Source: Vulcanimicrobiales bacterium
Lineage (GTDB): Bacteria > Vulcanimicrobiota > Vulcanimicrobiia > Vulcanimicrobiales > Vulcanimicrobiaceae
Length of the DNA stretch: 64,000 nucleotides
Reading direction: 5' to 3'
Assembly: GCA_038231455.1 (NCBI GenBank)
Contig: JBBRLI010000002.1
Location: 160,001-224,000 of the forward strand
The notes under the pieces were generated by a model. The model saw only the letters and a program-made list of their open reading frames with translations, ran no database searches and was not told the origin of the DNA. The translations under genes were made by a program, and so were the position numbers. Position 1 is the first letter of the stretch. Each line of letters begins with the position of its first letter. Below, piece after piece: positions 1 to 64,000 of this stretch.

Positions 1-690
1 GAGCAGCACAACGTGCTCGTCGTGGATGCATCGACCGCGCCGTTTTCGATCGCCTGTGTCGTGCCGGGTGCGGGGTTCGAGCGAATTGTAACGGAACTCG
101 GTGCCGATGTGGTCGTTCCGATGATCGCCGGCGCCAACCCGGCCGTGCGTGACCTGCTCGTCGGCATCAACGCGACGCTCTCCGATCGCGTCGTGCTCTT
201 GCCCAACGACGCCAACGTCGCAATGGCTGCACGCGAGGCGGCCGCCCTCTCGACCAAGACCGTAATCGTCGCGCCGACGCGGGACATCGTCGGCGGTTTG
301 GCGACCCTCCTTGCAATTTACGGAAGTCCCGCATTGCCCGATGCAGAGGCGCTTGCCGCTGCGGTCGCGGGCGTCCATTCGGCCTCCGTATTTTTCGCCG
401 GCAAGTCGACGCACGCGGCAGGCGTCGCGGTCGCCAAGGGCGCGCCAACCGCAATGATTGGTGGCAAACTCGTGACCGCCGCATCCCTCTCCGCCGTGCT
501 GCTCGAAGCAGCAAGCGCGCTCGGCGCGGCCGATGGCGGATTGCTAACATTATATTACGGCGGAAGTCAAAAGGAACGAGACGCGCAGCGTCACGCTGCA
601 GAACTCGGCGAACAGCTCGCGCACGTAAGTGTCGAGTATTACTTCGGTGGTCAAGACAGCATCGAATACTGGGTGTCCTTTGAGCGATAA
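1..690 (+). CDS. DAK2-domain fatty acid kinase catalytic subunit (FakA/YloV-like), C-terminal part, 5'-truncated by window edge
   Basis: Frame is open from base 1 (EQHNV...). Motifs 'ANP', 'LLPNDANV..AA', 'LLTLYYG' and 'GGQ..Y.VS.E' match the DAK2/YloV C-terminus. Directly upstream of plsX and degV. Confidence 0.85.
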   Translation, partial: EQHNVLVVDASTAPFSIACVVPGAGFERIVTELGADVVVPMIAGANPAVRDLLVGINATLSDRVVLLPNDANVAMAAREAAALSTKTVIVAPTRDIVGGLATLLAIYGSPALPDAEALAAAVAGVHSASVFFAGKSTHAAGVAVAKGAPTAMIGGKLVTAASLSAVLLEAASALGAADGGLLTLYYGGSQKERDAQRHAAELGEQLAHVSVEYYFGGQDSIEYWVSFER

Positions 691-1690
691 ACCGCGGATC
701 GCCGTCGATGCCATGGGCGGCGATCACGCCCCCGCTGAAATCGTCGCCGGCACGATCCTCGCCAACGCCGCGGGGATGGGGCACATGTCGCTCGTCGGCG
801 ACCGCGACCGGATTGCGCCGCTCTTGCGTGGTCCGGGCTCTGAGAACATCACGATCGTGCACGCGCCCGGCGTCATCGCGATGGATGACGCGCCGTCGGT
901 TGCCGTGCGCAATGCCGCGGGCACTTCACTTGGCGTCGCCGTCGAACTCGTCCGTGACGGCGCTGCGGATGCCGTCGTGTCCGCCGGCAATAGCGGTGCG
1001 TTTCTTGCGATCTCCTTGATTCGGTTGCGGACGATCCCCGGGATCGCGCGCCCGGCAATCGCCGCCGTACTTCCGACCCGTACCGGGCAGCCATGCGTGT
1101 TGCTCGACGCCGGGGCCAACGTCGATTGCCGTCCGGAGTGGCTCGTGCAGTTTGCGATTATGGGTAGCGCCTATGCAACCGCAGCGCTCGGCATCGCGAA
1201 CCCGCGCGTGGGCCTGGTTTCCAACGGTGAAGAACGCAGCAAAGGGAACGCGCAAACGACGGAAACGGGCGCGCTGCTCGATGTTGCCCCGGTGAACTTT
1301 GTCGGAAACGTCGAGGGCCGCGATCTTTTCGAAGGCAACGTCGACGTGTTCGTCACCGACGGCTTTGTGGGCAACGTCATGCTCAAGCTCGCCGAGGGCG
1401 CGGGGGCCTTTTTTCGTGACACCTTGCGCGAGTCGTTCGAAAATGCGTCGCCGATCGCGAAGCTCGGAGCGGTCCTCTCCAAACCCGTCTTCGGTGCGAT
1501 GCGCTACAAGATGAATTACGAGAATTACGGCGGCGCGCCGCTGCTCGGCGTCCGCGGCAACTGCATCGTCGCGCACGGACGTTCGAGCGGCAGCGCGATC
1601 GCAAGCGCCATTCGCGCGGCGGCGGCAGAAGTGCGCGAAGATGTGATTGGTAAAATCGCTCGCAACGTCGCCCAACCGGTGCAAACATGA
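680..1690 (+). CDS. plsX: Phosphate acyltransferase PlsX
   Basis: IAVDAMGGDHAP, VSAGNSGA, RPAIA, LLDAGANVD, FVGNVEG, VTDGFVGNV and GGAPLLGV motifs. TTG start at 680 chosen because it overlaps the upstream stop. Confidence 0.96.
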   Translation: MSDKPRIAVDAMGGDHAPAEIVAGTILANAAGMGHMSLVGDRDRIAPLLRGPGSENITIVHAPGVIAMDDAPSVAVRNAAGTSLGVAVELVRDGAADAVVSAGNSGAFLAISLIRLRTIPGIARPAIAAVLPTRTGQPCVLLDAGANVDCRPEWLVQFAIMGSAYATAALGIANPRVGLVSNGEERSKGNAQTTETGALLDVAPVNFVGNVEGRDLFEGNVDVFVTDGFVGNVMLKLAEGAGAFFRDTLRESFENASPIAKLGAVLSKPVFGAMRYKMNYENYGGAPLLGVRGNCIVAHGRSSGSAIASAIRAAAAEVREDVIGKIARNVAQPVQT

Positions 1691-2538
1691 ACGTCGCCAT
1701 CGTAACCGACTCGACCGCCGACATCCTCGAAGCAAGCGCCGCGGCGCTTCATGTCGATGTCGTGCCGCTCTTCGTCAATTTCGGCGACGTTCGTTACCGC
1801 GATACGATCGATCTCTCGCGCGCCGATTTCTACCGCAAACTCCGGACGGAGAAAGTTTTACCGACGACCTCGCAGCCGACGTCCGCAGCCTTTGAGGATG
1901 CCTTCCGTCCGCATGTCGAAGCCGGCCGGCCCGTCGTCTGTATCACGATCGCGGGAACCCTTTCGGGCACGATCAATGCAGCGCAAGCCGCTGCGGCGCA
2001 ATTTCCCGGCGCGGCGATTTCCATCGTCGATAGCGAGACGGTGGCTGCGGGACTCGCACTGCAAGTGACGCGTGCAGCCGAACTTGCCGCAAATGGGAAG
2101 AGCGTCGAAGATATCCTCGCGTCGCTAGCCCACGATCGCCAAACGCAAGGCGGTTACGCAACGATCCCGGATCTCTCGCACGCCGTTCGCACCGGACGCG
2201 TCTCGCGTGCGCAAGCGTTCATCGGGTCGCTCGTCAAAATCGTCCCCGTCCTCAAGTTCGACCACGGCAAAATTTTGGAAGAGGCGCGCGTGCGCACTTT
2301 TGGTCGCGCACAAGATGCAATGATCGAGGCCGCCGTCAAACATTTAGGCGATAAGGCCATCGGCTCGCGCATCGGCGTCGTTCACGCCGATGCCGAACCG
2401 CTCGCCAAGATGATCGCCGCTGCGCTCCGCCGCAGTCTTGCCGCCGAACCCGCTTCGATCGTCGTGTATGAAGTTGGCCCGGTGATCGCCACGCACGCCG
2501 GTCCCGGTGCTGTCGGAGTCTTCGTCGCCGCCGATTGA
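1687..2538 (+). CDS. DegV-family fatty-acid-binding protein (FakB-like)
   Basis: IVTDSTAD, PTTSQP, LSGT, GRVS and [12 protein letters not shown] motifs. ATGA overlap with plsX. Confidence 0.93.
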   Translation: MNVAIVTDSTADILEASAAALHVDVVPLFVNFGDVRYRDTIDLSRADFYRKLRTEKVLPTTSQPTSAAFEDAFRPHVEAGRPVVCITIAGTLSGTINAAQAAAAQFPGAAISIVDSETVAAGLALQVTRAAELAANGKSVEDILASLAHDRQTQGGYATIPDLSHAVRTGRVSRAQAFIGSLVKIVPVLKFDHGKILEEARVRTFGRAQDAMIEAAVKHLGDKAIGSRIGVVHADAEPLAKMIAAALRRSLAAEPASIVVYEVGPVIATHAGPGAVGVFVAAD

Positions 2539-3661
2539 AAGAGCGGCGCTGTACGTCCATCTGCCGTTCTGCCCGTATATCTGCCCGTACTGCGATTTCG
2601 CGAAGTGGGCGTTCGCACCCGAGGCGGCTGCCTCGTATCTGCTCGCTCTGGAGGCGGAGATCGAACGTGCCCCGCTTATCGCGGCCACAACGCTTTTCTT
2701 TGGCGGCGGGACGCCCAATACGTACGAACCGCACGAGATCGCCACGATCATCGCGCGTCTGCGCGCGCGCTTCGACTTGCGCGATGATGCGGAAATATCG
2801 GTAGAAATCAATCCGGACCTCGCGCTTTGCGAGCGGCTGGCCGGTTTGCGTGAGGCGGGGGTCAACCGGCTCTCGATCGGCGTGCAGTCCTTCGATGCTC
2901 GCGAACTCAAGACGCTCGGACGCCGACATTCTGCAAACGATGTTGCCGTCGTCCTCGAGCGTGCGCGCGCCGCGGGTTTTGCGAATATTTCGATCGATTT
3001 GATGTTTGGCGTTCCCGGTCAGACCGATCTCACATGGGCTGCTTCGCTCGATCGCGCTTTTGCACTGGGCATCACGCACGTCTCGACCTATGGATTGACG
3101 ATCGAAGAAGGCACGCCGTACGCGCGTTGGTACGAACGCGAACCCGGCGCGTTCTTTGACGACGAGCGCGAAGCGACGCTGTATCAGATCGCGATCGACC
3201 GAGCGGCCGCAGCGGGTTTCGAGCACTACGAGATTAGCAACTTCGCGCAGCCCGGTTACCGCTGCGCGCATAACGCGAACTACTGGCGCAACGGGAGCTA
3301 TCTTGGTCTCGGCGTCGGCGCGGCGTCGTATCGCGCGGGCGTGCGTTCCACGAACACGCGGGACCTTACCGAGTATGTCGCGGCGGCACGTTCCGGCGTG
3401 CCGATCCCCGGCGAATCCGAGGAACTCACGGGCGACGATCGCATCGGCGAGGCGACGATGCTTGCTTTGCGGACGCTGGAGGGGGTCAACGTGCGCGACT
3501 TCAGCGAACGGTATGGCGTGGATTTCCTCAAGCGCTACGCCCGGGTCATCGCGGACCTCGACGAAGCCGGACTCCTCGCCGTGAGCGGCGAGTCCGTCCG
3601 GCTCACGCCGCGCGGCCGATTTCTTGCAAACGACGTTTGTGGCGCGTTCCTCAACACGTAG
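2507..3661 (+). CDS. hemW: Radical SAM heme chaperone HemW (HemN-like)
   Basis: LYVHLPFC-x3-[36 protein letters not shown] and YLGLGVGA motifs. Exact start uncertain. Confidence 0.9.
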
Positions 3662-3680
3662 CGGCGGTTCTGCCACGACC

Positions 3681-4739
3681 GTGCTTCGGCTCATCTTTGC
3701 GGCCGTGTTCGGCACGACCGGATTTTTGCTCGGCCGCGAGGCCTACGCGCACCTGATTTCGATTCACCTCGCAAGTGAAGCGTGGCAAATCGCGGCCAAC
3801 GTCGTCGCGCCGGTCGTCGGCGCGGTCTTGGGCGTGTTCGTTGCCCCCTTCGCGCAGTCGCTCTTCGAGGTCGAACTCGTCTCCGTCGAACGTTCGATCG
3901 ATCGGCTTGCGCCGGGCGAACTCGTCGGCGGCGCGGTCGGTCTGATCGCCGGCCTCATCATCGCGTTCTTGATCAAGAGCGTGCTCTTTGAATTCATCAA
4001 CATCGCCGGTCCAGCCGGCGGTTATATCGCGATCCTGCTCTACATCATCGTGAGCGTGTTCGCGGCGTACCTCGGAGCGCGCGTCGGCGCAAAGCAGCGC
4101 GTGAGCCTGCGCGGTTTTTCATCGACCGTTCCGGCGGCAGCGCCCGGGAGCGTTCCCAAAGTCATCGACACATCGGTCATCATCGACGGGCGGATCCTCG
4201 AGATCGTGTCCACGGGATTTCTTGAAGGCCCGCTCCTCTTGCCGCGCTTCGTGCTGCGCGAACTGCAGCTCATCGCCGATTCCACCGATGCGATGAAACG
4301 TACCCGCGGTCGCCGCGGACTCGACGTGCTCACGAAATTGCAAGCACTGATGCCCCTCGAGATCGTCGAACGCGATTACGACGAGATCTCGGCGGTCGAT
4401 GCGAAGCTCGTCAAGCTCGCCCAAGAACGGGACGGCAAGCTCGTCACGAACGACTTCAACCTCAATCGCGTCGCGCACGTCGAAGGCGTGAGCGTGCTGA
4501 ACATCAACGAACTCGCGAATGCTGTAAAGCCCGTGCTGTTGCCCGGAGAAGAACTCCGTGTGGCGATCATCCGCGAAGGGAAAGAACCCAATCAAGGAGT
4601 TGGATATTTGGACGACGGCACGATGATCGTGGTCGAACACGGTCGCAAACTTATCGGTGAGACGGTCGACGTGGCCGTGACGAGCGCACTGCAGACGATG
4701 GCGGGCCGCATGATTTTTGCGCGTCCGAAGCGACCATGA
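3681..4739 (+). CDS. Membrane PIN/TRAM-domain protein (YacL-like)
   Basis: N-terminal TM helices, PIN motif [30 protein letters not shown], and TRAM motif [14 protein letters not shown]. Directly upstream of ispD as in Firmicutes. GTG 3681 taken as start. Confidence 0.92.
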
Positions 4740-5692
4740 TCTGGGGTGCGGTGATCGTCGCGGCCGGGCGCGGTACGCGCTTCGGCCGGCCAAAACAGCT
4801 CGCCTTACTTGGCGATCGTCCGATGCTCGCCTATTCGATCGAGACGTTCGCGGCGATGCCGGAGATTTGCGAACTCGTGATTGTAACCGAATCCGAGTAC
4901 ATCGAGGACGTGCAGGCGCTCGTCCTTGGGCGGGTCGGCTCGCTGCCGTGTAGCGTCGTTGCCGGCGGCCCCGAGCGGCAGGACAGCGTGCGGCTCGGGC
5001 TCGACGCACTCGGCGAGGGATGCGTTGGCGTGCTCGTGCATGACGGTGCGCGTCCGCTCGTGCGACCTGCCGATATCCGCGCCGGCATGCGGGTCGTGCG
5101 CACCGGTATCGCCTCGCTCCTCGTCACGCCCGTCGTCGATACGATCAAAGTGCTGGGCGAACACAATCACGTCGCGCGTACGCTCGACCGCGCGACGCTC
5201 GTCGCCGCGCAGACGCCGCAGTTTGCGATGACGCGCGACATGCGCCGTGCACACGCCGATGCCTACCGTAACGGCGCCGTTCTTACCGATGATACGGCGC
5301 TGCTCGAACGCGCCGGCTGCGATGTGATCGCCGTCGTCGGTTCGCCTGAGAATTTCAAAGTGACGCATCCGGAGGATGTGTTGCGCGCTGAGGCGATCCT
5401 CGCCGGGCGCAGTCCGACGATCGTCGATGAAGAAGAAGTCTTTGTCGTCGAATCCTACATCCCGGAACGAGCGATCGATGACGTTGCCGAAGAGATCGAA
5501 CGTCGCGAAGGACGCGTCGATGAGATCAATCGCGATCTGCCGGATGCGGCGATGATTCGCGCGTATATCGGCGCGTCCAATTTGCGCGGATTCGGTACGC
5601 AGCTCACCGTGCTCGGCGGCCCAGGTGCCATGTTTACGGCGCACCACGCCCACTACGCGCCGCGAGCGCCGGCTGACCGAACGCATTCGTGA
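4736..5692 (+). CDS. ispD: 2-C-methyl-D-erythritol 4-phosphate cytidylyltransferase with extra C-terminal domain
   Basis: [36 protein letters not shown] and NFKVTHPED motifs. About 90 extra residues follow the catalytic domain. Confidence 0.95.
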
Positions 5693-6165
5693 GGGTCGGT
5701 CATGGATTCGATGCGCACCGACTCGTCATCGGTCGTCCGTTCATCTTGGGTGGCGTGCACGTGCCCGCCGATGTCGGTCCACTCGGACATAGCGATGCCG
5801 ACGTACTCGCGCACGCGATCTGCGATGCGCTTCTCGGTGCGGCCGCGCTCGGCGATCTCGGCGCGCACTTCCCCGATACCGACGAACGCTGGCGCGGCGC
5901 CGATTCGCTTGCGCTCATGGCCGAGTGCGTAGTCATGCTCCGTCGGGCGGGTTACGGAATTGCGAATGTCGATGCGACGATCGTCGTGCAGACGCCCAAA
6001 CTCGCACCGCATCTTCCGGCTATGCGCGAGCGTCTCGCCGCGACGCTCGCGGTTCCGCTCGGCCACATCAGCGTCAAAGCGAAGACCAGCGAAGGCCTGG
6101 GCTATACCGGCGACGGGAGCGGGATTGCCGCCTACGCCGTGGCGCTGATCGAACCGCTCGTTTAG
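5689..6165 (+). CDS. ispF: 2-C-methyl-D-erythritol 2,4-cyclodiphosphate synthase
   Basis: [34 protein letters not shown] and KAKTSEGLG motifs. GTGA overlap with ispD. Confidence 0.97.
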   Translation: MRVGHGFDAHRLVIGRPFILGGVHVPADVGPLGHSDADVLAHAICDALLGAAALGDLGAHFPDTDERWRGADSLALMAECVVMLRRAGYGIANVDATIVVQTPKLAPHLPAMRERLAATLAVPLGHISVKAKTSEGLGYTGDGSGIAAYAVALIEPLV

Positions 6166-6231
6166 CAGGAGCGGTGCGTTGTGGCGCCGTTCCCAGAAAC
6201 GGTGAAGAATCGCGCCGTAGGCTCGGTGCAT

Positions 6232-6912
6232 ATGGAAAGCGAGCCGACCCGTGTTCTCGTCGTCGATGACGAGCGCCCGATCCGAGAACTGCTTGAAATC
6301 GGCCTCGGCCAGGCGGGTTTTGACGTGCGCACGGCCGCCGATGGAACCTTGGGCCTCGCCGCCGTGCGCGAATGGGAGCCCGATGCCATCGTGTTGGATG
6401 TGATGATGCCGCGGATCGACGGCATCACGCTCTTACCCATGCTCCGCAAGATCACCGAAGCGCCCATCTTGATGCTCAGCGCGAAAGGCGACGTCGTTGA
6501 CAAAGTCGAGGGACTGGCCCACGGTGCTGACGACTATCTCGCCAAACCTTTCGAGATTCCCGAGCTGATCGCGCGCATCCAAAGCGCGCTCCGTCGGCCG
6601 ACGCTGGCGAAACGCAGCACGCTCTCGTTCAGCGATCTCACGGTCTCGCTGGACGACCACATCGTCACGCGGGCCGGTAAACGCATCGACCTTTCGGCAC
6701 GCGAATTCGATCTGCTCGCGGCGCTGTTGAAATCGCCAAACCGCGTTTTCAGTCGCGCGCAACTGCTCGATCTCGTGTGGGGAATCGACCGTGACGTAAC
6801 GCTCGGAACCGTCGAAACGTATATCTGTTATCTCCGCGCGAAAGTTGACCGGGGTCAAGCGCCGCTCATTCATACGATACGCGGCGTCGGCTACTCGCTG
6901 CGCGAGGGCTAA
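6232..6912 (+). CDS. OmpR/PhoB-family response regulator (MprA-like)
   Basis: VLVVDDE, LDVMMP, GADDYLAKPF and winged-helix HTIRGVGY motifs. ATG at 6232 lies 8 nt after a TAGGCT -10-like hexamer. Confidence 0.93.
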   Translation: MESEPTRVLVVDDERPIRELLEIGLGQAGFDVRTAADGTLGLAAVREWEPDAIVLDVMMPRIDGITLLPMLRKITEAPILMLSAKGDVVDKVEGLAHGADDYLAKPFEIPELIARIQSALRRPTLAKRSTLSFSDLTVSLDDHIVTRAGKRIDLSAREFDLLAALLKSPNRVFSRAQLLDLVWGIDRDVTLGTVETYICYLRAKVDRGQAPLIHTIRGVGYSLREG

Positions 6913-8304
6913 TTGTTTCGCGCCCTCGAGCAGCGGGTGACGTTTGCAATTGTCATCTCGGTGCTCGCGCTGTGCGCGATGCTGGGAGCCGTTGTCACGT
7001 GGGCAGCATGCACGATTATCGGCACGGGCTACATTCAAGCGCAGCATAACGCCGCAATGGAACTACCCGCAATCGCCGAGCGTGAAATCGCAAGCGCCGG
7101 CTCGCTCGAACGCGCGCGGCTTGCGATCGAACGGCATTTTGCGGGGACCGACATCGTCGTTCGCTTGCGGCCCGCGCGGCAACGTGGCATCGGAGGCGGC
7201 CCGCAGCCAAGCGATCTTCGTCACGGCGTGATGCCAGTGGGCGGACAAGCGCCGCGTGAATCGTTCGATGCGGCGCCATATCCCGGCGCCGTCCTCGTGA
7301 TGAGTCTCTCCGGTCTCCATCCGATGCGCGTCCCGATTGCAGGCGATCTGGCATTTATCATTCCGGACGTTTCTCGGCTCAACCGCGCTGCACTCGCGTT
7401 TTTCTCCGCGCTCGGCGCGATCGTCGCGGTCATCCTCATCGCTGGGGCGATTGCTGCGCGACTGCTCGCGCGCGCCGCAATTCGACCCCTCATCGATGTC
7501 ACGCTCGGATTACGCCGGCTCGCGCAAGGCGAGTTTACCCGGCATTGGATCGACACGAACGAGCGTAGTCCCCTCGGCGAACTCGCCGACGCCTATAACG
7601 GCGCCGTGGATCAGGTGACGGCGGCGATCGAAGAACGTCTGGAGACCGAATCCGAGATGCGCGCGTTCATTGCCGATGCCGGTCATGAACTGCGCACGCC
7701 GCTCACGGTCCTCACCGGCTACATCGACGTGCTGCAGAAAGGCGCGGCGCAGAACGCGCCGCTTGCCGAGCGCATCTACACCTCGATGCGGACCGAGAGT
7801 CGGCGCATGCGCTCGCTCATCGATAAACTCATTTTGCTCGCGCGGCTGGAGCGGCTCGATACGCACGCTGCTACACGCGTGGAACTCGAGCCCTTCGTCA
7901 AACGCGTGATCGACGCCGTCGCGCCGCACGGCTCGAACGTCGCGTTCCAAGCACACGCACACGACCTCGTCGTTTCGATCGACGATGCCGAATTGCACGC
8001 GGCATTTGCGAACCTGATCGAAAACGCGCTCAAATATGCACCGGGTTCTGCGGTCACCGTTGATTTACGCGCCGTCGGCAGCGAAGCGGAAATCGCGGTC
8101 AAGGACGCGGGTCCGGGCATGAGCGCGGCGGCACTCACGCACGCGTTCGACCGATTCTATCGCGGGGAGAACGTCGCGGCACCCGGATCCGGCCTTGGGC
8201 TATCGATTGCCAAGCGCGCGGTCGAACGCGCGCATGGGACGCTGAGGCTGGAAAGCCCGGCCGGAGACGGCGTGCGAGCGACGATCCGATTGCCTCGCGC
8301 CTGA
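6913..8304 (+). CDS. HAMP-domain sensor histidine kinase
   Basis: Two TM segments, HAMP, H-box FIADAGHELRTPL, N-box NLIENALKY, and G boxes DAGPG and GSGLGLSI. Confidence 0.94.
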   Translation: MFRALEQRVTFAIVISVLALCAMLGAVVTWAACTIIGTGYIQAQHNAAMELPAIAEREIASAGSLERARLAIERHFAGTDIVVRLRPARQRGIGGGPQPSDLRHGVMPVGGQAPRESFDAAPYPGAVLVMSLSGLHPMRVPIAGDLAFIIPDVSRLNRAALAFFSALGAIVAVILIAGAIAARLLARAAIRPLIDVTLGLRRLAQGEFTRHWIDTNERSPLGELADAYNGAVDQVTAAIEERLETESEMRAFIADAGHELRTPLTVLTGYIDVLQKGAAQNAPLAERIYTSMRTESRRMRSLIDKLILLARLERLDTHAATRVELEPFVKRVIDAVAPHGSNVAFQAHAHDLVVSIDDAELHAAFANLIENALKYAPGSAVTVDLRAVGSEAEIAVKDAGPGMSAAALTHAFDRFYRGENVAAPGSGLGLSIAKRAVERAHGTLRLESPAGDGVRATIRLPRA

Positions 8305-8407
8305 GCCTGCTCGTTGCCGCTCGGTATGCCCGGCTGCGGCGGCGACCGAGCGTGAAAGAGGCAAGCGAACGAGTAGGAATGGCGCCGTCCGGGAATAGTC
8401 GGAAACG

Positions 8408-11400
8408 ATGATGCTATTTTCCGGACGCCGTCGTCTCACGATCGCGTACGTCGCGGGCGCCGTAGTCGTGCTCGCCTTCATCATCGTCTATATCGCACGC
8501 GCTTCGATCCTGCAGAACCTGGTGCAGTCAGGCGCGGGCGCGGCGACCGGTTACAACATCTCGTTTCGCACCTTCGCGGTCTCCGGATCGCATGCAGAGA
8601 TGCACGGCGCGTCGGTACGTACGCGCAGCGGCGAGCCGTTCCTGACCGCAGGTCACGTCGCGGTCGATTTCAACCTCGGCGACTTTCTCACAGGCACGCG
8701 GCAGTACGGACTGCGAACGCTCCTGGTCGAGAACCCGCACATCACGATCGTGCGGCACCGTGATGGGACGTACAACGTTGCCTTACCGCGTGCGGCCGCC
8801 AATACGACGAAGGCAACACGGGCGCCCGCTCCGTTCGATGCGAGCATCTCCGTACGAAACGGCTCGGTCGAGTTGATCGACGATGCCGCCATCTATCGCG
8901 GCTCGCAGCATCAGACGGTGGTCGACTTGAATGCCGAAGCGCAATTGCACAGCAATGCACGGTCCTCGTACACGATTGGATTTGCGTTCGCCGGATCCGG
9001 CGGCCGTTTCCCGGTGCACGGCGCGGCGATCCTCGACGACTTGCGCGGTACCGAATCGCATCACTGGACGGCCAAGGTCGTGCCGATCGGGCCGCTCGTC
9101 GATTACGCCGTCAATTCGACGGCCGTCCACTTGAGTGCCGGATTGCTGCGCGATGTCGATCTGCGATACTTCGGCTTACTCAATCGACACGGCGAAATCG
9201 ACCGTCATATCGGCGCGCGCGCGAGACTCGACGGCGCGCAGATTTACGTCGCCGCGCTGCGGCGTCCGCTACGCGATGTGCACGGGCCGGTGCGGGTATA
9301 CGACGATGGCTTGATGACGCCGCGGGCCGATGCGATCCTCGCCGGCATCCCGGTCCGAATCGCCGGCGGTCTCTATGATTTCGCGCATCCAAGTTTTCGG
9401 CTGGGAATCGTCGGAAGTGGTCCGCTCGAATCGCTCGTCACACTCGGCCCGCCCTCACCGTACGTGCACCGTCTTGCCGGTCCGCTCGATTTTGCCGTGC
9501 GGCTCGAAAGCGCCGTGGGGCATCCGGTCGTGTTCGGTCATTTCAGTGGGGCTCACGTTAGCTATAACGGGTTCCCCGCCCGCGACGTCCACGGCTTGGT
9601 GAGCATCGACGGAACGGAACTTGACATCATCAACGCGGGTGGCAACTACGCCGGAATCGGAATCGAGACGCAAGCTCTTATCGCGCTGGAACGACATCTC
9701 GGGATTCGCGCCGTCGTCCGGGCGGATGCCCCCGCGCACACGCTCCCGTATGTCGATTCGCTCGTGCCCGGTATGCCGGTCGGCGCGATCGGTGTCGTCG
9801 CGGGCATCGATACGTCGCTTGCAGCGCACGGAATTCTCGCCGGTGCGAATGCAGGCGACACGCTCGAGTCGCCGATTGCGATCGATCAAAGCGGCAACGG
9901 ACTCATCGGTCCGCTTGCGATTACGCACCGCGATGGATCGTCGCTCTACGCGCGCGCCTCACTGAGTCAACACCCGAATTCGCTTACCGCGATCGTCGAT
10001 GCGCGCGGCTTCCGCCTCTCGCCCTCGAGCGTGAACACGCTACCGGGGATCCAATTTCCGGCAATTCCGGCGATCGACGGCACGATCGATGGCGTCATCG
10101 GTGTCGCGACGAATCAAGGCGCCGTCGCCCTCGGCGGTATCGCGACGCTCACGGGTGCGCACGTTCAGGGAATCGCGATCGATCGCGCGGGCGGCCGCTT
10201 TGACGGATCGGCAAACGACGTGCAGGTCGGCGCGCTCGACGCACGCGGGCCGTGGGGTTCGTTCTCCGGCACCGGCGGATCGAACGGCACGCGTACGGCA
10301 CTCGACGGCCGGTTTCGCGGTTCGCTCGGCGCGCTGGCGTCGGTTGGCGTGCACGTTCCCGCTACGGGAGACGTCGACGCGCCGGTTTCGATCTTCATCG
10401 ATGGCGCGACGACCGTCGTGCAGACGCAGGACGCGCGTTTTTCGCGTGCGTCGCTGGGCGGCATCGCCGTCGACCATCTCGATGCAACCGTTGGACTCCA
10501 CGGCACGCAGGTCGCCGTTTATTCTGCGAGTAGTTCGGTTGGCGGTGGGCAGGTCGTTGCCTCGGGTCGACTCGGCGACGGCGGAACGATTGGTATTGCA
10601 ACGAGTGCGATTCACAATCCAAACGACCCGCGTATTCCCGTGACGAGCGGTACGGTGCAGCTCCTCGGGACGCTCGCGGGCACGCTGAACGCGCCGCGCG
10701 CCGACGCATCGGCGATCGTTAGTAACGGGCGCGTCGCCGGCGATATTCCGGTGGGCGGCGACTTTGCACTCGCCTACGCCCGCGACCGGCTTGGGCTCGA
10801 CGGTTCGCTGCTTCGCTTCGGCGATGCATACGCAACGCTCGATGGCTCGATTGCGGGCGTGACCGGCGCAAGACCGAGTTACGATCTCCAGTCTCGCGTA
10901 CGCGTCGCCGACTTTGGCGATCTCGCTTCGGTTCTCGACATACCGCTCCCGTATCTCGTCGGCAGCTTTGATGCGAATCTCGGTATTCACGGCGCCGGAA
11001 CGACACCGCAAGTCATCGGAGACGTCGCGATCCCCGAAGGCTCGGTGAACGGCCTTGCCTTTAAAGCGGGATTCGTGCGTTTGAATGCCGATGCGTTCGC
11101 AACCCGCGCGAGCGGCGGCAACATAACGGTCGGCACGACACACCTCGCCTTCGACGGAAGCTATGCGCGCGGTGCGACGCGCGCCAGCGTCCGCACCGAC
11201 CGCGCGGATCTGGCGGATTTTAACGATTACTTCGACATCGCCGATACGCTGGCGGGAACGGGTCCGATCGCATTCGATCTGCTCTCCGCAGGTGACACGC
11301 TGCAGACGCGTGGCAACGCAGCGATCGCTGCGGCACGTTTTCGACGCTTTACGCTCGGCGATGCGCGAGCGCGATGGTCGATGCGCGGTCGCTCGATCCT

Positions 11401-13510
11401 CGCAGATGCGGCAATTACCGGGACCTCCGGATCGTTCGGATTGACCGGCTCGATTTTGCCGGCGGCGCACGCGCCGCTGATCGATCCGATCAAACGCTCG
11501 ACGCTCGACCTCAACGCCCGCGTTTCCGCCGTCGATCTGGCGACGTGGCTACCGGCGTTCGGCGTGCATACGCTGCTCATCGGGCACGTCGATGCAAGCG
11601 CGCATGTCGTCGGCCGCTATCCGCGGCTGTCGCTTGGTGCAAACGCAGCGCTCACCGGTGGCGGATACGATCGTATCCCGATCCAGCAGTTCACGATCGC
11701 GGCAACGGCGCAAAATGGGCGCGCGACGATTACCGACGCCCACCTCGTCGCGCCCGCGCTCGACGTTCGCGCCAAAGGCAGCCTTGGTTTTCTTCCGACC
11801 GACCGCATTGCGCTTGACGTTTCTCTTACCTCGCCCGATGTCGGTTCGTTTTATACAACGGCGACGGGAATGGCCTCACCGGTGAGCGGATCGTTCTCGA
11901 CGCTCGCGACGATCGGCGGTTCGTTTCGCGTGCCGGTCGCATCTGCGGTTCTCGATGCGAATGCCGTCAAGGTGGCAAACGTTGCGATTCCGCACGCGCG
12001 GGCCGACATCACGTACGCGCGACAATCGTTCGTGCTGCATGCAAGTGAGATCGATTTTCTCTCCGGCAAGATTCTCGCCGAGGGGAACGTGCCGCTGACG
12101 CTCGCTGGGATCAGCGCGACGGCGCCCATTGCGGCAACCATCACGACCGTCGGGCTGGATCTTGCCAACTTCGCGCCGCTCGTGCCTTCCGGAACGCGCG
12201 TCGCCGGGATTCTCGATAGCCGGATCGTCGCCTCGGGATCGGCGACAGCGCCGCAACTTCTCGGTAGCGTCGCACTTCATAATGGCCGCTATCGCTCCGA
12301 CTTCGAACGAGCCGAACTAACGAACATCGCGGCGCACGTCGCGCTTTCCGGTACGCAGGCAACGCTGAGCGACTTCCATACAGATATCGGCGGCGGCGCA
12401 ATCGATGCAACCGGAAATGCGCGCGTCGTCGATCTACGCAATCCGATTCGAACGCTAGCCTACACAGCAAGCGCGCACGCAAATCGGGCCGGGCTCGATT
12501 TCCCGGCATATTTTCGCGGGAAGATGGACGGAACGGTCGCCGTCGCTCGTGCATCCGGGGCGCGACCGCTGGTCAGCGGGGACGTAGCGTTCACCAACAC
12601 GCGAATTCCGCTTACGGCAATTTATAATCCGAACGCGGTGCCCGCAGCGACGCCGGTGGCGCTGCCCGATGTTGCATTCGATTTGGGCATCCTCGCCGGT
12701 GAAGATGATCGCGTCCAAAGCGGAGCCGTCGATGTTGGTGCGACTGGAGCCGCGCGCTTGGGTGGGACGCTTGCTGCCCCAACGCTCGATGGACGATTCG
12801 AATCAACGGGCGGCACGCTCAGTTTCTACCGGCAATTCGTCTTGGAGCGCGGCGCGGTTCGTTTCACGCCGGATGCCGGCATTATTCCAAACGTGTACGC
12901 CGTCGCAACGACGCACGTGCCCGATCCCTCAACCGATATCAGTTTGACGTTAACGGGTCCGGCGACGAGTTTGAATTTAGCGTTCGATTCGACGCCCGGG
13001 TATAGTAAAGCGCAGATTTTGGGCCTGCTCGTCAACGCACAGGCGCTCGGGGCGATCGGTGGCCTCGCGCAATCCGGCTCGAACAGCAACCTGCCTTCGC
13101 CGATTGCGGATGCGGCCTTCGGCTACGTCGAACAACAGCTCTCGCGTTCGTTCCTGACCCCGCTCGGTAGCGGTCTTGGCAAAGCGCTTGGGTTTTCGAA
13201 CCTCAACCTCGGGTACGGCTTGACCGGCGGCTTCACCGCAAACGCATCGCGTCGCATCGGAAAAAATCTCGAAGTCGTCGTGGGCGAGTCGCTCGGCTAC
13301 CCGCAGCGCGAGTCCTTCGGCGTGCGCAGTACGTTCGGAAAGAGTACTTCCGCGCAGCTGACGTTCTTCTCATCGCAAGGGAACGCGACGTTCGGGTCGT
13401 TTTCGCAGAGTTATCTGCAATCGATCAATACCGATCAGACCATCCGCGCCATCGAGCCGCCGACAAGCGGCTCGGGCTTCGTGTTCACGCTCCAAAAGCG
13501 GTTTAAGTAG
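8408..13510 (+). CDS. Large AsmA/TamB-like (DUF490-type) periplasm-spanning protein, 1700 aa
   Basis: Single N-terminal TM anchor and a long Gly-rich beta-strand repeat body. The C-terminus resembles TamB (LGGTLAAPTLDG, F.LERG.V.F, LTGPA..L.L.F.STP..S..QILGLL). Confidence 0.8.
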   Translation: MMLFSGRRRLTIAYVAGAVVVLAFIIVYIARASILQNLVQSGAGAATGYNISFRTFAVSGSHAEMHGASVRTRSGEPFLTAGHVAVDFNLGDFLTGTRQYGLRTLLVENPHITIVRHRDGTYNVALPRAAANTTKATRAPAPFDASISVRNGSVELIDDAAIYRGSQHQTVVDLNAEAQLHSNARSSYTIGFAFAGSGGRFPVHGAAILDDLRGTESHHWTAKVVPIGPLVDYAVNSTAVHLSAGLLRDVDLRYFGLLNRHGEIDRHIGARARLDGAQIYVAALRRPLRDVHGPVRVYDDGLMTPRADAILAGIPVRIAGGLYDFAHPSFRLGIVGSGPLESLVTLGPPSPYVHRLAGPLDFAVRLESAVGHPVVFGHFSGAHVSYNGFPARDVHGLVSIDGTELDIINAGGNYAGIGIETQALIALERHLGIRAVVRADAPAHTLPYVDSLVPGMPVGAIGVVAGIDTSLAAHGILAGANAGDTLESPIAIDQSGNGLIGPLAITHRDGSSLYARASLSQHPNSLTAIVDARGFRLSPSSVNTLPGIQFPAIPAIDGTIDGVIGVATNQGAVALGGIATLTGAHVQGIAIDRAGGRFDGSANDVQVGALDARGPWGSFSGTGGSNGTRTALDGRFRGSLGALASVGVHVPATGDVDAPVSIFIDGATTVVQTQDARFSRASLGGIAVDHLDATVGLHGTQVAVYSASSSVGGGQVVASGRLGDGGTIGIATSAIHNPNDPRIPVTSGTVQLLGTLAGTLNAPRADASAIVSNGRVAGDIPVGGDFALAYARDRLGLDGSLLRFGDAYATLDGSIAGVTGARPSYDLQSRVRVADFGDLASVLDIPLPYLVGSFDANLGIHGAGTTPQVIGDVAIPEGSVNGLAFKAGFVRLNADAFATRASGGNITVGTTHLAFDGSYARGATRASVRTDRADLADFNDYFDIADTLAGTGPIAFDLLSAGDTLQTRGNAAIAAARFRRFTLGDARARWSMRGRSILADAAITGTSGSFGLTGSILPAAHAPLIDPIKRSTLDLNARVSAVDLATWLPAFGVHTLLIGHVDASAHVVGRYPRLSLGANAALTGGGYDRIPIQQFTIAATAQNGRATITDAHLVAPALDVRAKGSLGFLPTDRIALDVSLTSPDVGSFYTTATGMASPVSGSFSTLATIGGSFRVPVASAVLDANAVKVANVAIPHARADITYARQSFVLHASEIDFLSGKILAEGNVPLTLAGISATAPIAATITTVGLDLANFAPLVPSGTRVAGILDSRIVASGSATAPQLLGSVALHNGRYRSDFERAELTNIAAHVALSGTQATLSDFHTDIGGGAIDATGNARVVDLRNPIRTLAYTASAHANRAGLDFPAYFRGKMDGTVAVARASGARPLVSGDVAFTNTRIPLTAIYNPNAVPAATPVALPDVAFDLGILAGEDDRVQSGAVDVGATGAARLGGTLAAPTLDGRFESTGGTLSFYRQFVLERGAVRFTPDAGIIPNVYAVATTHVPDPSTDISLTLTGPATSLNLAFDSTPGYSKAQILGLLVNAQALGAIGGLAQSGSNSNLPSPIADAAFGYVEQQLSRSFLTPLGSGLGKALGFSNLNLGYGLTGGFTANASRRIGKNLEVVVGESLGYPQRESFGVRSTFGKSTSAQLTFFSSQGNATFGSFSQSYLQSINTDQTIRAIEPPTSGSGFVFTLQKRFK

Positions 13511-13553
13511 CAAACGATAGGAACCGCGGACCCGCATGCGAAGTTGGGCCAAA

Positions 13554-14012
13554 ATGCTTAAGTCCTTAAGTGATACTCCGGTCTCGTTCGGTCATCTCGT
13601 GCGGACGCTCGCCCGGCACGTCGACCGTGCGATGGCGCTGCGGGTGGCGGAGTTCGGATTGACGATCGCTGAGTATTACGTCTTGCGCGAACTCTACATC
13701 GATGATGGGCTTACCCAGCGTGCGCTTAGCGCGCGGCTGAACCTCACGGAGCCCGCAATGCTCCTCACCGTCCGCGGAATGTCCGAGAAGAAGCTCGTCC
13801 GTCGCGCTCGCGATGCAGACGATCGCCGAAAGATCAACGTTTTTCTTGCCGCGGGCGGGAAGCGGCTTCGGAGGCCGTTGCACGATCACGCGCTTGCGGT
13901 AAACGCCGTGGCACGGACGGGGCTTAGCGACGCCCAAATCGTGCGTTTTCGTTCCACGCTCGATCGTATGGCGAGCAACTTTCGCACATCTGGAGGGACA
14001 TCACTTGGCTAA
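13554..14012 (+). CDS. MarR-family transcriptional regulator
   Basis: GLTIAEYYVLREL, GLTQRALS and DADDRR motifs. Start at ATG 13554 or 13536. Confidence 0.9.
   Translation: MLKSLSDTPVSFGHLVRTLARHVDRAMALRVAEFGLTIAEYYVLRELYIDDGLTQRALSARLNLTEPAMLLTVRGMSEKKLVRRARDADDRRKINVFLAAGGKRLRRPLHDHALAVNAVARTGLSDAQIVRFRSTLDRMASNFRTSGGTSLG
13557..13570. promoter_or_regulatory. Candidate MarR operator CTTAAG-N2-CTTAAG
   Basis: Two palindromic CTTAAG hexamers 2 nt apart form an AT-rich dyad at the start of the marR gene that heads the catabolic region. Confidence 0.45.
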
Positions 14013-14961
14013 TCAACTCTCGCGCGCCGCCTTCGTGGCGCTCGCAGCCGCAGCCGGCCTTGCACCGAATGCGGCGTTCGCCGCGAGCCTCAGCCTCAAA
14101 GCCGGATCCGCTCGCGACGACGATGCGACACCGTATCTGTACGCGATGCAGAGCGGACTCTTCAAGAAAAACGGCATCGACGCCGCGCTGACCGGCATGA
14201 ACAGCGGCTCGGCGGTCTCAACAGCGGTCGTGGGCGGTTCGTTCGATATCGGCAAGTCGAGTCTCATGGGCCTTATCGCCGCGCATGCGCGCAGGATTCC
14301 GTTCATCCTGATCGCGCCGGCAGGCGAGTATTTCTCGAGCGCACCCGTCAGTGGCATGCTCGTCAAAGTCGACGGTCCGATTAAAAAGGCCGCCGACCTG
14401 AGCGGGAAAGTCATCGCCGTCTCGGCGCTCAACGATCTCTACACGATCACGACGCGCGCGTGGATCGATTCGCACGGCGGCGATTCGACGACCGTGAAGT
14501 TTGTCGAACTGCCGATCAGCGCCGTGCCCGCGGCGATCGAGCAAGGCCGAATCGATGCCGGCAACGTGCTCGAACCCGAACTCGAAGTCGCGATCGAGTC
14601 GAAGACCGTGCGCGTGCTCTCGCACCCTTTCGATGCAATCGCGACGAATTTCACCTTCAGCGGCTGGTTCACAACGAAAGAATTTGCCGAAAAGAATCGC
14701 GATACGGTCGAGCGCTTCGTTCGTTCGCTTCGCGAGGCCGCTAACTACACGAACGCGCATCACGATCTGACCGTCGATGCGCTCGCGCAGTTTACGAAAG
14801 TCGATGCAGCGGTGATCAAGAAGTCGTCGCGCGCGACGGCCGGCGTGGACATCGAACTGAAGAAGATTCAGCCTCTCATCGATACCGCAGCGAAGTACAA
14901 GGTGATCCCGGAGCCGTTCGACGCGCGCGATCTCGTCGACCCAGCGGTGTTGCACCTCTAA
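14005..14961 (+). CDS. NitT/TauT (SsuA-like) ABC substrate-binding protein
   Basis: Signal peptide (SRAAFVALAAAAG..AFA), GLFKKNGID, DLSGKVIAV, GGDSTTVKFVEL and GRIDA motifs. Confidence 0.88.
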   Translation: MANQLSRAAFVALAAAAGLAPNAAFAASLSLKAGSARDDDATPYLYAMQSGLFKKNGIDAALTGMNSGSAVSTAVVGGSFDIGKSSLMGLIAAHARRIPFILIAPAGEYFSSAPVSGMLVKVDGPIKKAADLSGKVIAVSALNDLYTITTRAWIDSHGGDSTTVKFVELPISAVPAAIEQGRIDAGNVLEPELEVAIESKTVRVLSHPFDAIATNFTFSGWFTTKEFAEKNRDTVERFVRSLREAANYTNAHHDLTVDALAQFTKVDAAVIKKSSRATAGVDIELKKIQPLIDTAAKYKVIPEPFDARDLVDPAVLHL

Positions 14962-14962
14962 G

Positions 14963-16132
14963 ATGCTTGCACTGGGCGTGATCGGGCTCGGACGTGCGGC
15001 ATCCTCGATGCTGCCGAGCCTGCGCGCGCACCCCGATGTGCGGATCGTTGCGGCTGCCGATCCGAATCCCGCCGCGCGCGACCGCTTCCTTGCCGACTTC
15101 GGCGGCGAGGTGTACGGAAGTGGCGCCGAACTGTGTGCGCAGCCGCAGATCGATGCGGTCTATATCGCAACGCCGCACGCGTGTCATGCGGAGGACGTCC
15201 GCACGGCGGCGGCTCACGGAAAACATGCCATCGTCGAGAAGCCGATGGCACTGACCGCGTCGGAATGCCGGGGAATGATTGCTGCCGCGCGTGCTGCGGG
15301 TATTGTCCTAGTCATCGGACACACGCATGGCTTCGATCCCGCGATCCTCGCGATGCGTGCGCTCGTGGCAGGCGGCACGTACGGCCGCTTGCGGATGATC
15401 ACGAGCCTTGTATACACGGACTTTCTCTATCGACCGCGCCGACCCGAAGAACTCGACACGTCGCTTGGCGGCGGGATCATGTACAACCAGGTCCCGCATC
15501 AGATCGACCTCGTGCGGACGCTTGCGGGCACGCCGCTGCGCAGCGTCAAGGCGATCAGCGGCGTGTGGGATCCTAAACGCAGGACCGAGGGTGCACTTGC
15601 GGCGCTTCTCGAGTTCGAAGACGGCGTCGCCGCGACGCTTACGTATTCGGGATACGACCGGTTTGATAGCGACGAATTCCAATTTTGGATCGCCGAATCA
15701 GGCGCGGAAAAGAAGCCGAACCATGGAGCCGCGCGACACGCACTCGGCGAACGTTCGCCAAGCGACGAAGCCGCGCTCAAAGCGCAGAGCGGCTATAGTG
15801 GCAGCGGAATACGCGCTACGGCCGGGCCTGCGCATCAGCCGCATTTCGGGATGCTACTTGTTAGCTGTGAAGACGCGGATTTTCGCATCGCCCCCGATGG
15901 TGTACTGGTGTACGATCGTGAGGGCGTGCGTGAGATCGCCTTGCCCCAGTCGCGTGCGTTTCCCAACAAAGATAGCGTGATTGACGAATTCTACGATGCG
16001 GTCGTGCGGGGCGTCCCCGCCATCCACGACGGACCTTGGGGGATGGCGACCGTTGAAGCGTCGCTTGCACTCATGCAGTCTTCTGCAGAACGTCGAGAGA
16101 TTTTTCTGGGGGTGCCGCGTGCCGTCTCTTGA
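14963..16132 (+). CDS. Gfo/Idh/MocA oxidoreductase, phthalate 4,5-cis-dihydrodiol dehydrogenase (OphB/Pht4)-like
   Basis: GVIGLG Rossmann motif, YIATPH, VEKPMA, and the subfamily signature YTDFLYRPRRPEELDTSLGGG...HQID. Confidence 0.85.
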   Translation: MLALGVIGLGRAASSMLPSLRAHPDVRIVAAADPNPAARDRFLADFGGEVYGSGAELCAQPQIDAVYIATPHACHAEDVRTAAAHGKHAIVEKPMALTASECRGMIAAARAAGIVLVIGHTHGFDPAILAMRALVAGGTYGRLRMITSLVYTDFLYRPRRPEELDTSLGGGIMYNQVPHQIDLVRTLAGTPLRSVKAISGVWDPKRRTEGALAALLEFEDGVAATLTYSGYDRFDSDEFQFWIAESGAEKKPNHGAARHALGERSPSDEAALKAQSGYSGSGIRATAGPAHQPHFGMLLVSCEDADFRIAPDGVLVYDREGVREIALPQSRAFPNKDSVIDEFYDAVVRGVPAIHDGPWGMATVEASLALMQSSAERREIFLGVPRAVS

Positions 16133-16352
16133 GATAGCCTCCCTTGCCGCGTTGCTCGATGACGTGCGGCCGCTCGTCGTCGCGGCGCGCGAACGCGGCG
16201 ACCACCCGCGCTATTTGATGCTCGACGGCCCGGCGTACGATGCCGTCGCGCAGGTGAAAGACGGCGATCGGGAACGCGGTCTGCCGATGATCGTTTTGGG
16301 CCTTGAGATCGTCCGTTCCGACGATCCCGCTGCTCGCCCGCGCGTCTTTTAA
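16119..16352 (+). CDS. Small hypothetical protein (77 aa)
   Basis: GTG start after a GGGGGTG SD-like sequence. Overlaps the upstream stop and fills the gap before the Rieske gene. Confidence 0.65.
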   Translation: MPSLEIASLAALLDDVRPLVVAARERGDHPRYLMLDGPAYDAVAQVKDGDRERGLPMIVLGLEIVRSDDPAARPRVF

Positions 16353-16382
16353 TCCGCACCGATCGAACGAGGTTCTCTGCCG

Positions 16383-17645
16383 ATGCTCTCACGCGAAGAA
16401 AACCAGCTGCTCACCACCGTCGACTCCGGAACGCCGATGGGCGTCGCGCTACGACGCTACTGGTTCCCCGCGCTTCTCAGTGAAGAACTGGTCGAGAACG
16501 ACGGCACACCGGTGCCGGTGCGAATGCTCGGCGAGGATTTGGTCGCGTGGCGCGATAGCAAGGGCCGCATCGGTCTCATGGACGAGCGCTGCCCGCACCG
16601 ACTCGCCTCGATGACGCTCGGTCGAAATGAGGACTGTGCACTGACGTGCATCTACCACGGTTGGAAATTCGATGTGAACGGTGCATGTCTTGAGATGCCG
16701 ACCGAACCGCCCGACTACAATTTCAAGAATCGCATCCGCATGAACGCCTATCCGACGCACGAAGCGGGCGGCATCATTTGGACCTACCTGGGTCCGCCCG
16801 ACCAGCAACCCACCTTCCCGGCCTACAAATTCACCTCGATGGCAAGCGATCGCGTGGGCGTCGTGAAGATCGGGATCCGGGCGAACTACTTGCAAACGGT
16901 CGAAGGCGCGATCGACTCCGCGCATTCGTGGTTCCTCCATCGCGGTAGTTCGCGCGATTGGGAGAAGCGGCTTTCAATCTCCGAGGATCAGTCGCCCAAA
17001 CTCGAGGCGGAAGATACCGCCTACGGGTTCCGGTATGCCGCAATCCGCAAACCCATCGATAATCCGGAGACGACGAAGTACGTCCGCGTAACGCTTTTTG
17101 CCGCGCCCTCGACGGCGTTCATCCCGCCGCCGCTCAACCCGAATCTGCCCGTGCACACGCAGATCTTCGTGCCGATGGATTCCGAGACCACGATGCTCTT
17201 CGATGTTTTCTACGCGCAGAACGATACGCCGGTCGATCAGGCGGACTTGCGCCGCAGCCTGAACGCGCAGGCCGGCATCGATTTGGACGAACGTGGATTT
17301 CGATTTGCCAGACGCGAGAATCGCTGGAATCAGGATCGCGCGGCGATGAAAGACGGCAGTTGGACCGGCATCCGCGGCTTTCAAAATCAAGATATCGCGG
17401 CGCAAGAATCGATGGGTCGCATCGTCGACCGCAGCCAGGAGCATCTTGGCACCTCGGACGTTGCGGTGATCCGCATGCGTCGCCGGTTACTGGAGACGCT
17501 GCGACGCTCGCAGGCGGGAGAACCGCTCGTCGGACTTGAGCATCGGGTCGCATACGAGCGGATGGCAAGCGAACAGCGCGTCATAGCGATCGACGAACCA
17601 TGGCAGCACGTCGGCGCGCATGCCGGCGAGGTTTCGGCCGTATGA
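16383..17645 (+). CDS. Rieske non-heme iron oxygenase alpha subunit, phthalate dioxygenase/PobA/LigX-like (type A copy 1)
   Basis: Rieske motif CPHR...CIYHGW, mononuclear-iron motif EGAIDSAHSWFLH, QDIAAQE, and EHLGTSD. Confidence 0.92.
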   Translation: MLSREENQLLTTVDSGTPMGVALRRYWFPALLSEELVENDGTPVPVRMLGEDLVAWRDSKGRIGLMDERCPHRLASMTLGRNEDCALTCIYHGWKFDVNGACLEMPTEPPDYNFKNRIRMNAYPTHEAGGIIWTYLGPPDQQPTFPAYKFTSMASDRVGVVKIGIRANYLQTVEGAIDSAHSWFLHRGSSRDWEKRLSISEDQSPKLEAEDTAYGFRYAAIRKPIDNPETTKYVRVTLFAAPSTAFIPPPLNPNLPVHTQIFVPMDSETTMLFDVFYAQNDTPVDQADLRRSLNAQAGIDLDERGFRFARRENRWNQDRAAMKDGSWTGIRGFQNQDIAAQESMGRIVDRSQEHLGTSDVAVIRMRRRLLETLRRSQAGEPLVGLEHRVAYERMASEQRVIAIDEPWQHVGAHAGEVSAV

Positions 17646-18352
17646 TCGCCGCTCCATCGCAAGCCCTCCTCGACGATCTCGTTACCGGCAATCGCATTCT
17701 CTTCAACGAGAAGATCGTCGATGGATTCGGACATATCAGCGCGCGCAGCGATACGGACCCCTCAACGTTCGTTATGTCCCGCTACGTCGCACCGGGCCTC
17801 GTCGAACTCGCCGACTTGCGTTCGTTCGATTTGGAGAGCAACCCGCTGGATGACGACGGCGCGCGACACTATAGCGAACGTTTTATCCACGGCGCGATCT
17901 ACGCAGCACGTCCCGACGTGCAGTCGGTCGTGCACTGCCACGCTGCGCAACTCTTGCCATTCGGTGTCAGCCGTGATACGACGCTTAAGCCGGTCTATCA
18001 CATGTGCGGATTTCTCGGTAGCGGCGTGCGCGTGTTTGAGATTCGCGACACCGCCGGGATGACAGATATGCTCATCCGCACGCCGCTGCTGGGCACCGCC
18101 CTGGCCGCCGAACTCGGTGCGGATCCGATGATTTTGATGCGCGGGCACGGCGCGACGATGGTCGGCAATTCGATCAAACAGGCGGTGTACCGCGCGATTT
18201 ACGCAGCGCAAAACGCCGCCGTTCAGCTCGACGCGATGCGACTCGGTGCGGTCACCTACCTGAGCGAAGAAGAAGCAGCGCTCTTTGAAGCGCACGCAAA
18301 CCTCATCTACGAACGTCCGTGGGAACTTTGGAAGCGCGAAGCGCTCGCGTAG
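17642..18352 (+). CDS. Class II aldolase/adducin-family protein (HMPD-decarboxylase-like)
   Basis: GHISAR, ERFIHGAIYAARPDV..VVHCH and LMRGHG motifs. ATGA overlap with the Rieske gene. Confidence 0.88.
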   Translation: MIAAPSQALLDDLVTGNRILFNEKIVDGFGHISARSDTDPSTFVMSRYVAPGLVELADLRSFDLESNPLDDDGARHYSERFIHGAIYAARPDVQSVVHCHAAQLLPFGVSRDTTLKPVYHMCGFLGSGVRVFEIRDTAGMTDMLIRTPLLGTALAAELGADPMILMRGHGATMVGNSIKQAVYRAIYAAQNAAVQLDAMRLGAVTYLSEEEAALFEAHANLIYERPWELWKREALA

Positions 18353-18363
18353 CCCTCGCTCTT

Positions 18364-19005
18364 TTACGGTCGCGGAGTTCCGGCTCTGATGCGCAACGCC
18401 GCCGGCATCGACGGCGATTGCATTCGCGCTGACTTCAGCGTCGAAGCTAGCCACGCGAGATCCTCGAGCATCACGTCCAACACCAATTGAAGCGATGCAT
18501 TTGTCGGCTTCCCGTCCGCTCCGAATGCGTTGGAGATGAATGGAATAAGCGTTGGCGTTCGAACCGGCACGGCTTCCGTCTCGATCAGCACTGTATTGAG
18601 ATGCTCGATCGCGCGTGCGCCGCCCGTTGCCGCAAGACTGTAGCCGATGCACGCCACCGGCTTGCGACGAAAGCCAAAAGAGAAGAACACCGAATCGAGG
18701 GCATTCTTGAGCACGGCCGGGAAGCTATGGTTGTACTCCGGGGTCACAACGATGTAGCCGTCCGCTTCTGCGATTTTGTTGTTCCAGCGCTTCACGAGTG
18801 GGTCCGAATAGGTTGGATCGGCGAAGTCGCCTACCGTCGCAATGGTTTCCCCAAAGAACGGCAGCGGCCAGTCGCGTAGGTCGAGTATTTCGACGTCGAA
18901 TGCTGTATGTGCAGCAACGAGGGGTGCGATCCATCGTATGACGGAGTCGGCATTGCGACCGCTCCGGGTGCTGCCGACGATGATTTGAAGACGAAGGTTG
19001 GGCAT
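18364..19005 (-). CDS. NAD(P)H-dependent FMN reductase
   Basis: IIVGSTR.GR, VTPEYNHSFPAVLKNALD and GGARAIEHL motifs. Start placed at ATG 19005 after a GAGGA SD; the longer ORF-track start overlaps marR. Confidence 0.92.
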   Translation of the reverse strand: MPNLRLQIIVGSTRSGRNADSVIRWIAPLVAAHTAFDVEILDLRDWPLPFFGETIATVGDFADPTYSDPLVKRWNNKIAEADGYIVVTPEYNHSFPAVLKNALDSVFFSFGFRRKPVACIGYSLAATGGARAIEHLNTVLIETEAVPVRTPTLIPFISNAFGADGKPTNASLQLVLDVMLEDLAWLASTLKSARMQSPSMPAALRIRAGTPRP

Positions 19006-19090
19006 TGTCATTCCTCGGGGACCGGGATGAAACAGCGATCGATTCGAATTGCGGAGAGTACTGTCAACTAGTTTATATAAGTATGGTGAT

Positions 19091-19522
19091 ATGTCAAGCG
19101 ATCTAGAACGGTTGGGTTGGCTGATCAAACGCGTCCAGCATCTCCACCATCGAGAACTCGACGCCAAGTTGGCTCGGTTTGATATCAGCCTTGTCCAGTG
19201 GAACGCACTTCGGGAAATCGCACGGAATCCAGAAGTTTCGCAACACGGCTTGGCCGAGCGGACGTTCAATTCTGACCAGTCGTTCGGGACGTTGCTTGCA
19301 AGGTTGCTCGCGCGAGGACTCATCGAGCAACACAAAAAAGTCGGACGAGCGACCTTCCATCGTTTGAGCGCCAAGGGAAAGAAACTGCTTCGGGACGGAC
19401 AGGACGTGATGTCCGAGGTTGTCATACAATCGTTTTCTGTTCTCCAGAAGAACGAACGGTCGGAACTTACCCGCTTACTCGTCAAAGTGCTCGACGCGCG
19501 CGCTCAGAATTCCGACCGGTAG
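19091..19522 (+). CDS. MarR-family regulator divergent from the FMN reductase
   Basis: ISLVQWNALREI, SQHGLAERTF and L..RGLI motifs. The AT-rich intergenic region contains an AACTAGTT dyad at 19066-19073. Confidence 0.88.
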   Translation: MSSDLERLGWLIKRVQHLHHRELDAKLARFDISLVQWNALREIARNPEVSQHGLAERTFNSDQSFGTLLARLLARGLIEQHKKVGRATFHRLSAKGKKLLRDGQDVMSEVVIQSFSVLQKNERSELTRLLVKVLDARAQNSDR

Positions 19523-19586
19523 GCAAAGGGTCCATCGCGGCTTCGATTAACTACATCGAATCGGGTTAACCGGAGAGAGTAATGCC

Positions 19587-19847
19587 ATGATGCAATTTGA
19601 AGAATTCGTATCCGCGCTCGAAGCGGAACTGCGCAAAACACCGGGCGCCGCCTTTGCCGCCAAGGAACGCGCGGTGACGTGGACGATGCAGGAGCGCGTT
19701 GCGATCGTGGCACTCGTGCCGCCGCTCAACGTGAGCGTGACACTTAGCGGTGCGGCAGCCGAGCCAGTGACGAATTGGTATCCGATCGATGCGGCGCTCG
19801 TTCCGGTCGTTTCGCATCGCGTCGCCGGTTTTCTCGGCGCGCACTGA
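19587..19847 (+). CDS. Small hypothetical protein (86 aa)
   Basis: ATG after a GGAGAG SD. Weak similarity to the ORF at 47801-48052. Confidence 0.65.
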   Translation: MMQFEEFVSALEAELRKTPGAAFAAKERAVTWTMQERVAIVALVPPLNVSVTLSGAAAEPVTNWYPIDAALVPVVSHRVAGFLGAH

Positions 19848-19848
19848 G

Positions 19849-20145
19849 ATGCCACATGCGCAAGCGCTTGTGATCGCACGCGACCCATCGCGTGTCGCAG
19901 CGGACCTCACCGCGCGACTTCGGCACGAGTTCGAAACGGAGTGGGCGGCCGAGGCGGGCTTCGTGAAGCTCGCCGAAGGCACGTGCTCGCTTTACGCCTG
20001 GCCCGAAGGGTTGCGGCTCGATGCCGTCGCGCAATCGGGCGATGATTTGACGCGCGTCGAGGCGTTCATTCGCGAGCAACTCGAAGCCAACGGCGTGGCG
20101 CGCGTCGAGTGGCGTCGGCGTCCGCTCTCGGAGATTCCGCGCTAG
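19849..20145 (+). CDS. DUF2218-like small protein
   Basis: Pattern SR...L...L.H.F..EW....G.V....G.C.L.A....L.L.A.A.....L..VE..I..QL...V.W recalls DUF2218. ATG lies immediately after the upstream stop. Confidence 0.6.
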   Translation: MPHAQALVIARDPSRVAADLTARLRHEFETEWAAEAGFVKLAEGTCSLYAWPEGLRLDAVAQSGDDLTRVEAFIREQLEANGVARVEWRRRPLSEIPR

Positions 20146-20153
20146 TAGACTTG

Positions 20154-21347
20154 CTACAAGCGCTCGAAAATCGTCGCGATGCCTTGGCCCATCCCGATGC
20201 ACATGCTCGCGACACCGTAGCGTCCGCCGCGGCGGCGCAGTTCGTGTAATAAGGTCGTCGTGATGCGCGCGCCGCTGCATCCCAGCGGATGTCCGAGCGC
20301 GATCGCGCCGCCGTTCACGTTAACGATCGCCGGATCGAATCCAATTTCGCGCACGCAGGCGATCGCTTGCGCGGCGAAGGCTTCGTTGAGTTCGACAAGG
20401 TCGATGTCACGGACGCTCAGATGCGCGCGCTCGAGCGCTCTACGCACCGCGCCGATCGGTCCGATACCCATGACTTCGGGACCCACGCCGAACGTCGCTG
20501 AGGTGAGGATGCGCGCCATCGGTGTCCAGCCGTGACGCTGTGCGGACTCGCTGCTGCAGACGAGCAGTGCCGCCGCGCCGTCGTTCAGCGGCGATGAATT
20601 GCCGGCCGTTACCGTACCGCCTGCTTTGAAGGCGGGTTTCAGTTTTGCCAAACTCTCGAGCGTCGTATCGAAACGGGGCGGTTCGTCGCTTGTGACATCG
20701 TAGCTTTTTTTGCCGGCCTCGACGCGGATCGGAACGAGTTCTCCGGCGAAACGACCCGCTTCGGTTGCAGCTTTTGCTTTCATCTGCGAATCCAGGGCGA
20801 AGGCATCTTGGTCGGCGCGCGTGATACCAAACTGTTCGGCGACGTTTTCGGCGGTCGCTCCAAGTGAAATTGGTGGGTACATCGCGGCGAGTCTCGGATT
20901 AAGCCAGCGCGAACCCAGCGTCGTGTCGTGAATCTCCGGGGCGCGATCCCACGCCTTCTCGGCTTTGGCAATCGCAAAGGGCGCGCGCGTCATCGATTCG
21001 GCGCCGCCCGCGATTACGATGTCGTTGACGCCCGCGGCGATCGCGTGATACGCCGAATTGATCGCTTGCAGACCGCTGCCGCAGAGTCGATTCACCGTCG
21101 TTCCCGGGACGCTCGTCGGCAAACCGGCGAGCAAGAGCGCCATGCGCGCAGCGTTGCGGCAGTCTTCGCCCGCTTGATTTGCCGCGCCCCAAAAGACGTC
21201 GTCGATCGAAGCCGGATCAAGACCCATGCGCGCGACGAGCGCGCGGATCGCCTCCGCACCTAAGTCGTCGGGGCGGACGGGCGCAAGAACCCCACCGTAG
21301 CGACCCATCGGCGTGCGCAGTGCATCAATGATAACGGCTTCGGACAA
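20154..21347 (-). CDS. Thiolase, 3-oxoadipyl-CoA thiolase (PcaF/PaaJ)-like
   Basis: RTPMGRYGG, NQAGEDCRNAARM, NRLCGSGL (catalytic Cys), NEAFA, GHPLGCSG and CIGMGQG motifs. Confidence 0.92.
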   Translation of the reverse strand: MSEAVIIDALRTPMGRYGGVLAPVRPDDLGAEAIRALVARMGLDPASIDDVFWGAANQAGEDCRNAARMALLLAGLPTSVPGTTVNRLCGSGLQAINSAYHAIAAGVNDIVIAGGAESMTRAPFAIAKAEKAWDRAPEIHDTTLGSRWLNPRLAAMYPPISLGATAENVAEQFGITRADQDAFALDSQMKAKAATEAGRFAGELVPIRVEAGKKSYDVTSDEPPRFDTTLESLAKLKPAFKAGGTVTAGNSSPLNDGAAALLVCSSESAQRHGWTPMARILTSATFGVGPEVMGIGPIGAVRRALERAHLSVRDIDLVELNEAFAAQAIACVREIGFDPAIVNVNGGAIALGHPLGCSGARITTTLLHELRRRGGRYGVASMCIGMGQGIATIFERL

Positions 21348-21401
21348 CGGAGTTCTCCCAGCGGTAGAGGGGCGCGAGCGTGCGGGACGTAGCTTGCGCT
21401 A

Positions 21402-21950
21402 GTGATTTCGAATGAAACGGCGCCGCCGTCGATCCTTGCAATCGCCCGCGTCTTTGGACGAATTTCTGCGACGGCGTTTGGGGGCGGACAGATTGCGGCG
21501 ATCCGGCGTGAGGTCGTCCGCAACAACGCGTGGTTGACCGAAGACGAATTTCTCGCCTTGCTGGCAATCGCGCAAATTTTACCGGGCGCGAATCCTACCA
21601 ACGTGGCGGTGCTGGTTGGATCGCGTTTGCGAGGCGTCCTCGGTGCAGCCGCGGCGCTCGCTGCGGCGGTCTTGCCCGGCTTTGCAATTCTAATGGTCAT
21701 CGCGGCGATCGCGCTCGACTCGCATGCGCCGGTACTGCGAGGCGCACTCCGCGGCTGCGCGGCGGTTGCCGTCGGATTGACGCTTGCAAATGCAATCGAG
21801 ATGACGCTCCCACGGCGGAAGAGTCTGATCGATCTCGCGCTCATCCTCGCGGTTGGATGTTCGGTTGTTTTTCTCCACCTATCGCTGGTGGTCACGTTGC
21901 TCGTGTTCGTTCCGATCGCGCTGCTTGTGAGGCGCCCGGCCGCCGCGTGA
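21402..21950 (+). CDS. Short-chain chromate transporter (CHR) subunit 1
   Basis: AFGGG, WLTEDEF, AQILPGAN and G.RLRG motifs. Confidence 0.88.
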   Translation: MISNETAPPSILAIARVFGRISATAFGGGQIAAIRREVVRNNAWLTEDEFLALLAIAQILPGANPTNVAVLVGSRLRGVLGAAAALAAAVLPGFAILMVIAAIALDSHAPVLRGALRGCAAVAVGLTLANAIEMTLPRRKSLIDLALILAVGCSVVFLHLSLVVTLLVFVPIALLVRRPAAA

Positions 21951-22465
21951 ATCTCACCCGACTCGCGCTCGTCTTCACCGTCCTCTCACTGCTTGGATTC
22001 GGCGGCGGCAACGCGATCATTCCGCAAATGCACGCCGACGTTGTGGACAAATATCACTGGATAACATCGGTTGATTTTACGCGCTACTATGCGCTTGGAA
22101 AACTCGCACCGGGCCCCACGACAACGATGGCAGCCCTCGTCGGGTATGCGGTAAGCGGTCCGCTCGGTGCGATTGTGGCGACACTTGCCGTTTTCGTTCC
22201 GGCCGGAATTCTGGTAGCCGCGTTCGGCCACTATTGGCAGAAGCTGCGCGGTAATCCATGGCGCGAACGCTTCGCGCGCGCGATCGCGCCAGTGGTCCTT
22301 GGATTGATCTGGGCGGGCGTCGTCACGCTCGCGCACGGCGCGCTCGATTCGCCCGTTACGATCGGACTTGCCGCCGTAGCTGCGGGCGTTCTTCTGTGGT
22401 CGAATTGGAATCAAAGCATCATCGTGCTCGTTGCCGGCGCGGTCGGCGCGATTGCACTGCGGTAG
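21947..22465 (+). CDS. Short-chain chromate transporter (CHR) subunit 2
   Basis: GFGGGN, HWIT...F...YALG..APGP motifs. GTGA overlap with subunit 1. Confidence 0.88.
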   Translation: MNLTRLALVFTVLSLLGFGGGNAIIPQMHADVVDKYHWITSVDFTRYYALGKLAPGPTTTMAALVGYAVSGPLGAIVATLAVFVPAGILVAAFGHYWQKLRGNPWRERFARAIAPVVLGLIWAGVVTLAHGALDSPVTIGLAAVAAGVLLWSNWNQSIIVLVAGAVGAIALR

Positions 22466-22551
22466 AAAATGGCAGGGAACGCGTCGAAATCGGGAAATTG
22501 GCTCCAAAACGGTAATCCGATGCATCGAATTCAACGCTAGGGACGGTACCC

Positions 22552-23355
22552 TTGGTCGCTTCTCAATCTCGTCGCGCGACAGTTTCGGCCGGCGCTAACC
22601 CGCTGCTGCCGGGCCTGCTGTTCGTTCTTGGCATTACCGCGGTCGTCGAAGTCGCCGCGCGGCTTGGCTGGCTCACCAGCTACGTACCGCCGCCCTCGAC
22701 CATCATCGTCGCGCTGTTCGTCGGCTTGTTCAATGGCGAGATTTCAGCCGAGATCGGCATGACGCTGAGCGCGTTTGCCGTCGGACTCCTCTTGGCAACG
22801 TCCCTCGCCATCGTCATCGGCATCCTGATGGGCGCGATTCCGGTCGTGTATGACGGACTCAAGGTCATCGTCGAGTTCTTGCGACCCGTTCCGTCGGTTG
22901 CGATGATTCCGCTTGCGATTCTGTTTCTTGGACTGGGGACGCAGATGCGCGTGGCCGTCATCACCTATGCCGCGTTTTGGCCGCTGCTCATCAGCACGAT
23001 CTACGGCGTGCGCGCGATCGACCCGGTCGCACTCGACACGGCACGTAATTTCGGCGTTCCGCCATTTGAAGCGTTGTACCGCGTCACCTTACCCTCGGCG
23101 CTCGTGAATATTGCGACCGGCCTGCGCGTGTCGGCGTCGATCGCACTCGTGGTAACGGTCACGACCGAACTCGTGGCAGGCAATAGCGGTCTTGGATTCT
23201 ACGTTGCGCAAATGGAGCAGGCCAGCCGCCTGCCGCAAATGTATGCCGCGATTCTGCTTACCGGCGTGCTTGGCTATATCATCAACGTGCTCTTCTCGCT
23301 GCTCGAGAAGAAGGTCGTGTTTTGGTCGCCGGCCAGCCGCGGAGAAACACAATGA
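22552..23355 (+). CDS. NitT/TauT-family ABC permease
   Basis: YVPPPS, FLRPVPSVAMIPL, EAA-loop region, and ELV...GLG motif. Confidence 0.9.
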   Translation: MVASQSRRATVSAGANPLLPGLLFVLGITAVVEVAARLGWLTSYVPPPSTIIVALFVGLFNGEISAEIGMTLSAFAVGLLLATSLAIVIGILMGAIPVVYDGLKVIVEFLRPVPSVAMIPLAILFLGLGTQMRVAVITYAAFWPLLISTIYGVRAIDPVALDTARNFGVPPFEALYRVTLPSALVNIATGLRVSASIALVVTVTTELVAGNSGLGFYVAQMEQASRLPQMYAAILLTGVLGYIINVLFSLLEKKVVFWSPASRGETQ

Positions 23356-24158
23356 GAAACGCATCGCTGCCGGCGAAGCGCCTCTATTGGGGAACCACGA
23401 CGCAGCGCAATTTGCTGGGTGTCGGGGTCGTGTTGCTCTTGCTCGTTTTTTGGCAAGTTGTCGCGACACTCAAAGCCAACGTGTATTTACCGCCGGTCAG
23501 CTCCATCGTCGTGACGTTCGTGCACGAGTGGTTCACGACCCAATTCCGCGATCAGGCGTTACCGAGTTTATACCGGATGATCGTCGGCTATCTTTCGGCG
23601 TGCGCGATCGGCGTGACCGTCGGCGTTCTGATCGGTGCGTACAAGCGGGTGTTCCGCTTGCTCGATCCGTTCTTGCAGTTCTTGCGCGCGATCCCGCCCT
23701 CCGCGATCATTCCCGTTGGCATCCTGCTCATTGGGATCGGCGATCAGATGAAGATCGTCGTGATTTGCTTTGGAGCGGTGTGGCCGATCTTGATCAATGC
23801 CGCCGACGGCGCGCGCAATGTGCCGCGCGAGCGACTCGATACCGCGCGCATTTTCGGCGTCAGCGGCGTCGATACGCTCTTGAGCGTCACGCTCCCCTCG
23901 GCGATGCCGGGCATCTTCGCCGGTTTGCGAACCGGACTTTCGATCGCGTTCATCATGATCGTTGTCTCGGAGATGATCGGCAGCACCAACGGTCTTGGCT
24001 ATTACATCTTGCAATCGCAGCGGACGTTCGCGATCCCGGAAATGTACGGCGGCATCGTGCTACTCGCCATTCTTGGGTACTCGCTGAATGCGGGCTTTAT
24101 CGCCATCGAGCATCGCGTGCTCGCCTGGCATCACGGACAATCTGCGCGCGCCGTCTAG
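23352..24158 (+). CDS. NitT/TauT-family ABC permease
   Basis: YLPP, FLRAIPPSAIIP and EMIGSTNGLG motifs. ATGA overlap. Confidence 0.9.
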   Translation: MRNASLPAKRLYWGTTTQRNLLGVGVVLLLLVFWQVVATLKANVYLPPVSSIVVTFVHEWFTTQFRDQALPSLYRMIVGYLSACAIGVTVGVLIGAYKRVFRLLDPFLQFLRAIPPSAIIPVGILLIGIGDQMKIVVICFGAVWPILINAADGARNVPRERLDTARIFGVSGVDTLLSVTLPSAMPGIFAGLRTGLSIAFIMIVVSEMIGSTNGLGYYILQSQRTFAIPEMYGGIVLLAILGYSLNAGFIAIEHRVLAWHHGQSARAV

Positions 24159-24183
24159 CGCGCGCTGCAAGTAAGGAGACTTG

Positions 24184-24987
24184 GTGAATACGATCGACGA
24201 AAAACTGCTCGACGTTGTCGGACTCGAGAAGCGCTACCACTCGAGCGGCACGCTCGCGATCGAAAGCGTCACGCTCGACGTGCGTCGCTCCGAGTTCGTC
24301 TCAATCGTCGGGCCGTCGGGCTGCGGAAAGACGACCTTGCTCAAAACGATTTGCGGTCTCTTGCATCCAAGCTCCGGGACGGTTCGTTTGAACGGGCGCC
24401 TCATTGCGGAGCCGCCGCCGGAAATGGTCCTCGTCTTCCAAGATTATGCCCGCTCGCTTTTTCCGTGGCTCACCGTTGAGGGCAACGTTGCGTTCCCGCT
24501 CAAGAAGAAAAACTTGAGCAAGGCGGACAAATCCAAGGTCATCGACGACGTGCTGCGCGCCGTCAACCTCGAACGTTTCGCAAAGCACTATCCCTGGCAG
24601 CTCTCGGGCGGTATGCAGCAGCGGGTTGCGATCGCCCGAGCCGTCGCATTCTCGCCGGAAATTCTGCTCCTGGACGAACCGTTCGCGTCGGTCGACGCGC
24701 TAACGCGTGCCGAACTCGAAGATCTGACGCTCGACTTGCGCGATAAGCTCGGTATCACGATGCTGCTCGTGACGCACGATATCGATGAAGCCGTGTATCT
24801 CTCGGATCGGGTGTTCGTGCTCTCGCCGCCGCCATCGGTCGTCGTGCGCGAGTTCGCAATTCCGCTCGGTCGCGCGCGCGATCAGGAAACCACGCGTAGC
24901 GATGCGCGCTTTCTCGAACTGCGCAACGAAATCCATCACCTCATCGGGCGCCCGCGTCAGCTCGCACCGGAGCCGACCGCGGTCTGA
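24184..24987 (+). CDS. NitT/TauT-family ABC ATP-binding protein
   Basis: Walker A GPSGCGKT, LSGGMQQR, Walker B LLLDEPF and VTHD. AAGGAG SD upstream. Confidence 0.93.
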   Translation: MNTIDEKLLDVVGLEKRYHSSGTLAIESVTLDVRRSEFVSIVGPSGCGKTTLLKTICGLLHPSSGTVRLNGRLIAEPPPEMVLVFQDYARSLFPWLTVEGNVAFPLKKKNLSKADKSKVIDDVLRAVNLERFAKHYPWQLSGGMQQRVAIARAVAFSPEILLLDEPFASVDALTRAELEDLTLDLRDKLGITMLLVTHDIDEAVYLSDRVFVLSPPPSVVVREFAIPLGRARDQETTRSDARFLELRNEIHHLIGRPRQLAPEPTAV

Positions 24988-26717
24988 TGCGTCGCGCCAT
25001 TCCGCTTCGCGCGTCGCGCACGTCGCTGCGTGCGCCCGCTGCGGAAGGCTTCATCATGGCCGGCGCGTCGCTGTTGCTCGCGTATCTTGCGATCGTCCCG
25101 GTTGCAACGATGCTCTATGCAAGCTTCCACGTCGGGTTTTTGAGCGACAGCGCTCACTGGTCGATTGCGAACTACACGCGCTCGTTTTCCGATCCCGCAT
25201 TCTACCGACTGCTCGGCAATACGCTCGCCTACGGTGCCTCGGTTGCGGTTCTCGCGATCGTCCTCGGCTTCGGTCTTGCGTTTCTCTACGCGCGCACGGA
25301 CGCGCCGCTACGGAGTCTTGGCATGGCGACGGCGCTCGTGCCGCTCATCTTGCCGGGTATTCTCAATACCGTCTCGTGGTTGTTTCTCGCATCGCCGCGG
25401 ATCGGGATCCTCAATGCGATCGCGCAAACGCTGACGACGCTGCGACCGTTCAACGTCTATTCATTGCCGGGGATGGTATTCGTGCAGGCGATGCACGTCG
25501 CGCCAACGGCTTTCATCATGGCGGTCGCCACATTCACCTCGATGGATCCGGCGATGGAAGAAGCGGCCGTGTCTTCGGGCGCCGGAAGTTTGACCGCGTT
25601 TCGTCGCGTGACGCTCGGACTTGCGCGACCCGCGATCGTCGCTGCAGCACTGCTCGTCTTCATTCAAACGATTTCGTCGTTCGAAGTGCCGCAGCTCATC
25701 GGCGTCCCCGCGAACGTCTCCGTGTTTACAACGCAGATCTACGGCGCGCTGCAAGCGTTCCCGCCGGACTACGGCGGTGCCGCAGCGATGGGCGGCGTGG
25801 TGCTTGTGATCGCGGCGGCGGGGGTAGCGTTTGCGAATCGGCTCAATAGCGCCGGGCGTCACGCGACGGTTACCGGCAAAGCATTCCGGCCGCGCCGGAT
25901 CGAGCTTGGACCGATGCGGCCACTCGCCGGCGCTGCAATCGTCGCATTTTTCACGATCGCCGTCGCGCTGCCGCTGGCGGTTCTTATTTGGGTGTCGTTC
26001 TTACCGGGTTTCGAGATACCGTCGCTTGCGGCGCTGCGTCACCTTACCGGAGCGAACTACATCACGATGTGGAATTATCCGCTCATTCGGCAGTCGATGC
26101 TCAATAGCACGATCGTCTCGCTAAGTGCCGGCGCGATCGTTACCGTGCTTACGGCAATCGTCGCGTACGTGACGCTTAAATCGCGCGTGCGGTTTGCGTG
26201 GTTGCTCGACGTGCTCGTCTCACTGCCGATCGCCGTGCCGAGCATCCTCATGGGCGTGGGTATTTTGTTCTGGTACCTGGTCGCGCCCTTACCGTTCCAT
26301 CTCTACGGCACGCTCGCGCTTTTGGTCATCGGCTTCGTCACGATCGGCATTCCCTATGGCATGCGGTACGCAAGCTCGGGGCTCGCACAGATCCGAGACG
26401 AACTCGAAGAAGCTGCGGCGGCAAGCGGCGCCGATTGGCTCACGCGCTTTTGGCGCATCTACGTGCCGCTCTTGATGCCCTCGCTCCTCGCGGGTTTTCT
26501 GACGACGGTAATCGTCGCGTTCCGCGAGATTTCCGCGGCCATCTTTCTCTACTCGCAAGGCAGCGAAGTCGTTGCGATCGCGATCTTCGATCTGTGGTCG
26601 AACGGGCAGTACCCGGCGATCGCCGCGCTCGGTTGCGTGCTCGTGGTGTTCTTGTTCGGTCTTGTGAGCATCGTCCAACGTTTGGGCGGTCGCTTGGGAC
26701 TGGGCGCCGCTTCATAA
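24987..26717 (+). CDS. FbpB/AfuB-type (Fe3+-like) ABC permease with duplicated TM domain
   Basis: 576 aa with two EAA loops (MEEAAVSSGA and LEEAAAASGA). Confidence 0.9.
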   Translation: MRRAIPLRASRTSLRAPAAEGFIMAGASLLLAYLAIVPVATMLYASFHVGFLSDSAHWSIANYTRSFSDPAFYRLLGNTLAYGASVAVLAIVLGFGLAFLYARTDAPLRSLGMATALVPLILPGILNTVSWLFLASPRIGILNAIAQTLTTLRPFNVYSLPGMVFVQAMHVAPTAFIMAVATFTSMDPAMEEAAVSSGAGSLTAFRRVTLGLARPAIVAAALLVFIQTISSFEVPQLIGVPANVSVFTTQIYGALQAFPPDYGGAAAMGGVVLVIAAAGVAFANRLNSAGRHATVTGKAFRPRRIELGPMRPLAGAAIVAFFTIAVALPLAVLIWVSFLPGFEIPSLAALRHLTGANYITMWNYPLIRQSMLNSTIVSLSAGAIVTVLTAIVAYVTLKSRVRFAWLLDVLVSLPIAVPSILMGVGILFWYLVAPLPFHLYGTLALLVIGFVTIGIPYGMRYASSGLAQIRDELEEAAAASGADWLTRFWRIYVPLLMPSLLAGFLTTVIVAFREISAAIFLYSQGSEVVAIAIFDLWSNGQYPAIAALGCVLVVFLFGLVSIVQRLGGRLGLGAAS

Positions 26718-26727
26718 TCGAGCGCGG

Positions 26728-28110
26728 ATGATCGAAGACGGACTCCCGCTTGCGCAGCGTCGCTTCGCGGTTCTCGCAACGGCCCTGGGCACGCTGCTCT
26801 CGATGATGGATTCGACGATCGCGAACGTCGCGTTGCCGACGATCGCAAGCGATCTTGGCGCGACGGCATCGGCATCGATTTGGATCGTCAACGCCTACCA
26901 GCTCGCGATCGTCATGCTGATCGTGCCGCTGGCAACCTGCGGCGACATCGTCGGCTATTCGCGCGTTTACCGCACGGGTCTCGTGATTTTCATTCTGGCA
27001 TCGGTCATCTGCGCGATGTCGCACTCGCTTGCCACGCTGGCACTAGCTCGATTCGTTCAAGGGATCGGCGCCGCCGCTATGACGACGACGATCGGCTCGC
27101 TCAACCGCCTTGCCTATCCACGAGCGATGCTCGGACGGTCGGCGGGTCAAGGCGCGCTGATGGTTGCCGTCGGCGCTGCGGCAGGCCCCGTCGTCGCCGG
27201 AACGGTCCTCCACTTCGCGCCGTGGCCGTGGCTGTTCCTCATCAACATTCCACTGGGTCTCGTTGCCCTCGGAATCTCGCTGCGTTCGCTCCCGGACCAC
27301 CGCGGCAGCGGAGCGCGCTTTGACTGGCCGAGCGCCATCATGAGCGCGACGAGTTTTGGCCTTCTCGTCGCAACGAGCAGTGCGGTCGGTCATCACGAAG
27401 GTCCCGTTCCGGTCCTCGCGTTTCTTATTGCTACCGTTGCGATGGGTACGATTTTCGTCCGCCGACAGCAACGACTTGCGGTTCCATTATTAGGCGTGGA
27501 CTTATTTGCAAAACCCGTGTTCTCACTCTCGATCGTCTCCTCGGTGACGTCGTTTATCGCCCAGACCGTCGCTTACGTCGCACTCCCGTTTCTGTTCGAA
27601 AACGCGCTCGGGCACTCGCCATTCGTCACCGGGCTCCTCATGCTTCCGTGGCTCGTCGCCGCGGGTCTGATGGCGCCGATTGCCGGGCGACTCTCCGATC
27701 GGTTCGAACCCGGTATCATGGGCGGCCTTGGCATGGTGATTATGGCGATCGGCCTCGGCGCGCTCGTCTTCACGCCGCCGCACGCAAGCATCATCGATGT
27801 GGTGTGGCGCATGGCGCTTTGCGGTTTCGGTTATGGTTTTTTTCAGTCACCGAACAATCGCACGATTCTCGGCACCGTCGCACGCGAGCGAACGGGCGCG
27901 GCACAAGGCATCCTTGCAACGGCGCGCGTCACCGGGCAGACGCTAGGCGCTGCGATCGTCGCGCTCGTTTTTGGTGCGACGCTCGAAGGTCACGCCGGTG
28001 TCGCGGAGCTCGGAGCGATCACGCTCGCGCTCGAAATCGCCGTGGCGTTTGCAATCGCGGCGGCAATCGCGAGTTCGTTCCGCCGTGTGAATTCTGCCAA
28101 TCGTTCTTGA
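26728..28110 (+). CDS. DHA2-type MFS transporter
   Basis: DSTIANVALPTIA, WIVNAYQL, ARFVQGIG, WPWLFLINIPLG and GFFQSPNNR motifs. Confidence 0.92.
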   Translation: MIEDGLPLAQRRFAVLATALGTLLSMMDSTIANVALPTIASDLGATASASIWIVNAYQLAIVMLIVPLATCGDIVGYSRVYRTGLVIFILASVICAMSHSLATLALARFVQGIGAAAMTTTIGSLNRLAYPRAMLGRSAGQGALMVAVGAAAGPVVAGTVLHFAPWPWLFLINIPLGLVALGISLRSLPDHRGSGARFDWPSAIMSATSFGLLVATSSAVGHHEGPVPVLAFLIATVAMGTIFVRRQQRLAVPLLGVDLFAKPVFSLSIVSSVTSFIAQTVAYVALPFLFENALGHSPFVTGLLMLPWLVAAGLMAPIAGRLSDRFEPGIMGGLGMVIMAIGLGALVFTPPHASIIDVVWRMALCGFGYGFFQSPNNRTILGTVARERTGAAQGILATARVTGQTLGAAIVALVFGATLEGHAGVAELGAITLALEIAVAFAIAAAIASSFRRVNSANRS

Positions 28111-28121
28111 CCGCTTAGGAA

Positions 28122-28217
28122 TTACATGACATAAATGGCAAGAGCCCTCGCAAATTGCGAAGGCTCCGCCGCTAAGTGTTTGGATTCGACGCTCCGCGTC
28201 TTAAGCAACCAGGGCAC
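28122..28217 (-). CDS. Candidate 31-aa small ORF (MPWLLKTRSVESKHLAAEPSQFARALAIYVM) behind a very strong SD; may instead be non-coding
   Basis: Minus-strand GGAAAGGGGGTGAT (28225-28238) lies 7 nt before GTG 28217. There is an in-frame ATG at 28226 and a TAA at 28122-28124. Confidence 0.3.
   Translation of the reverse strand: MPWLLKTRSVESKHLAAEPSQFARALAIYVM
28142..28166 (-). terminator. Stem-loop, probable intrinsic terminator for the DUF5343-like transcript
   Basis: On the minus strand GAGCCUUCGCA-AUU-UGCGAGGGCUC forms an 11-bp stem with one G-U pair, extendable by GGCG/UGCC, followed by AUUUAUGUCAUG. The same position is a C-A mismatch on the plus strand. Confidence 0.6.
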
Positions 28218-28262
28218 AGGGTCCATCACCCCCTTTCCAGGGTATCAGTGGCAATCAGCGGG

Positions 28263-29015
28263 TCAGGCTACAATGCTTGACTCGCTTTTAGTTTTCGACG
28301 CCATGTTTTTTACGAATAAAAACGCCGCTTTAAACACGAGATACCATTCTTCTAGCTCCTCGGCCGTGTCAAGATCTGGAACCGATTTTAATAGGCCAGC
28401 AAGTACCGGATTGAGGCCGGTATTGTACTCGATCGGCCGCGTCGGTGGCGCCTCTTGAGGGACAGGAGGTGCATCGGCGGCGCTCACTTTGCGAGGCAAT
28501 TCCGTGGTTGCCGTTTCCACACGCGAACGTTTAACGGGTGGCGAATTTGCACGACGCGCGGCGCCGTCGCGTTGAGGAGGTGCTTCTTTAAGGGGCATGC
28601 CGGCGAGAGCGCACAGGCCCAGAAAACATGCGACCATTCGCGAGCGCTGTGCTTGAGGTTGTTCGTGCCGAAATGCATCGTCAATGCGTGTCCGCGAGTC
28701 AATGGACGGATTTCGAATTTCGAAAACCTTGCGGTAAGATTTGCGGATTATTTCTTCAAGCACGGATGGGTATTCTTCAGACGTCGCCGTTCGGAGGCGC
28801 TGGGCGACATCAGTTGTGAAGCCCAAGTCATCGACCAATCCCAAATATCTCAGCGCGTGCATATTTTTTGTAGAAAGGTGCGCTGAAAGTCCGATACGCT
28901 CCAGCCATTCCTTTCCCAGCTGCTCGGGCATCGAGCGATCACGCCAGGTATCGAATATCGCTTTGAGGTTCGCCGTTGGTCCATAAGGTGGCGAAGCGCT
29001 GTTTCCTTGCTCCAT
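28263..29015 (-). CDS. DUF5343-like protein (250 aa)
   Basis: N-terminal pattern PPY...L....P.....WL..IG.....ALRYLGLVD..G..T...L..II..SY..VF....DAF......RM...FL.L...AG, then a Pro/Ala/Arg linker and a C-terminal P.L.GLL..VP...W...F helix. Start at ATG 29015, downstream of the promoter. Family assignment from memory of the motif. Confidence 0.7.
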   Translation of the reverse strand: MEQGNSASPPYGPTANLKAIFDTWRDRSMPEQLGKEWLERIGLSAHLSTKNMHALRYLGLVDDLGFTTDVAQRLRTATSEEYPSVLEEIIRKSYRKVFEIRNPSIDSRTRIDDAFRHEQPQAQRSRMVACFLGLCALAGMPLKEAPPQRDGAARRANSPPVKRSRVETATTELPRKVSAADAPPVPQEAPPTRPIEYNTGLNPVLAGLLKSVPDLDTAEELEEWYLVFKAAFLFVKNMASKTKSESSIVA

Positions 29016-29035
29016 GTTTCTCGCTTTCCAAAAAC

Positions 29036-29064
29036 AATGTAGCACCCATGCAAAGCGTCGTCAA
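29036..29064 (-). promoter_or_regulatory. Sigma70-type promoter of the DUF5343-like gene
   Basis: Minus strand TTGACG (29064-29059), a 17-nt spacer ending in TGc (extended -10), then TACATT (29041-29036). Confidence 0.7.
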
Positions 29065-29070
29065 TACCCG

Positions 29071-29096
29071 CAGGAAAACAAGTGTTTGTTTTCCTG
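29071..29096. promoter_or_regulatory. Perfect 11-bp inverted repeat, candidate operator
   Basis: CAGGAAAACAA-GTGT-TTGTTTTCCTG lies between the divergent genes. Additional half-sites AAAACAA (29031-29037) and TTGTTTTC (29107-29114). Confidence 0.7.
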
Positions 29097-29129
29097 GAAC
29101 TGGCCCTTGTTTTCAGGCATGCTAGTGCT

Positions 29130-29387
29130 ATGGGAATTCATATCTACAAGGTCGCTGGCGGTTGGCAGGCCGAGGACGATCAGCTAGTGATCGCTTGCTT
29201 CGGCCAAGACGTCGAAAGAGCTACGGCTGCTCTGGAGCGGGCTTGCCAGCGCGCTCGAGATATCGCTTCGCGATGGGCAAATATGGCTGAAATTGACGAA
29301 CAATTTACCACGGAAGAGCTATCTGAAATGGAAATTGCTAAATCGGAAATCGCTCACGGACAGACACGTGTAATTCGAATAAAATAG
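29130..29387 (+). CDS. Putative antitoxin (HicB-like N-terminus, acidic RelB-like tail), 85 aa
   Basis: Directly upstream of relE. N-terminus GGWQAE...L.IACFG...E.A...L; tail EQFTTEELSEMEIAKSEIAHGQ. Confidence 0.6.
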   Translation: MGIHIYKVAGGWQAEDDQLVIACFGQDVERATAALERACQRARDIASRWANMAEIDEQFTTEELSEMEIAKSEIAHGQTRVIRIK

Positions 29388-29435
29388 GTCTCCAAGCCGA
29401 GGAAGCCACTGCGGCTGCGAGAACGTTTCCGGTGG

Positions 29436-29696
29436 GTGAGCTATAACGTTGAATACCCGAAAAGCGTTGAGAAAAAACTTGCAAGCTTGCCTGTGGATGC
29501 GCGCAAGGCATTGTGTGTTGCCTTTGAAAAATTTGCTGCCGACCCGCTAACTCGCGAAGTGGATGTTCTCAAAATCAAAGGCAAATCCGATCAGTATCGC
29601 ATTCGGTGCGGAAACTACCGGCTTATTTTTCAACTTAATAAGGTGAAGAACGTTCTACAAGCGTTGACAGCGATAGATCGCAAGGATGCGTATTAA
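29436..29696 (+). CDS. relE: RelE/ParE-family type II toxin
   Basis: 86-aa basic protein: Y.VE....V.K.L..LP, KIKG, YRIRCGNYRLIF, C-terminal RKDAY. Confidence 0.9.
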   Translation: MSYNVEYPKSVEKKLASLPVDARKALCVAFEKFAADPLTREVDVLKIKGKSDQYRIRCGNYRLIFQLNKVKNVLQALTAIDRKDAY

Positions 29697-29711
29697 CAGG
29701 CCGACGATCGA

Positions 29712-30572
29712 CTAATTTAGCACATATTTTTCAAACGCGCGCTCGGCGCCCGTGCGATAGCGACCACGCATCCAGGCAAGGCCAATGCGGCGTACCGCAC
29801 GCGGCGTGCGGACGTGCAAACTCACGAGTCCGTCGCGAACGCTCGATAGCGGAACCAGCGCAATCCCAAAGCCCGCTTTGACGAATCCGCGAATGACGCT
29901 CGACTCATCACCCGCGAACACCACATCCGGCGCGAAGCCGGCGCTCGCACACAGCTCGTCGGTAATGGCGCGAATCGCGTGACCGGTTTTAAACGAGAGG
30001 AGCGGCTCGTCACGAATCGCCGTGAGCGCTATCGTCCGGCGCGATGCGAGCCGGTGGTCGCGCGGAACGACGACGACGAGTTCTTGGTCGAGAACGTGTC
30101 GCCACTGAAGGCGCTCGTCCGCGGGCGGGCCGGAGATCAGGCAACAATCGATCTCTCCCGTACGCAGCTGCGTCTCGAGTGTTGCGCCATTGTTTTGCGT
30201 GAAGTCGAAGGCAACTTCGCCGTTGCGTTCGCGAAAGCGCCGCACGACGTCGGGAACGTACTCGCTGCCGAGCGACCGCAGAAAGCCCAGGTGGATGCGA
30301 CCGCGCGCCTTGCCGGAGAGATCGGCGATCTCACGTCGACCCTCGTCGATTTCGCCGAGCGCGCGTTCGACACGCGCGAGGAAGAGTGTGCCGTACGGCG
30401 TGAGCACGACCGCGCGACCCGAAGGCGCGAAAAGTGGCACGCCAAGTTCGCGCTCGAGCCGTCCGAGCGACCGACTTAAGGTCGGCTGTGTGATCCCGAG
30501 GCGTTCCGCCGCGCGCGTGATGTGCCCCATTCGTCCGGCGGTGCGAAAATAGTCGAGCTGTTCCCAATCCAT
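29712..30572 (-). CDS. LysR-family regulator (GltC-like), divergent from ubiD
   Basis: HITRAAERLGITQPTLSRSL..LERELG..LF helix-turn-helix; V.AGFGIALVP. Confidence 0.94.
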   Translation of the reverse strand: MDWEQLDYFRTAGRMGHITRAAERLGITQPTLSRSLGRLERELGVPLFAPSGRAVVLTPYGTLFLARVERALGEIDEGRREIADLSGKARGRIHLGFLRSLGSEYVPDVVRRFRERNGEVAFDFTQNNGATLETQLRTGEIDCCLISGPPADERLQWRHVLDQELVVVVPRDHRLASRRTIALTAIRDEPLLSFKTGHAIRAITDELCASAGFAPDVVFAGDESSVIRGFVKAGFGIALVPLSSVRDGLVSLHVRTPRAVRRIGLAWMRGRYRTGAERAFEKYVLN

Positions 30573-30573
30573 G

Positions 30574-30597
30574 ATTCATGCCTTCGACGACATGAAT
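30574..30597. promoter_or_regulatory. Candidate LysR binding dyad
   Basis: ATTCATG-N10-CATGAAT perfect 7-bp inverted repeat directly upstream of the lysR start. Spacing is one base longer than canonical T-N11-A. Confidence 0.5.
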
Positions 30598-30616
30598 GAC
30601 TTTACTGGGCGGCTAT

Positions 30617-30646
30617 TTGTCCTTCCCGAGCGTGAATTGCTACCCT
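30617..30646 (+). promoter_or_regulatory. Candidate promoter giving a leaderless ubiD mRNA
   Basis: TTGTCC-N18-TACCCT with extended TG. The -10 ends 7 nt before the GTG start at 30654. Confidence 0.45.
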
Positions 30647-30653
30647 AGAAGGC

Positions 30654-32111
30654 GTGATTGCAACATCGACGGCTACCGCTCAAAACGACCTGCGCGAGTT
30701 CATCGCGGCCTGCGAGGCGCGCGGCGAACTCGCCCACGTGAGTGGTGCGCATTGGGATAAAGAAATGGGCGCAGTCACCGAAGTGCTCTATCGACAAAAA
30801 GTCGAAAAAGCGCCAATGCTGGTGTTCGATGATATTCCGGGCTATCCCAAAGGCTACCGCACGACGTACGGGATGTTCGGCTCGCCGTTTCGTCTTGCAA
30901 CGGTGCTCGGCATGGACCCCGCGCTCTCCGACGATCGCTCGGCGATGCTCAATTATTTTCGCAAAAACATCAAACGCGCGTACCAGCAGATCGAACCGAG
31001 TGTCGTGACGGAGGGCCCGGTACTCGACAACATCGTGCGCGATGGCGATGTCGACGTCTTTACGTTGCCCGTTCCGATCCATCACGAACTCGATGGCGGA
31101 CGATATATCGGCACGGCGTGTGCCGTCGTTACCAAGGACCCCGATAGCGGGCGCATCAACGTCGGCACGTACCGCGTGCAGGCACTCGGGCCAAATCTTT
31201 GCGCGTCGTATATCTCGAACGGTAAACAAGGTCAGATCCAGCGCGATAAATATCTGAAAGCCGGCAAACCCTGTCCGGTCGTCATCATCGTCGGCTGCGA
31301 TCCGATCACGTATCTCTCCGGCGGCTACACGATGTCGGATAGCGTGCCGGAATATCACTGGGCCGGCGGCATGATGGGCCGGCCGCTCGACGTGATCGAA
31401 GGCGAAGTGACGGGCTTGCCGTTCCCCGCGCGGTCGGAAATCGTGCTCGAAGGCTGGATTCTCCCGGATAAGACGGTGAAAGAAGGCCCCTTCGGCGAGT
31501 GGCATGGGTACTACGCGGGCGAAGCGCGCGACGAGCCCGTGATCCGCATCGAGCGCATGTACCATCGGACGAATCCGATCCTCACCTGCGCGGCAAGTCA
31601 GAAGCCGCCGCACTCGCATCTCTTCGAACGTTGCTTCCTGCGCTCGGCAGCGCTGCTCGATTCGCTCGAGGGCGCGGGTATTCCGGACGTCACTGGAGCG
31701 TGGCTCCATCAAGCGGGTTCTGGGCGCACGTTCTGCGTCGTCTCGATCAAGCAGCGCTATCACGGGCACTCGACGCAGGTGGGTCTGGTCGCATCGCAAG
31801 TCAATCCGGTTGGCTATGTCGGCCGCTGGATCGTCGTCGTCGATGACGACATCGATCCAACCGATATCCACGAAGTTATTTGGGCGATGGGGACGCGCTG
31901 CGATCCGAAGACGCGCACGACCATGCTCGACAACTGCTGGTCATCGCGACTCGATACGATGGTGACCGACTACAACAAGCTCACCAATTCGCGTATGGTG
32001 ATCGATGCCTGTAAACCGTACGAGCGGTTCGATAGCTTTCCACCCGTCGCGCAAACCTCGCGCGAACTGGCAACGGAGATCCGCGCCAAATACAGCGAAC
32101 TCTTTCGATGA
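30654..32111 (+). CDS. UbiD-family prFMN-dependent (de)carboxylase
   Basis: LREFI, DGGRYIGT, NVGTYRVQ, EIVLEG, EGPFGEWHGYY, VVVDDDID and IDAC.P motifs. Confidence 0.94.
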   Translation: MIATSTATAQNDLREFIAACEARGELAHVSGAHWDKEMGAVTEVLYRQKVEKAPMLVFDDIPGYPKGYRTTYGMFGSPFRLATVLGMDPALSDDRSAMLNYFRKNIKRAYQQIEPSVVTEGPVLDNIVRDGDVDVFTLPVPIHHELDGGRYIGTACAVVTKDPDSGRINVGTYRVQALGPNLCASYISNGKQGQIQRDKYLKAGKPCPVVIIVGCDPITYLSGGYTMSDSVPEYHWAGGMMGRPLDVIEGEVTGLPFPARSEIVLEGWILPDKTVKEGPFGEWHGYYAGEARDEPVIRIERMYHRTNPILTCAASQKPPHSHLFERCFLRSAALLDSLEGAGIPDVTGAWLHQAGSGRTFCVVSIKQRYHGHSTQVGLVASQVNPVGYVGRWIVVVDDDIDPTDIHEVIWAMGTRCDPKTRTTMLDNCWSSRLDTMVTDYNKLTNSRMVIDACKPYERFDSFPPVAQTSRELATEIRAKYSELFR

Positions 32112-32698
32112 GCGCCCCCCGGCGCCTCATCGTCGGCGTCTCCGGTGCGAGCGGCAGTCTCTACGCATACGGAGCGCTGCGGGCACTCGCCGCCGTTCCC
32201 GACCTCGAAGTGCATCTCGTGCTCTCCGAGCAGGCGCGGCAGACGATCGAACTCGAGACGGACTACACGGCGCGCGACTTCGAGGCGTTTGCCGATGTCG
32301 TGCACCACGACGGCGATCTTGCGGCCTCGATTTCGAGCGGTTCGTTCAAAACCGAAGGGATGCTGATCATCCCGGCCTCGATGAAGACGGTCTCGGCCGT
32401 CGCGCACTCGTTCAATGCGAACTTGCTGACGCGCGCGGCTGATGTGTGTTTAAAAGAACGCCGTCGTCTGGTGATGATGGTGCGTGAGACGCCGCTGCAC
32501 CTCGGACATTTGCGGACGCTCGTCCAGCTCGCCGAAATGGGCGCGGTGATCTTGCCGCCCGTCCCCGGTATGTACTCGCGCCCGAAGACCGTCGATGACA
32601 TCATCGGGCATACGGTCGGTAAGGCGCTCGACCAATTCGGCATCGACAATTCCCTTTTCACGCGCTGGAACGGCGCGGCGCCCGTCGCGGCGAAATGA
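32108..32698 (+). CDS. ubiX: Flavin prenyltransferase UbiX
   Basis: VGVSGASG, ASISSGSF, PASMKT, RAADVCLKERR and RETPL motifs. Confidence 0.96.
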   Translation: MSAPRRLIVGVSGASGSLYAYGALRALAAVPDLEVHLVLSEQARQTIELETDYTARDFEAFADVVHHDGDLAASISSGSFKTEGMLIIPASMKTVSAVAHSFNANLLTRAADVCLKERRRLVMMVRETPLHLGHLRTLVQLAEMGAVILPPVPGMYSRPKTVDDIIGHTVGKALDQFGIDNSLFTRWNGAAPVAAK

Positions 32699-32746
32699 TT
32701 CGCGCCGCTACCGAGTTCAACGCTTACACTCGTCAACTGAGGTACT

Positions 32747-33676
32747 ATGCTCAATCGTCGTGATCTGTTGTTCGCACTCGCCGTCGCAGGAGGCTCGCTT
32801 GGGTTCCCATCGATCGCGCGGGCAGCGGGGAAGATCCGCGTCGGCGCGGTTGCAAGCGATGTCTCGGCCGAACCGCTCTATGCGGAGATGCAAGGATTCT
32901 ACCGCAAAGTTGGGCTCGACGCGGCGATTCAAACGTTTCCAAACGGCGGCGCGATCATCGCGGGGGTTGCCTCGGGTGCGCTCGATACGGGCTTTGCCAA
33001 TCTCACGTCGATCGCTGCGGCACGCCAGCGCGGATTGCCGGTCAAGATCGTCGCTCCGGCAACACTCTATACGAGCAAGTCGCCGGTCACGGTGCTCGTG
33101 AAAGCCCGCGGATCGAAGTTGAAGACCGGCTCCGATCTGCGCGGCAAGACGATTGCCGTCTCGACGCTGCGCGGCGAACTGCAAGTCGGCGCATCGCTCT
33201 GGATCGACAAAAACGGCGGCGATTCGAGCAAGACGCAGTTCCTCGAATTGCCGTTCTCTGCGATGTCGGCGGCGCTTGCCGGCGGACGGATCGACGCCGC
33301 GATGATCACCGAGCCCGCGATGACGCTCCACAAAGACACGATCGAACTGCTGAGCGATGCCTATACGGCGATCGCCGACGAATTTCTGATCGGTGGCTTC
33401 GTTGCATCCGATGCGTGGATCCGCGATAACCGCGAGGATGCTAAGCGCTTCGGCGCCGCGATCATCGAGACGGCGAAGTGGGCAAACACGCACCGCGCCG
33501 AGACTGCCGTGTTTCTTGCGAAGAGTGCCGGACTCGACGAGGCGCTCGTGCGCTCGATGACGCGCGCAACGTACGGCGAGCGTCTTGCGGTCGAGCAGAT
33601 TCAGCCCGTACTCGATGCCGCCGCGAAATACGGCTCCCTCAAAGAGCCGATGAACGCAAAAGAACTGCTTGGCTGA
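32747..33676 (+). CDS. NitT/TauT (SsuA-like) substrate-binding protein with Tat-like signal
   Basis: NRRDLL signal, DLRGKTIAV, GGDSSK.QF.ELPF and GRIDAA...EP motifs. Confidence 0.88.
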   Translation: MLNRRDLLFALAVAGGSLGFPSIARAAGKIRVGAVASDVSAEPLYAEMQGFYRKVGLDAAIQTFPNGGAIIAGVASGALDTGFANLTSIAAARQRGLPVKIVAPATLYTSKSPVTVLVKARGSKLKTGSDLRGKTIAVSTLRGELQVGASLWIDKNGGDSSKTQFLELPFSAMSAALAGGRIDAAMITEPAMTLHKDTIELLSDAYTAIADEFLIGGFVASDAWIRDNREDAKRFGAAIIETAKWANTHRAETAVFLAKSAGLDEALVRSMTRATYGERLAVEQIQPVLDAAAKYGSLKEPMNAKELLG

Positions 33677-34403
33677 CACACCGGCCGTCGAGATCACGGC
33701 GGTCATAACCGCCGCGCTCGACGAACTTGCGATCGCACATCGAATCCTTGCCATGATGGGCCACGAAGACCTCACCTCGGGGCATCTTTCGTGGCGCGAT
33801 CCGATCGGGCGGGGCCTGTGGATCAAACGCAGCCGCATCGGGATGGACGAAGCGTTCGAGCTCGATGACTTTATCCTCATCGATTTTGACGGGAAGAAGC
33901 TTGCGGGATCGGGCTCGTGTCACGTCGAGTGGCCGATTCACGCCGAGATCATGCGCGCACGGCCCGAGGTGACGACGGTCGGACACACCCACGCCTTTTA
34001 CGCGCAGATTTTTTCAACGACGAACGAGCCGCTGCGTCCGGTCGGCAAACAGGGTGTGTGGTTCGATGACATTCCGAAATTCAAAGAGACGTGCAATCTC
34101 GTGCGTACGCCCGACCTCGGGCGCGCGCTTGCATCGAAGCTCGGGAATTCTGATGCGGTCTTCATGCTCAGTCACGGGATTGCGTTCGTCGGCAGGACGA
34201 TCCGCGAAGCAACGATGATTGCGATTTTTCTTGAGAAGGCCGTGCGCGCGCAAGTCACGATCGCATCGACGGGTTTTGCATATGAGTGGCCGACCGATCG
34301 GGATGCAAAAGAAAAACGGGCGGTTACGCGAACCGCTCGTGGCATTGATAACTATTTTGACTATCTCGCTCGGCGTTTGAAACGCGCCGAACGCTCGGGT
34401 TAG
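33669..34403 (+). CDS. Class II aldolase/adducin-family protein
   Basis: GHLSWR, EWPIHAEIMRARP, HTH and SHG motifs. Confidence 0.87.
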   Translation: MADTPAVEITAVITAALDELAIAHRILAMMGHEDLTSGHLSWRDPIGRGLWIKRSRIGMDEAFELDDFILIDFDGKKLAGSGSCHVEWPIHAEIMRARPEVTTVGHTHAFYAQIFSTTNEPLRPVGKQGVWFDDIPKFKETCNLVRTPDLGRALASKLGNSDAVFMLSHGIAFVGRTIREATMIAIFLEKAVRAQVTIASTGFAYEWPTDRDAKEKRAVTRTARGIDNYFDYLARRLKRAERSG

Positions 34404-35008
34404 TGGATCGCCGCAGCGCGCAGATAGCGCTCGATCGTTTCGTCGTCGAGAACGACGCTGGGATCGTACTCCGGTGCATCCTCAATCTGTTCGAGGTCGT
34501 TGAGCCCACAGTACTTATAGATGCGGTTGGTGGCTGAGACCAGGCGCGCCGGGCGCGAGGGGTCGCTGTTGAAGTGCTGGCTGATCGTGTTGGGCGGAAT
34601 GTAGATCATGTCGCCCGCTTCCCATTCGAAGCGCTTTACTTCGTCTTGCGGCTTCCAATGATATGTGTCCGTGATCTCAACATCGCAGTCGACGTGGAGA
34701 TCGTAACCGCGACCTTCGAGCACGTAGAGCGCTTCCTCGGCGAGCTGGCGGTGTTTGCCAGAACGGCTTCCCGGCGGAATGATTTGCATGTAGATATCGA
34801 CGGTCTCGACGCGTGCGTTCATCTTGTCGTTGACGAGATGCTTGATCAGTCCGTGGCGTGACATCTCCCAGGGCATCTCTTCGGGCGTGATAATCTTCTT
34901 GCGCGCGGCATCGCGGATCGGACGTTCGGCGGCGTCTTTGAGGGCGTCTGCATAAAACGTGGCTTTATTTTTGCCCGTCAGCCACGCATCGGATTCTTGG
35001 AACGGCAT
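34400..35008 (-). CDS. Cupin-domain protein B1 (degenerate metal site)
   Basis: PPGSRSGKHRQLAEEALYVLEGRG and WEAGDMIYIPPNTISQHFN motifs. Confidence 0.85.
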   Translation of the reverse strand: MPFQESDAWLTGKNKATFYADALKDAAERPIRDAARKKIITPEEMPWEMSRHGLIKHLVNDKMNARVETVDIYMQIIPPGSRSGKHRQLAEEALYVLEGRGYDLHVDCDVEITDTYHWKPQDEVKRFEWEAGDMIYIPPNTISQHFNSDPSRPARLVSATNRIYKYCGLNDLEQIEDAPEYDPSVVLDDETIERYLRAAAIH

Positions 35009-35014
35009 CGTCGC

Positions 35015-35614
35015 TTATTCTCCGTGCGAGTGGGAATGTGCGTGGTCGTGGTCGTGGTCGTGCAGCCACGGCTGGTTTTCTTCGGCATCTTCACGCGGCA
35101 CGAAATCGCCTTGCGTCGGCGAGGGTTCGCTCGGGCGCTGCGTTACGCGCTGCTGGAAGAGCATGTTCATGAACATGTACATGGGCTTGGTCTTGATGAC
35201 GAGCGCCCGTGCCGGTTTGTGTTCGTCCGCGTTATTGTGCTGGTGCACGCAGTTGTTGTGGACGACCGCGATGTCGCCGGCTTTCCAATCGTACTTGATG
35301 CCGTCGTGAATCTCGTAGCCGTGGCCGTCGAGGATGTAGAAAATCGCCTCGTTGACGTGGCCGTGCATCTGCGACTTGCCGCCCGGCGCGTACTCCTCAA
35401 GATGGATGTGCAGCGTCTGCGAGAGGCCGTCTTCGGGTTCCATGAAGTGCTTCGAGAAGGCTTGGGGCCCGGACTGAAATGTCACGGTGCTGCCTTTTTG
35501 CACGCGTGGGAGTTCGCGAAGGCGTTTGAGCTCGTGTTTGAGGCTATACTCGCCGCTGATTTCGCGGACGAACACGCGCTTGTGCGTCGGATCGTAGTGC
35601 GACTTATTTCCCAT
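35015..35614 (-). CDS. Cupin-domain protein A1 with His-rich tail
   Basis: PGGKSQMHGHVNEAIFYILDG and WKAGDIAVVHNNCVHQH motifs; tail HDHDHDHAHSHSH. Start at ATG 35614. Confidence 0.87.
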   Translation of the reverse strand: MGNKSHYDPTHKRVFVREISGEYSLKHELKRLRELPRVQKGSTVTFQSGPQAFSKHFMEPEDGLSQTLHIHLEEYAPGGKSQMHGHVNEAIFYILDGHGYEIHDGIKYDWKAGDIAVVHNNCVHQHNNADEHKPARALVIKTKPMYMFMNMLFQQRVTQRPSEPSPTQGDFVPREDAEENQPWLHDHDHDHAHSHSHGE

Positions 35615-35753
35615 CGCTCTGGCTCCCAGCGATTCATACAGAATCGCTATAACGGATATAGTGAATTCGAGAGGGTCTACGGCCGGTTCGCGCAATTGAC
35701 CTGCGTGGGGCGGGTGCTTTCGTGAACCTTAATTGCAAAGGTGCGGTGGGCGC

Positions 35754-36905
35754 GTGATCACGGTAAACGGGCTGGTAAAAGAATTTCGCGGGCGCGATTT
35801 CAAGAAGACGGCCGTTACGGGTCTCGACTTCGAGGTTCCAACGGGCAAGCTCTTTACGTTGCTCGGCCCAAGCGGCTGCGGAAAGACAACGACCCTGCGC
35901 ATGCTCGCCGGGTTTGAGCGGCCGACGGCCGGCCGTATTACGATCGACGGTCAACCGGTCTACGACGCCTCCTCATCGTTCTATCTGCCCGCGAACAAAC
36001 GTCCGATCGGCATGGTCTTTCAGTCGTACGCGATTTGGCCGCACATGAGTGTTATCCAAAATGTGGCCTTCCCGCTCACGGTCGGCGCCCATCGGCCCTC
36101 TCGCGAAGAGGCGCGCACGCGCGCCCTTGCGATGCTCGAACTCGTCGGTTTACGCGATGTCGCAGAGCAACCCGCAACGGCACTCTCCGGTGGCCAGCAG
36201 CAACGCGTCGCTCTGGCCCGCGCGCTCATCCGTGAACCCAAGGTGCTCTTACTCGACGAACCGCTTAGCAATCTTGACGCGCAATTGCGCGAGCGAATGC
36301 GCGGTGAGATTCGCGCGGTCCAGCAAGCGCTCGGCATCACCGCCGTGTATGTCACGCACGACCAGAACGAGGCGCTTGCCATTAGCGATCTCATCATGCT
36401 CATGGACCAAGGCGCAATCGTCGAGACCGGGATTCCCCAGCAGATCTACCGCCGGCCGCGCGCCGAATTCACCGCGAACTTCATCGGTGTCGCAAACGCG
36501 ATCGACGGCACCGTGAAGGCGCTTGAAACCGACACCCTAGTCGTTCAGACCAGGCATGGCATCATTCGTGCCGAGCCCATAGCCGGGCTGTCACCGGGAG
36601 CGAGCGTGCGCGTCTTCATCCGTCCAGAAAACATCGCGCTCTCGCGCAAGCGTCATACGAACGATGATTGGGCCGGTGTCGTTCGTTATAGTATCTACCA
36701 AGGCGAGAGCTGGGACTACACCGTGGATGTCAACGGGGTCGATCTCCGCGTTCGCGTGCATCGTGAAAAGCACGATCTGGAACACGGGACGGCGGTCCAT
36801 CTTCAAATCGACGGAAGCGAAGCGGTCATCATGCCGATGCGTGAGGGCGTCGTGCAGCCCGTGCCCACCGCTTCGCCATCTCAAGTCGAAGGAGCCCCCG
36901 TATGA
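35754..36905 (+). CDS. FbpC/PotA-type ABC ATP-binding protein with TOBE domain
   Basis: GPSGCGKTT, MVFQSYAIWPHM, LSGGQQQR, DEPLSNLDA and VTHDQ.EA motifs. Confidence 0.93.
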   Translation: MITVNGLVKEFRGRDFKKTAVTGLDFEVPTGKLFTLLGPSGCGKTTTLRMLAGFERPTAGRITIDGQPVYDASSSFYLPANKRPIGMVFQSYAIWPHMSVIQNVAFPLTVGAHRPSREEARTRALAMLELVGLRDVAEQPATALSGGQQQRVALARALIREPKVLLLDEPLSNLDAQLRERMRGEIRAVQQALGITAVYVTHDQNEALAISDLIMLMDQGAIVETGIPQQIYRRPRAEFTANFIGVANAIDGTVKALETDTLVVQTRHGIIRAEPIAGLSPGASVRVFIRPENIALSRKRHTNDDWAGVVRYSIYQGESWDYTVDVNGVDLRVRVHREKHDLEHGTAVHLQIDGSEAVIMPMREGVVQPVPTASPSQVEGAPV

Positions 36906-37915
36906 TCGATATTCGATGCGCCTTACGGATGATCGCATGCGCGGTTGTCGCGTTCGCGATCGCCGCGCCCCAGGTGGCGCTAGCGGCCGATAACGCAAAA
37001 GATGAGACCGTCGTGTGGTATGGCACGATGAATACCAAAGACATGAAGCTCACCGCCGATGGATTCATGGCAACGCATCCCGGGATCAAAGTCGAGACGC
37101 TGCGCCTTGGCAGCTCGCAACTTCCCGCGCGCGTTGCGACCGAACAGCGTGCGGGTAAATTCAATGCCGACGTCATCTCCGGAGACGGCTTTCAGATTTT
37201 GCAGCTCGTGAGCGCCGGCGCATTCGACAAATACAAGCCGGCCAACGTCGATAGCTTTATCAAAGGCACCGTCGACCCAAACGGCTATTGGACGAACCTC
37301 TACCAAAACACGACGGTCATTGCGTGGAATCCGGATCGCCTCAAAGCCGACCATCTCGCGCCGCCGACGTCGATGGCCGACTTTGCAAAACCGGAGTGGA
37401 AAGGCAAATTCGGATTCGATACCGGCGCGCTAAACTGGTATATGGGTTTACTTCAATCCGATAAGAACGGTGCGGAACTCGCGAAGAAAATCTTCGAGAA
37501 TAGTCCCGTGAAGACGTCCGGTCACACCCAGACGGTCACTTCCCTTGAAACCGGCGAATTCGATGCGACCCCGACCGCGTACGGCTATCTTGCCGATCAA
37601 GAAAAACGCGAGGGCAAATCGGTCGACTTCCTCAATCCCGCACCGCTCTTCGTTTCGATCAATCCGGTCGGGCTTGCGAAAAACGCGCCGCATCCGGGCC
37701 CAGCGAAACTTTTCATCGATTGGCTCGTCTCCAAAGATGGTCAGAGTTTCATGGCGCAAAAAGGCGGCGGCGAAGTTTCGTCGCGCGCCGATGTGAAAAA
37801 CAATCCACGCGTCTGGGATCCCAAGCATCCGTTTATCATTACGACGATGCCGGGCGCGGCGCAGTACAACGATCTCGAAAAACAATTTCGCTCGCAACTC
37901 GGACTTCCGGGGTAA
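36902..37915 (+). CDS. FbpA/AfuA-type ABC substrate-binding protein
   Basis: Signal peptide, HPGIKVE, P.WKGK and APHP..AKLFIDWL.S..GQ motifs. Confidence 0.87.
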   Translation: MIDIRCALRMIACAVVAFAIAAPQVALAADNAKDETVVWYGTMNTKDMKLTADGFMATHPGIKVETLRLGSSQLPARVATEQRAGKFNADVISGDGFQILQLVSAGAFDKYKPANVDSFIKGTVDPNGYWTNLYQNTTVIAWNPDRLKADHLAPPTSMADFAKPEWKGKFGFDTGALNWYMGLLQSDKNGAELAKKIFENSPVKTSGHTQTVTSLETGEFDATPTAYGYLADQEKREGKSVDFLNPAPLFVSINPVGLAKNAPHPGPAKLFIDWLVSKDGQSFMAQKGGGEVSSRADVKNNPRVWDPKHPFIITTMPGAAQYNDLEKQFRSQLGLPG

Positions 37916-37918
37916 TCC

Positions 37919-38848
37919 ATGAAACGTTTGATTCTTACCGCTCTCGCACTCGTCGCACTGAGTGCGATCCCGGCCCGCGCCGCCGATCCCATACGCATTG
38001 GAGCGACGGGAAACGACACCGCTGCCGAGGTGTATTACGCCGACGAACTCGGGTTTTTTAAGAAACGCGGCCTCGAGGTGCAAATTCAAAATCTGCGCAA
38101 CGGTGCGGCGCAAGCGGCGGCGATCGCCGGTGGTGCGCTCGACATCGGCGAGCAGAACATCATCTCGATGTCGCACGCGCACGAACGCGGCCTGACGTTC
38201 AAATACATCGCGCCAGCGGCCGATTACGTCTCGTCATCCTCGACGACGAGTCTTGTGATCGGTAAGTCCTCGACCATCAAATCGGGCAAAGATCTCGAAG
38301 GGAAGACGGTTGCGGTCAACGCGCTTGGCGATCTTACCCAGATCGGTGCGTCGGCCTGGATCGACAAGCACGGTGGCGATGCGACGAAGGTGAAATTTAT
38401 CGAGATGGTGCCTGCCGAAATTGGCGCGGCGCTCGCGCGTGGGACGATCGAGGCGGGAGTTATTCCCGAGCCCGCCCTCACGGCAGCGGAAGACGCCGGG
38501 CAAGTGAAACTGCTGGGTCAACCGTACGATTCTTTGGGCGAACGCTTCCTGATCAACGGCTGGTTTGCCAACGGCGATTGGATTAAGAAAAACCCGGAGA
38601 CCGTCAAGAAGTTCGCCGATGCGATCTACGAGGCCGCAAAATGGGCGAACACACATCGCGCCGAGTCTGCCAAAATCTTCGCCAAGCATTCGAAAGCCGA
38701 TAGCACGGTGATCGCGCGTATGCGACGCGCCACGTACGGTGAAAAGTTCGACGGCAAAGCCCTGCAAGCCGTGCTCGATGAAGCCGTGCGTTACAAAGGC
38801 ATCACGAAGTCATTTCCCGCCACAGAGCTGTACGATGCGACTCTCTAG
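37919..38848 (+). CDS. NitT/TauT (SsuA-like) substrate-binding protein
   Basis: Signal peptide, GFFKKRGL, DLEGKTVAVN and GGDATKVKFIEM motifs. Confidence 0.88.
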   Translation: MKRLILTALALVALSAIPARAADPIRIGATGNDTAAEVYYADELGFFKKRGLEVQIQNLRNGAAQAAAIAGGALDIGEQNIISMSHAHERGLTFKYIAPAADYVSSSSTTSLVIGKSSTIKSGKDLEGKTVAVNALGDLTQIGASAWIDKHGGDATKVKFIEMVPAEIGAALARGTIEAGVIPEPALTAAEDAGQVKLLGQPYDSLGERFLINGWFANGDWIKKNPETVKKFADAIYEAAKWANTHRAESAKIFAKHSKADSTVIARMRRATYGEKFDGKALQAVLDEAVRYKGITKSFPATELYDATL

Positions 38849-39797
38849 ATCGCGGGTTCTTACGGGGCTTGGCGCGAGTTTCGCGCTTCCGCTGCTGCCT
38901 GCGCGTTCGTGGGCTGCCGGTCCGATCGCACTCAGAGTCGCCGCTGCCGGTGACGATGACATCACGCCGATTCTCTACGGGCAAGCGGCGGGGATTTTCG
39001 CAAAGAACGGACTCTCGGTGGAGCTCGAAGCGCTGGGTTCCGGCTCCGCAACGGCTGCCGCCGTCGCCGGCGGGTCCATCGATATTGGCAAGTCGAGTTT
39101 GACCAGTTTGATTTCCGCGCACGCGCGCGGCATCGCATTCGAAATCATCGCGCCCGCCTCCGTGTATTCAGATAGCGCACCCGTGGCCGGGTTCGTCGTC
39201 GGAAAAGACTCCGGCGTGAACGCGATCAAAGATCTCAACGGAAAAATCGTCGCGGCCTCGTCGCTCAAAGATCTCATCGCCGTTGCCACGCAAGCGTGGA
39301 TCGACGACAACGGCGGCGATTCAAAGACGGTGAAGTTCATCGAGTTGCCGAGCTCCGCGGTCGCTGCAGCGCTCGAAAACGGGCGCATCGCGGGGGCGAC
39401 GATGCTGACGCCGGCGCTCGCACGCGCACTCGATTCGGGCAAGGGACGGCTGCTCGGCAAGTCGTTTAGCGCGATCTCCAAGCATTTTCTCATCGCCGGC
39501 TGGTTCTCGACCAAGGACTGGATCGCGAAGAACAACGAGACGGCGCGGCGCTTCGTCGAAGCGTTCCGAGAAGCTGCGGCCTATACCGATACGCATCGCA
39601 ACGAAACGGTCGATTTGCTGGCGAACTATTCGAAAATCAGCCCACAGACCGTTCGGGGAATGCAGCGCTCGACCGCCGGACGCGTTGTGGAAGCAAAAGA
39701 CATCGAGCCCGTCATCGCCGCCTGTGTGCGGTACGGCGTGATCGAGAAACCGTTCCCCGCAAGCGAACTGATCTCGTCGCTCGCTGCGACGCACTAA
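38835..39797 (+). CDS. NitT/TauT (SsuA-like) substrate-binding protein
   Basis: Signal peptide, DDDITPILY, DIGKSSL (shared with the 14005 paralog) and GGDSKTVKFIEL motifs. Start at ATG 38835. Confidence 0.88.
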   Translation: MRLSRSRVLTGLGASFALPLLPARSWAAGPIALRVAAAGDDDITPILYGQAAGIFAKNGLSVELEALGSGSATAAAVAGGSIDIGKSSLTSLISAHARGIAFEIIAPASVYSDSAPVAGFVVGKDSGVNAIKDLNGKIVAASSLKDLIAVATQAWIDDNGGDSKTVKFIELPSSAVAAALENGRIAGATMLTPALARALDSGKGRLLGKSFSAISKHFLIAGWFSTKDWIAKNNETARRFVEAFREAAAYTDTHRNETVDLLANYSKISPQTVRGMQRSTAGRVVEAKDIEPVIAACVRYGVIEKPFPASELISSLAATH

Positions 39798-39814
39798 ATC
39801 TCAGAAAGACGATT

Positions 39815-40414
39815 ATGGCCGAAGACCAGCCGAAGAAAATCGAATACTATCACGATCAAAAGAATCGGATATTCGTGCGTCAGGTCAGTGGCGAGTATAA
39901 TCTCACCCAAGAACTCGAACGGCTGCGGGCGCAGCCGCGCGTGCGCCGCGGGCGCGATATCAAATTTCAAGACGGACCGACGACGTTCTCGAAACACTAT
40001 ATCGAGCCAAAAGACGGAATCGCGCAGACGCTGCATATCCACCTCGAAGAATACGCGCCGGGTGCCATGTCTCAAAAGCACGGTCACGTCAACGAGGCGG
40101 TGTTTTACATCCTCGATGGCGAGGGCGCCGAAGTTCACGACGGGATCCGCTACGAGTGGGATGCAGGCGACGTTGCCATCGTGCACAACAACTGCGTGCA
40201 CCAACATTTCAATCGGAGTTCCACCAAGCCCGCGCGGGCGCTCGTGCTCAAAACAAAACCGATGTACGTCTTCATGAACATGCTCTTTCAGAAGACGATC
40301 GAAAAGCGTGCGACCGAGCCCACCGAACACGGCGTGGGTTTCATCGCGCGAGAAGAGCCGCACGACCACGATCACGGCCACGACCACCCACATGACGGAC
40401 ACACCCATGACTGA
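39815..40414 (+). CDS. Cupin-domain protein A2 with His-rich tail (paralog of 35015-35614)
   Basis: QTLHIHLEEYAPG, HGHVNEAVFYILDG, VHNNCVHQH and KTKPMY.FMNMLFQ motifs; tail HDHDHGHDHPHDGHTHD. Confidence 0.88.
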   Translation: MAEDQPKKIEYYHDQKNRIFVRQVSGEYNLTQELERLRAQPRVRRGRDIKFQDGPTTFSKHYIEPKDGIAQTLHIHLEEYAPGAMSQKHGHVNEAVFYILDGEGAEVHDGIRYEWDAGDVAIVHNNCVHQHFNRSSTKPARALVLKTKPMYVFMNMLFQKTIEKRATEPTEHGVGFIAREEPHDHDHGHDHPHDGHTHD

Positions 40415-41036
40415 TCGCACGTCCCCTTGGGGCGAATACGACACATGGCTCCAAGGCACCGAGACCGGCACGTACTACCACGATCTGCTCTTGGAGGCAG
40501 AACACAAGCCCGCCAAAGACGCCGAACGCCGCAAAGTCATCAAAGCGGCCGAGTTGCCGTGGGAAAATTCGCGTCACGGTTTGCTTAAGCACATCGTCAA
40601 CGAGTCGATGAACACGCGCGCAGAGACGGTCGATGCCTACATGCAGATCATCCCACCGGGGAGCCGCTCGGGCAAACACCGTCAACTCGCGGAGCAGGCC
40701 TTCTACGTTCTCGAAGGCTGCGGATATGATGTCCACATCGACTGCGATTTACAAATACCCGACGGCGAGAAGTATCTTTGGGTGCCACAACAGCACGAAC
40801 AACGCTTTGAATGGGAGGCGGGCGATGTGGTCTACATCCCTCCCAACACCATCAGCCAGCACTTCAACGGCGATCCGGGGCGTCCGGCGCGCATCGTCAT
40901 GATCACCAACCGCATCTACAAACAGTGCGGACTGGGCGAACTCGAGCAGCTTGAAGACGCCCCCGAATACAATCCAAACGAAGCGCTCACGGCCGAACGT
41001 TTGCGTGGCTATCTAAAGGTTCCGGCGCGTACCTGA
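40407..41036 (+). CDS. Cupin-domain protein B2 (paralog of 34400-35008)
   Basis: PWENSRHGLLKH, YMQIIPPGSRSGKHRQLAE, YIPPNTISQHFN and TNRIYK.CGL motifs. Confidence 0.86.
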   Translation: MTDRTSPWGEYDTWLQGTETGTYYHDLLLEAEHKPAKDAERRKVIKAAELPWENSRHGLLKHIVNESMNTRAETVDAYMQIIPPGSRSGKHRQLAEQAFYVLEGCGYDVHIDCDLQIPDGEKYLWVPQQHEQRFEWEAGDVVYIPPNTISQHFNGDPGRPARIVMITNRIYKQCGLGELEQLEDAPEYNPNEALTAERLRGYLKVPART

Positions 41037-41056
41037 GCAATTAAGTATAGCGAATT

Positions 41057-42331
41057 ATGTTGAAGCCTGAAGAGAACGAACGACTCGTCCGCGTCGGCCC
41101 AGGAACTCCGGGCGGCGCGATGTTCCGACGGTACTGGCAGCCCGCGCTCTTGAGCGAAGAGTTGCCGGAGGCCGATGGTCCGCCGGTGCGCGTCCGCATC
41201 CTCGGTGAGGATCTCGTCGCGTTCCGCGCGAGCGACAATTCCATCGGTCTTGTGGATGCGTTCTGCCCGCACCGTCGCGCGCCGATGTTCTTCGGTCGTA
41301 ACGAAGATTGCGGCATCCGCTGTGTGTACCACGGCTGGAAGTTCGACACGTCGGGCAAATGCGTCGACATGCCGTCCGAACCGCCGGATTCGCTGTTCAA
41401 AGAGAAGGTCACGATCGCGTCCTACCCCACCTGGGAAGGCGGCGGGATGGTCTGGACCTATATGGGCCCCCCCGAACACAAGCCCGCCGCGCCGGATTAC
41501 GAATGGCTGCGGGTTCCACCGACGCATCGCTTCGTCTCCAAGACGTTCGAGTCGGCCAACTATTTGCAAGGTCTCGAAGGTGGTCTCGATACCGCGCATT
41601 CCTCATTTGCGCACAACGAGCGTCTGAACGATCCGACGTGGATCCGCAACCGCGATACGCATCCGAAGCTCGAAGTCGAGAAGACCGACTACGGCTTCAC
41701 CTACGCATCGACGCGCGACCTTGGCGATGACGGCCTGTACGTTCGCGTGTATCATTATTTGATGCCCGCACAGCAACTGCGGGGTAACGTGACCAACTGG
41801 GCAGGCGGCAAGCGCGCCGACACGCCCAAACTTGACGGCCACATCTGGGTGCCGATCGATGACACGCACACCTGGGTCTACAATATGATGTACGGCTACG
41901 ATGCCGCCGTTCCGATCACCGAAGAATTTGCCTGGAAAGACGAGGCGTTTTTCGGACGCGGCAAAGACGATATGGAGCCCGGCACCTATAAGCTCAAGGC
42001 GAGCTTGGAGAACGATTACTTCATCGACCGCGAAAAGCAGAAGACGAAGACGTTTACCGGCATCCGCGGCGTGAACACGCAAGACTTCGCGCTGCAAGAA
42101 GGCATGGGCGCGATCCCGGACCGTTCGAAAGAACGCTTGGGCACGACCGACCGCGCCATCATTGTGACGCGCCAGCTCTTACTCGAAGCGTGCGATACGG
42201 TCGAAGAGAACAAAGCGCCGCGCGGCGTCGAGCCCCACGCGTATCGCGACGTGCGCGCCTACGATTGCGTGATTCCGCGCGATCGCAATTGGCGCGATGA
42301 ATTTGCTAGCGAATTGAGTGCGAAATGGTAA
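41057..42331 (+). CDS. Rieske oxygenase alpha subunit (type B copy 1)
   Basis: CPHRRA...CVYHGW, EGGLDTAHSSFAH and QDFALQE motifs. Confidence 0.92.
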   Translation: MLKPEENERLVRVGPGTPGGAMFRRYWQPALLSEELPEADGPPVRVRILGEDLVAFRASDNSIGLVDAFCPHRRAPMFFGRNEDCGIRCVYHGWKFDTSGKCVDMPSEPPDSLFKEKVTIASYPTWEGGGMVWTYMGPPEHKPAAPDYEWLRVPPTHRFVSKTFESANYLQGLEGGLDTAHSSFAHNERLNDPTWIRNRDTHPKLEVEKTDYGFTYASTRDLGDDGLYVRVYHYLMPAQQLRGNVTNWAGGKRADTPKLDGHIWVPIDDTHTWVYNMMYGYDAAVPITEEFAWKDEAFFGRGKDDMEPGTYKLKASLENDYFIDREKQKTKTFTGIRGVNTQDFALQEGMGAIPDRSKERLGTTDRAIIVTRQLLLEACDTVEENKAPRGVEPHAYRDVRAYDCVIPRDRNWRDEFASELSAKW

Positions 42332-43428
42332 CCCAGTCACGCGCGGCCGTCGCCGTCGCCCCGAAGACAACCGAACTGCGCGAGATCGATCTGCCCGAGA
42401 TTCCGCCGGATGGCGGACTCCTGCGCGTGATCGCCGCGGGCATCTGCGGCAGCGACGTGCCATTCTATGCCGAGGACAAAGGCGCGCGCATTCTCGGTCA
42501 TGAGAACGTCGGCACCATCGAAAAGCTCGGCCCGGTCGCCCAAGAACGCTGGGGCGTAAGTGTCGGCGATATGGTCGCGCTCGAAGAGTATTTGCCATGC
42601 GGGTTCTGCGAAGAGTGCCGATCGGGCGAATATCGGTCGTGTCTAAAGACCGACAACAAACGACCTGGTGCGCTGCGCTACGGCTCGACCTCGATCGACG
42701 TCGCACCCGCTCTCTGGGGCGGCTACAGTCAGTTTCAATATTTGCATCCGCGATCGGTCTTACACCGCGTCCCTGGAGGTGTCGATCCGCGTCTCGCCGC
42801 GATGGCGCTCCCGATCGGGAACGGTTTTCAATGGACCGTTCTCGATGGTAAAGCCGGCCCCGGTCAGACCGTGGTCATTCAAGGCCCCGGGCAGCAGGGT
42901 CTCGCGTGCGTCGTTGCAGCGAAAGCCGCCGGTGCTGCGACCGTCATCTGTACGGGTCTCGCACGCGACGCGCACCGGCTCGACGTTGCAAAACGTCTTG
43001 GTGCTGACTACACGGTAAAAGTCGACGAAGAATCGCTTCAGGATGTCGTCCAAAAGGCCACCGGCGGTTTGCTCGCCGATCTCATCATCGACGCTTCTTC
43101 GGGCGGCGCGACACAAGTCGTCAATAGTGCGCTCGAATTGATTAAAAAACGCGGCACGCTCATCGTCGCTGCATACAAGCGCAAAGCGATCGACGGGTTT
43201 GCGATCGACACGCTGATCCGCCAACAGATCTCCCTGCGGGGCGTTCGCGGTCACTCGTTCCGGGCGGTGGAAATGGCGCTTTCACTCATGGCGTCGCATA
43301 AAGTCGACCTCGAAGCGATGTCGACGCACGAATTCGGCTTGGACAAGGTCGATTACGCGTTGCGGCTGGTGGAAGGCGAATTCCAAGACAACGCCGTGCA
43401 CGTCACGATCTCGCCCTGGAAAAACTAG
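42325..43428 (+). CDS. Zinc-dependent medium-chain alcohol dehydrogenase
   Basis: GICGSD, LGHE, structural-Zn CGFCEEC..C, and QGPGQQG nucleotide-binding loop. Confidence 0.9.
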   Translation: MVTQSRAAVAVAPKTTELREIDLPEIPPDGGLLRVIAAGICGSDVPFYAEDKGARILGHENVGTIEKLGPVAQERWGVSVGDMVALEEYLPCGFCEECRSGEYRSCLKTDNKRPGALRYGSTSIDVAPALWGGYSQFQYLHPRSVLHRVPGGVDPRLAAMALPIGNGFQWTVLDGKAGPGQTVVIQGPGQQGLACVVAAKAAGAATVICTGLARDAHRLDVAKRLGADYTVKVDEESLQDVVQKATGGLLADLIIDASSGGATQVVNSALELIKKRGTLIVAAYKRKAIDGFAIDTLIRQQISLRGVRGHSFRAVEMALSLMASHKVDLEAMSTHEFGLDKVDYALRLVEGEFQDNAVHVTISPWKN

Positions 43429-43429
43429 C

Positions 43430-44416
43430 TTGACGACCAAGCTGAGACTGAGTCTTGCGTGCTGGGACTACGACCGCACGAAGGCTCTCATGGACGGCCG
43501 CGTGCAAGTCGAGGGCATCGATCTCGTCTACCAGCCGCTCGAAGTGGAAGAGACGTTTTTCCGCCAGGCTCGGTACCGGGAGTTTGATATCTCGGAGATG
43601 TCCCTCTCATCGTACTGTGTCTCGAAATCCAAAGGCGATCCGTTCGTCGCAATCCCGGTCTACCCGTCGCGCATGTTCCGACACGCCAATATCTGGGTGA
43701 GCGAGAAGAGCGGTATTCGCGAACCCAAAGACCTCATTGGCAAGCGCTTTGCGTGTCCCGAGTATCAGCTCACCGCGAACGTTTGGATCCGCGGTATTCT
43801 CGCCGATCAGTACGGCGTTACGCCGCAGAGCCTCACGTTTGTCACGGGCGGTGAAGAAGAGCCGGGTCGGCCGGAAAAATATGCGCTCGATCTGCCCCCC
43901 TCGATCAAGATCGAACCGATCGGTCCCATGCAAACGCTCTCGGCGATGCTCGCATCGGGTGAGATCGACGCGTTTCACGGTCCGCGCACACCGTCGACGG
44001 CAAACGCGCCGGGTGTGCGTCGGCTCTTTCCCGATTATGCGGCGACCGAAAAAGCGTACTACGCGGAAACGAAGATTTTTCCGATCATGCACGTCGTCGT
44101 GATCCGTCGCGAAATCTACGAACGCGACCGCTGGATCGCGATGGCGCTGTTCAAAGCATTTTCACGTGCGCAGCAGTTCGCTTACGATGACTACGAGCAG
44201 ACCGCCGCGCTCAAATCGATGTTACCGTGGTCGGCGGCCGGCGCCGAAGAAACGCGCGCGCTAATGGGCCCGCGCTGGTGGCCCTATGGATTCGCCGAGA
44301 ACGAGCACGTCCTCGACACGTTCGTGCGCTACCATCACGAACAGGGGCTCTCGCCAAAGCGACTGTCGCCACGCGACCTCTTTGCACCGGAAACGCTCGA
44401 AACGTTCAAGATCTAA
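43430..44416 (+). CDS. 4,5-dihydroxyphthalate decarboxylase (Pht5/OphC)-like protein
   Basis: LSLACWDYDRT.AL.DGRV..EG, EFDISEMSLSSY, PSRMFRH, PEYQLTA.VWIRG, FPIMH and WPYG motifs. No signal peptide. Confidence 0.85.
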   Translation: MTTKLRLSLACWDYDRTKALMDGRVQVEGIDLVYQPLEVEETFFRQARYREFDISEMSLSSYCVSKSKGDPFVAIPVYPSRMFRHANIWVSEKSGIREPKDLIGKRFACPEYQLTANVWIRGILADQYGVTPQSLTFVTGGEEEPGRPEKYALDLPPSIKIEPIGPMQTLSAMLASGEIDAFHGPRTPSTANAPGVRRLFPDYAATEKAYYAETKIFPIMHVVVIRREIYERDRWIAMALFKAFSRAQQFAYDDYEQTAALKSMLPWSAAGAEETRALMGPRWWPYGFAENEHVLDTFVRYHHEQGLSPKRLSPRDLFAPETLETFKI

Positions 44417-44427
44417 ACGAGGCAACG

Positions 44428-45696
44428 ATGCTCAAACCACAAGACAACGAACGAATTACCCGCGTCGGCCCCGGAACGCCAATGGGCGAACTCCAGCGAC
44501 GCTACTGGATACCATGCGCGCTCTCGAGCGATTTGCCGGAGAACGACGGCGCGCCGATCCGTGTGCGTCTGCTTTGCGAAGATCTCGTCGCATTCCGCGA
44601 TACCGAAGGCAAGGTAGGGCTGATGGAGGCGTTCTGCCCGCATCGCCGTGCGCCGATGTTCTTCGCACGCAACGAGAACTGCGGACTGCGCTGTGTCTAT
44701 CACGGCTGGAAATTCGATCGCGACGGAAACTGCGTCGACATGCCCTCCGAACCCCCAGATTCGCTCTTTAAAACGAAAGTCACGATCGGCACCTATCCCA
44801 CCTGGGAAGGCGGCGGAATGATCTGGACGTACATGGGGCCGCCCGATTTGCAGCCGCCCCCGCCGAATTACGAAGTCACACGCGCGCCCTCGACGCATCG
44901 CTTTACCTCGAAGACCTTCGAGGAGTGCAACTGGCTCCAGGCGCTCGAAGGCGGCCTCGATACGTCCCATTCCTCGTTCGCGCACAATCTCGACATCACC
45001 GATAAGAGCTATCTGCGCAGCATGGACACCGCGCCGCGCCTTGAAGTCGAGAAGACCGCGTACGGTTACGAATATGCCGGTATCCGGAAGCTCGGCGACC
45101 AGCAGTATGTTCGGGCGTATCACTACATCATGCCCGCTCAGCAGATGCGCGGTCGCGTACAAGGCCGCAAAGGCGGCATTGAAAAAGTGCCGACCATCAA
45201 CGGTCACATCTGGGTGCCCATCGACGACGAGACGACGTGGGTCTTCAACTGGATGTACTCCTACGATCCGGCAATTCCGATCACACCCGTGTACGCCATT
45301 GAGTTTGAAACGAAGTATGGCCGTGGCCCGGGCGACCTCATGCCCGGGACGCATAAGCTCAAACGCAACAAAAGCAACGACTACATGATCGATCGGAAGC
45401 TGCAGAAAGAGCTGACGTTTACCGGGATCGAAGGAATCAATACCCAGGACATGGCGCTGCAAGAAGGCATGGGCGCGATCGTCGATCGGTCCAAAGAGCA
45501 TCTGGGGACGAGCGATCGTGCGATTATCGTGATGCGTCAGTTGCTCTTCGAAGCACTCGACGCGTGCGCTGCGGGCCAGTCGATCCGCGGTACGGATCCA
45601 TCGACGTATAGCCGCGTGCGCGCGGTCGACCTCATGATCGCTCCGGTAACCAACTGGCGCGATGAAATCAAAGACGAACTCGTGGCGCGCTTCTAA
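44428..45696 (+). CDS. Rieske oxygenase alpha subunit (type B copy 2)
   Basis: CPHRRA...CVYHGW, EGGLDTSHSSFAH and QDMALQE motifs. Start at ATG 44428 after GAGG. Confidence 0.92.
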   Translation: MLKPQDNERITRVGPGTPMGELQRRYWIPCALSSDLPENDGAPIRVRLLCEDLVAFRDTEGKVGLMEAFCPHRRAPMFFARNENCGLRCVYHGWKFDRDGNCVDMPSEPPDSLFKTKVTIGTYPTWEGGGMIWTYMGPPDLQPPPPNYEVTRAPSTHRFTSKTFEECNWLQALEGGLDTSHSSFAHNLDITDKSYLRSMDTAPRLEVEKTAYGYEYAGIRKLGDQQYVRAYHYIMPAQQMRGRVQGRKGGIEKVPTINGHIWVPIDDETTWVFNWMYSYDPAIPITPVYAIEFETKYGRGPGDLMPGTHKLKRNKSNDYMIDRKLQKELTFTGIEGINTQDMALQEGMGAIVDRSKEHLGTSDRAIIVMRQLLFEALDACAAGQSIRGTDPSTYSRVRAVDLMIAPVTNWRDEIKDELVARF

Positions 45697-46424
45697 TGGC
45701 CGTAACGATGGCAAACACGACGGTCGACTATCCGCAGCTCGTCGCGCGTGCCGTTCGTATCCTCACGTCGCTTGACTTGATGGACATGAACGGGCATGTA
45801 AGCGCACGCGATGCAACCTCGCCCGCGACGATGTGGATCAATTCACGCAAAGCGAGTCGGTCGACGCTCCGAGCCGACGATGTTGTTCCAGTCGATCTTA
45901 CAAATGGCACGCGCATCGGTGCGGGCGATGGGCCGCCTAGTGAATACCACATTCATCGAGAGATCATGCGCCGCCGCCCGGATGTCGGCGGCATCGTGCA
46001 TTCGCATCCGGACTTCATCGTGACACTTTCGGTCGTCGGACACAAACTGCAGCCCGTTACCGGCATCGGTTCGTTTTTACCCGTCGACGTGCCCGTCTTT
46101 GATGATGCGAGTCTGATCAACACGGAAGAACGGGGAAAAGCCGTCGCCGAATTGCTCGGCGATGGACCGGCAATCGTCCTGCGCGGTCATGGCGTCGTCG
46201 TCGTCGGTGCGACACCGCAAGAAGCGCTCGCACGGTTCGTGTGTGCGGAAGAAAACGCCCGCATCCAATACAAGGCCTTGGCCTTGGGGAAGCCGCATGT
46301 GCTGAACGGCGCCGAACTCGAATTCGTGCGGCGCGAGACCTGGACCCCAACCATCGTCGAAAAACACTGGCACTATCACGAAGAGACCGCGCGTCGTCGC
46401 GGCGCCCTCGAAGGCATCGACTAA
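45696..46424 (+). CDS. Class II aldolase/adducin-family protein
   Basis: GHVSAR, PSEYHIHREIMRRRPDV..IVHSH and LRGHG motifs. Confidence 0.87.
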   Translation: MAVTMANTTVDYPQLVARAVRILTSLDLMDMNGHVSARDATSPATMWINSRKASRSTLRADDVVPVDLTNGTRIGAGDGPPSEYHIHREIMRRRPDVGGIVHSHPDFIVTLSVVGHKLQPVTGIGSFLPVDVPVFDDASLINTEERGKAVAELLGDGPAIVLRGHGVVVVGATPQEALARFVCAEENARIQYKALALGKPHVLNGAELEFVRRETWTPTIVEKHWHYHEETARRRGALEGID

Positions 46425-46488
46425 CCGCTCGATCTCCGCACCCGTGCGACGAATCGTTCGTCTCCGGCGTTCGATAAAGGCAATGCTT

Positions 46489-47409
46489 ATGAAACGCACC
46501 TCCGCCATGCTGCTCGCCCTTGCGTGCTCGGTCGTACCGCTCGCCTCGCGCGCAGATACAACCGTCCGCGTCGCCACGACACCGATCGAACTCGGCGCGC
46601 AGGTGTTTTACGCAAAAGATCAGGGCTTCTTTAAGAAGCGCGGCCTCGACGTCGATATTCAGATCATTCCGAGTGGCGCTGCGATCACCGCGGCCGTCGC
46701 GGGGAATTCGCTCGATATCGCCCAGGCCAATCTCGTCACGCTCGGGACGGCGCACGAACGCGGGCTGCCTTTCGTTGTGATCGCGCCGGCCGGCCTCTAT
46801 TCTTCCGATGCATCGACAACGAGTCTGGTCGTAGCAAAATCGTCTTCGATTAAGACCGCAAAGGATCTCGAAGAAAAAACCGTCGCCATCAACGGTCTGA
46901 AGAACATCACGCAGATCGGAACCTCGGCGTGGATGGATCGCAACGGCGGTGACGTCAAAAAAGTGCGATTCATCGAGATGCCGTTTCCACAAATGGCCGC
47001 AGCGCTCGAAGCCGGTCGGATCGACGCGGCGATTCTTCCCGAACCCGAACTCAGCGCGGCGACCGCCGGCAACGTGAAAATCATCGCCCAGCCGTATACG
47101 TCGATTGCCAATCAGTTCCTCATCGGAGGCTGGTTCACAACGAATGCGTGGGCGAAAGCAAATCCCGACGTCATGAAAAAATTTGTCGAGGCGACGATTG
47201 AAGGCGGCGTCTGGGCGAACGGTCATCCGGTTGAGTCGGCGCGAGTTCTAGAGAAGTACACCAAGATCACCGTTTCGCCGAACATGAAGCGCACGGTCTT
47301 CGCGAAGCACCTCGATGCAAGCGACATCCAGCCTTTGCTTGATGCGTCCTTCAAGTACGGCGCGCTCCCGACTCCCCTCTTAGCCGCCGATCTGCTCGCG
47401 ATTAAGTGA
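46489..47409 (+). CDS. NitT/TauT (SsuA-like) substrate-binding protein
   Basis: Signal peptide, GFFKKRGLDV, AHERGL (shared with the 37919 paralog), GGDVKKVRFIEMPF and GRIDAA motifs. Confidence 0.88.
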   Translation: MKRTSAMLLALACSVVPLASRADTTVRVATTPIELGAQVFYAKDQGFFKKRGLDVDIQIIPSGAAITAAVAGNSLDIAQANLVTLGTAHERGLPFVVIAPAGLYSSDASTTSLVVAKSSSIKTAKDLEEKTVAINGLKNITQIGTSAWMDRNGGDVKKVRFIEMPFPQMAAALEAGRIDAAILPEPELSAATAGNVKIIAQPYTSIANQFLIGGWFTTNAWAKANPDVMKKFVEATIEGGVWANGHPVESARVLEKYTKITVSPNMKRTVFAKHLDASDIQPLLDASFKYGALPTPLLAADLLAIK

Positions 47410-47804
47410 ATCTCGAAGACGCCTCGACGCTCGCACTCGATGCGATCGTCCAGGCGACCCTCGACGCCGGTTTCGTTGTTTCAATTGCGATCGTTGATCG
47501 GTATGGCGATCTCGTCGCCGCACGTCGTATGGAAGGCGCCCGGCCGCGTTGGATGCGTGCCTCGATTCGCAAAGCGTATAGTTCTGCGGTGATGGATCGC
47601 GACACCGATGATTTCCATGAGGAAATCGTGAGGCGGGATCTTCAGATTGCCTACTACGGCGACCCCCAACTCACCGCGCTGCCGGGTGGAATCGTCGTGC
47701 TCGATGCGCGTGGCGAGACGATCGTGGGCATCGGCGTGACGGGCAAGACACAAGGCCGCGATACAGAACTTGCGCGCGCCGGAGTGGCCGCTTTTACCGG
47801 CTAG
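47406..47804 (+). CDS. GlcG/HbpS-family (heme-binding) protein
   Basis: VSIAIVDRYG.L....RMEGA, RKAYSS, LPGG, VGIGVTG and D.ELA motifs. Confidence 0.85.
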   Translation: MNLEDASTLALDAIVQATLDAGFVVSIAIVDRYGDLVAARRMEGARPRWMRASIRKAYSSAVMDRDTDDFHEEIVRRDLQIAYYGDPQLTALPGGIVVLDARGETIVGIGVTGKTQGRDTELARAGVAAFTG

Positions 47805-48052
47805 TTCCAGTTCGCGAGGATCGTCTCGGCGACGTGCTGCGCGCCGCGCGCGTCGCAGGTCGTGCGGACGATCGTCGGTTCTTCACGGGCGACGTCGAGC
47901 TCGACATCACCCGCGCTGCCTTCGCGCACGCGTGCGGTAATGGCGCCCTGTTGCCAAAATGCGACGTGCGGCCCGGCATAGAGTCCGTATTCGGACGGCG
48001 CGCCCGAGCGCACGACGGCGTCGACGTTGTGCACGAACCGCTCGAAGGTCAT
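47801..48052 (-). CDS. Small hypothetical protein (83 aa)
   Basis: ATG overlaps the TGA of the upstream aldolase (ATGA coupling). Weak similarity to 19587-19847. Confidence 0.6.
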   Translation of the reverse strand: MTFERFVHNVDAVVRSGAPSEYGLYAGPHVAFWQQGAITARVREGSAGDVELDVAREEPTIVRTTCDARGAQHVAETILANWN

Positions 48053-48744
48053 CGTTCGCTTTTCCAGAGTCCCCACGCACGTTCGATTTGCGAGTCGTTG
48101 GCTTCGTTTGCGCGGCGCGCTTCGTATGCGTTGAGCGGTACGAGCGGCCCTAAGCGAAGCGCCTCGCTTTGCAGGCGTGCGTTAACTTCGGTGTAGACCG
48201 CGCGAAACACGGCTTGGCGGATGCTCACGCCGACGACGGTGATCCCGTGGCCGCGCATGAGGACGGCGGCTGCATCACCGAGCGAGCGCGCCAGCGCCGC
48301 GCCCAACGTCGCGTCGCGCACGAGCATGTCGTTATCTTCGCCGGCCGTATCGCGAATCTCGAAGAGCGGAATGCCAGCGCCCAAAAAGCCGCCCATGTGC
48401 GAGACGGCGCAGAGCGTCACGCCACGCGCAATGCTAAAGGGAATGACGGATGCCGCGTGACTGTGGACGATCGCCCCAACATCCGGACGTGCGGCGTAAA
48501 TCGCTCCGTGAATGAAGCGTTCGAGATACGGTTTGCGCGCGTCGCCCGCGCTGACCGTGCCATCGAAGGCAACGCGCATCACATCGGTTTTCTCGACGTT
48601 TGCCGGTGCGAGATTGCGGGCGATGATAAAACCATCGCCGTCGCGCGCACTGAGGTGTCCGAAGCCGTCGAGCACACCGCGGCGCGCGAGAATATGATTG
48701 GCGTCGACCAAATCGGCGACGGCATCGGCGTCGACCCCGAGCAT
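48049..48744 (-). CDS. Class II aldolase/adducin-family protein (HMPD-decarboxylase-like)
   Basis: ANHILA..GVLDGFGHLSAR, YLERFIHGAIYAARPDV..IVHSH and LMRGHG motifs. Confidence 0.88.
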   Translation of the reverse strand: MLGVDADAVADLVDANHILARRGVLDGFGHLSARDGDGFIIARNLAPANVEKTDVMRVAFDGTVSAGDARKPYLERFIHGAIYAARPDVGAIVHSHAASVIPFSIARGVTLCAVSHMGGFLGAGIPLFEIRDTAGEDNDMLVRDATLGAALARSLGDAAAVLMRGHGITVVGVSIRQAVFRAVYTEVNARLQSEALRLGPLVPLNAYEARRANEANDSQIERAWGLWKSER

Positions 48745-48746
48745 CG

Positions 48747-49496
48747 TTACGGGCGGCGCGTACGCGGGATGCGCACGACCTTGCGCGGCTGCGGGTGCAG
48801 GCGCAGGGGTTGCAGCGGCTTGTCGTTGACCGGAGCGAAGAACGATTCGTGCGCGGCGACGGCGGCGCGCGCGCGTTCGATCGAACCCGAGGCGATCGCG
48901 TCGATTAATTCGGTATGCGCGACGAGGTTTTCGTCGGCGTGCGCGACGCGATGGCGGTCGGGGATGACGAATCCGGGTCCGGGTTCGTTTGCGTCAAGTA
49001 AAGTAATGTAGAGGTTCGCGAGGACGCGGTTGCGACAGCACTCGGCGATACGCCGGTGCAGTTGCCAATTCTCGTGCAGATATTCCGCTGAATTATCGGT
49101 CGATGCGGCCATCCGTTTGAGGATCTTACGCAGATCGGCGATGTCCGCGCGCGTGCGCGAGCGCGTTGCATCCTTGGTGATCGCTTCTTCGAGCGAATGG
49201 CGCACCTCGGCGCAATCCTGAAGGGTCCCCGTTTCGGGGAAGACCGCGAGCAGGTGGCGCAAGCGATCGCTGGAGGTTGGGATCGTGGCGAAGAGGCCGC
49301 CGCCGGGGCCGGTGCGCGACGTGACGTATCCGCGCTGCTGGAGAATGCGGAGCGTTTCGTTGAGCGTTCCGTACGCGACGTCGTAGCGGCGCCGCAGATC
49401 GTCTTTCGTACCAAGCCGTTCGCCGCTGGGAATCTCTCCCGCGACGATCGTCATTTCGATTTCGTCGGCCAGCGTGGCAGCCCGGCTGCTATTCAC
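48747..49496 (-). CDS. GntR/FadR-family regulator with FCD domain
   Basis: GERLGTKDDL...Y.VA..TLNETLR.L..RG.V..R.GPGGG helix-turn-helix; FCD motif LH..IA....N. GTG 49496 follows GGAGGG. Confidence 0.87.
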   Translation of the reverse strand: MNSSRAATLADEIEMTIVAGEIPSGERLGTKDDLRRRYDVAYGTLNETLRILQQRGYVTSRTGPGGGLFATIPTSSDRLRHLLAVFPETGTLQDCAEVRHSLEEAITKDATRSRTRADIADLRKILKRMAASTDNSAEYLHENWQLHRRIAECCRNRVLANLYITLLDANEPGPGFVIPDRHRVAHADENLVAHTELIDAIASGSIERARAAVAAHESFFAPVNDKPLQPLRLHPQPRKVVRIPRTRRP

Positions 49497-49635
49497 GATC
49501 GTCCCTCCACGGTAGTCCATGCTCTCTTGATCGTTGGCGCGCACGCGCCTCCCGTCCGCCATGTGGATAAAAGAAACGCGCGCAAGCGGTACTCGACCGA
49601 TTGCGCGCGTTTGCCACCATCGTGTGCGTTCGCCG

Positions 49636-50823
49636 CTACTGGTAGACGGCGACGCCTTTGGAGGGGAGGGGAACGAATGCTTTACCCGCATAGGTCGCAA
49701 CCGAATGCGCGTGCGCTTCGCTTGGGATGTTCTGGATGAAGAACGATGTCGTGCCGTCGATCACCGAGGTGACCGGCAGCAGCGGCCCGCCCTTGACGCC
49801 GGTTGAGACGTTATTGCTATTGGCCACAAAGAACTTGTCGATTGTCGCATCGTACGAGGTGATATCACCGCCGCCGGCTTGATTGATCGTTGCAAGAATC
49901 GTGCCGCTGCTGACGTCCATGACGAGCGTATTGGCCACGTTGCCGCAAGCGATCACCATGTGTTGATTGGGGGCAATTGAGATCCCCGTCGGTCCGCACG
50001 CAACCGGCATCGGATAGACGGCGGTAACGGCCTGCGAGAGGGGATCGATCAAGTCGATCTCACCGTTCGGGTTCTTGGTCGTAACCGGTACGGCTTGCAC
50101 GAACCGGTGAAGTTGGCTGTCGTACTCCGATGCTTCCATACCGCCGGTAGCGTCGGTGCGGATCGTCTGCGCGATGACGGTATCGGTGTTTGTATTGATG
50201 AAGGTGAGAATCGGTGATGTTTCGGAGTCGTTTGCGATCATCACGATGCCATCGTCGCCATCGTACGAACCCTCGTCGGTGCGGAACTTCGCATTGGGAA
50301 TAACGATCGTTCCGGTCACGGTGCGGGTTGTGCGACTAATGATTTTGATCGTGCCGTTACCGTCACCGGCATAGAGCTTCGTCGCGCCGATCAGAACGAG
50401 ACCATTGGGACCAGAGCCCGAGCTCTTCCCCGTATTGCCGGTAAACGGGCTACCGATCGATGCGCACGTGCCGTTCACCGTCAAGAACGTCGGCGGAGAT
50501 TTGGCCGGCCCGATCGTGGTAAGGTAGGTGTTTGCCTTGGCATCGAAGACATCGACGCCACAGTTCGTCTTATCGCCGAGATAGTAGAGGCCAGTACTTT
50601 GATCGACGATGCCGACGTCGATACTCCAGTACGGTCCGGGCGGAGCCGGGGCGATCGGAACGGGTACGTTGGGGACGGGAATGTAATTGGTCGTGAAGTT
50701 GATCGAGGGCGGATTCGATTTCGTCGGCGTGTTGAAGATGCCGCTGAAACTGCTGCCGCCACCGCCGCACGAGCAAAGGGCGAGGGTCGCGCCAAGCGCC
50801 AGAAGTCGTTTGATATCGGTCAT
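49636..50823 (-). CDS. Lipoprotein with YncE/YVTN-like beta-propeller
   Basis: Lipobox LCSC followed by a GGGGS linker, then repeated blades (YYLGD, LYAGDG, YD.DDG..MIAN, YD..IDKFFVAN). AGGAGA SD upstream. Confidence 0.72.
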   Translation of the reverse strand: MTDIKRLLALGATLALCSCGGGGSSFSGIFNTPTKSNPPSINFTTNYIPVPNVPVPIAPAPPGPYWSIDVGIVDQSTGLYYLGDKTNCGVDVFDAKANTYLTTIGPAKSPPTFLTVNGTCASIGSPFTGNTGKSSGSGPNGLVLIGATKLYAGDGNGTIKIISRTTRTVTGTIVIPNAKFRTDEGSYDGDDGIVMIANDSETSPILTFINTNTDTVIAQTIRTDATGGMEASEYDSQLHRFVQAVPVTTKNPNGEIDLIDPLSQAVTAVYPMPVACGPTGISIAPNQHMVIACGNVANTLVMDVSSGTILATINQAGGGDITSYDATIDKFFVANSNNVSTGVKGGPLLPVTSVIDGTTSFFIQNIPSEAHAHSVATYAGKAFVPLPSKGVAVYQ

Positions 50824-50841
50824 AAAATGTTCTCCTGCGCT

Positions 50842-51915
50842 CTAGCGGTGGAAGCGGTAAGTGGCTTCGAGGAACGCGGTCGATTTATGCGTTGCATCGC
50901 CGCCGGCTGCGAGACCGTTTGGCTGGTCGTTCTTGATGTAGAACTTATAGCCAAGATCGGGCGTCGCTTTATACGCGATTCCATACACTTTGCGGTACGT
51001 CACCGACATATGCGGGTTGTTGCTAAAGAACGTCGAGAAGTATTCAATGCCGCCGTACGGCACGAGCTTCGTCTGATGATAGAAGTACGCGTTGGTGTAG
51101 AGCGTGTACGCGAACGTCGGTTTCTGGCCGCTGTCATAGTCGCCGCGCGGAATGTTTTTTTGCGCCTGCGATGTCATGCGGTGGTAATTCTGTTCCCACC
51201 GGAAGGACGTCGTTAGCGGCTTGCCTTCGAGCCCGTTCGGGCCGAATTTCCAGTTGATATCGTTGAAAAAGCCCCCGAGGAAACGCGGAATACCGTTGGG
51301 GTCGCCGGCGCCCGGGCAGCAGACGCGTGCGCGATAATGATAGCCGGCACGATAGGTGAGCAGCGGGTTGAACGCCCACGTGACGAGCTCGCGCTCTTCG
51401 TAGTCGTAACCGGAGCCCGGGTAGTTCGGCAGGCCTCTGCGGTACGTTCGCGCGCTGCCGCCGGTGTGCGAGATGCGCTGATACTGAATGCCGAGATGGC
51501 TGTTGAAGCGGTAGCGCGCATCGCCGACGATGCGCCACAGGTCGTATGGCAGGGCGTTCGGGAGCGGGCCCGCTTTTTGCGGAATGACGTCGCTGCCGCT
51601 CGACATCGTATATTGCAAGGTCGGCGCAAGATCCAGGTGTTCGAACTTGCGCGGTTTGCCTTTTTTCGCGGGAGCTTTTTTACCGGGCAAAGCCGATGGC
51701 GGGTCGTCGGCCGAAGGCGTGTTGGCGCCGGTCGAACCCGGATCCGGCGGCGGTTTTTTCTGATCGCCATCGAGCTTGAGATCGAACGCGGTGGCCGCCG
51801 ACGTCAGGTCGACGGGCTGGCTTTGCGCTACGGCGACCGCCGGTCCCGCAACGAATGCAAGACTGGCTGCAAAGGCGATCGCCGTCATGAAATGGCGTGA
51901 ATTGATTGAGGTCAT
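50842..51915 (-). CDS. Secreted protein, probable outer-membrane beta-barrel
   Basis: Signal peptide, Pro/Lys-rich N-terminal linker, many Tyr/Phe/Trp-alternating strands, and C-terminus FLEATYRFHR. AGGAGG SD upstream. Confidence 0.6.
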   Translation of the reverse strand: MTSINSRHFMTAIAFAASLAFVAGPAVAVAQSQPVDLTSAATAFDLKLDGDQKKPPPDPGSTGANTPSADDPPSALPGKKAPAKKGKPRKFEHLDLAPTLQYTMSSGSDVIPQKAGPLPNALPYDLWRIVGDARYRFNSHLGIQYQRISHTGGSARTYRRGLPNYPGSGYDYEERELVTWAFNPLLTYRAGYHYRARVCCPGAGDPNGIPRFLGGFFNDINWKFGPNGLEGKPLTTSFRWEQNYHRMTSQAQKNIPRGDYDSGQKPTFAYTLYTNAYFYHQTKLVPYGGIEYFSTFFSNNPHMSVTYRKVYGIAYKATPDLGYKFYIKNDQPNGLAAGGDATHKSTAFLEATYRFHR

Positions 51916-52039
51916 GGACCCTCCTGACAGCGGTCCTGGCTTTCGTTAAAGTCCCAGGAGTCCGGAGTCGGAAAAGAAAGTTTTTCGATGCATTGAATAT
52001 GACGAAAGATTCCACGGTCCTATCTCGGAGCACAATAAA

Positions 52040-52519
52040 ATGAAGAATTCATTAACGACCATCCATCTTCGTGTCGACGGTCGGCCGGAAAAAATATCCA
52101 CCGACGACCCGACGATGCCACTCCTCTACGCGCTTCGAGACGATATGGGTCATGCCAACCCGCGCTTCGGGTGCGGGCTTGCCCAATGCGGTGCCTGCAC
52201 GGTCCAGGTAGATGGGGTCGCGATGCGCTCGTGTGTTCTGCCGATCGCATCGCTCGAAGGGAAATCGGTCACGACTCTCGCTGGTCTTGGCACCCCGGAC
52301 CATCCGCATCCCGTGCAGGCAGCGTTCGTGGAAGAACAGGCGCTGCAGTGCGGCTATTGCGTCAACGGTTGGATCATGACCGGTGCGGCGCTCGTAGATA
52401 AAGAAATACACCCCTCCGCCGAACGGATCAAAGCAGCGTGTTCGAGCCTGATCTGCCGCTGCGGATCGCAGCTCGCAATGATGCGAGCAATCGGCCGCGC
52501 TGCCGGAGAGAACGTATGA
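52040..52519 (+). CDS. [2Fe-2S] small subunit of a molybdenum hydroxylase (IorA/CoxS-like)
   Basis: RFGCGLAQCGACTV, RSC, QCGYC and LICRCG motifs. Confidence 0.93.
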   Translation: MKNSLTTIHLRVDGRPEKISTDDPTMPLLYALRDDMGHANPRFGCGLAQCGACTVQVDGVAMRSCVLPIASLEGKSVTTLAGLGTPDHPHPVQAAFVEEQALQCGYCVNGWIMTGAALVDKEIHPSAERIKAACSSLICRCGSQLAMMRAIGRAAGENV

Positions 52520-54771
52520 CATCACGACGCGGATTTCTCGCGACCGGCGGCGCGGCGCTTGCCATCGTCGCCGTTCCCGAAGGCTTCCGCGCGATCGCGG
52601 TTGCAGCGGGCGAAGAAGCGGGCGGCGCGGAGCGTTTGGCAACGTGGATTTCGCTCGGTCGCGACGGCATCGTCGATGTCTACACGGGCAAAGTCGAACT
52701 CGGGATGGGCGTGATCACCGGACTTACGCAGATCGTGGCCGACGAACTCGACGTGGCGATGGCGCAGGTGCGGATGACGACAGGCGATACGGCGCGCACG
52801 CCCGATCAAGGCGGCGTCGGCGGGAGCACGTCGATTCAGTTCGGCGCAAACCCACTGCGGAATGCGGCCGCAGAAGCGCGCCGCGTCCTCATCGCGGCCG
52901 CGGCCGACAAACTCGGCGTACCGGTCGAGTCACTTGTGGTGGGCGATGGCCTGATCCGTGCGACCGGCGGCGCATCCGTCTCGTACGGAGCGCTCGTCGA
53001 CGCGCTCGCTTCGGCACCCATCTTGAAGGTGAGCGGCGAAGCGTTCCGCACGAACGTGGAAGGCGTGGCAAAACCCAAGCCGCGATCTGCCTACAAACTC
53101 GTCGGCAAGCCGATTGCGCGTCTCGATGTCGCGCCCAAAGTGTACGGCTCGTTCCGCTATTCGGTCGACAACAAATTGCCGGGCATGATGCACGCGCGCG
53201 TCGTGTACCCGCCGAGCGTCGGCGCTCGTCCGCTTGCCGTCGATACCGAGAAGCTCAAGGATCGCGGTGATGCGCGGCTCGTGCGCGTCGGTGATTTGCT
53301 CGCGGTCGTTGCTTCGCGCGAATGGCACGCCGTCGCAGGCGCACGCGATCTGAACGTGCGTTGGAGCGCTCCCTCGACGACGTTCCCGCCGATGGCATCG
53401 CTTGGCGCTGCAATGTGGGCGATGCCCGTTTCATCGCAAGATAAAGTCGTCGCGCGGGGCGATCTCGCCGCCGCATCGGTCGGTACGACCGCACACGAAG
53501 CGTCGTACGTTTGGCCGTTTCAATCGCACGCGACGATGGGTCCGGGCTGCGCCGTCGCCGACGTCACACCCCACGGAACGACGATTTGGTGCGGCGGCCA
53601 GAAACCGTTCGAACTGAAAGCCGGGATCGCCGATTTGCTCGGCATTGCGCCGGAGACCGTGCGCGTGATCTTTATCGAAGATGCGGGGTCGTACGGCCGC
53701 GGCGGCTTCGATGACGTTGCCGCCGATGCCGCGATGATCTCGAAGTCTATCGGCAAGCCGGTGCGCCTCCAGTGGATGCGTAGCGACATGACGATGTGGG
53801 GTCCGAAAGCCCCCGCCATGGTCGGCAAACTCAAAGCCGGCATCAAAGATGGCAAGATCGCGGCTCTCGACTTGACGGTACGTGCGTTCAACGGCGGCGA
53901 GATTTCCTCGCATCCTGACAGCGCCGGGAACTTCATCGGCGGTCAAATGGCCGGACATCCCAATTCCAAACCACGCGTTGAGTACGCGGTCTACGGGAAA
54001 AACTCGGGTGCCTACGATGTGCCCGCGCTGCACGCGGTCGCTGAACTCGTTGCGCCCCTTGCGCCCGCTGTTTCGCCGCTGCGCACGACGCATTTGCGCG
54101 ATCCCGAAGGCCCGGGGACGACGTTTATCATCGAGTCGTTCATCGACGAACTCGCGGCGCTCGCGAACGCTGATCCCGTTGCGTTCCGCATCGCCCATCT
54201 CTCCGATCCGCGCGCGGTCGATTTGCTCAACCGCGCGGCAGCGAGCGCCGGTTGGCACGCGGGTGTTGCGGCGCGCGCGAAGTCGCGCTCCGGGATCGCG
54301 CACGGGCGCGGCATCGCCTTTGCAACGCGCGGAGACACGATGGTCGCGACGATTGCCGACGTTGCGGTCGATACGAAAACCGGAAAGGTCTCCGTTACGC
54401 GCTTGGTGTGCGTGCACGACTGTGGATCGATCGTCAACCCGCGTTCGCTCACCGGGACGATCGAAGCGAACCTGATGCAATCGATGAGCCGCTCGCTCTT
54501 CGAAGAAGTCACGTTCGCTGGTGGAGCCGTCACCTCGCGCGATTGGGTCACCTATCCAGTCGTACGCACGCGCGATCTGCCCGGACGCGTCGATGTCGTG
54601 CTGGTCGATCGGCCGGAGTTGCCGCCCTATGGTGCGGGCGAACCATCATCGCGCCCGACGGCCGCGGCGATCGCCAATGCCATCTACGATGCGACGGGCG
54701 CGCGCATTCGCACGGCGCCCTTCACCAAGGCAAACGTTCTCGCAGCGCTCACAGCGCAGCCGCTCGCGTAA
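52516..54771 (+). CDS. Molybdopterin-binding large subunit, xanthine dehydrogenase family (IorB-like), with Tat signal
   Basis: SRRGFL twin-arginine signal, GKVELGMG..TG..QIVADELD, GSYGR, HDCG.IVNP and GAGEP...AIANAIYDATG.R motifs. Confidence 0.9.
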   Translation: MTSRRGFLATGGAALAIVAVPEGFRAIAVAAGEEAGGAERLATWISLGRDGIVDVYTGKVELGMGVITGLTQIVADELDVAMAQVRMTTGDTARTPDQGGVGGSTSIQFGANPLRNAAAEARRVLIAAAADKLGVPVESLVVGDGLIRATGGASVSYGALVDALASAPILKVSGEAFRTNVEGVAKPKPRSAYKLVGKPIARLDVAPKVYGSFRYSVDNKLPGMMHARVVYPPSVGARPLAVDTEKLKDRGDARLVRVGDLLAVVASREWHAVAGARDLNVRWSAPSTTFPPMASLGAAMWAMPVSSQDKVVARGDLAAASVGTTAHEASYVWPFQSHATMGPGCAVADVTPHGTTIWCGGQKPFELKAGIADLLGIAPETVRVIFIEDAGSYGRGGFDDVAADAAMISKSIGKPVRLQWMRSDMTMWGPKAPAMVGKLKAGIKDGKIAALDLTVRAFNGGEISSHPDSAGNFIGGQMAGHPNSKPRVEYAVYGKNSGAYDVPALHAVAELVAPLAPAVSPLRTTHLRDPEGPGTTFIIESFIDELAALANADPVAFRIAHLSDPRAVDLLNRAAASAGWHAGVAARAKSRSGIAHGRGIAFATRGDTMVATIADVAVDTKTGKVSVTRLVCVHDCGSIVNPRSLTGTIEANLMQSMSRSLFEEVTFAGGAVTSRDWVTYPVVRTRDLPGRVDVVLVDRPELPPYGAGEPSSRPTAAAIANAIYDATGARIRTAPFTKANVLAALTAQPLA

Positions 54772-56041
54772 CGTTCGGCACGCCTTTCGGATACTCGCCA
54801 GCGTACGCACCGACGCTTTGCCACGGACGATCGATCGGGATGATCGCTTGTTCGGATCGCATCGTCGCGTAGGCGACTGGCGTCTCATGACCCAGTGGCG
54901 GTTCTCCGTCTTGGAATCGTTTGATGGCGTCGAGCATCCGTCGCCGCAAGCGGATGATCGCGACGTCGGATGTGCCGAGATGTTCTTGGGGTCGGTTGAC
55001 GATCGGCCCCATCGATTCTTGGCACGCCATATCTTGATTTTGGAAGCCCTCGATACCGAGCCAACTGCCTTGCTTCATCGCTTCGCGATCTTGATGCCAG
55101 CCGTTGTCCTCGGTTGCATAACGCATCCAGCGGCGGTCGAGATCGATGCCGGGTTCGCATTTGAGATCGCGCCGCATCGCGGCTTGATCGATGTCGGATC
55201 CGTCCTGCGAGAAGAAGACGTCGTAGAACATCGTCGTGCGATCGTCGATCGGCACGAACATATTGACGTGCGCGTGCTGCGAGCGTTCGAGTGGCCGTGG
55301 GATAAACGATGTTGAGGGCGCGGCGAACAGCGTGACGCGAACGTATTTTTCCGTATCGGGATTCGCGTTTGGTTTGCGGATCGCGGCGTAACGAAAACCG
55401 TAGGTCGTATCTTCGGCTTCAAGTTTCGGCGAGAGATCGTTTGAGACGGACGAGCGCTTCTTCCAGTCGGGGATGGTGCCGCGATGGAGGAACCAACTGT
55501 GCGACGAGTCCAGCGAACCTTCGAGGGCTTGAAAAAAATTTGCGCGTTCGCCCATCTTGACGATCGAGCGCTGCGCTGCCGGCAATGCAAGAAAATCGTA
55601 GGCTGGGAATGCCGGCTCTTTGCCGATTTCACCGAGATACGCCCAGACCAGTCCGCCCGCTTCGCGCACGGGATACGAGCGGATCGACATGCGATCTTTG
55701 AAACCGTATCCCGCGGGCTCCGTCGGCATCTCCATGCACGCGCCGGTGACGTCGAATTTCCAGCCGTGATAGACGCAGCGCAGGCCGCCTTCTTCATTGC
55801 GCCCGAGCGCGAGTGAGGCGAGGCGGTGCGGACAGAACGCATCCATGAGTCCGAGCCGCCCGGCGGTGTCGCGGAAGAGCACGAGATTCTCGCCGAAGAG
55901 TCGGAGTGGAATCGGCGTGCCGTCGCTATCGGCGACTTCTTCGCTCAGCGCCGCGGGCAGCCAGTAGCTCCGCATGAAACGCCCCATCGGCGCATCCCCG
56001 GTAACGGTCGTGAGCAGTTCGTTTTCTGCGGCAGAGAGCAT
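54749..56041 (-). CDS. Rieske oxygenase alpha subunit (type A copy 2, paralog of 16383-17645)
   Basis: CPHRLASL.LGRNE..CVYHGW, EGSLDSSHSWFLH, SPKLEAEDT.YGFRYAAIRKP and QDMACQE motifs. Confidence 0.92.
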   Translation of the reverse strand: MLSAAENELLTTVTGDAPMGRFMRSYWLPAALSEEVADSDGTPIPLRLFGENLVLFRDTAGRLGLMDAFCPHRLASLALGRNEEGGLRCVYHGWKFDVTGACMEMPTEPAGYGFKDRMSIRSYPVREAGGLVWAYLGEIGKEPAFPAYDFLALPAAQRSIVKMGERANFFQALEGSLDSSHSWFLHRGTIPDWKKRSSVSNDLSPKLEAEDTTYGFRYAAIRKPNANPDTEKYVRVTLFAAPSTSFIPRPLERSQHAHVNMFVPIDDRTTMFYDVFFSQDGSDIDQAAMRRDLKCEPGIDLDRRWMRYATEDNGWHQDREAMKQGSWLGIEGFQNQDMACQESMGPIVNRPQEHLGTSDVAIIRLRRRMLDAIKRFQDGEPPLGHETPVAYATMRSEQAIIPIDRPWQSVGAYAGEYPKGVPNVTRAAAL

Positions 56042-56163
56042 CGGGATCTCCCGTGAAAATTAGTTAGACACGTGAAGTAGTTCCGGTTCAATTGGCTTTC
56101 CTGCCAACAAACAAAAGCCAGGAAATGCTTCGCCGATCGAATCATTAGCCGTCAACGGAGGTT

Positions 56164-57357
56164 ATGATTACCATGTTGAGTCTTCGATGGACCCGGATTG
56201 CGTCGCTCGCGCTCACCGTCGCGGTTGGCGCTGGAGCGACTCCCGCGCGCGCAGCAGACGAGCCATATGAAATCAATGCGATCGTCTCGCTCACCGGCAG
56301 CGCCGCGTTTCTTGGAAAAGAACAGCAGCAGGCGCTCGAGGCGATCGAAAAAGCGCAGAACGCCAAAGGCGGAATTCGCGGCCGAAAAATTCATTTCTCG
56401 ATCGCCGACGACCAGTCAAATCCGCAGATCGCCGTGCAACTGACGAATGCCGTGATCGCAAAACACGTGCCGGTCATCCTCGGCTCGACGCTCGTCGCTC
56501 AGTGTAATGCGATGGCGGCGGTCGTGCGTGAAAACGGGCCGCTGCAGTATTGCTTCTCGCCGGGAATCCATCCGGATCGCGAGAGCTATACCTATTCGAC
56601 TAGCGTCTCGACAAAAGAACTCGCGCTCGTCATGGTGCGCTACTTCCACAAACGCGGTTGGAACCGGATCGCCGTTATGACCTCGACGGATGCAACCGGT
56701 CAGGATGCCGAACGCAATTTCGCCGCGGCGTTTGCGGCCCCGGAAAACAAAGGAACCCAACTGGTGGTCCAGGAGCATTTCAATCCGAGCGACGTCAGCG
56801 TCAACGCGCAATTACAGCGCGTCAAAGCAGCGAATCCGCAAGTGTTCGTCGCCTGGACGACGGGCACGCCGTTCGGCACCGTGCTGCGCGGTATCGCAGA
56901 GACCGGGTTCAACATCCCGATCGGCGGCGGCAATGGCAACATCATCTACGCGCAGATGAAACAGTACGCGGCGTTTTTGCCAAAAGAATTGCTCTTTGCG
57001 GGAGTCGAATATTTCCGCGATCCCAAAGACATCCGCGGCGGTCCGCTCAAAACCGCGATCCAGCAGTTCAACGCGGCGTTCGCACCGCAACGTCCGGACC
57101 TCGGTCAGGGGCTCGCGTACGACGCGACGATGATCGTGATCGACGCACTCAAGAAATACGGGACCAATGCCACCGCCGCCCAACTGCGCGAGTACATCAA
57201 CGGGCTCAACGGCTATATCGGAACGCACGGCGCCTATCATTTCGGGACGGGCGATCACCGGGGTCTGGGCGTCGGGAATGCGACGATGGTGCGCTATGAC
57301 GCCGCAAAAGATCTCTTCGAGGCGGTCAGTAAACCCGGCGGCGACCCACTGAAATAA
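56164..57357 (+). CDS. Branched-chain-amino-acid-type (HAAT) ABC substrate-binding protein
   Basis: Signal peptide, SLTGSAA.LG, GGIRGRKI, DDQSNP and G.Y.F...DH.G motifs. Confidence 0.9.
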   Translation: MITMLSLRWTRIASLALTVAVGAGATPARAADEPYEINAIVSLTGSAAFLGKEQQQALEAIEKAQNAKGGIRGRKIHFSIADDQSNPQIAVQLTNAVIAKHVPVILGSTLVAQCNAMAAVVRENGPLQYCFSPGIHPDRESYTYSTSVSTKELALVMVRYFHKRGWNRIAVMTSTDATGQDAERNFAAAFAAPENKGTQLVVQEHFNPSDVSVNAQLQRVKAANPQVFVAWTTGTPFGTVLRGIAETGFNIPIGGGNGNIIYAQMKQYAAFLPKELLFAGVEYFRDPKDIRGGPLKTAIQQFNAAFAPQRPDLGQGLAYDATMIVIDALKKYGTNATAAQLREYINGLNGYIGTHGAYHFGTGDHRGLGVGNATMVRYDAAKDLFEAVSKPGGDPLK

Positions 57358-57359
57358 CG

Positions 57360-59249
57360 GTGGAGGCCGCACTCTCGATCGCGATCGGCGGTCTGGTTCA
57401 AGGGTCGGTGTTCGCACTCGTTGCGATTGGATTTGCGCTCGTGTTCCGGGTAACGGGCGCCGTCAATCTCGCGCAGGGTGCATTCGTCGTGCTCGGCGCA
57501 CTTGCGACGTACTCGTTCGAGCAGACGCTGCACTGGCCGCTGCCACTTGCCGCTCTCGCAGCGCTTATCGTCGCCGCGGTCGTCGGATTTCTCGTTGCCG
57601 TCGGCATCTTTGCGCCGGGGTTGCGGCGCCTGCCCCCCGGCGGCATGGTCATCCTCACGGGCGGTCTGCTCACGCTATTCGAGGGTGCGGCGCTGCTGGT
57701 GTGGGGCAGTCAGCCGTATCAACTTCCGCCATTTTCCGGCTATGTGCCCGTTGCGTTCGGCCCGTTTCACGTTCCCTCACAGTCGCTCTGGGATCTTGGA
57801 ATCACGGCGATCGTCATCGCGCTCTTAGGCTACGTCCTGCAAGGGACGGCGTTCGGTAAAGCACTGCGCGCGTGCGCGGAAAATCCGGCGGCCGCGACGC
57901 TCATGGGCATCGATGTCGAGCGCGTTCGCGTGCTCTCGTATACCGTAGCAAGTGTCCTTGGCGCGCTCAGCGGCATTGCGATCGGGCCGATCGTTTCGCT
58001 CCAATTCGATGCGGGCCGGTTCTTTACGGTGTACGGATTTATTTCCGTTGCGATCGGCGGTATGGGATCGCTTGTCGGCGGGCTGCTCGGGGGACTGGGC
58101 ATCGGGCTCTTGCAGCAGCTCGGTGCCGCCTACGTGTCGTCGATTTTTGCAACGACGCTTGCGATCGGTTTACTCATCCTGGTGCTGGTATGGCGACCGA
58201 GCGGACTGCTCGGCGGTGGGGTGCGTCGCGAAGACAATCGCGCGAGCGGCGGGCACCGCATGCGAGTGCGAGCGCAACTGCCGCGCCGCCTCGCACTCGT
58301 CGTCGGCGTCCTCGCAATCGCGATCGTGGCCGTCGTCCCGCTCATCGCCGGCGCCGGTGTCCTCAGTTCGCTCACCATCGCCGGCGTGCTCTTCATTGCG
58401 CTCCTCGGACTCGATGTGCTCATGGGCTTCGCGGGACAAATCAGTTTAGGTCATGCCGCGTTCGTCGCAATTGGCGGCTACGGCGCGGCGATCTCCGTGC
58501 TCCGATTTGGTGTACCGCCGCTTGCGGCGATCTTCGTCGCGCTGGTTGCATCGTTGCTTGCGGCGACCGTGCTGGCGGCAATCACGGTGCGGCTGCGCGG
58601 AATCTATCTTGCGCTCGCGACGCTTGCGTTCGGTCTGCTCGTCGATTCGCTCACCGTCGGTCTCTCCGACCTCACCGGCGGTCCCTCGGGATTGACCGGT
58701 ATCCCGCATTTTTCGATCGGCTCGTTCGTGTTCACCGATCCCCGCGCGAACTATTATCTCATCTGGGGTGTGGCGCTTGCGATCTTCGCGATTTTGCTCG
58801 GACTTCTGCGGTCGGATTTCGGACGCGCGCTCCGCGCGCTGCGCACGGATCAAACCGCCGCACTCGCGCTGGGCATCGACGTGCCGAAGTACAAACGCTA
58901 CGCCGTGATGATCGCCGCCGCGTGCGCGTCGATCGCGGGCAGTCTGTACGCGTTCGATTTCCAATTCTTCTCACCCGAAATGGTGAGTACGCCGCGGTCG
59001 CTCGAAATGGTCACGATGCTCGTCATCGGCGGCGAAGGCACCCTTGCCGGACCATTGCTCGGCGTCCTGTTGATCGTGCTTTTGCCGACCGTGATCCAGC
59101 CGCTCGCGCAGGCAAAAACGCTCTTCGCGGGCGCCGTGCTCGTGAGCGGGCTCCTGTTCTTGCCAAACGGCGTACTCGGCGCGATTGCGGCACGTCTTGC
59201 GCCGGTCGAACGACTCGATGACGCAGCGGACACGGCGGAGGCGGCATGA
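57360..59249 (+). CDS. Fused LivH-LivM-type ABC permease
   Basis: 629 aa. First half has VNLAQG and RPSGLLG; second half has GQISLGHAAF, YLALATLAF and GGEGTL.GP. Confidence 0.9.
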   Translation: MEAALSIAIGGLVQGSVFALVAIGFALVFRVTGAVNLAQGAFVVLGALATYSFEQTLHWPLPLAALAALIVAAVVGFLVAVGIFAPGLRRLPPGGMVILTGGLLTLFEGAALLVWGSQPYQLPPFSGYVPVAFGPFHVPSQSLWDLGITAIVIALLGYVLQGTAFGKALRACAENPAAATLMGIDVERVRVLSYTVASVLGALSGIAIGPIVSLQFDAGRFFTVYGFISVAIGGMGSLVGGLLGGLGIGLLQQLGAAYVSSIFATTLAIGLLILVLVWRPSGLLGGGVRREDNRASGGHRMRVRAQLPRRLALVVGVLAIAIVAVVPLIAGAGVLSSLTIAGVLFIALLGLDVLMGFAGQISLGHAAFVAIGGYGAAISVLRFGVPPLAAIFVALVASLLAATVLAAITVRLRGIYLALATLAFGLLVDSLTVGLSDLTGGPSGLTGIPHFSIGSFVFTDPRANYYLIWGVALAIFAILLGLLRSDFGRALRALRTDQTAALALGIDVPKYKRYAVMIAAACASIAGSLYAFDFQFFSPEMVSTPRSLEMVTMLVIGGEGTLAGPLLGVLLIVLLPTVIQPLAQAKTLFAGAVLVSGLLFLPNGVLGAIAARLAPVERLDDAADTAEAA

Positions 59250-60022
59250 AATCGCTCGTCGTCGATCGCGTGAGCAAGTCATTCGGCGGCGTGCGTGCGA
59301 CCGACGATGTCTCCTTTACCGTTGAAGCCGGGACGCTCACCGCACTCATCGGTCCGAACGGCGCGGGCAAAAGCACACTCTTTAATGTGATGACCAATCT
59401 CTACCGGGTGGATTCGGGGACGATCGCATTTGACGGAACGAATCTCGCTGGACTGGCAAGCGACCGCATCGCGCGACTGGGCCTCGTGCGCACGTTCCAA
59501 ACGGCGCGCGTGTTCGGCGGCATGACCGTCCTCGAAAACGTTCTCGCGGGGATGCACGTTCATGCCAAGACCCCGCCGTGGATGCATGCGCTCGGTTTGC
59601 CGCAAGCGCGCTCGGAGGAGCGCGCTCTCGTCGTGCGCGCGGATGCAATCCTCGAAGCCTTTGGCATCGCGCATCTGCGCGACCGCGACGCAAGCGCGCT
59701 TGCACTCGGCAATCAAAAGATCGTCGAACTCGCGCGCGCGCTCATCGCGCGTCCAACGATGTTGCTGCTCGACGAACCGGCTGCGGGACTCAACGATCTC
59801 GAAACGGCGACGCTCGCGCGACTGCTGCATGCGATCCACGCCTCCGGCACAACGGTGTTCGTCGTGGAGCACAATATGTCGCTCGTGATGGGAATCGCGG
59901 ACCGCATCCTCGTCCTCGATGCGGGACGATTGATCGCAAGCGGATCGCCGCGCGAAATCCAAGCGAACGCGGCGGTGATCGAAGCGTACGTCGGCCGTGC
60001 GCCGGACGGGGCGCCGGCATGA
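59246..60022 (+). CDS. LivG-like ABC ATP-binding protein
   Basis: LIGPNGAGKST, RTFQ, LLLDEPAAGL and VEHNM motifs. Confidence 0.92.
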   Translation: MKSLVVDRVSKSFGGVRATDDVSFTVEAGTLTALIGPNGAGKSTLFNVMTNLYRVDSGTIAFDGTNLAGLASDRIARLGLVRTFQTARVFGGMTVLENVLAGMHVHAKTPPWMHALGLPQARSEERALVVRADAILEAFGIAHLRDRDASALALGNQKIVELARALIARPTMLLLDEPAAGLNDLETATLARLLHAIHASGTTVFVVEHNMSLVMGIADRILVLDAGRLIASGSPREIQANAAVIEAYVGRAPDGAPA

Positions 60023-60819
60023 TGCTCGAACTGCGCGGCCTTTACGCGGGCTATGGCTCCGCAAGCGTCCTCCACGACGTGAATCTCGATGTCGGTGATG
60101 GTGAGACCGTCGCCCTCGTCGGCGCGAACGGAGCCGGGAAATCGACGTTACTCAAATCGATTTCCGGCCTCGTGCGAAGCACGTCGGGGAGGATGGCGTT
60201 TTCCGGAGCAGACCTCGCGGTGATGCCGCCTGCGCGCCGGATGGGCGCGGGGCTCGCGCACGTTCCCGAAGGACGCGAAGTCTTCGGCGGTCTGAGCGTC
60301 GGAGACAATTTGCGACTCGGCGCGTACGCCAATCGCCGGTCGGTGGATGCGCGCGAACTCGATCGCCGTCTCGACGACGTTCTGGCGCGCTTTCCCGTTC
60401 TGCGAACGCGCCTCGGCGATGCGGCGGCGGACCTCTCGGGCGGACAACAGCAGATGCTCGCGATCGGACGCGGCCTGATGGCGCGTCCGAAATTGCTCTT
60501 GCTCGACGAACCCTCGCTCGGACTCTCACCGGCCCTCGTGAGCGAGATCTTCCGGGTGATCGCCGACATGCGCGACCTCGGCATGAGCATCCTCATCGCA
60601 GAACAAAACGCGCGCATGACGCTTGCTATTGCGGACCGTGCGTACGTGCTCGAAAACGGGCGCGTCGTCGCAAGCGACACGGGTGCGAATCTGCTGCACG
60701 CCCCACAGATCGTCGAGCGCTATTTAGGTATGGGCGACTCCGAGGTTGATGTCCGCTCCGATCCACGCGCAAGCGCCCTCGCGCAGCGCCTGCAGACGAT
60801 CTTCGCCGACGGATCTTGA
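60019..60819 (+). CDS. LivF-like ABC ATP-binding protein
   Basis: VGANGAGKST, VPEGR, LSGGQQQMLA, DEPSLGL and EQNA motifs. ATG at 60019. Confidence 0.92.
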   Translation: MMLELRGLYAGYGSASVLHDVNLDVGDGETVALVGANGAGKSTLLKSISGLVRSTSGRMAFSGADLAVMPPARRMGAGLAHVPEGREVFGGLSVGDNLRLGAYANRRSVDARELDRRLDDVLARFPVLRTRLGDAAADLSGGQQQMLAIGRGLMARPKLLLLDEPSLGLSPALVSEIFRVIADMRDLGMSILIAEQNARMTLAIADRAYVLENGRVVASDTGANLLHAPQIVERYLGMGDSEVDVRSDPRASALAQRLQTIFADGS

Positions 60820-61280
60820 GCGGGAGGACGACGGTGAGTGCCTTCGATGTCGACCCGACGCAGAGCGTTGGTTACCTCATTCGCGATTCTTCGCGGCTCA
60901 TTTTAGCGCGCTTGCAAACGCTGCTCGAGCCCCACGGCGTGACGCTGGGACAATATTTCGTCTTGCGCGAGCTCTGGCAAAACGAGGGTCTCACGCAGCG
61001 CGAACTCAGCGAACGCATCGCGATTCAAGAACCCTCGACCGTTGCGGCAATCGACGCGATGGAGAAGCGCGATCTCGTCGTTCGCGTGCGCAGCAAAGCG
61101 GACCGGCGCAAAATCCATCTCTATCTGACGGCCTACGGCCGGAGTTTACGCGGCGACCTTCTGGGCGCGGCGGCCAGCATCATCAATGGTGCAACCGCCG
61201 ACCTGAGCGCAGTCGAACTCGACACGCTGCGCGCGCTTTTGGTGCGCGTAAAAGACAACCTAGGGAGAACCGATGCTTAG
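60816..61280 (+). CDS. MarR-family regulator
   Basis: GVTLGQYFVLRELW..EGLTQRELS and DRRKI motifs; same subtype as the 13554 MarR. Confidence 0.92.
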   Translation: MSGRTTVSAFDVDPTQSVGYLIRDSSRLILARLQTLLEPHGVTLGQYFVLRELWQNEGLTQRELSERIAIQEPSTVAAIDAMEKRDLVVRVRSKADRRKIHLYLTAYGRSLRGDLLGAAASIINGATADLSAVELDTLRALLVRVKDNLGRTDA

Positions 61281-61968
61281 CGATCTCGTCCTTGCCAACC
61301 ACATCCTCGCCGATCACGAGGTGGTCGATTCGTTCGGCCATATCTCGATGCGCCACCCCGAGCGGCCCGATCGCTATCTCCTCTCGTGTTCGCGCGCGCC
61401 GTATCTTGTGACCGAAGACGACATCATGGAATACACGCTCGAGAACGAACCCGTCAAACCCGACCGTCGTGCGATGTATTTGGAGCGCCCGATCCATGGG
61501 CGCATCTATGCCGCGCGTCCCGACGTCCACTCCGTCTGTCACAACCACGCGCCCTCGACCATTCCATTCGGTGTCACGGGAACGAACCTTAAGCCGATCT
61601 TTCACATGGCCGCATCGATCGGATCGAACGTGCCGATTTGGGATATCGCGAAAAAGTTCGGCGACACGAGCCTGCTTGTGACCAACAATGCTATGGGCGA
61701 TGATCTCGCGCAAACGCTCGGTCAAAATCGCGTCGCATTGATGCGCGGCCACGGCGGCGTCGTTACGGGCAAAGACGTGCGCGACGTCGTCTTTACGTCG
61801 ATCTATCTCCACGCAAACGCGCAACTGCTGACCAGTGCCCTTGCGCTCGGCAAGGTCCATTACCTCAGCGACGGCGAGATCGAGGCCGCGACGAGTGCGA
61901 TGCTCGGTCCCTCGCCGCGTAATCGGGCATGGGAGAGTTGGGTCAAGCGGGTCTCGCCCGCCGGCTAG
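61273..61968 (+). CDS. Class II aldolase/adducin-family protein (HMPD-decarboxylase-like)
   Basis: ANHILA..VVDSFGHIS.RHP, SRAP, YLER.IHG.IYAARPDV..VCHNH and LMRGHG motifs. Confidence 0.89.
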   Translation: MLSDLVLANHILADHEVVDSFGHISMRHPERPDRYLLSCSRAPYLVTEDDIMEYTLENEPVKPDRRAMYLERPIHGRIYAARPDVHSVCHNHAPSTIPFGVTGTNLKPIFHMAASIGSNVPIWDIAKKFGDTSLLVTNNAMGDDLAQTLGQNRVALMRGHGGVVTGKDVRDVVFTSIYLHANAQLLTSALALGKVHYLSDGEIEAATSAMLGPSPRNRAWESWVKRVSPAG

Positions 61969-62020
61969 CCTCGCTTTGGGCGGTATCGCCGCGCGTGTTG
62001 TCGCAATAAACACCACCATC

Positions 62021-63598
62021 ATGCCGCTCGATTATTCTAAACCGCTCCGCGTTCGTTTTGCACCCTCGCCCACGGGGATGCTGCACGTCGGTGGTGCGCG
62101 CACCGCACTCTTCAATTATTTACTCGCCCGGAAAACCGGCGGTGTCTTTGTGCTGCGCATCGAGGATACGGATGAATCGCGCAACCGCGTCGAGAGCGAA
62201 GCGGCGATCTATGAAGATCTCCGCTGGCTCGGCATCCGCTGGGATGAGGGTCCGGATATCGGCGGCGCGTTCGCGCCGTACCGACAGTCCGAACGCGGAC
62301 CGATCTACGCCGAAGCGGCGCAGCGACTGCTCGCAAGCGGCGCGGCGTACAAATGCTACTGCACCTCCGAAGAACTCGAGGCGGATCGGCACGAGCAGAA
62401 GGCCCGCGGCATCCACGCGACGCGGTACTCGGGACGTTGCCGGAATCTCACCGCTGCCGAGCGCGCAGCGTTCGAATCCGCAGGACGCGCGTACTCGATC
62501 AATTTCGCCGTCAATCCCGGCACCACCGTCGTCGACGATCTGATCAAGGGCCGCGTTGCCTTCGACCACGACACGATCGGCGATTTCGTCGTCGTCAAAT
62601 CGACCGGCGGACCGCTCTACAATTTCACTGCTGCCGTCGATGATGCGATGATGGAAATCTCGCTCGTGCTGCGCGGCGACGAACATCTCGACAACACGCC
62701 GCGCCAGATGATGCTGCAAGGAGCCCTCGGCCTGCATCGACCGATGTACGCACACGTTGGGCTCATCCTCAACGAAGACAAATCCAAACTTTCCAAACGC
62801 CACAATACGGTTGGCACGGATCAGTTCCGCAAGCAGGGAGTGCTCTCGACGGCGCTCATCAACCATCTCGCGCTCCTGGGCTGGTCGCCCGGCAGCGATC
62901 GCGAAGCGTTTACACTCGATGACCTCGTGCACGACTTCACGCTCGAACGCGTCGGCAAATCGGGCTCGATTTTCAACGAGACGCGATTGCGCGCGTTCAA
63001 CCAGCGCGAACTCCAAGCGTTGCCGCGCGCAGAATACGTCGCGATGCTCACGCGTGCAATGCAAGTAGCCGGGCTGATGGAGGCAGAACCGCCGCCGGCG
63101 GCCCAGCGCTGGGTCGAGACCTTCATCGATGCGTACGGTGAGGAGATCCACACGATTGCCGATGCGATTCCGCTCGTCGAGAAACTGCGGAACGAAGGCG
63201 TTGTCGTTCCGGCCTTAGAGCTCGAGCGATTGCGCAACCGTGAGGTGCTCTTCTTTTTAGATGCGATCTCGCAGTATGTGGACTCGCTCTCCGAACTTCG
63301 CGATTTACCCCTCAGCAAAACGATTCCGGCGATCGCCGATGAGTTCCGGATCAAGAAGAAGGACGCGTTCCAAGCGGTCCGGATGGCGCTCATGGGCGAC
63401 CTCCACGGACCGCCGCTTCCGCTGCTCTTTCCCCTGCTCGGTCACGACCGCATCATGATGCGCATCGGCCAGATTAACTCGCACGTGCTCCACGGCCGCG
63501 GGCTCGAACCGATCAAATATGGCCCGGGCGGCGAGCCGTTCCAGACGATCCAACCGACGCCGCCGCCTGCCCCGGCAACCGACAAGGGCTCCGCGTAG
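62021..63598 (+). CDS. gltX: Glutamate--tRNA ligase
   Basis: RVRFAPSPTG.LHVGGARTAL (HIGH), LRIEDTD, PYRQSER, CYC zinc knuckle, RGDEH and KLSKR (KMSKS) motifs. ATG at 62021. Confidence 0.96.
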   Translation: MPLDYSKPLRVRFAPSPTGMLHVGGARTALFNYLLARKTGGVFVLRIEDTDESRNRVESEAAIYEDLRWLGIRWDEGPDIGGAFAPYRQSERGPIYAEAAQRLLASGAAYKCYCTSEELEADRHEQKARGIHATRYSGRCRNLTAAERAAFESAGRAYSINFAVNPGTTVVDDLIKGRVAFDHDTIGDFVVVKSTGGPLYNFTAAVDDAMMEISLVLRGDEHLDNTPRQMMLQGALGLHRPMYAHVGLILNEDKSKLSKRHNTVGTDQFRKQGVLSTALINHLALLGWSPGSDREAFTLDDLVHDFTLERVGKSGSIFNETRLRAFNQRELQALPRAEYVAMLTRAMQVAGLMEAEPPPAAQRWVETFIDAYGEEIHTIADAIPLVEKLRNEGVVVPALELERLRNREVLFFLDAISQYVDSLSELRDLPLSKTIPAIADEFRIKKKDAFQAVRMALMGDLHGPPLPLLFPLLGHDRIMMRIGQINSHVLHGRGLEPIKYGPGGEPFQTIQPTPPPAPATDKGSA

Positions 63599-63612
63599 TT
63601 TAAACGGGCGAC

Positions 63613-64000
63613 GTGGCACGAACAGCGCTCGAACTCTTTCTCTCCGACCTGCGGGCGCCGGTCGAACGCGACCCGGCGGCGGGCGGCTATATCGACGTGT
63701 TGCTCTCGTATCCCGGTTTTCACGCGATCACCGCGCATCGTGCGATTCACGCGCTGCATAAAATCGGCATCCCGGTGCTGCCGCGGTTTCTTGCCGAACT
63801 CGTGCATCGAGCGACGGGGATCGATATCCATCCCGGCGCCACGATCGGTAAGGGATTTTTCATCGACCACGGCACCGGCGTCGTCATCGGCGGAACGGCG
63901 ATCGTCGGCGATGACGTCACGCTCTACCAGGGCGTCACGCTTGGCGGGACGTCGCTTGCGCGCACGAAGCGCCATCCGACAATCGGCAACAACGTCACCG
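63613..64000 (+). CDS. cysE: Serine O-acetyltransferase, 3'-truncated by window edge (not in ORF track)
   Basis: Manual translation from GTG 63613 gives RDPAA...YPGFHA..AHR...[43 protein letters not shown]...RHPTIGNNV. Confidence 0.95.

Follow-up and report, generated by a model that had tools for sequence, protein, structure and literature searches.

A module homologous to elongation factor G domain V at the C-terminus of an IspD enzyme from a little-studied bacterial phylum

In the stretch of DNA analysed here (64,000 nucleotides, referred to below as the window), the reading frame of ispD runs on for about 90 amino acids past the normal end of the enzyme, in an extension that the initial annotation likened to domain V of elongation factor G (EF-G) and took to be an undescribed addition to an enzyme of the MEP pathway. 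Such an extension raises the questions of where it came from, how widely it is shared, and what a piece resembling a translation factor would be doing on a metabolic enzyme, if it is doing anything at all. The frame itself proved to be a single uninterrupted one (positions 4736-5692, forward strand; 318 amino acids plus stop), containing the protein strings quoted in that annotation and recognised by Pfam as IspD and EFG_C.

Gene layout and catalytic domain

The N-terminal part of the protein is the catalytic domain of an MEP cytidylyltransferase (residues 5-222, positions 4748-5401), matched by PF01128 at 178.8 bits (E = 1.8e-52; cut-off 27) and by the NCBIfam model TIGR00453 at 201.2 bits (cut-off 181.3). 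A linker follows (residues 223-230, positions 5402-5425) in which model confidence is lower (pLDDT of 71 for residues 221-230), and residue 231, encoded at position 5426 at the onset of a DEEEV stretch, opens the acidic EF-G domain V-like module, delimited by PF00679, the AlphaFold2 model and Foldseek (residues 231-310, positions 5426-5665). The protein closes with a short C-terminal ending placed by alignment (residues 311-318, positions 5666-5689; pLDDT of 58 in the last block), which overlaps the start of ispF, varies in length and is missing from relatives of about 312 amino acids. Many relatives of 317-323 amino acids carry a short conserved D/E-R-x-H ending past the module (alignment columns 316-335), for which either protein function or a nucleotide constraint from the overlapping ispF start could be the cause.

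As the initial annotation had it, ispF (MEcPP synthase) is a separate gene, occupying positions 5689-6165 on the forward strand with a GTG start, overlapping the ispD stop codon by 4 nt and matching the YgbB profile (PF02542, E = 4.6e-64) over positions 1-155 of 155. The EF-G-like module is inserted exactly between ispD and ispF, at the C-terminus of IspD. Upstream, at positions 3624-4739 of the same strand, lies the gene for a membrane-anchored PIN-TRAM protein (PIN, 2.1e-8; TRAM, 1.4e-7), with a hydrophobic N-terminal half and a stop codon that overlaps the ispD start; the order PIN-TRAM, ispD, ispF resembles the yacL-ispD-ispF arrangement of Firmicutes. At nine loci of relatives, and at the window's own locus, a possible PIN-TRAM-IspD fusion was considered and dismissed: the upstream frames, where long, are arginine-rich off-frame translations of the upstream gene in G+C-rich DNA. 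On the 3' side of ispF, on the same strand, genes for a response regulator (243 amino acids) and a histidine kinase (463 amino acids) occupy positions 6181-8304 of the window (+), their frames abutting at 6912/6913.

Across 92 sequences, G11, G13, R15, K20, the HDGARP motif (H102-P107), D135, T136 and K138 (DT.K), R152 and K208 are invariant. By comparison with E. coli IspD we take these to be the glycine-rich CTP loop with its Arg and Lys, the HD.ARP and DT.K motifs, the arm arginine and the C-terminal lysine. A scan of the source genome with the whole protein returned a single IspD match, the fusion itself. As the catalytic motifs are invariant and the genome holds no IspD match other than this one, the fusion can be regarded as the organism's working IspD and, judging by its motifs, appears to be a catalytically intact, single-copy enzyme encoded beside ispF. 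Two other identities were ruled out. The bifunctional IspDF model NF006899 scores 130.3 bits against a cut-off of 417, with only positions 8-222 of 387 (the IspD half) being matched. Nor is the protein a translational GTPase of the EF-G type (EF-G, LepA, BipA, RF3, Tet(M)), the G domain and domains II-IV being absent and the N-terminal 222 residues being IspD; Pfam found no GTP_EFTU, EFG_III or EFG_IV match in it at E up to 10.

Relationship of the module to EF-G domain V

Pfam places an EFG_C domain (PF00679) over residues 235-309 (profile positions 6-80 of 89). The score is 30.0 bits with the whole protein as query and 31.8 bits for the 95-residue tail by itself, the gathering cut-off being 27.9. 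This pass is borderline, as a precomputed PF00679 match exists in only 7 of the 120 homologues listed, and three of the five IspD-fusion fragments scanned with Pfam score under the cut-off. We also built a profile from eight tails of related genomes (95 positions) and searched it against all PDB sequences. With E limited to 1, it matched 64 distinct sequences, the best being 4fn5_A (E = 9.9e-8; profile positions 11-88 of 95, 78 columns), and the best 60 of the 64 are all EF-G-type translational GTPases or Snu114/U5-116K homologues.

Structure prediction leads to the same domain. The AlphaFold2 model of the tail (pLDDT of 85.3, with core blocks at 94-97) has a beta-alpha-beta-beta-alpha-beta topology, and a Foldseek search of the PDB with this model ranks EF-G domain V first (E = 9e-8, probability 1.00), superposing the two with a TMq of 0.80-0.81 and an rmsd of 1.0-1.1 Å over 81-82 columns. 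The best 50 chains are all domain V of EF-G, EF2, Snu114 or BipA (TMq 0.73-0.81). The resemblance of pattern and spacing noticed in the initial annotation is in this way borne out by family, profile and fold.

Pairwise comparison gives a different result: a BLASTP search with the tail finds no match in the EF-G of the organism itself (705 amino acids; E = 5.4), whereas the tail profile aligns to residues 609-688 of that EF-G at 32.4 bits. Because of this empty pairwise search, and of the few homologues with a precomputed PF00679 match, the likeness must be said to be visible at the level of profile and fold rather than of pairs of sequences, and the homology with EF-G domain V is an old one. 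The tail is nonetheless a true EFG_C homologue, descended from EF-G domain V and fused to IspD.

Distribution, gain and loss of the module

Scanning 151 genomes of the source organism's family with the whole fusion protein, we found an IspD match in 145 of them and none in the other 6. The module is present in 54 of the 145, from 27 genera; the match extends beyond query residue 300 in 53 of these, and in the remaining one (G235) the module lies in another frame. In 89 genomes IspD stops at residues 221-234, without the module, and two matches are too incomplete for a verdict. Of the 151 genomes, eleven are unpublished (7 among the 54 bearers, 4 among the 89 short forms), and with these removed the picture is the same (47 bearers versus 85 short). 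In the 83 loci that we read, from 79 distinct genomes, the length past the last IspD helix is bimodal (84-100 or 1-16 amino acids, with 30 at the one frameshifted locus), and no remnant of the module was detected in any frame in 24 short and 5 outgroup loci (best E = 3.1). The ispF gene begins within -4 to +40 nt downstream of ispD in 80 of the 83 loci, and adjoins ispD in short-form loci too.

At the frameshifted locus (L049; G235:C3:495511-498691) the ispD frame shifts at the linker; as the module is intact in the other frame and 76% identical to the tail of its sister, this is probably an indel error of the assembly, or else a very recent frameshift. A different genome, an unpublished one, holds on another contig a second and partial copy of the fusion (G022:C208:4683-5054, query residues 189-312), for which differences between strains or duplication of a fragment may be responsible.

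The best 120 of 3119 database homologues of the IspD are all 292-329 amino acids long, with a query coverage of 95-100%. Their named sources belong to Eremiobacterota (Candidatus Velthaea, Elarobacter, Lustribacter, Baltobacteraceae and Vulcanimicrobium alpinum), so that by the names given to these homologues the module-bearing family is Baltobacteraceae; the public annotations of the fusion proteins read plainly IspD. The cultured V. alpinum carries the fusion as WPS_14190 (317 amino acids); the description of this organism has a corrigendum (PMC10582173).

The tail profile, run against 201 genomes of the phylum, gives strong matches (73.8-153.6 bits) in 29, all of the source organism's family. 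EF-G genes account for the next matches (46.8 bits or less), and an IspD-type match occurs in 0 of the 87 phylum genomes from other families; the IspDs of five genomes from the two nearest families are short. Among 1.84 billion representative proteins the same profile has 200 matches at E up to 1e-3 and only 9 at E up to 1e-10. One of these nine (P0003) is the full-length fusion itself, seven represent fragments or frameshifted versions of IspD fusions (by Pfam for five, by reading the sequence for three), and the ninth (P0129) is an EF-G fragment, as is P0133, the only lower-ranked match scanned that has EFG_C. P0129, at 55.7 bits the best EF-G of this library, comes from a cluster in which the full-length protein shares 49% identity with the organism's own EF-G. 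No free-standing copy of the module and no other fusion partner was found among the matches at E up to 1e-10, and an ESM Atlas search returned EF-G fragment clusters only.

The source genome also carries, outside the window, adjacent pufL/pufM-type reaction-centre genes (PF00124, 224.8 and 208.2 bits; contig C8:68186-69842), from which its organism is probably an anoxygenic phototroph. PF00124 is found in 28 of the 151 family genomes (10 with the fusion, 15 with the short form and 3 without an IspD match). Phototrophy thus shows no association with the module, the share of fusions among these genomes being close to the overall rate of 54 in 145.

How the two forms of IspD are related was examined on a catalytic-domain tree, inferred by maximum likelihood from 49 fusion, 25 short and 5 outgroup sequences (79 rows in all, of which L003, L006 and L037 come from unpublished genomes). 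Fusion and short forms interleave on this tree. The minimum is 9 changes of presence or absence (8 with the frameshifted locus scored as a fusion), and well-supported branches alone demand at least 4 of them. Constraining the module bearers to be monophyletic lowers the log-likelihood by 72.7 units, and the AU test rejects this topology (p-AU 0.021). Both forms occur within two genera (g4 and g47); in g47, comparison of the short form with its two congeners shows a clean gap of about 276 nt, in which the module and nothing else is missing. On this phylogeny the module has been gained, lost or swapped out several times within the family. Since all outgroup IspDs are short, we infer a single gain near the base of the family, with repeated loss or replacement by recombination afterwards, although the polarity of these changes is itself deduced from the outgroup.

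Where the module is present it is under purifying selection as strong as that on the catalytic domain, dN/dS in 11 close pairs being 0.04-0.39 for the module and 0.06-0.28 for the catalytic part. The initial annotation had considered that orthologues ending near residue 225 would mark the extension as a read-through or assembly artefact. Such orthologues do exist, in the form of the 89 short IspDs, and the conclusion drawn from them does not hold, since 54 of 145 genomes conserve the module under purifying selection; the relatives ending near residue 225 are one side of a natural presence/absence polymorphism. Given its repeated loss, any benefit of the module would have to be conditional.

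Possible roles of the module and known systems

Nine residues of the tail do not vary across 92 sequences (E239, R257, D262, R266, L268, P269, R275, G285 and T301), H303 and H306 are near-invariant, and an alternating pattern of conserved polar residues runs along the four strands. Some of the conserved residues are common to EF-G (E in strand 1, R after helix A, T and an aromatic residue in strand 4) and may mark the fold rather than a new functional site. The module is acidic in all 49 relatives compared (median net charge -7, range -11 to -4; median pI 4.79), and at three positions after helix B the organism's own EF-G has a basic residue where the consensus of the fusion profile is non-basic. 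The catalytic domains are in turn less acidic in module bearers (median pI 6.54 versus 5.76), and arginine is more frequent in them than in short IspDs at R119 (42/50 versus 10/24), at R148 in the dimer arm (40/50 versus 6/24), at R167 (36/50 versus 2/24) and at R170 (37/50 versus 8/24), although this enrichment, once relatedness is allowed for, comes down to 3 independent pairs on supported branches and hence has no statistical power. The full-length AlphaFold2 model has a pLDDT of 91.0 (87-97 in eight blocks for residues 231-310) and a pTM of 0.86, a value higher than we would expect for a randomly placed 90-residue domain, which suggests a defined arrangement of the two domains. A complex prediction for the catalytic domain (1-226) and the tail (229-318) as separate chains, run without controls, scored 0.00 and speaks neither for nor against docking.

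The reading that we prefer, tentatively and at a little less than an even chance, is that the module is a cis-acting accessory unit, structural or allosteric, which docks on the IspD core. It would no longer serve ribosome binding, but would pack in cis onto the catalytic core, its acidic surface facing the arginines R148 of the dimer arm, R167 and R170 of helix 166-179, and R119, and would tune the stability or activity of IspD while being dispensable for catalysis. Action in cis is suggested by the module being found only fused to IspD, through a linker of about 8 residues, and dispensability by the 89 of 145 relatives that lack it (with ispF still adjacent in the short loci read), by the indel of about 276 nt between congeners and by the rejection of a single clade of bearers. 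For docking itself, the evidence to be named is the predicted pTM and the charge patterns.

Other roles can be imagined, the nearest being that of a protein-protein adaptor recruiting, for instance, IspF or IspE into an IspD-IspF(-IspE) assembly, as in bifunctional IspDF. The position of the module, exactly between ispD and a translationally coupled ispF, would suit such a role, and the alternating conserved polar residues of its strands would fit an exposed sheet face (a geometry deduced from the pattern). However, genomes that lack the module have ispF just as close to ispD, and a comparison of 45 fusion with 23 short loci gave only 5 IspF columns differing by at least 0.4, with no charge pattern; no column is convincingly linked to the trait, as co-adaptation of IspF with the module would require, and we regard recruitment of this kind as unlikely. 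Somewhat less likely again is a small-molecule sensor which, in the manner of ACT-type domains, would bind a pathway intermediate or nucleotide and feedback-regulate the IspD step. The ferredoxin-like beta-alpha-beta-beta-alpha-beta fold would lend itself to this, and the invariant polar residues E239, R257, D262, R266, R275 and T301 could form a pocket with H303 and H306, but part of this residue set is inherited from EF-G, the sole Pfam match of the tail at E up to 10 is EFG_C (with no ACT or other ligand-binding family), and IspD is not known to us as a step at which the MEP pathway is commonly controlled. Were the module regulatory all the same, the pathway would, in this little-studied phylum, be controlled at IspD.

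That the module keeps its former job, tethering IspD to the factor-binding site of the ribosome or to an RNA, is suggested by its homology to, and close superposition on, a domain that in EF-G touches the large ribosomal subunit. If it still recognised that region, or another translation component, IspD would be coupled to translation, physically or through regulation, and isoprenoid synthesis would be tied directly to the ribosome. This contact, raised in the initial annotation, now looks very improbable, since the module is acidic and the three basic EF-G positions, in a stretch after helix B that contacts rRNA, are non-basic here; the fusion also lacks the remaining EF-G domains on which ribosome binding depends. 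Hardly credible, finally, is an origin of the tail by read-through or mis-assembly, or its being a decaying, functionless remnant. The short relatives and the one genome with the module out of frame could be quoted in its favour, but the same architecture recurs across 27 genera and in full length in the best 120 of 3119 homologues, the dN/dS values are low, the fold is confidently predicted, and the frameshifted copy is otherwise intact.

The preferred role of the module, as a unit acting in cis on IspD, lends itself to comparison of full-length with truncated enzyme, which would be straightforward because natural controls exist (sister species, and even congeners, differing only by the presence of the module) and because a cultured bearer, V. 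alpinum, is available.

The combination of IspD with EFG_C is a new domain architecture, in keeping with the initial annotation: a full-text literature search returned no description of it. Among known systems, EF-G domain V shares with the module its fold and topology, and sequence homology at the profile level along the whole domain, but belongs to a translational GTPase, whereas the module comes without a G domain and domains II-IV, is more acidic than domain V of the organism's own EF-G, and has motifs of its own, an RDLP hairpin and LRGFG, conserved across the fusions. Bifunctional IspDF has in common with the fusion an IspD with an extra C-terminal domain and the ispD-ispF gene context, but the domain added there is IspF, while here it is another and ispF stands apart. 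The canonical single-domain IspD, as found in the short relatives within the family, has the same catalytic motifs, a catalytic domain 44-62% identical in most cases and the same PIN-TRAM, ispD, ispF context as in the window, but ends 1-16 residues past the last IspD helix, with no remnant of the module.

To our knowledge, EF-G domain V is known almost only within translational GTPases. An EF-G-domain-V-like module does occur in non-GTPase proteins as the C-terminal domain of YigZ/IMPACT, and IspH-S1 fusions join another MEP enzyme to a domain of translation proteins; both are precedents, with partners and families that differ and with enzymes or proteins other than IspD. Beside them, the IspD fusion offers a clean case of new use, in which a core metabolic enzyme has co-opted a translation-factor domain and selection has maintained it.
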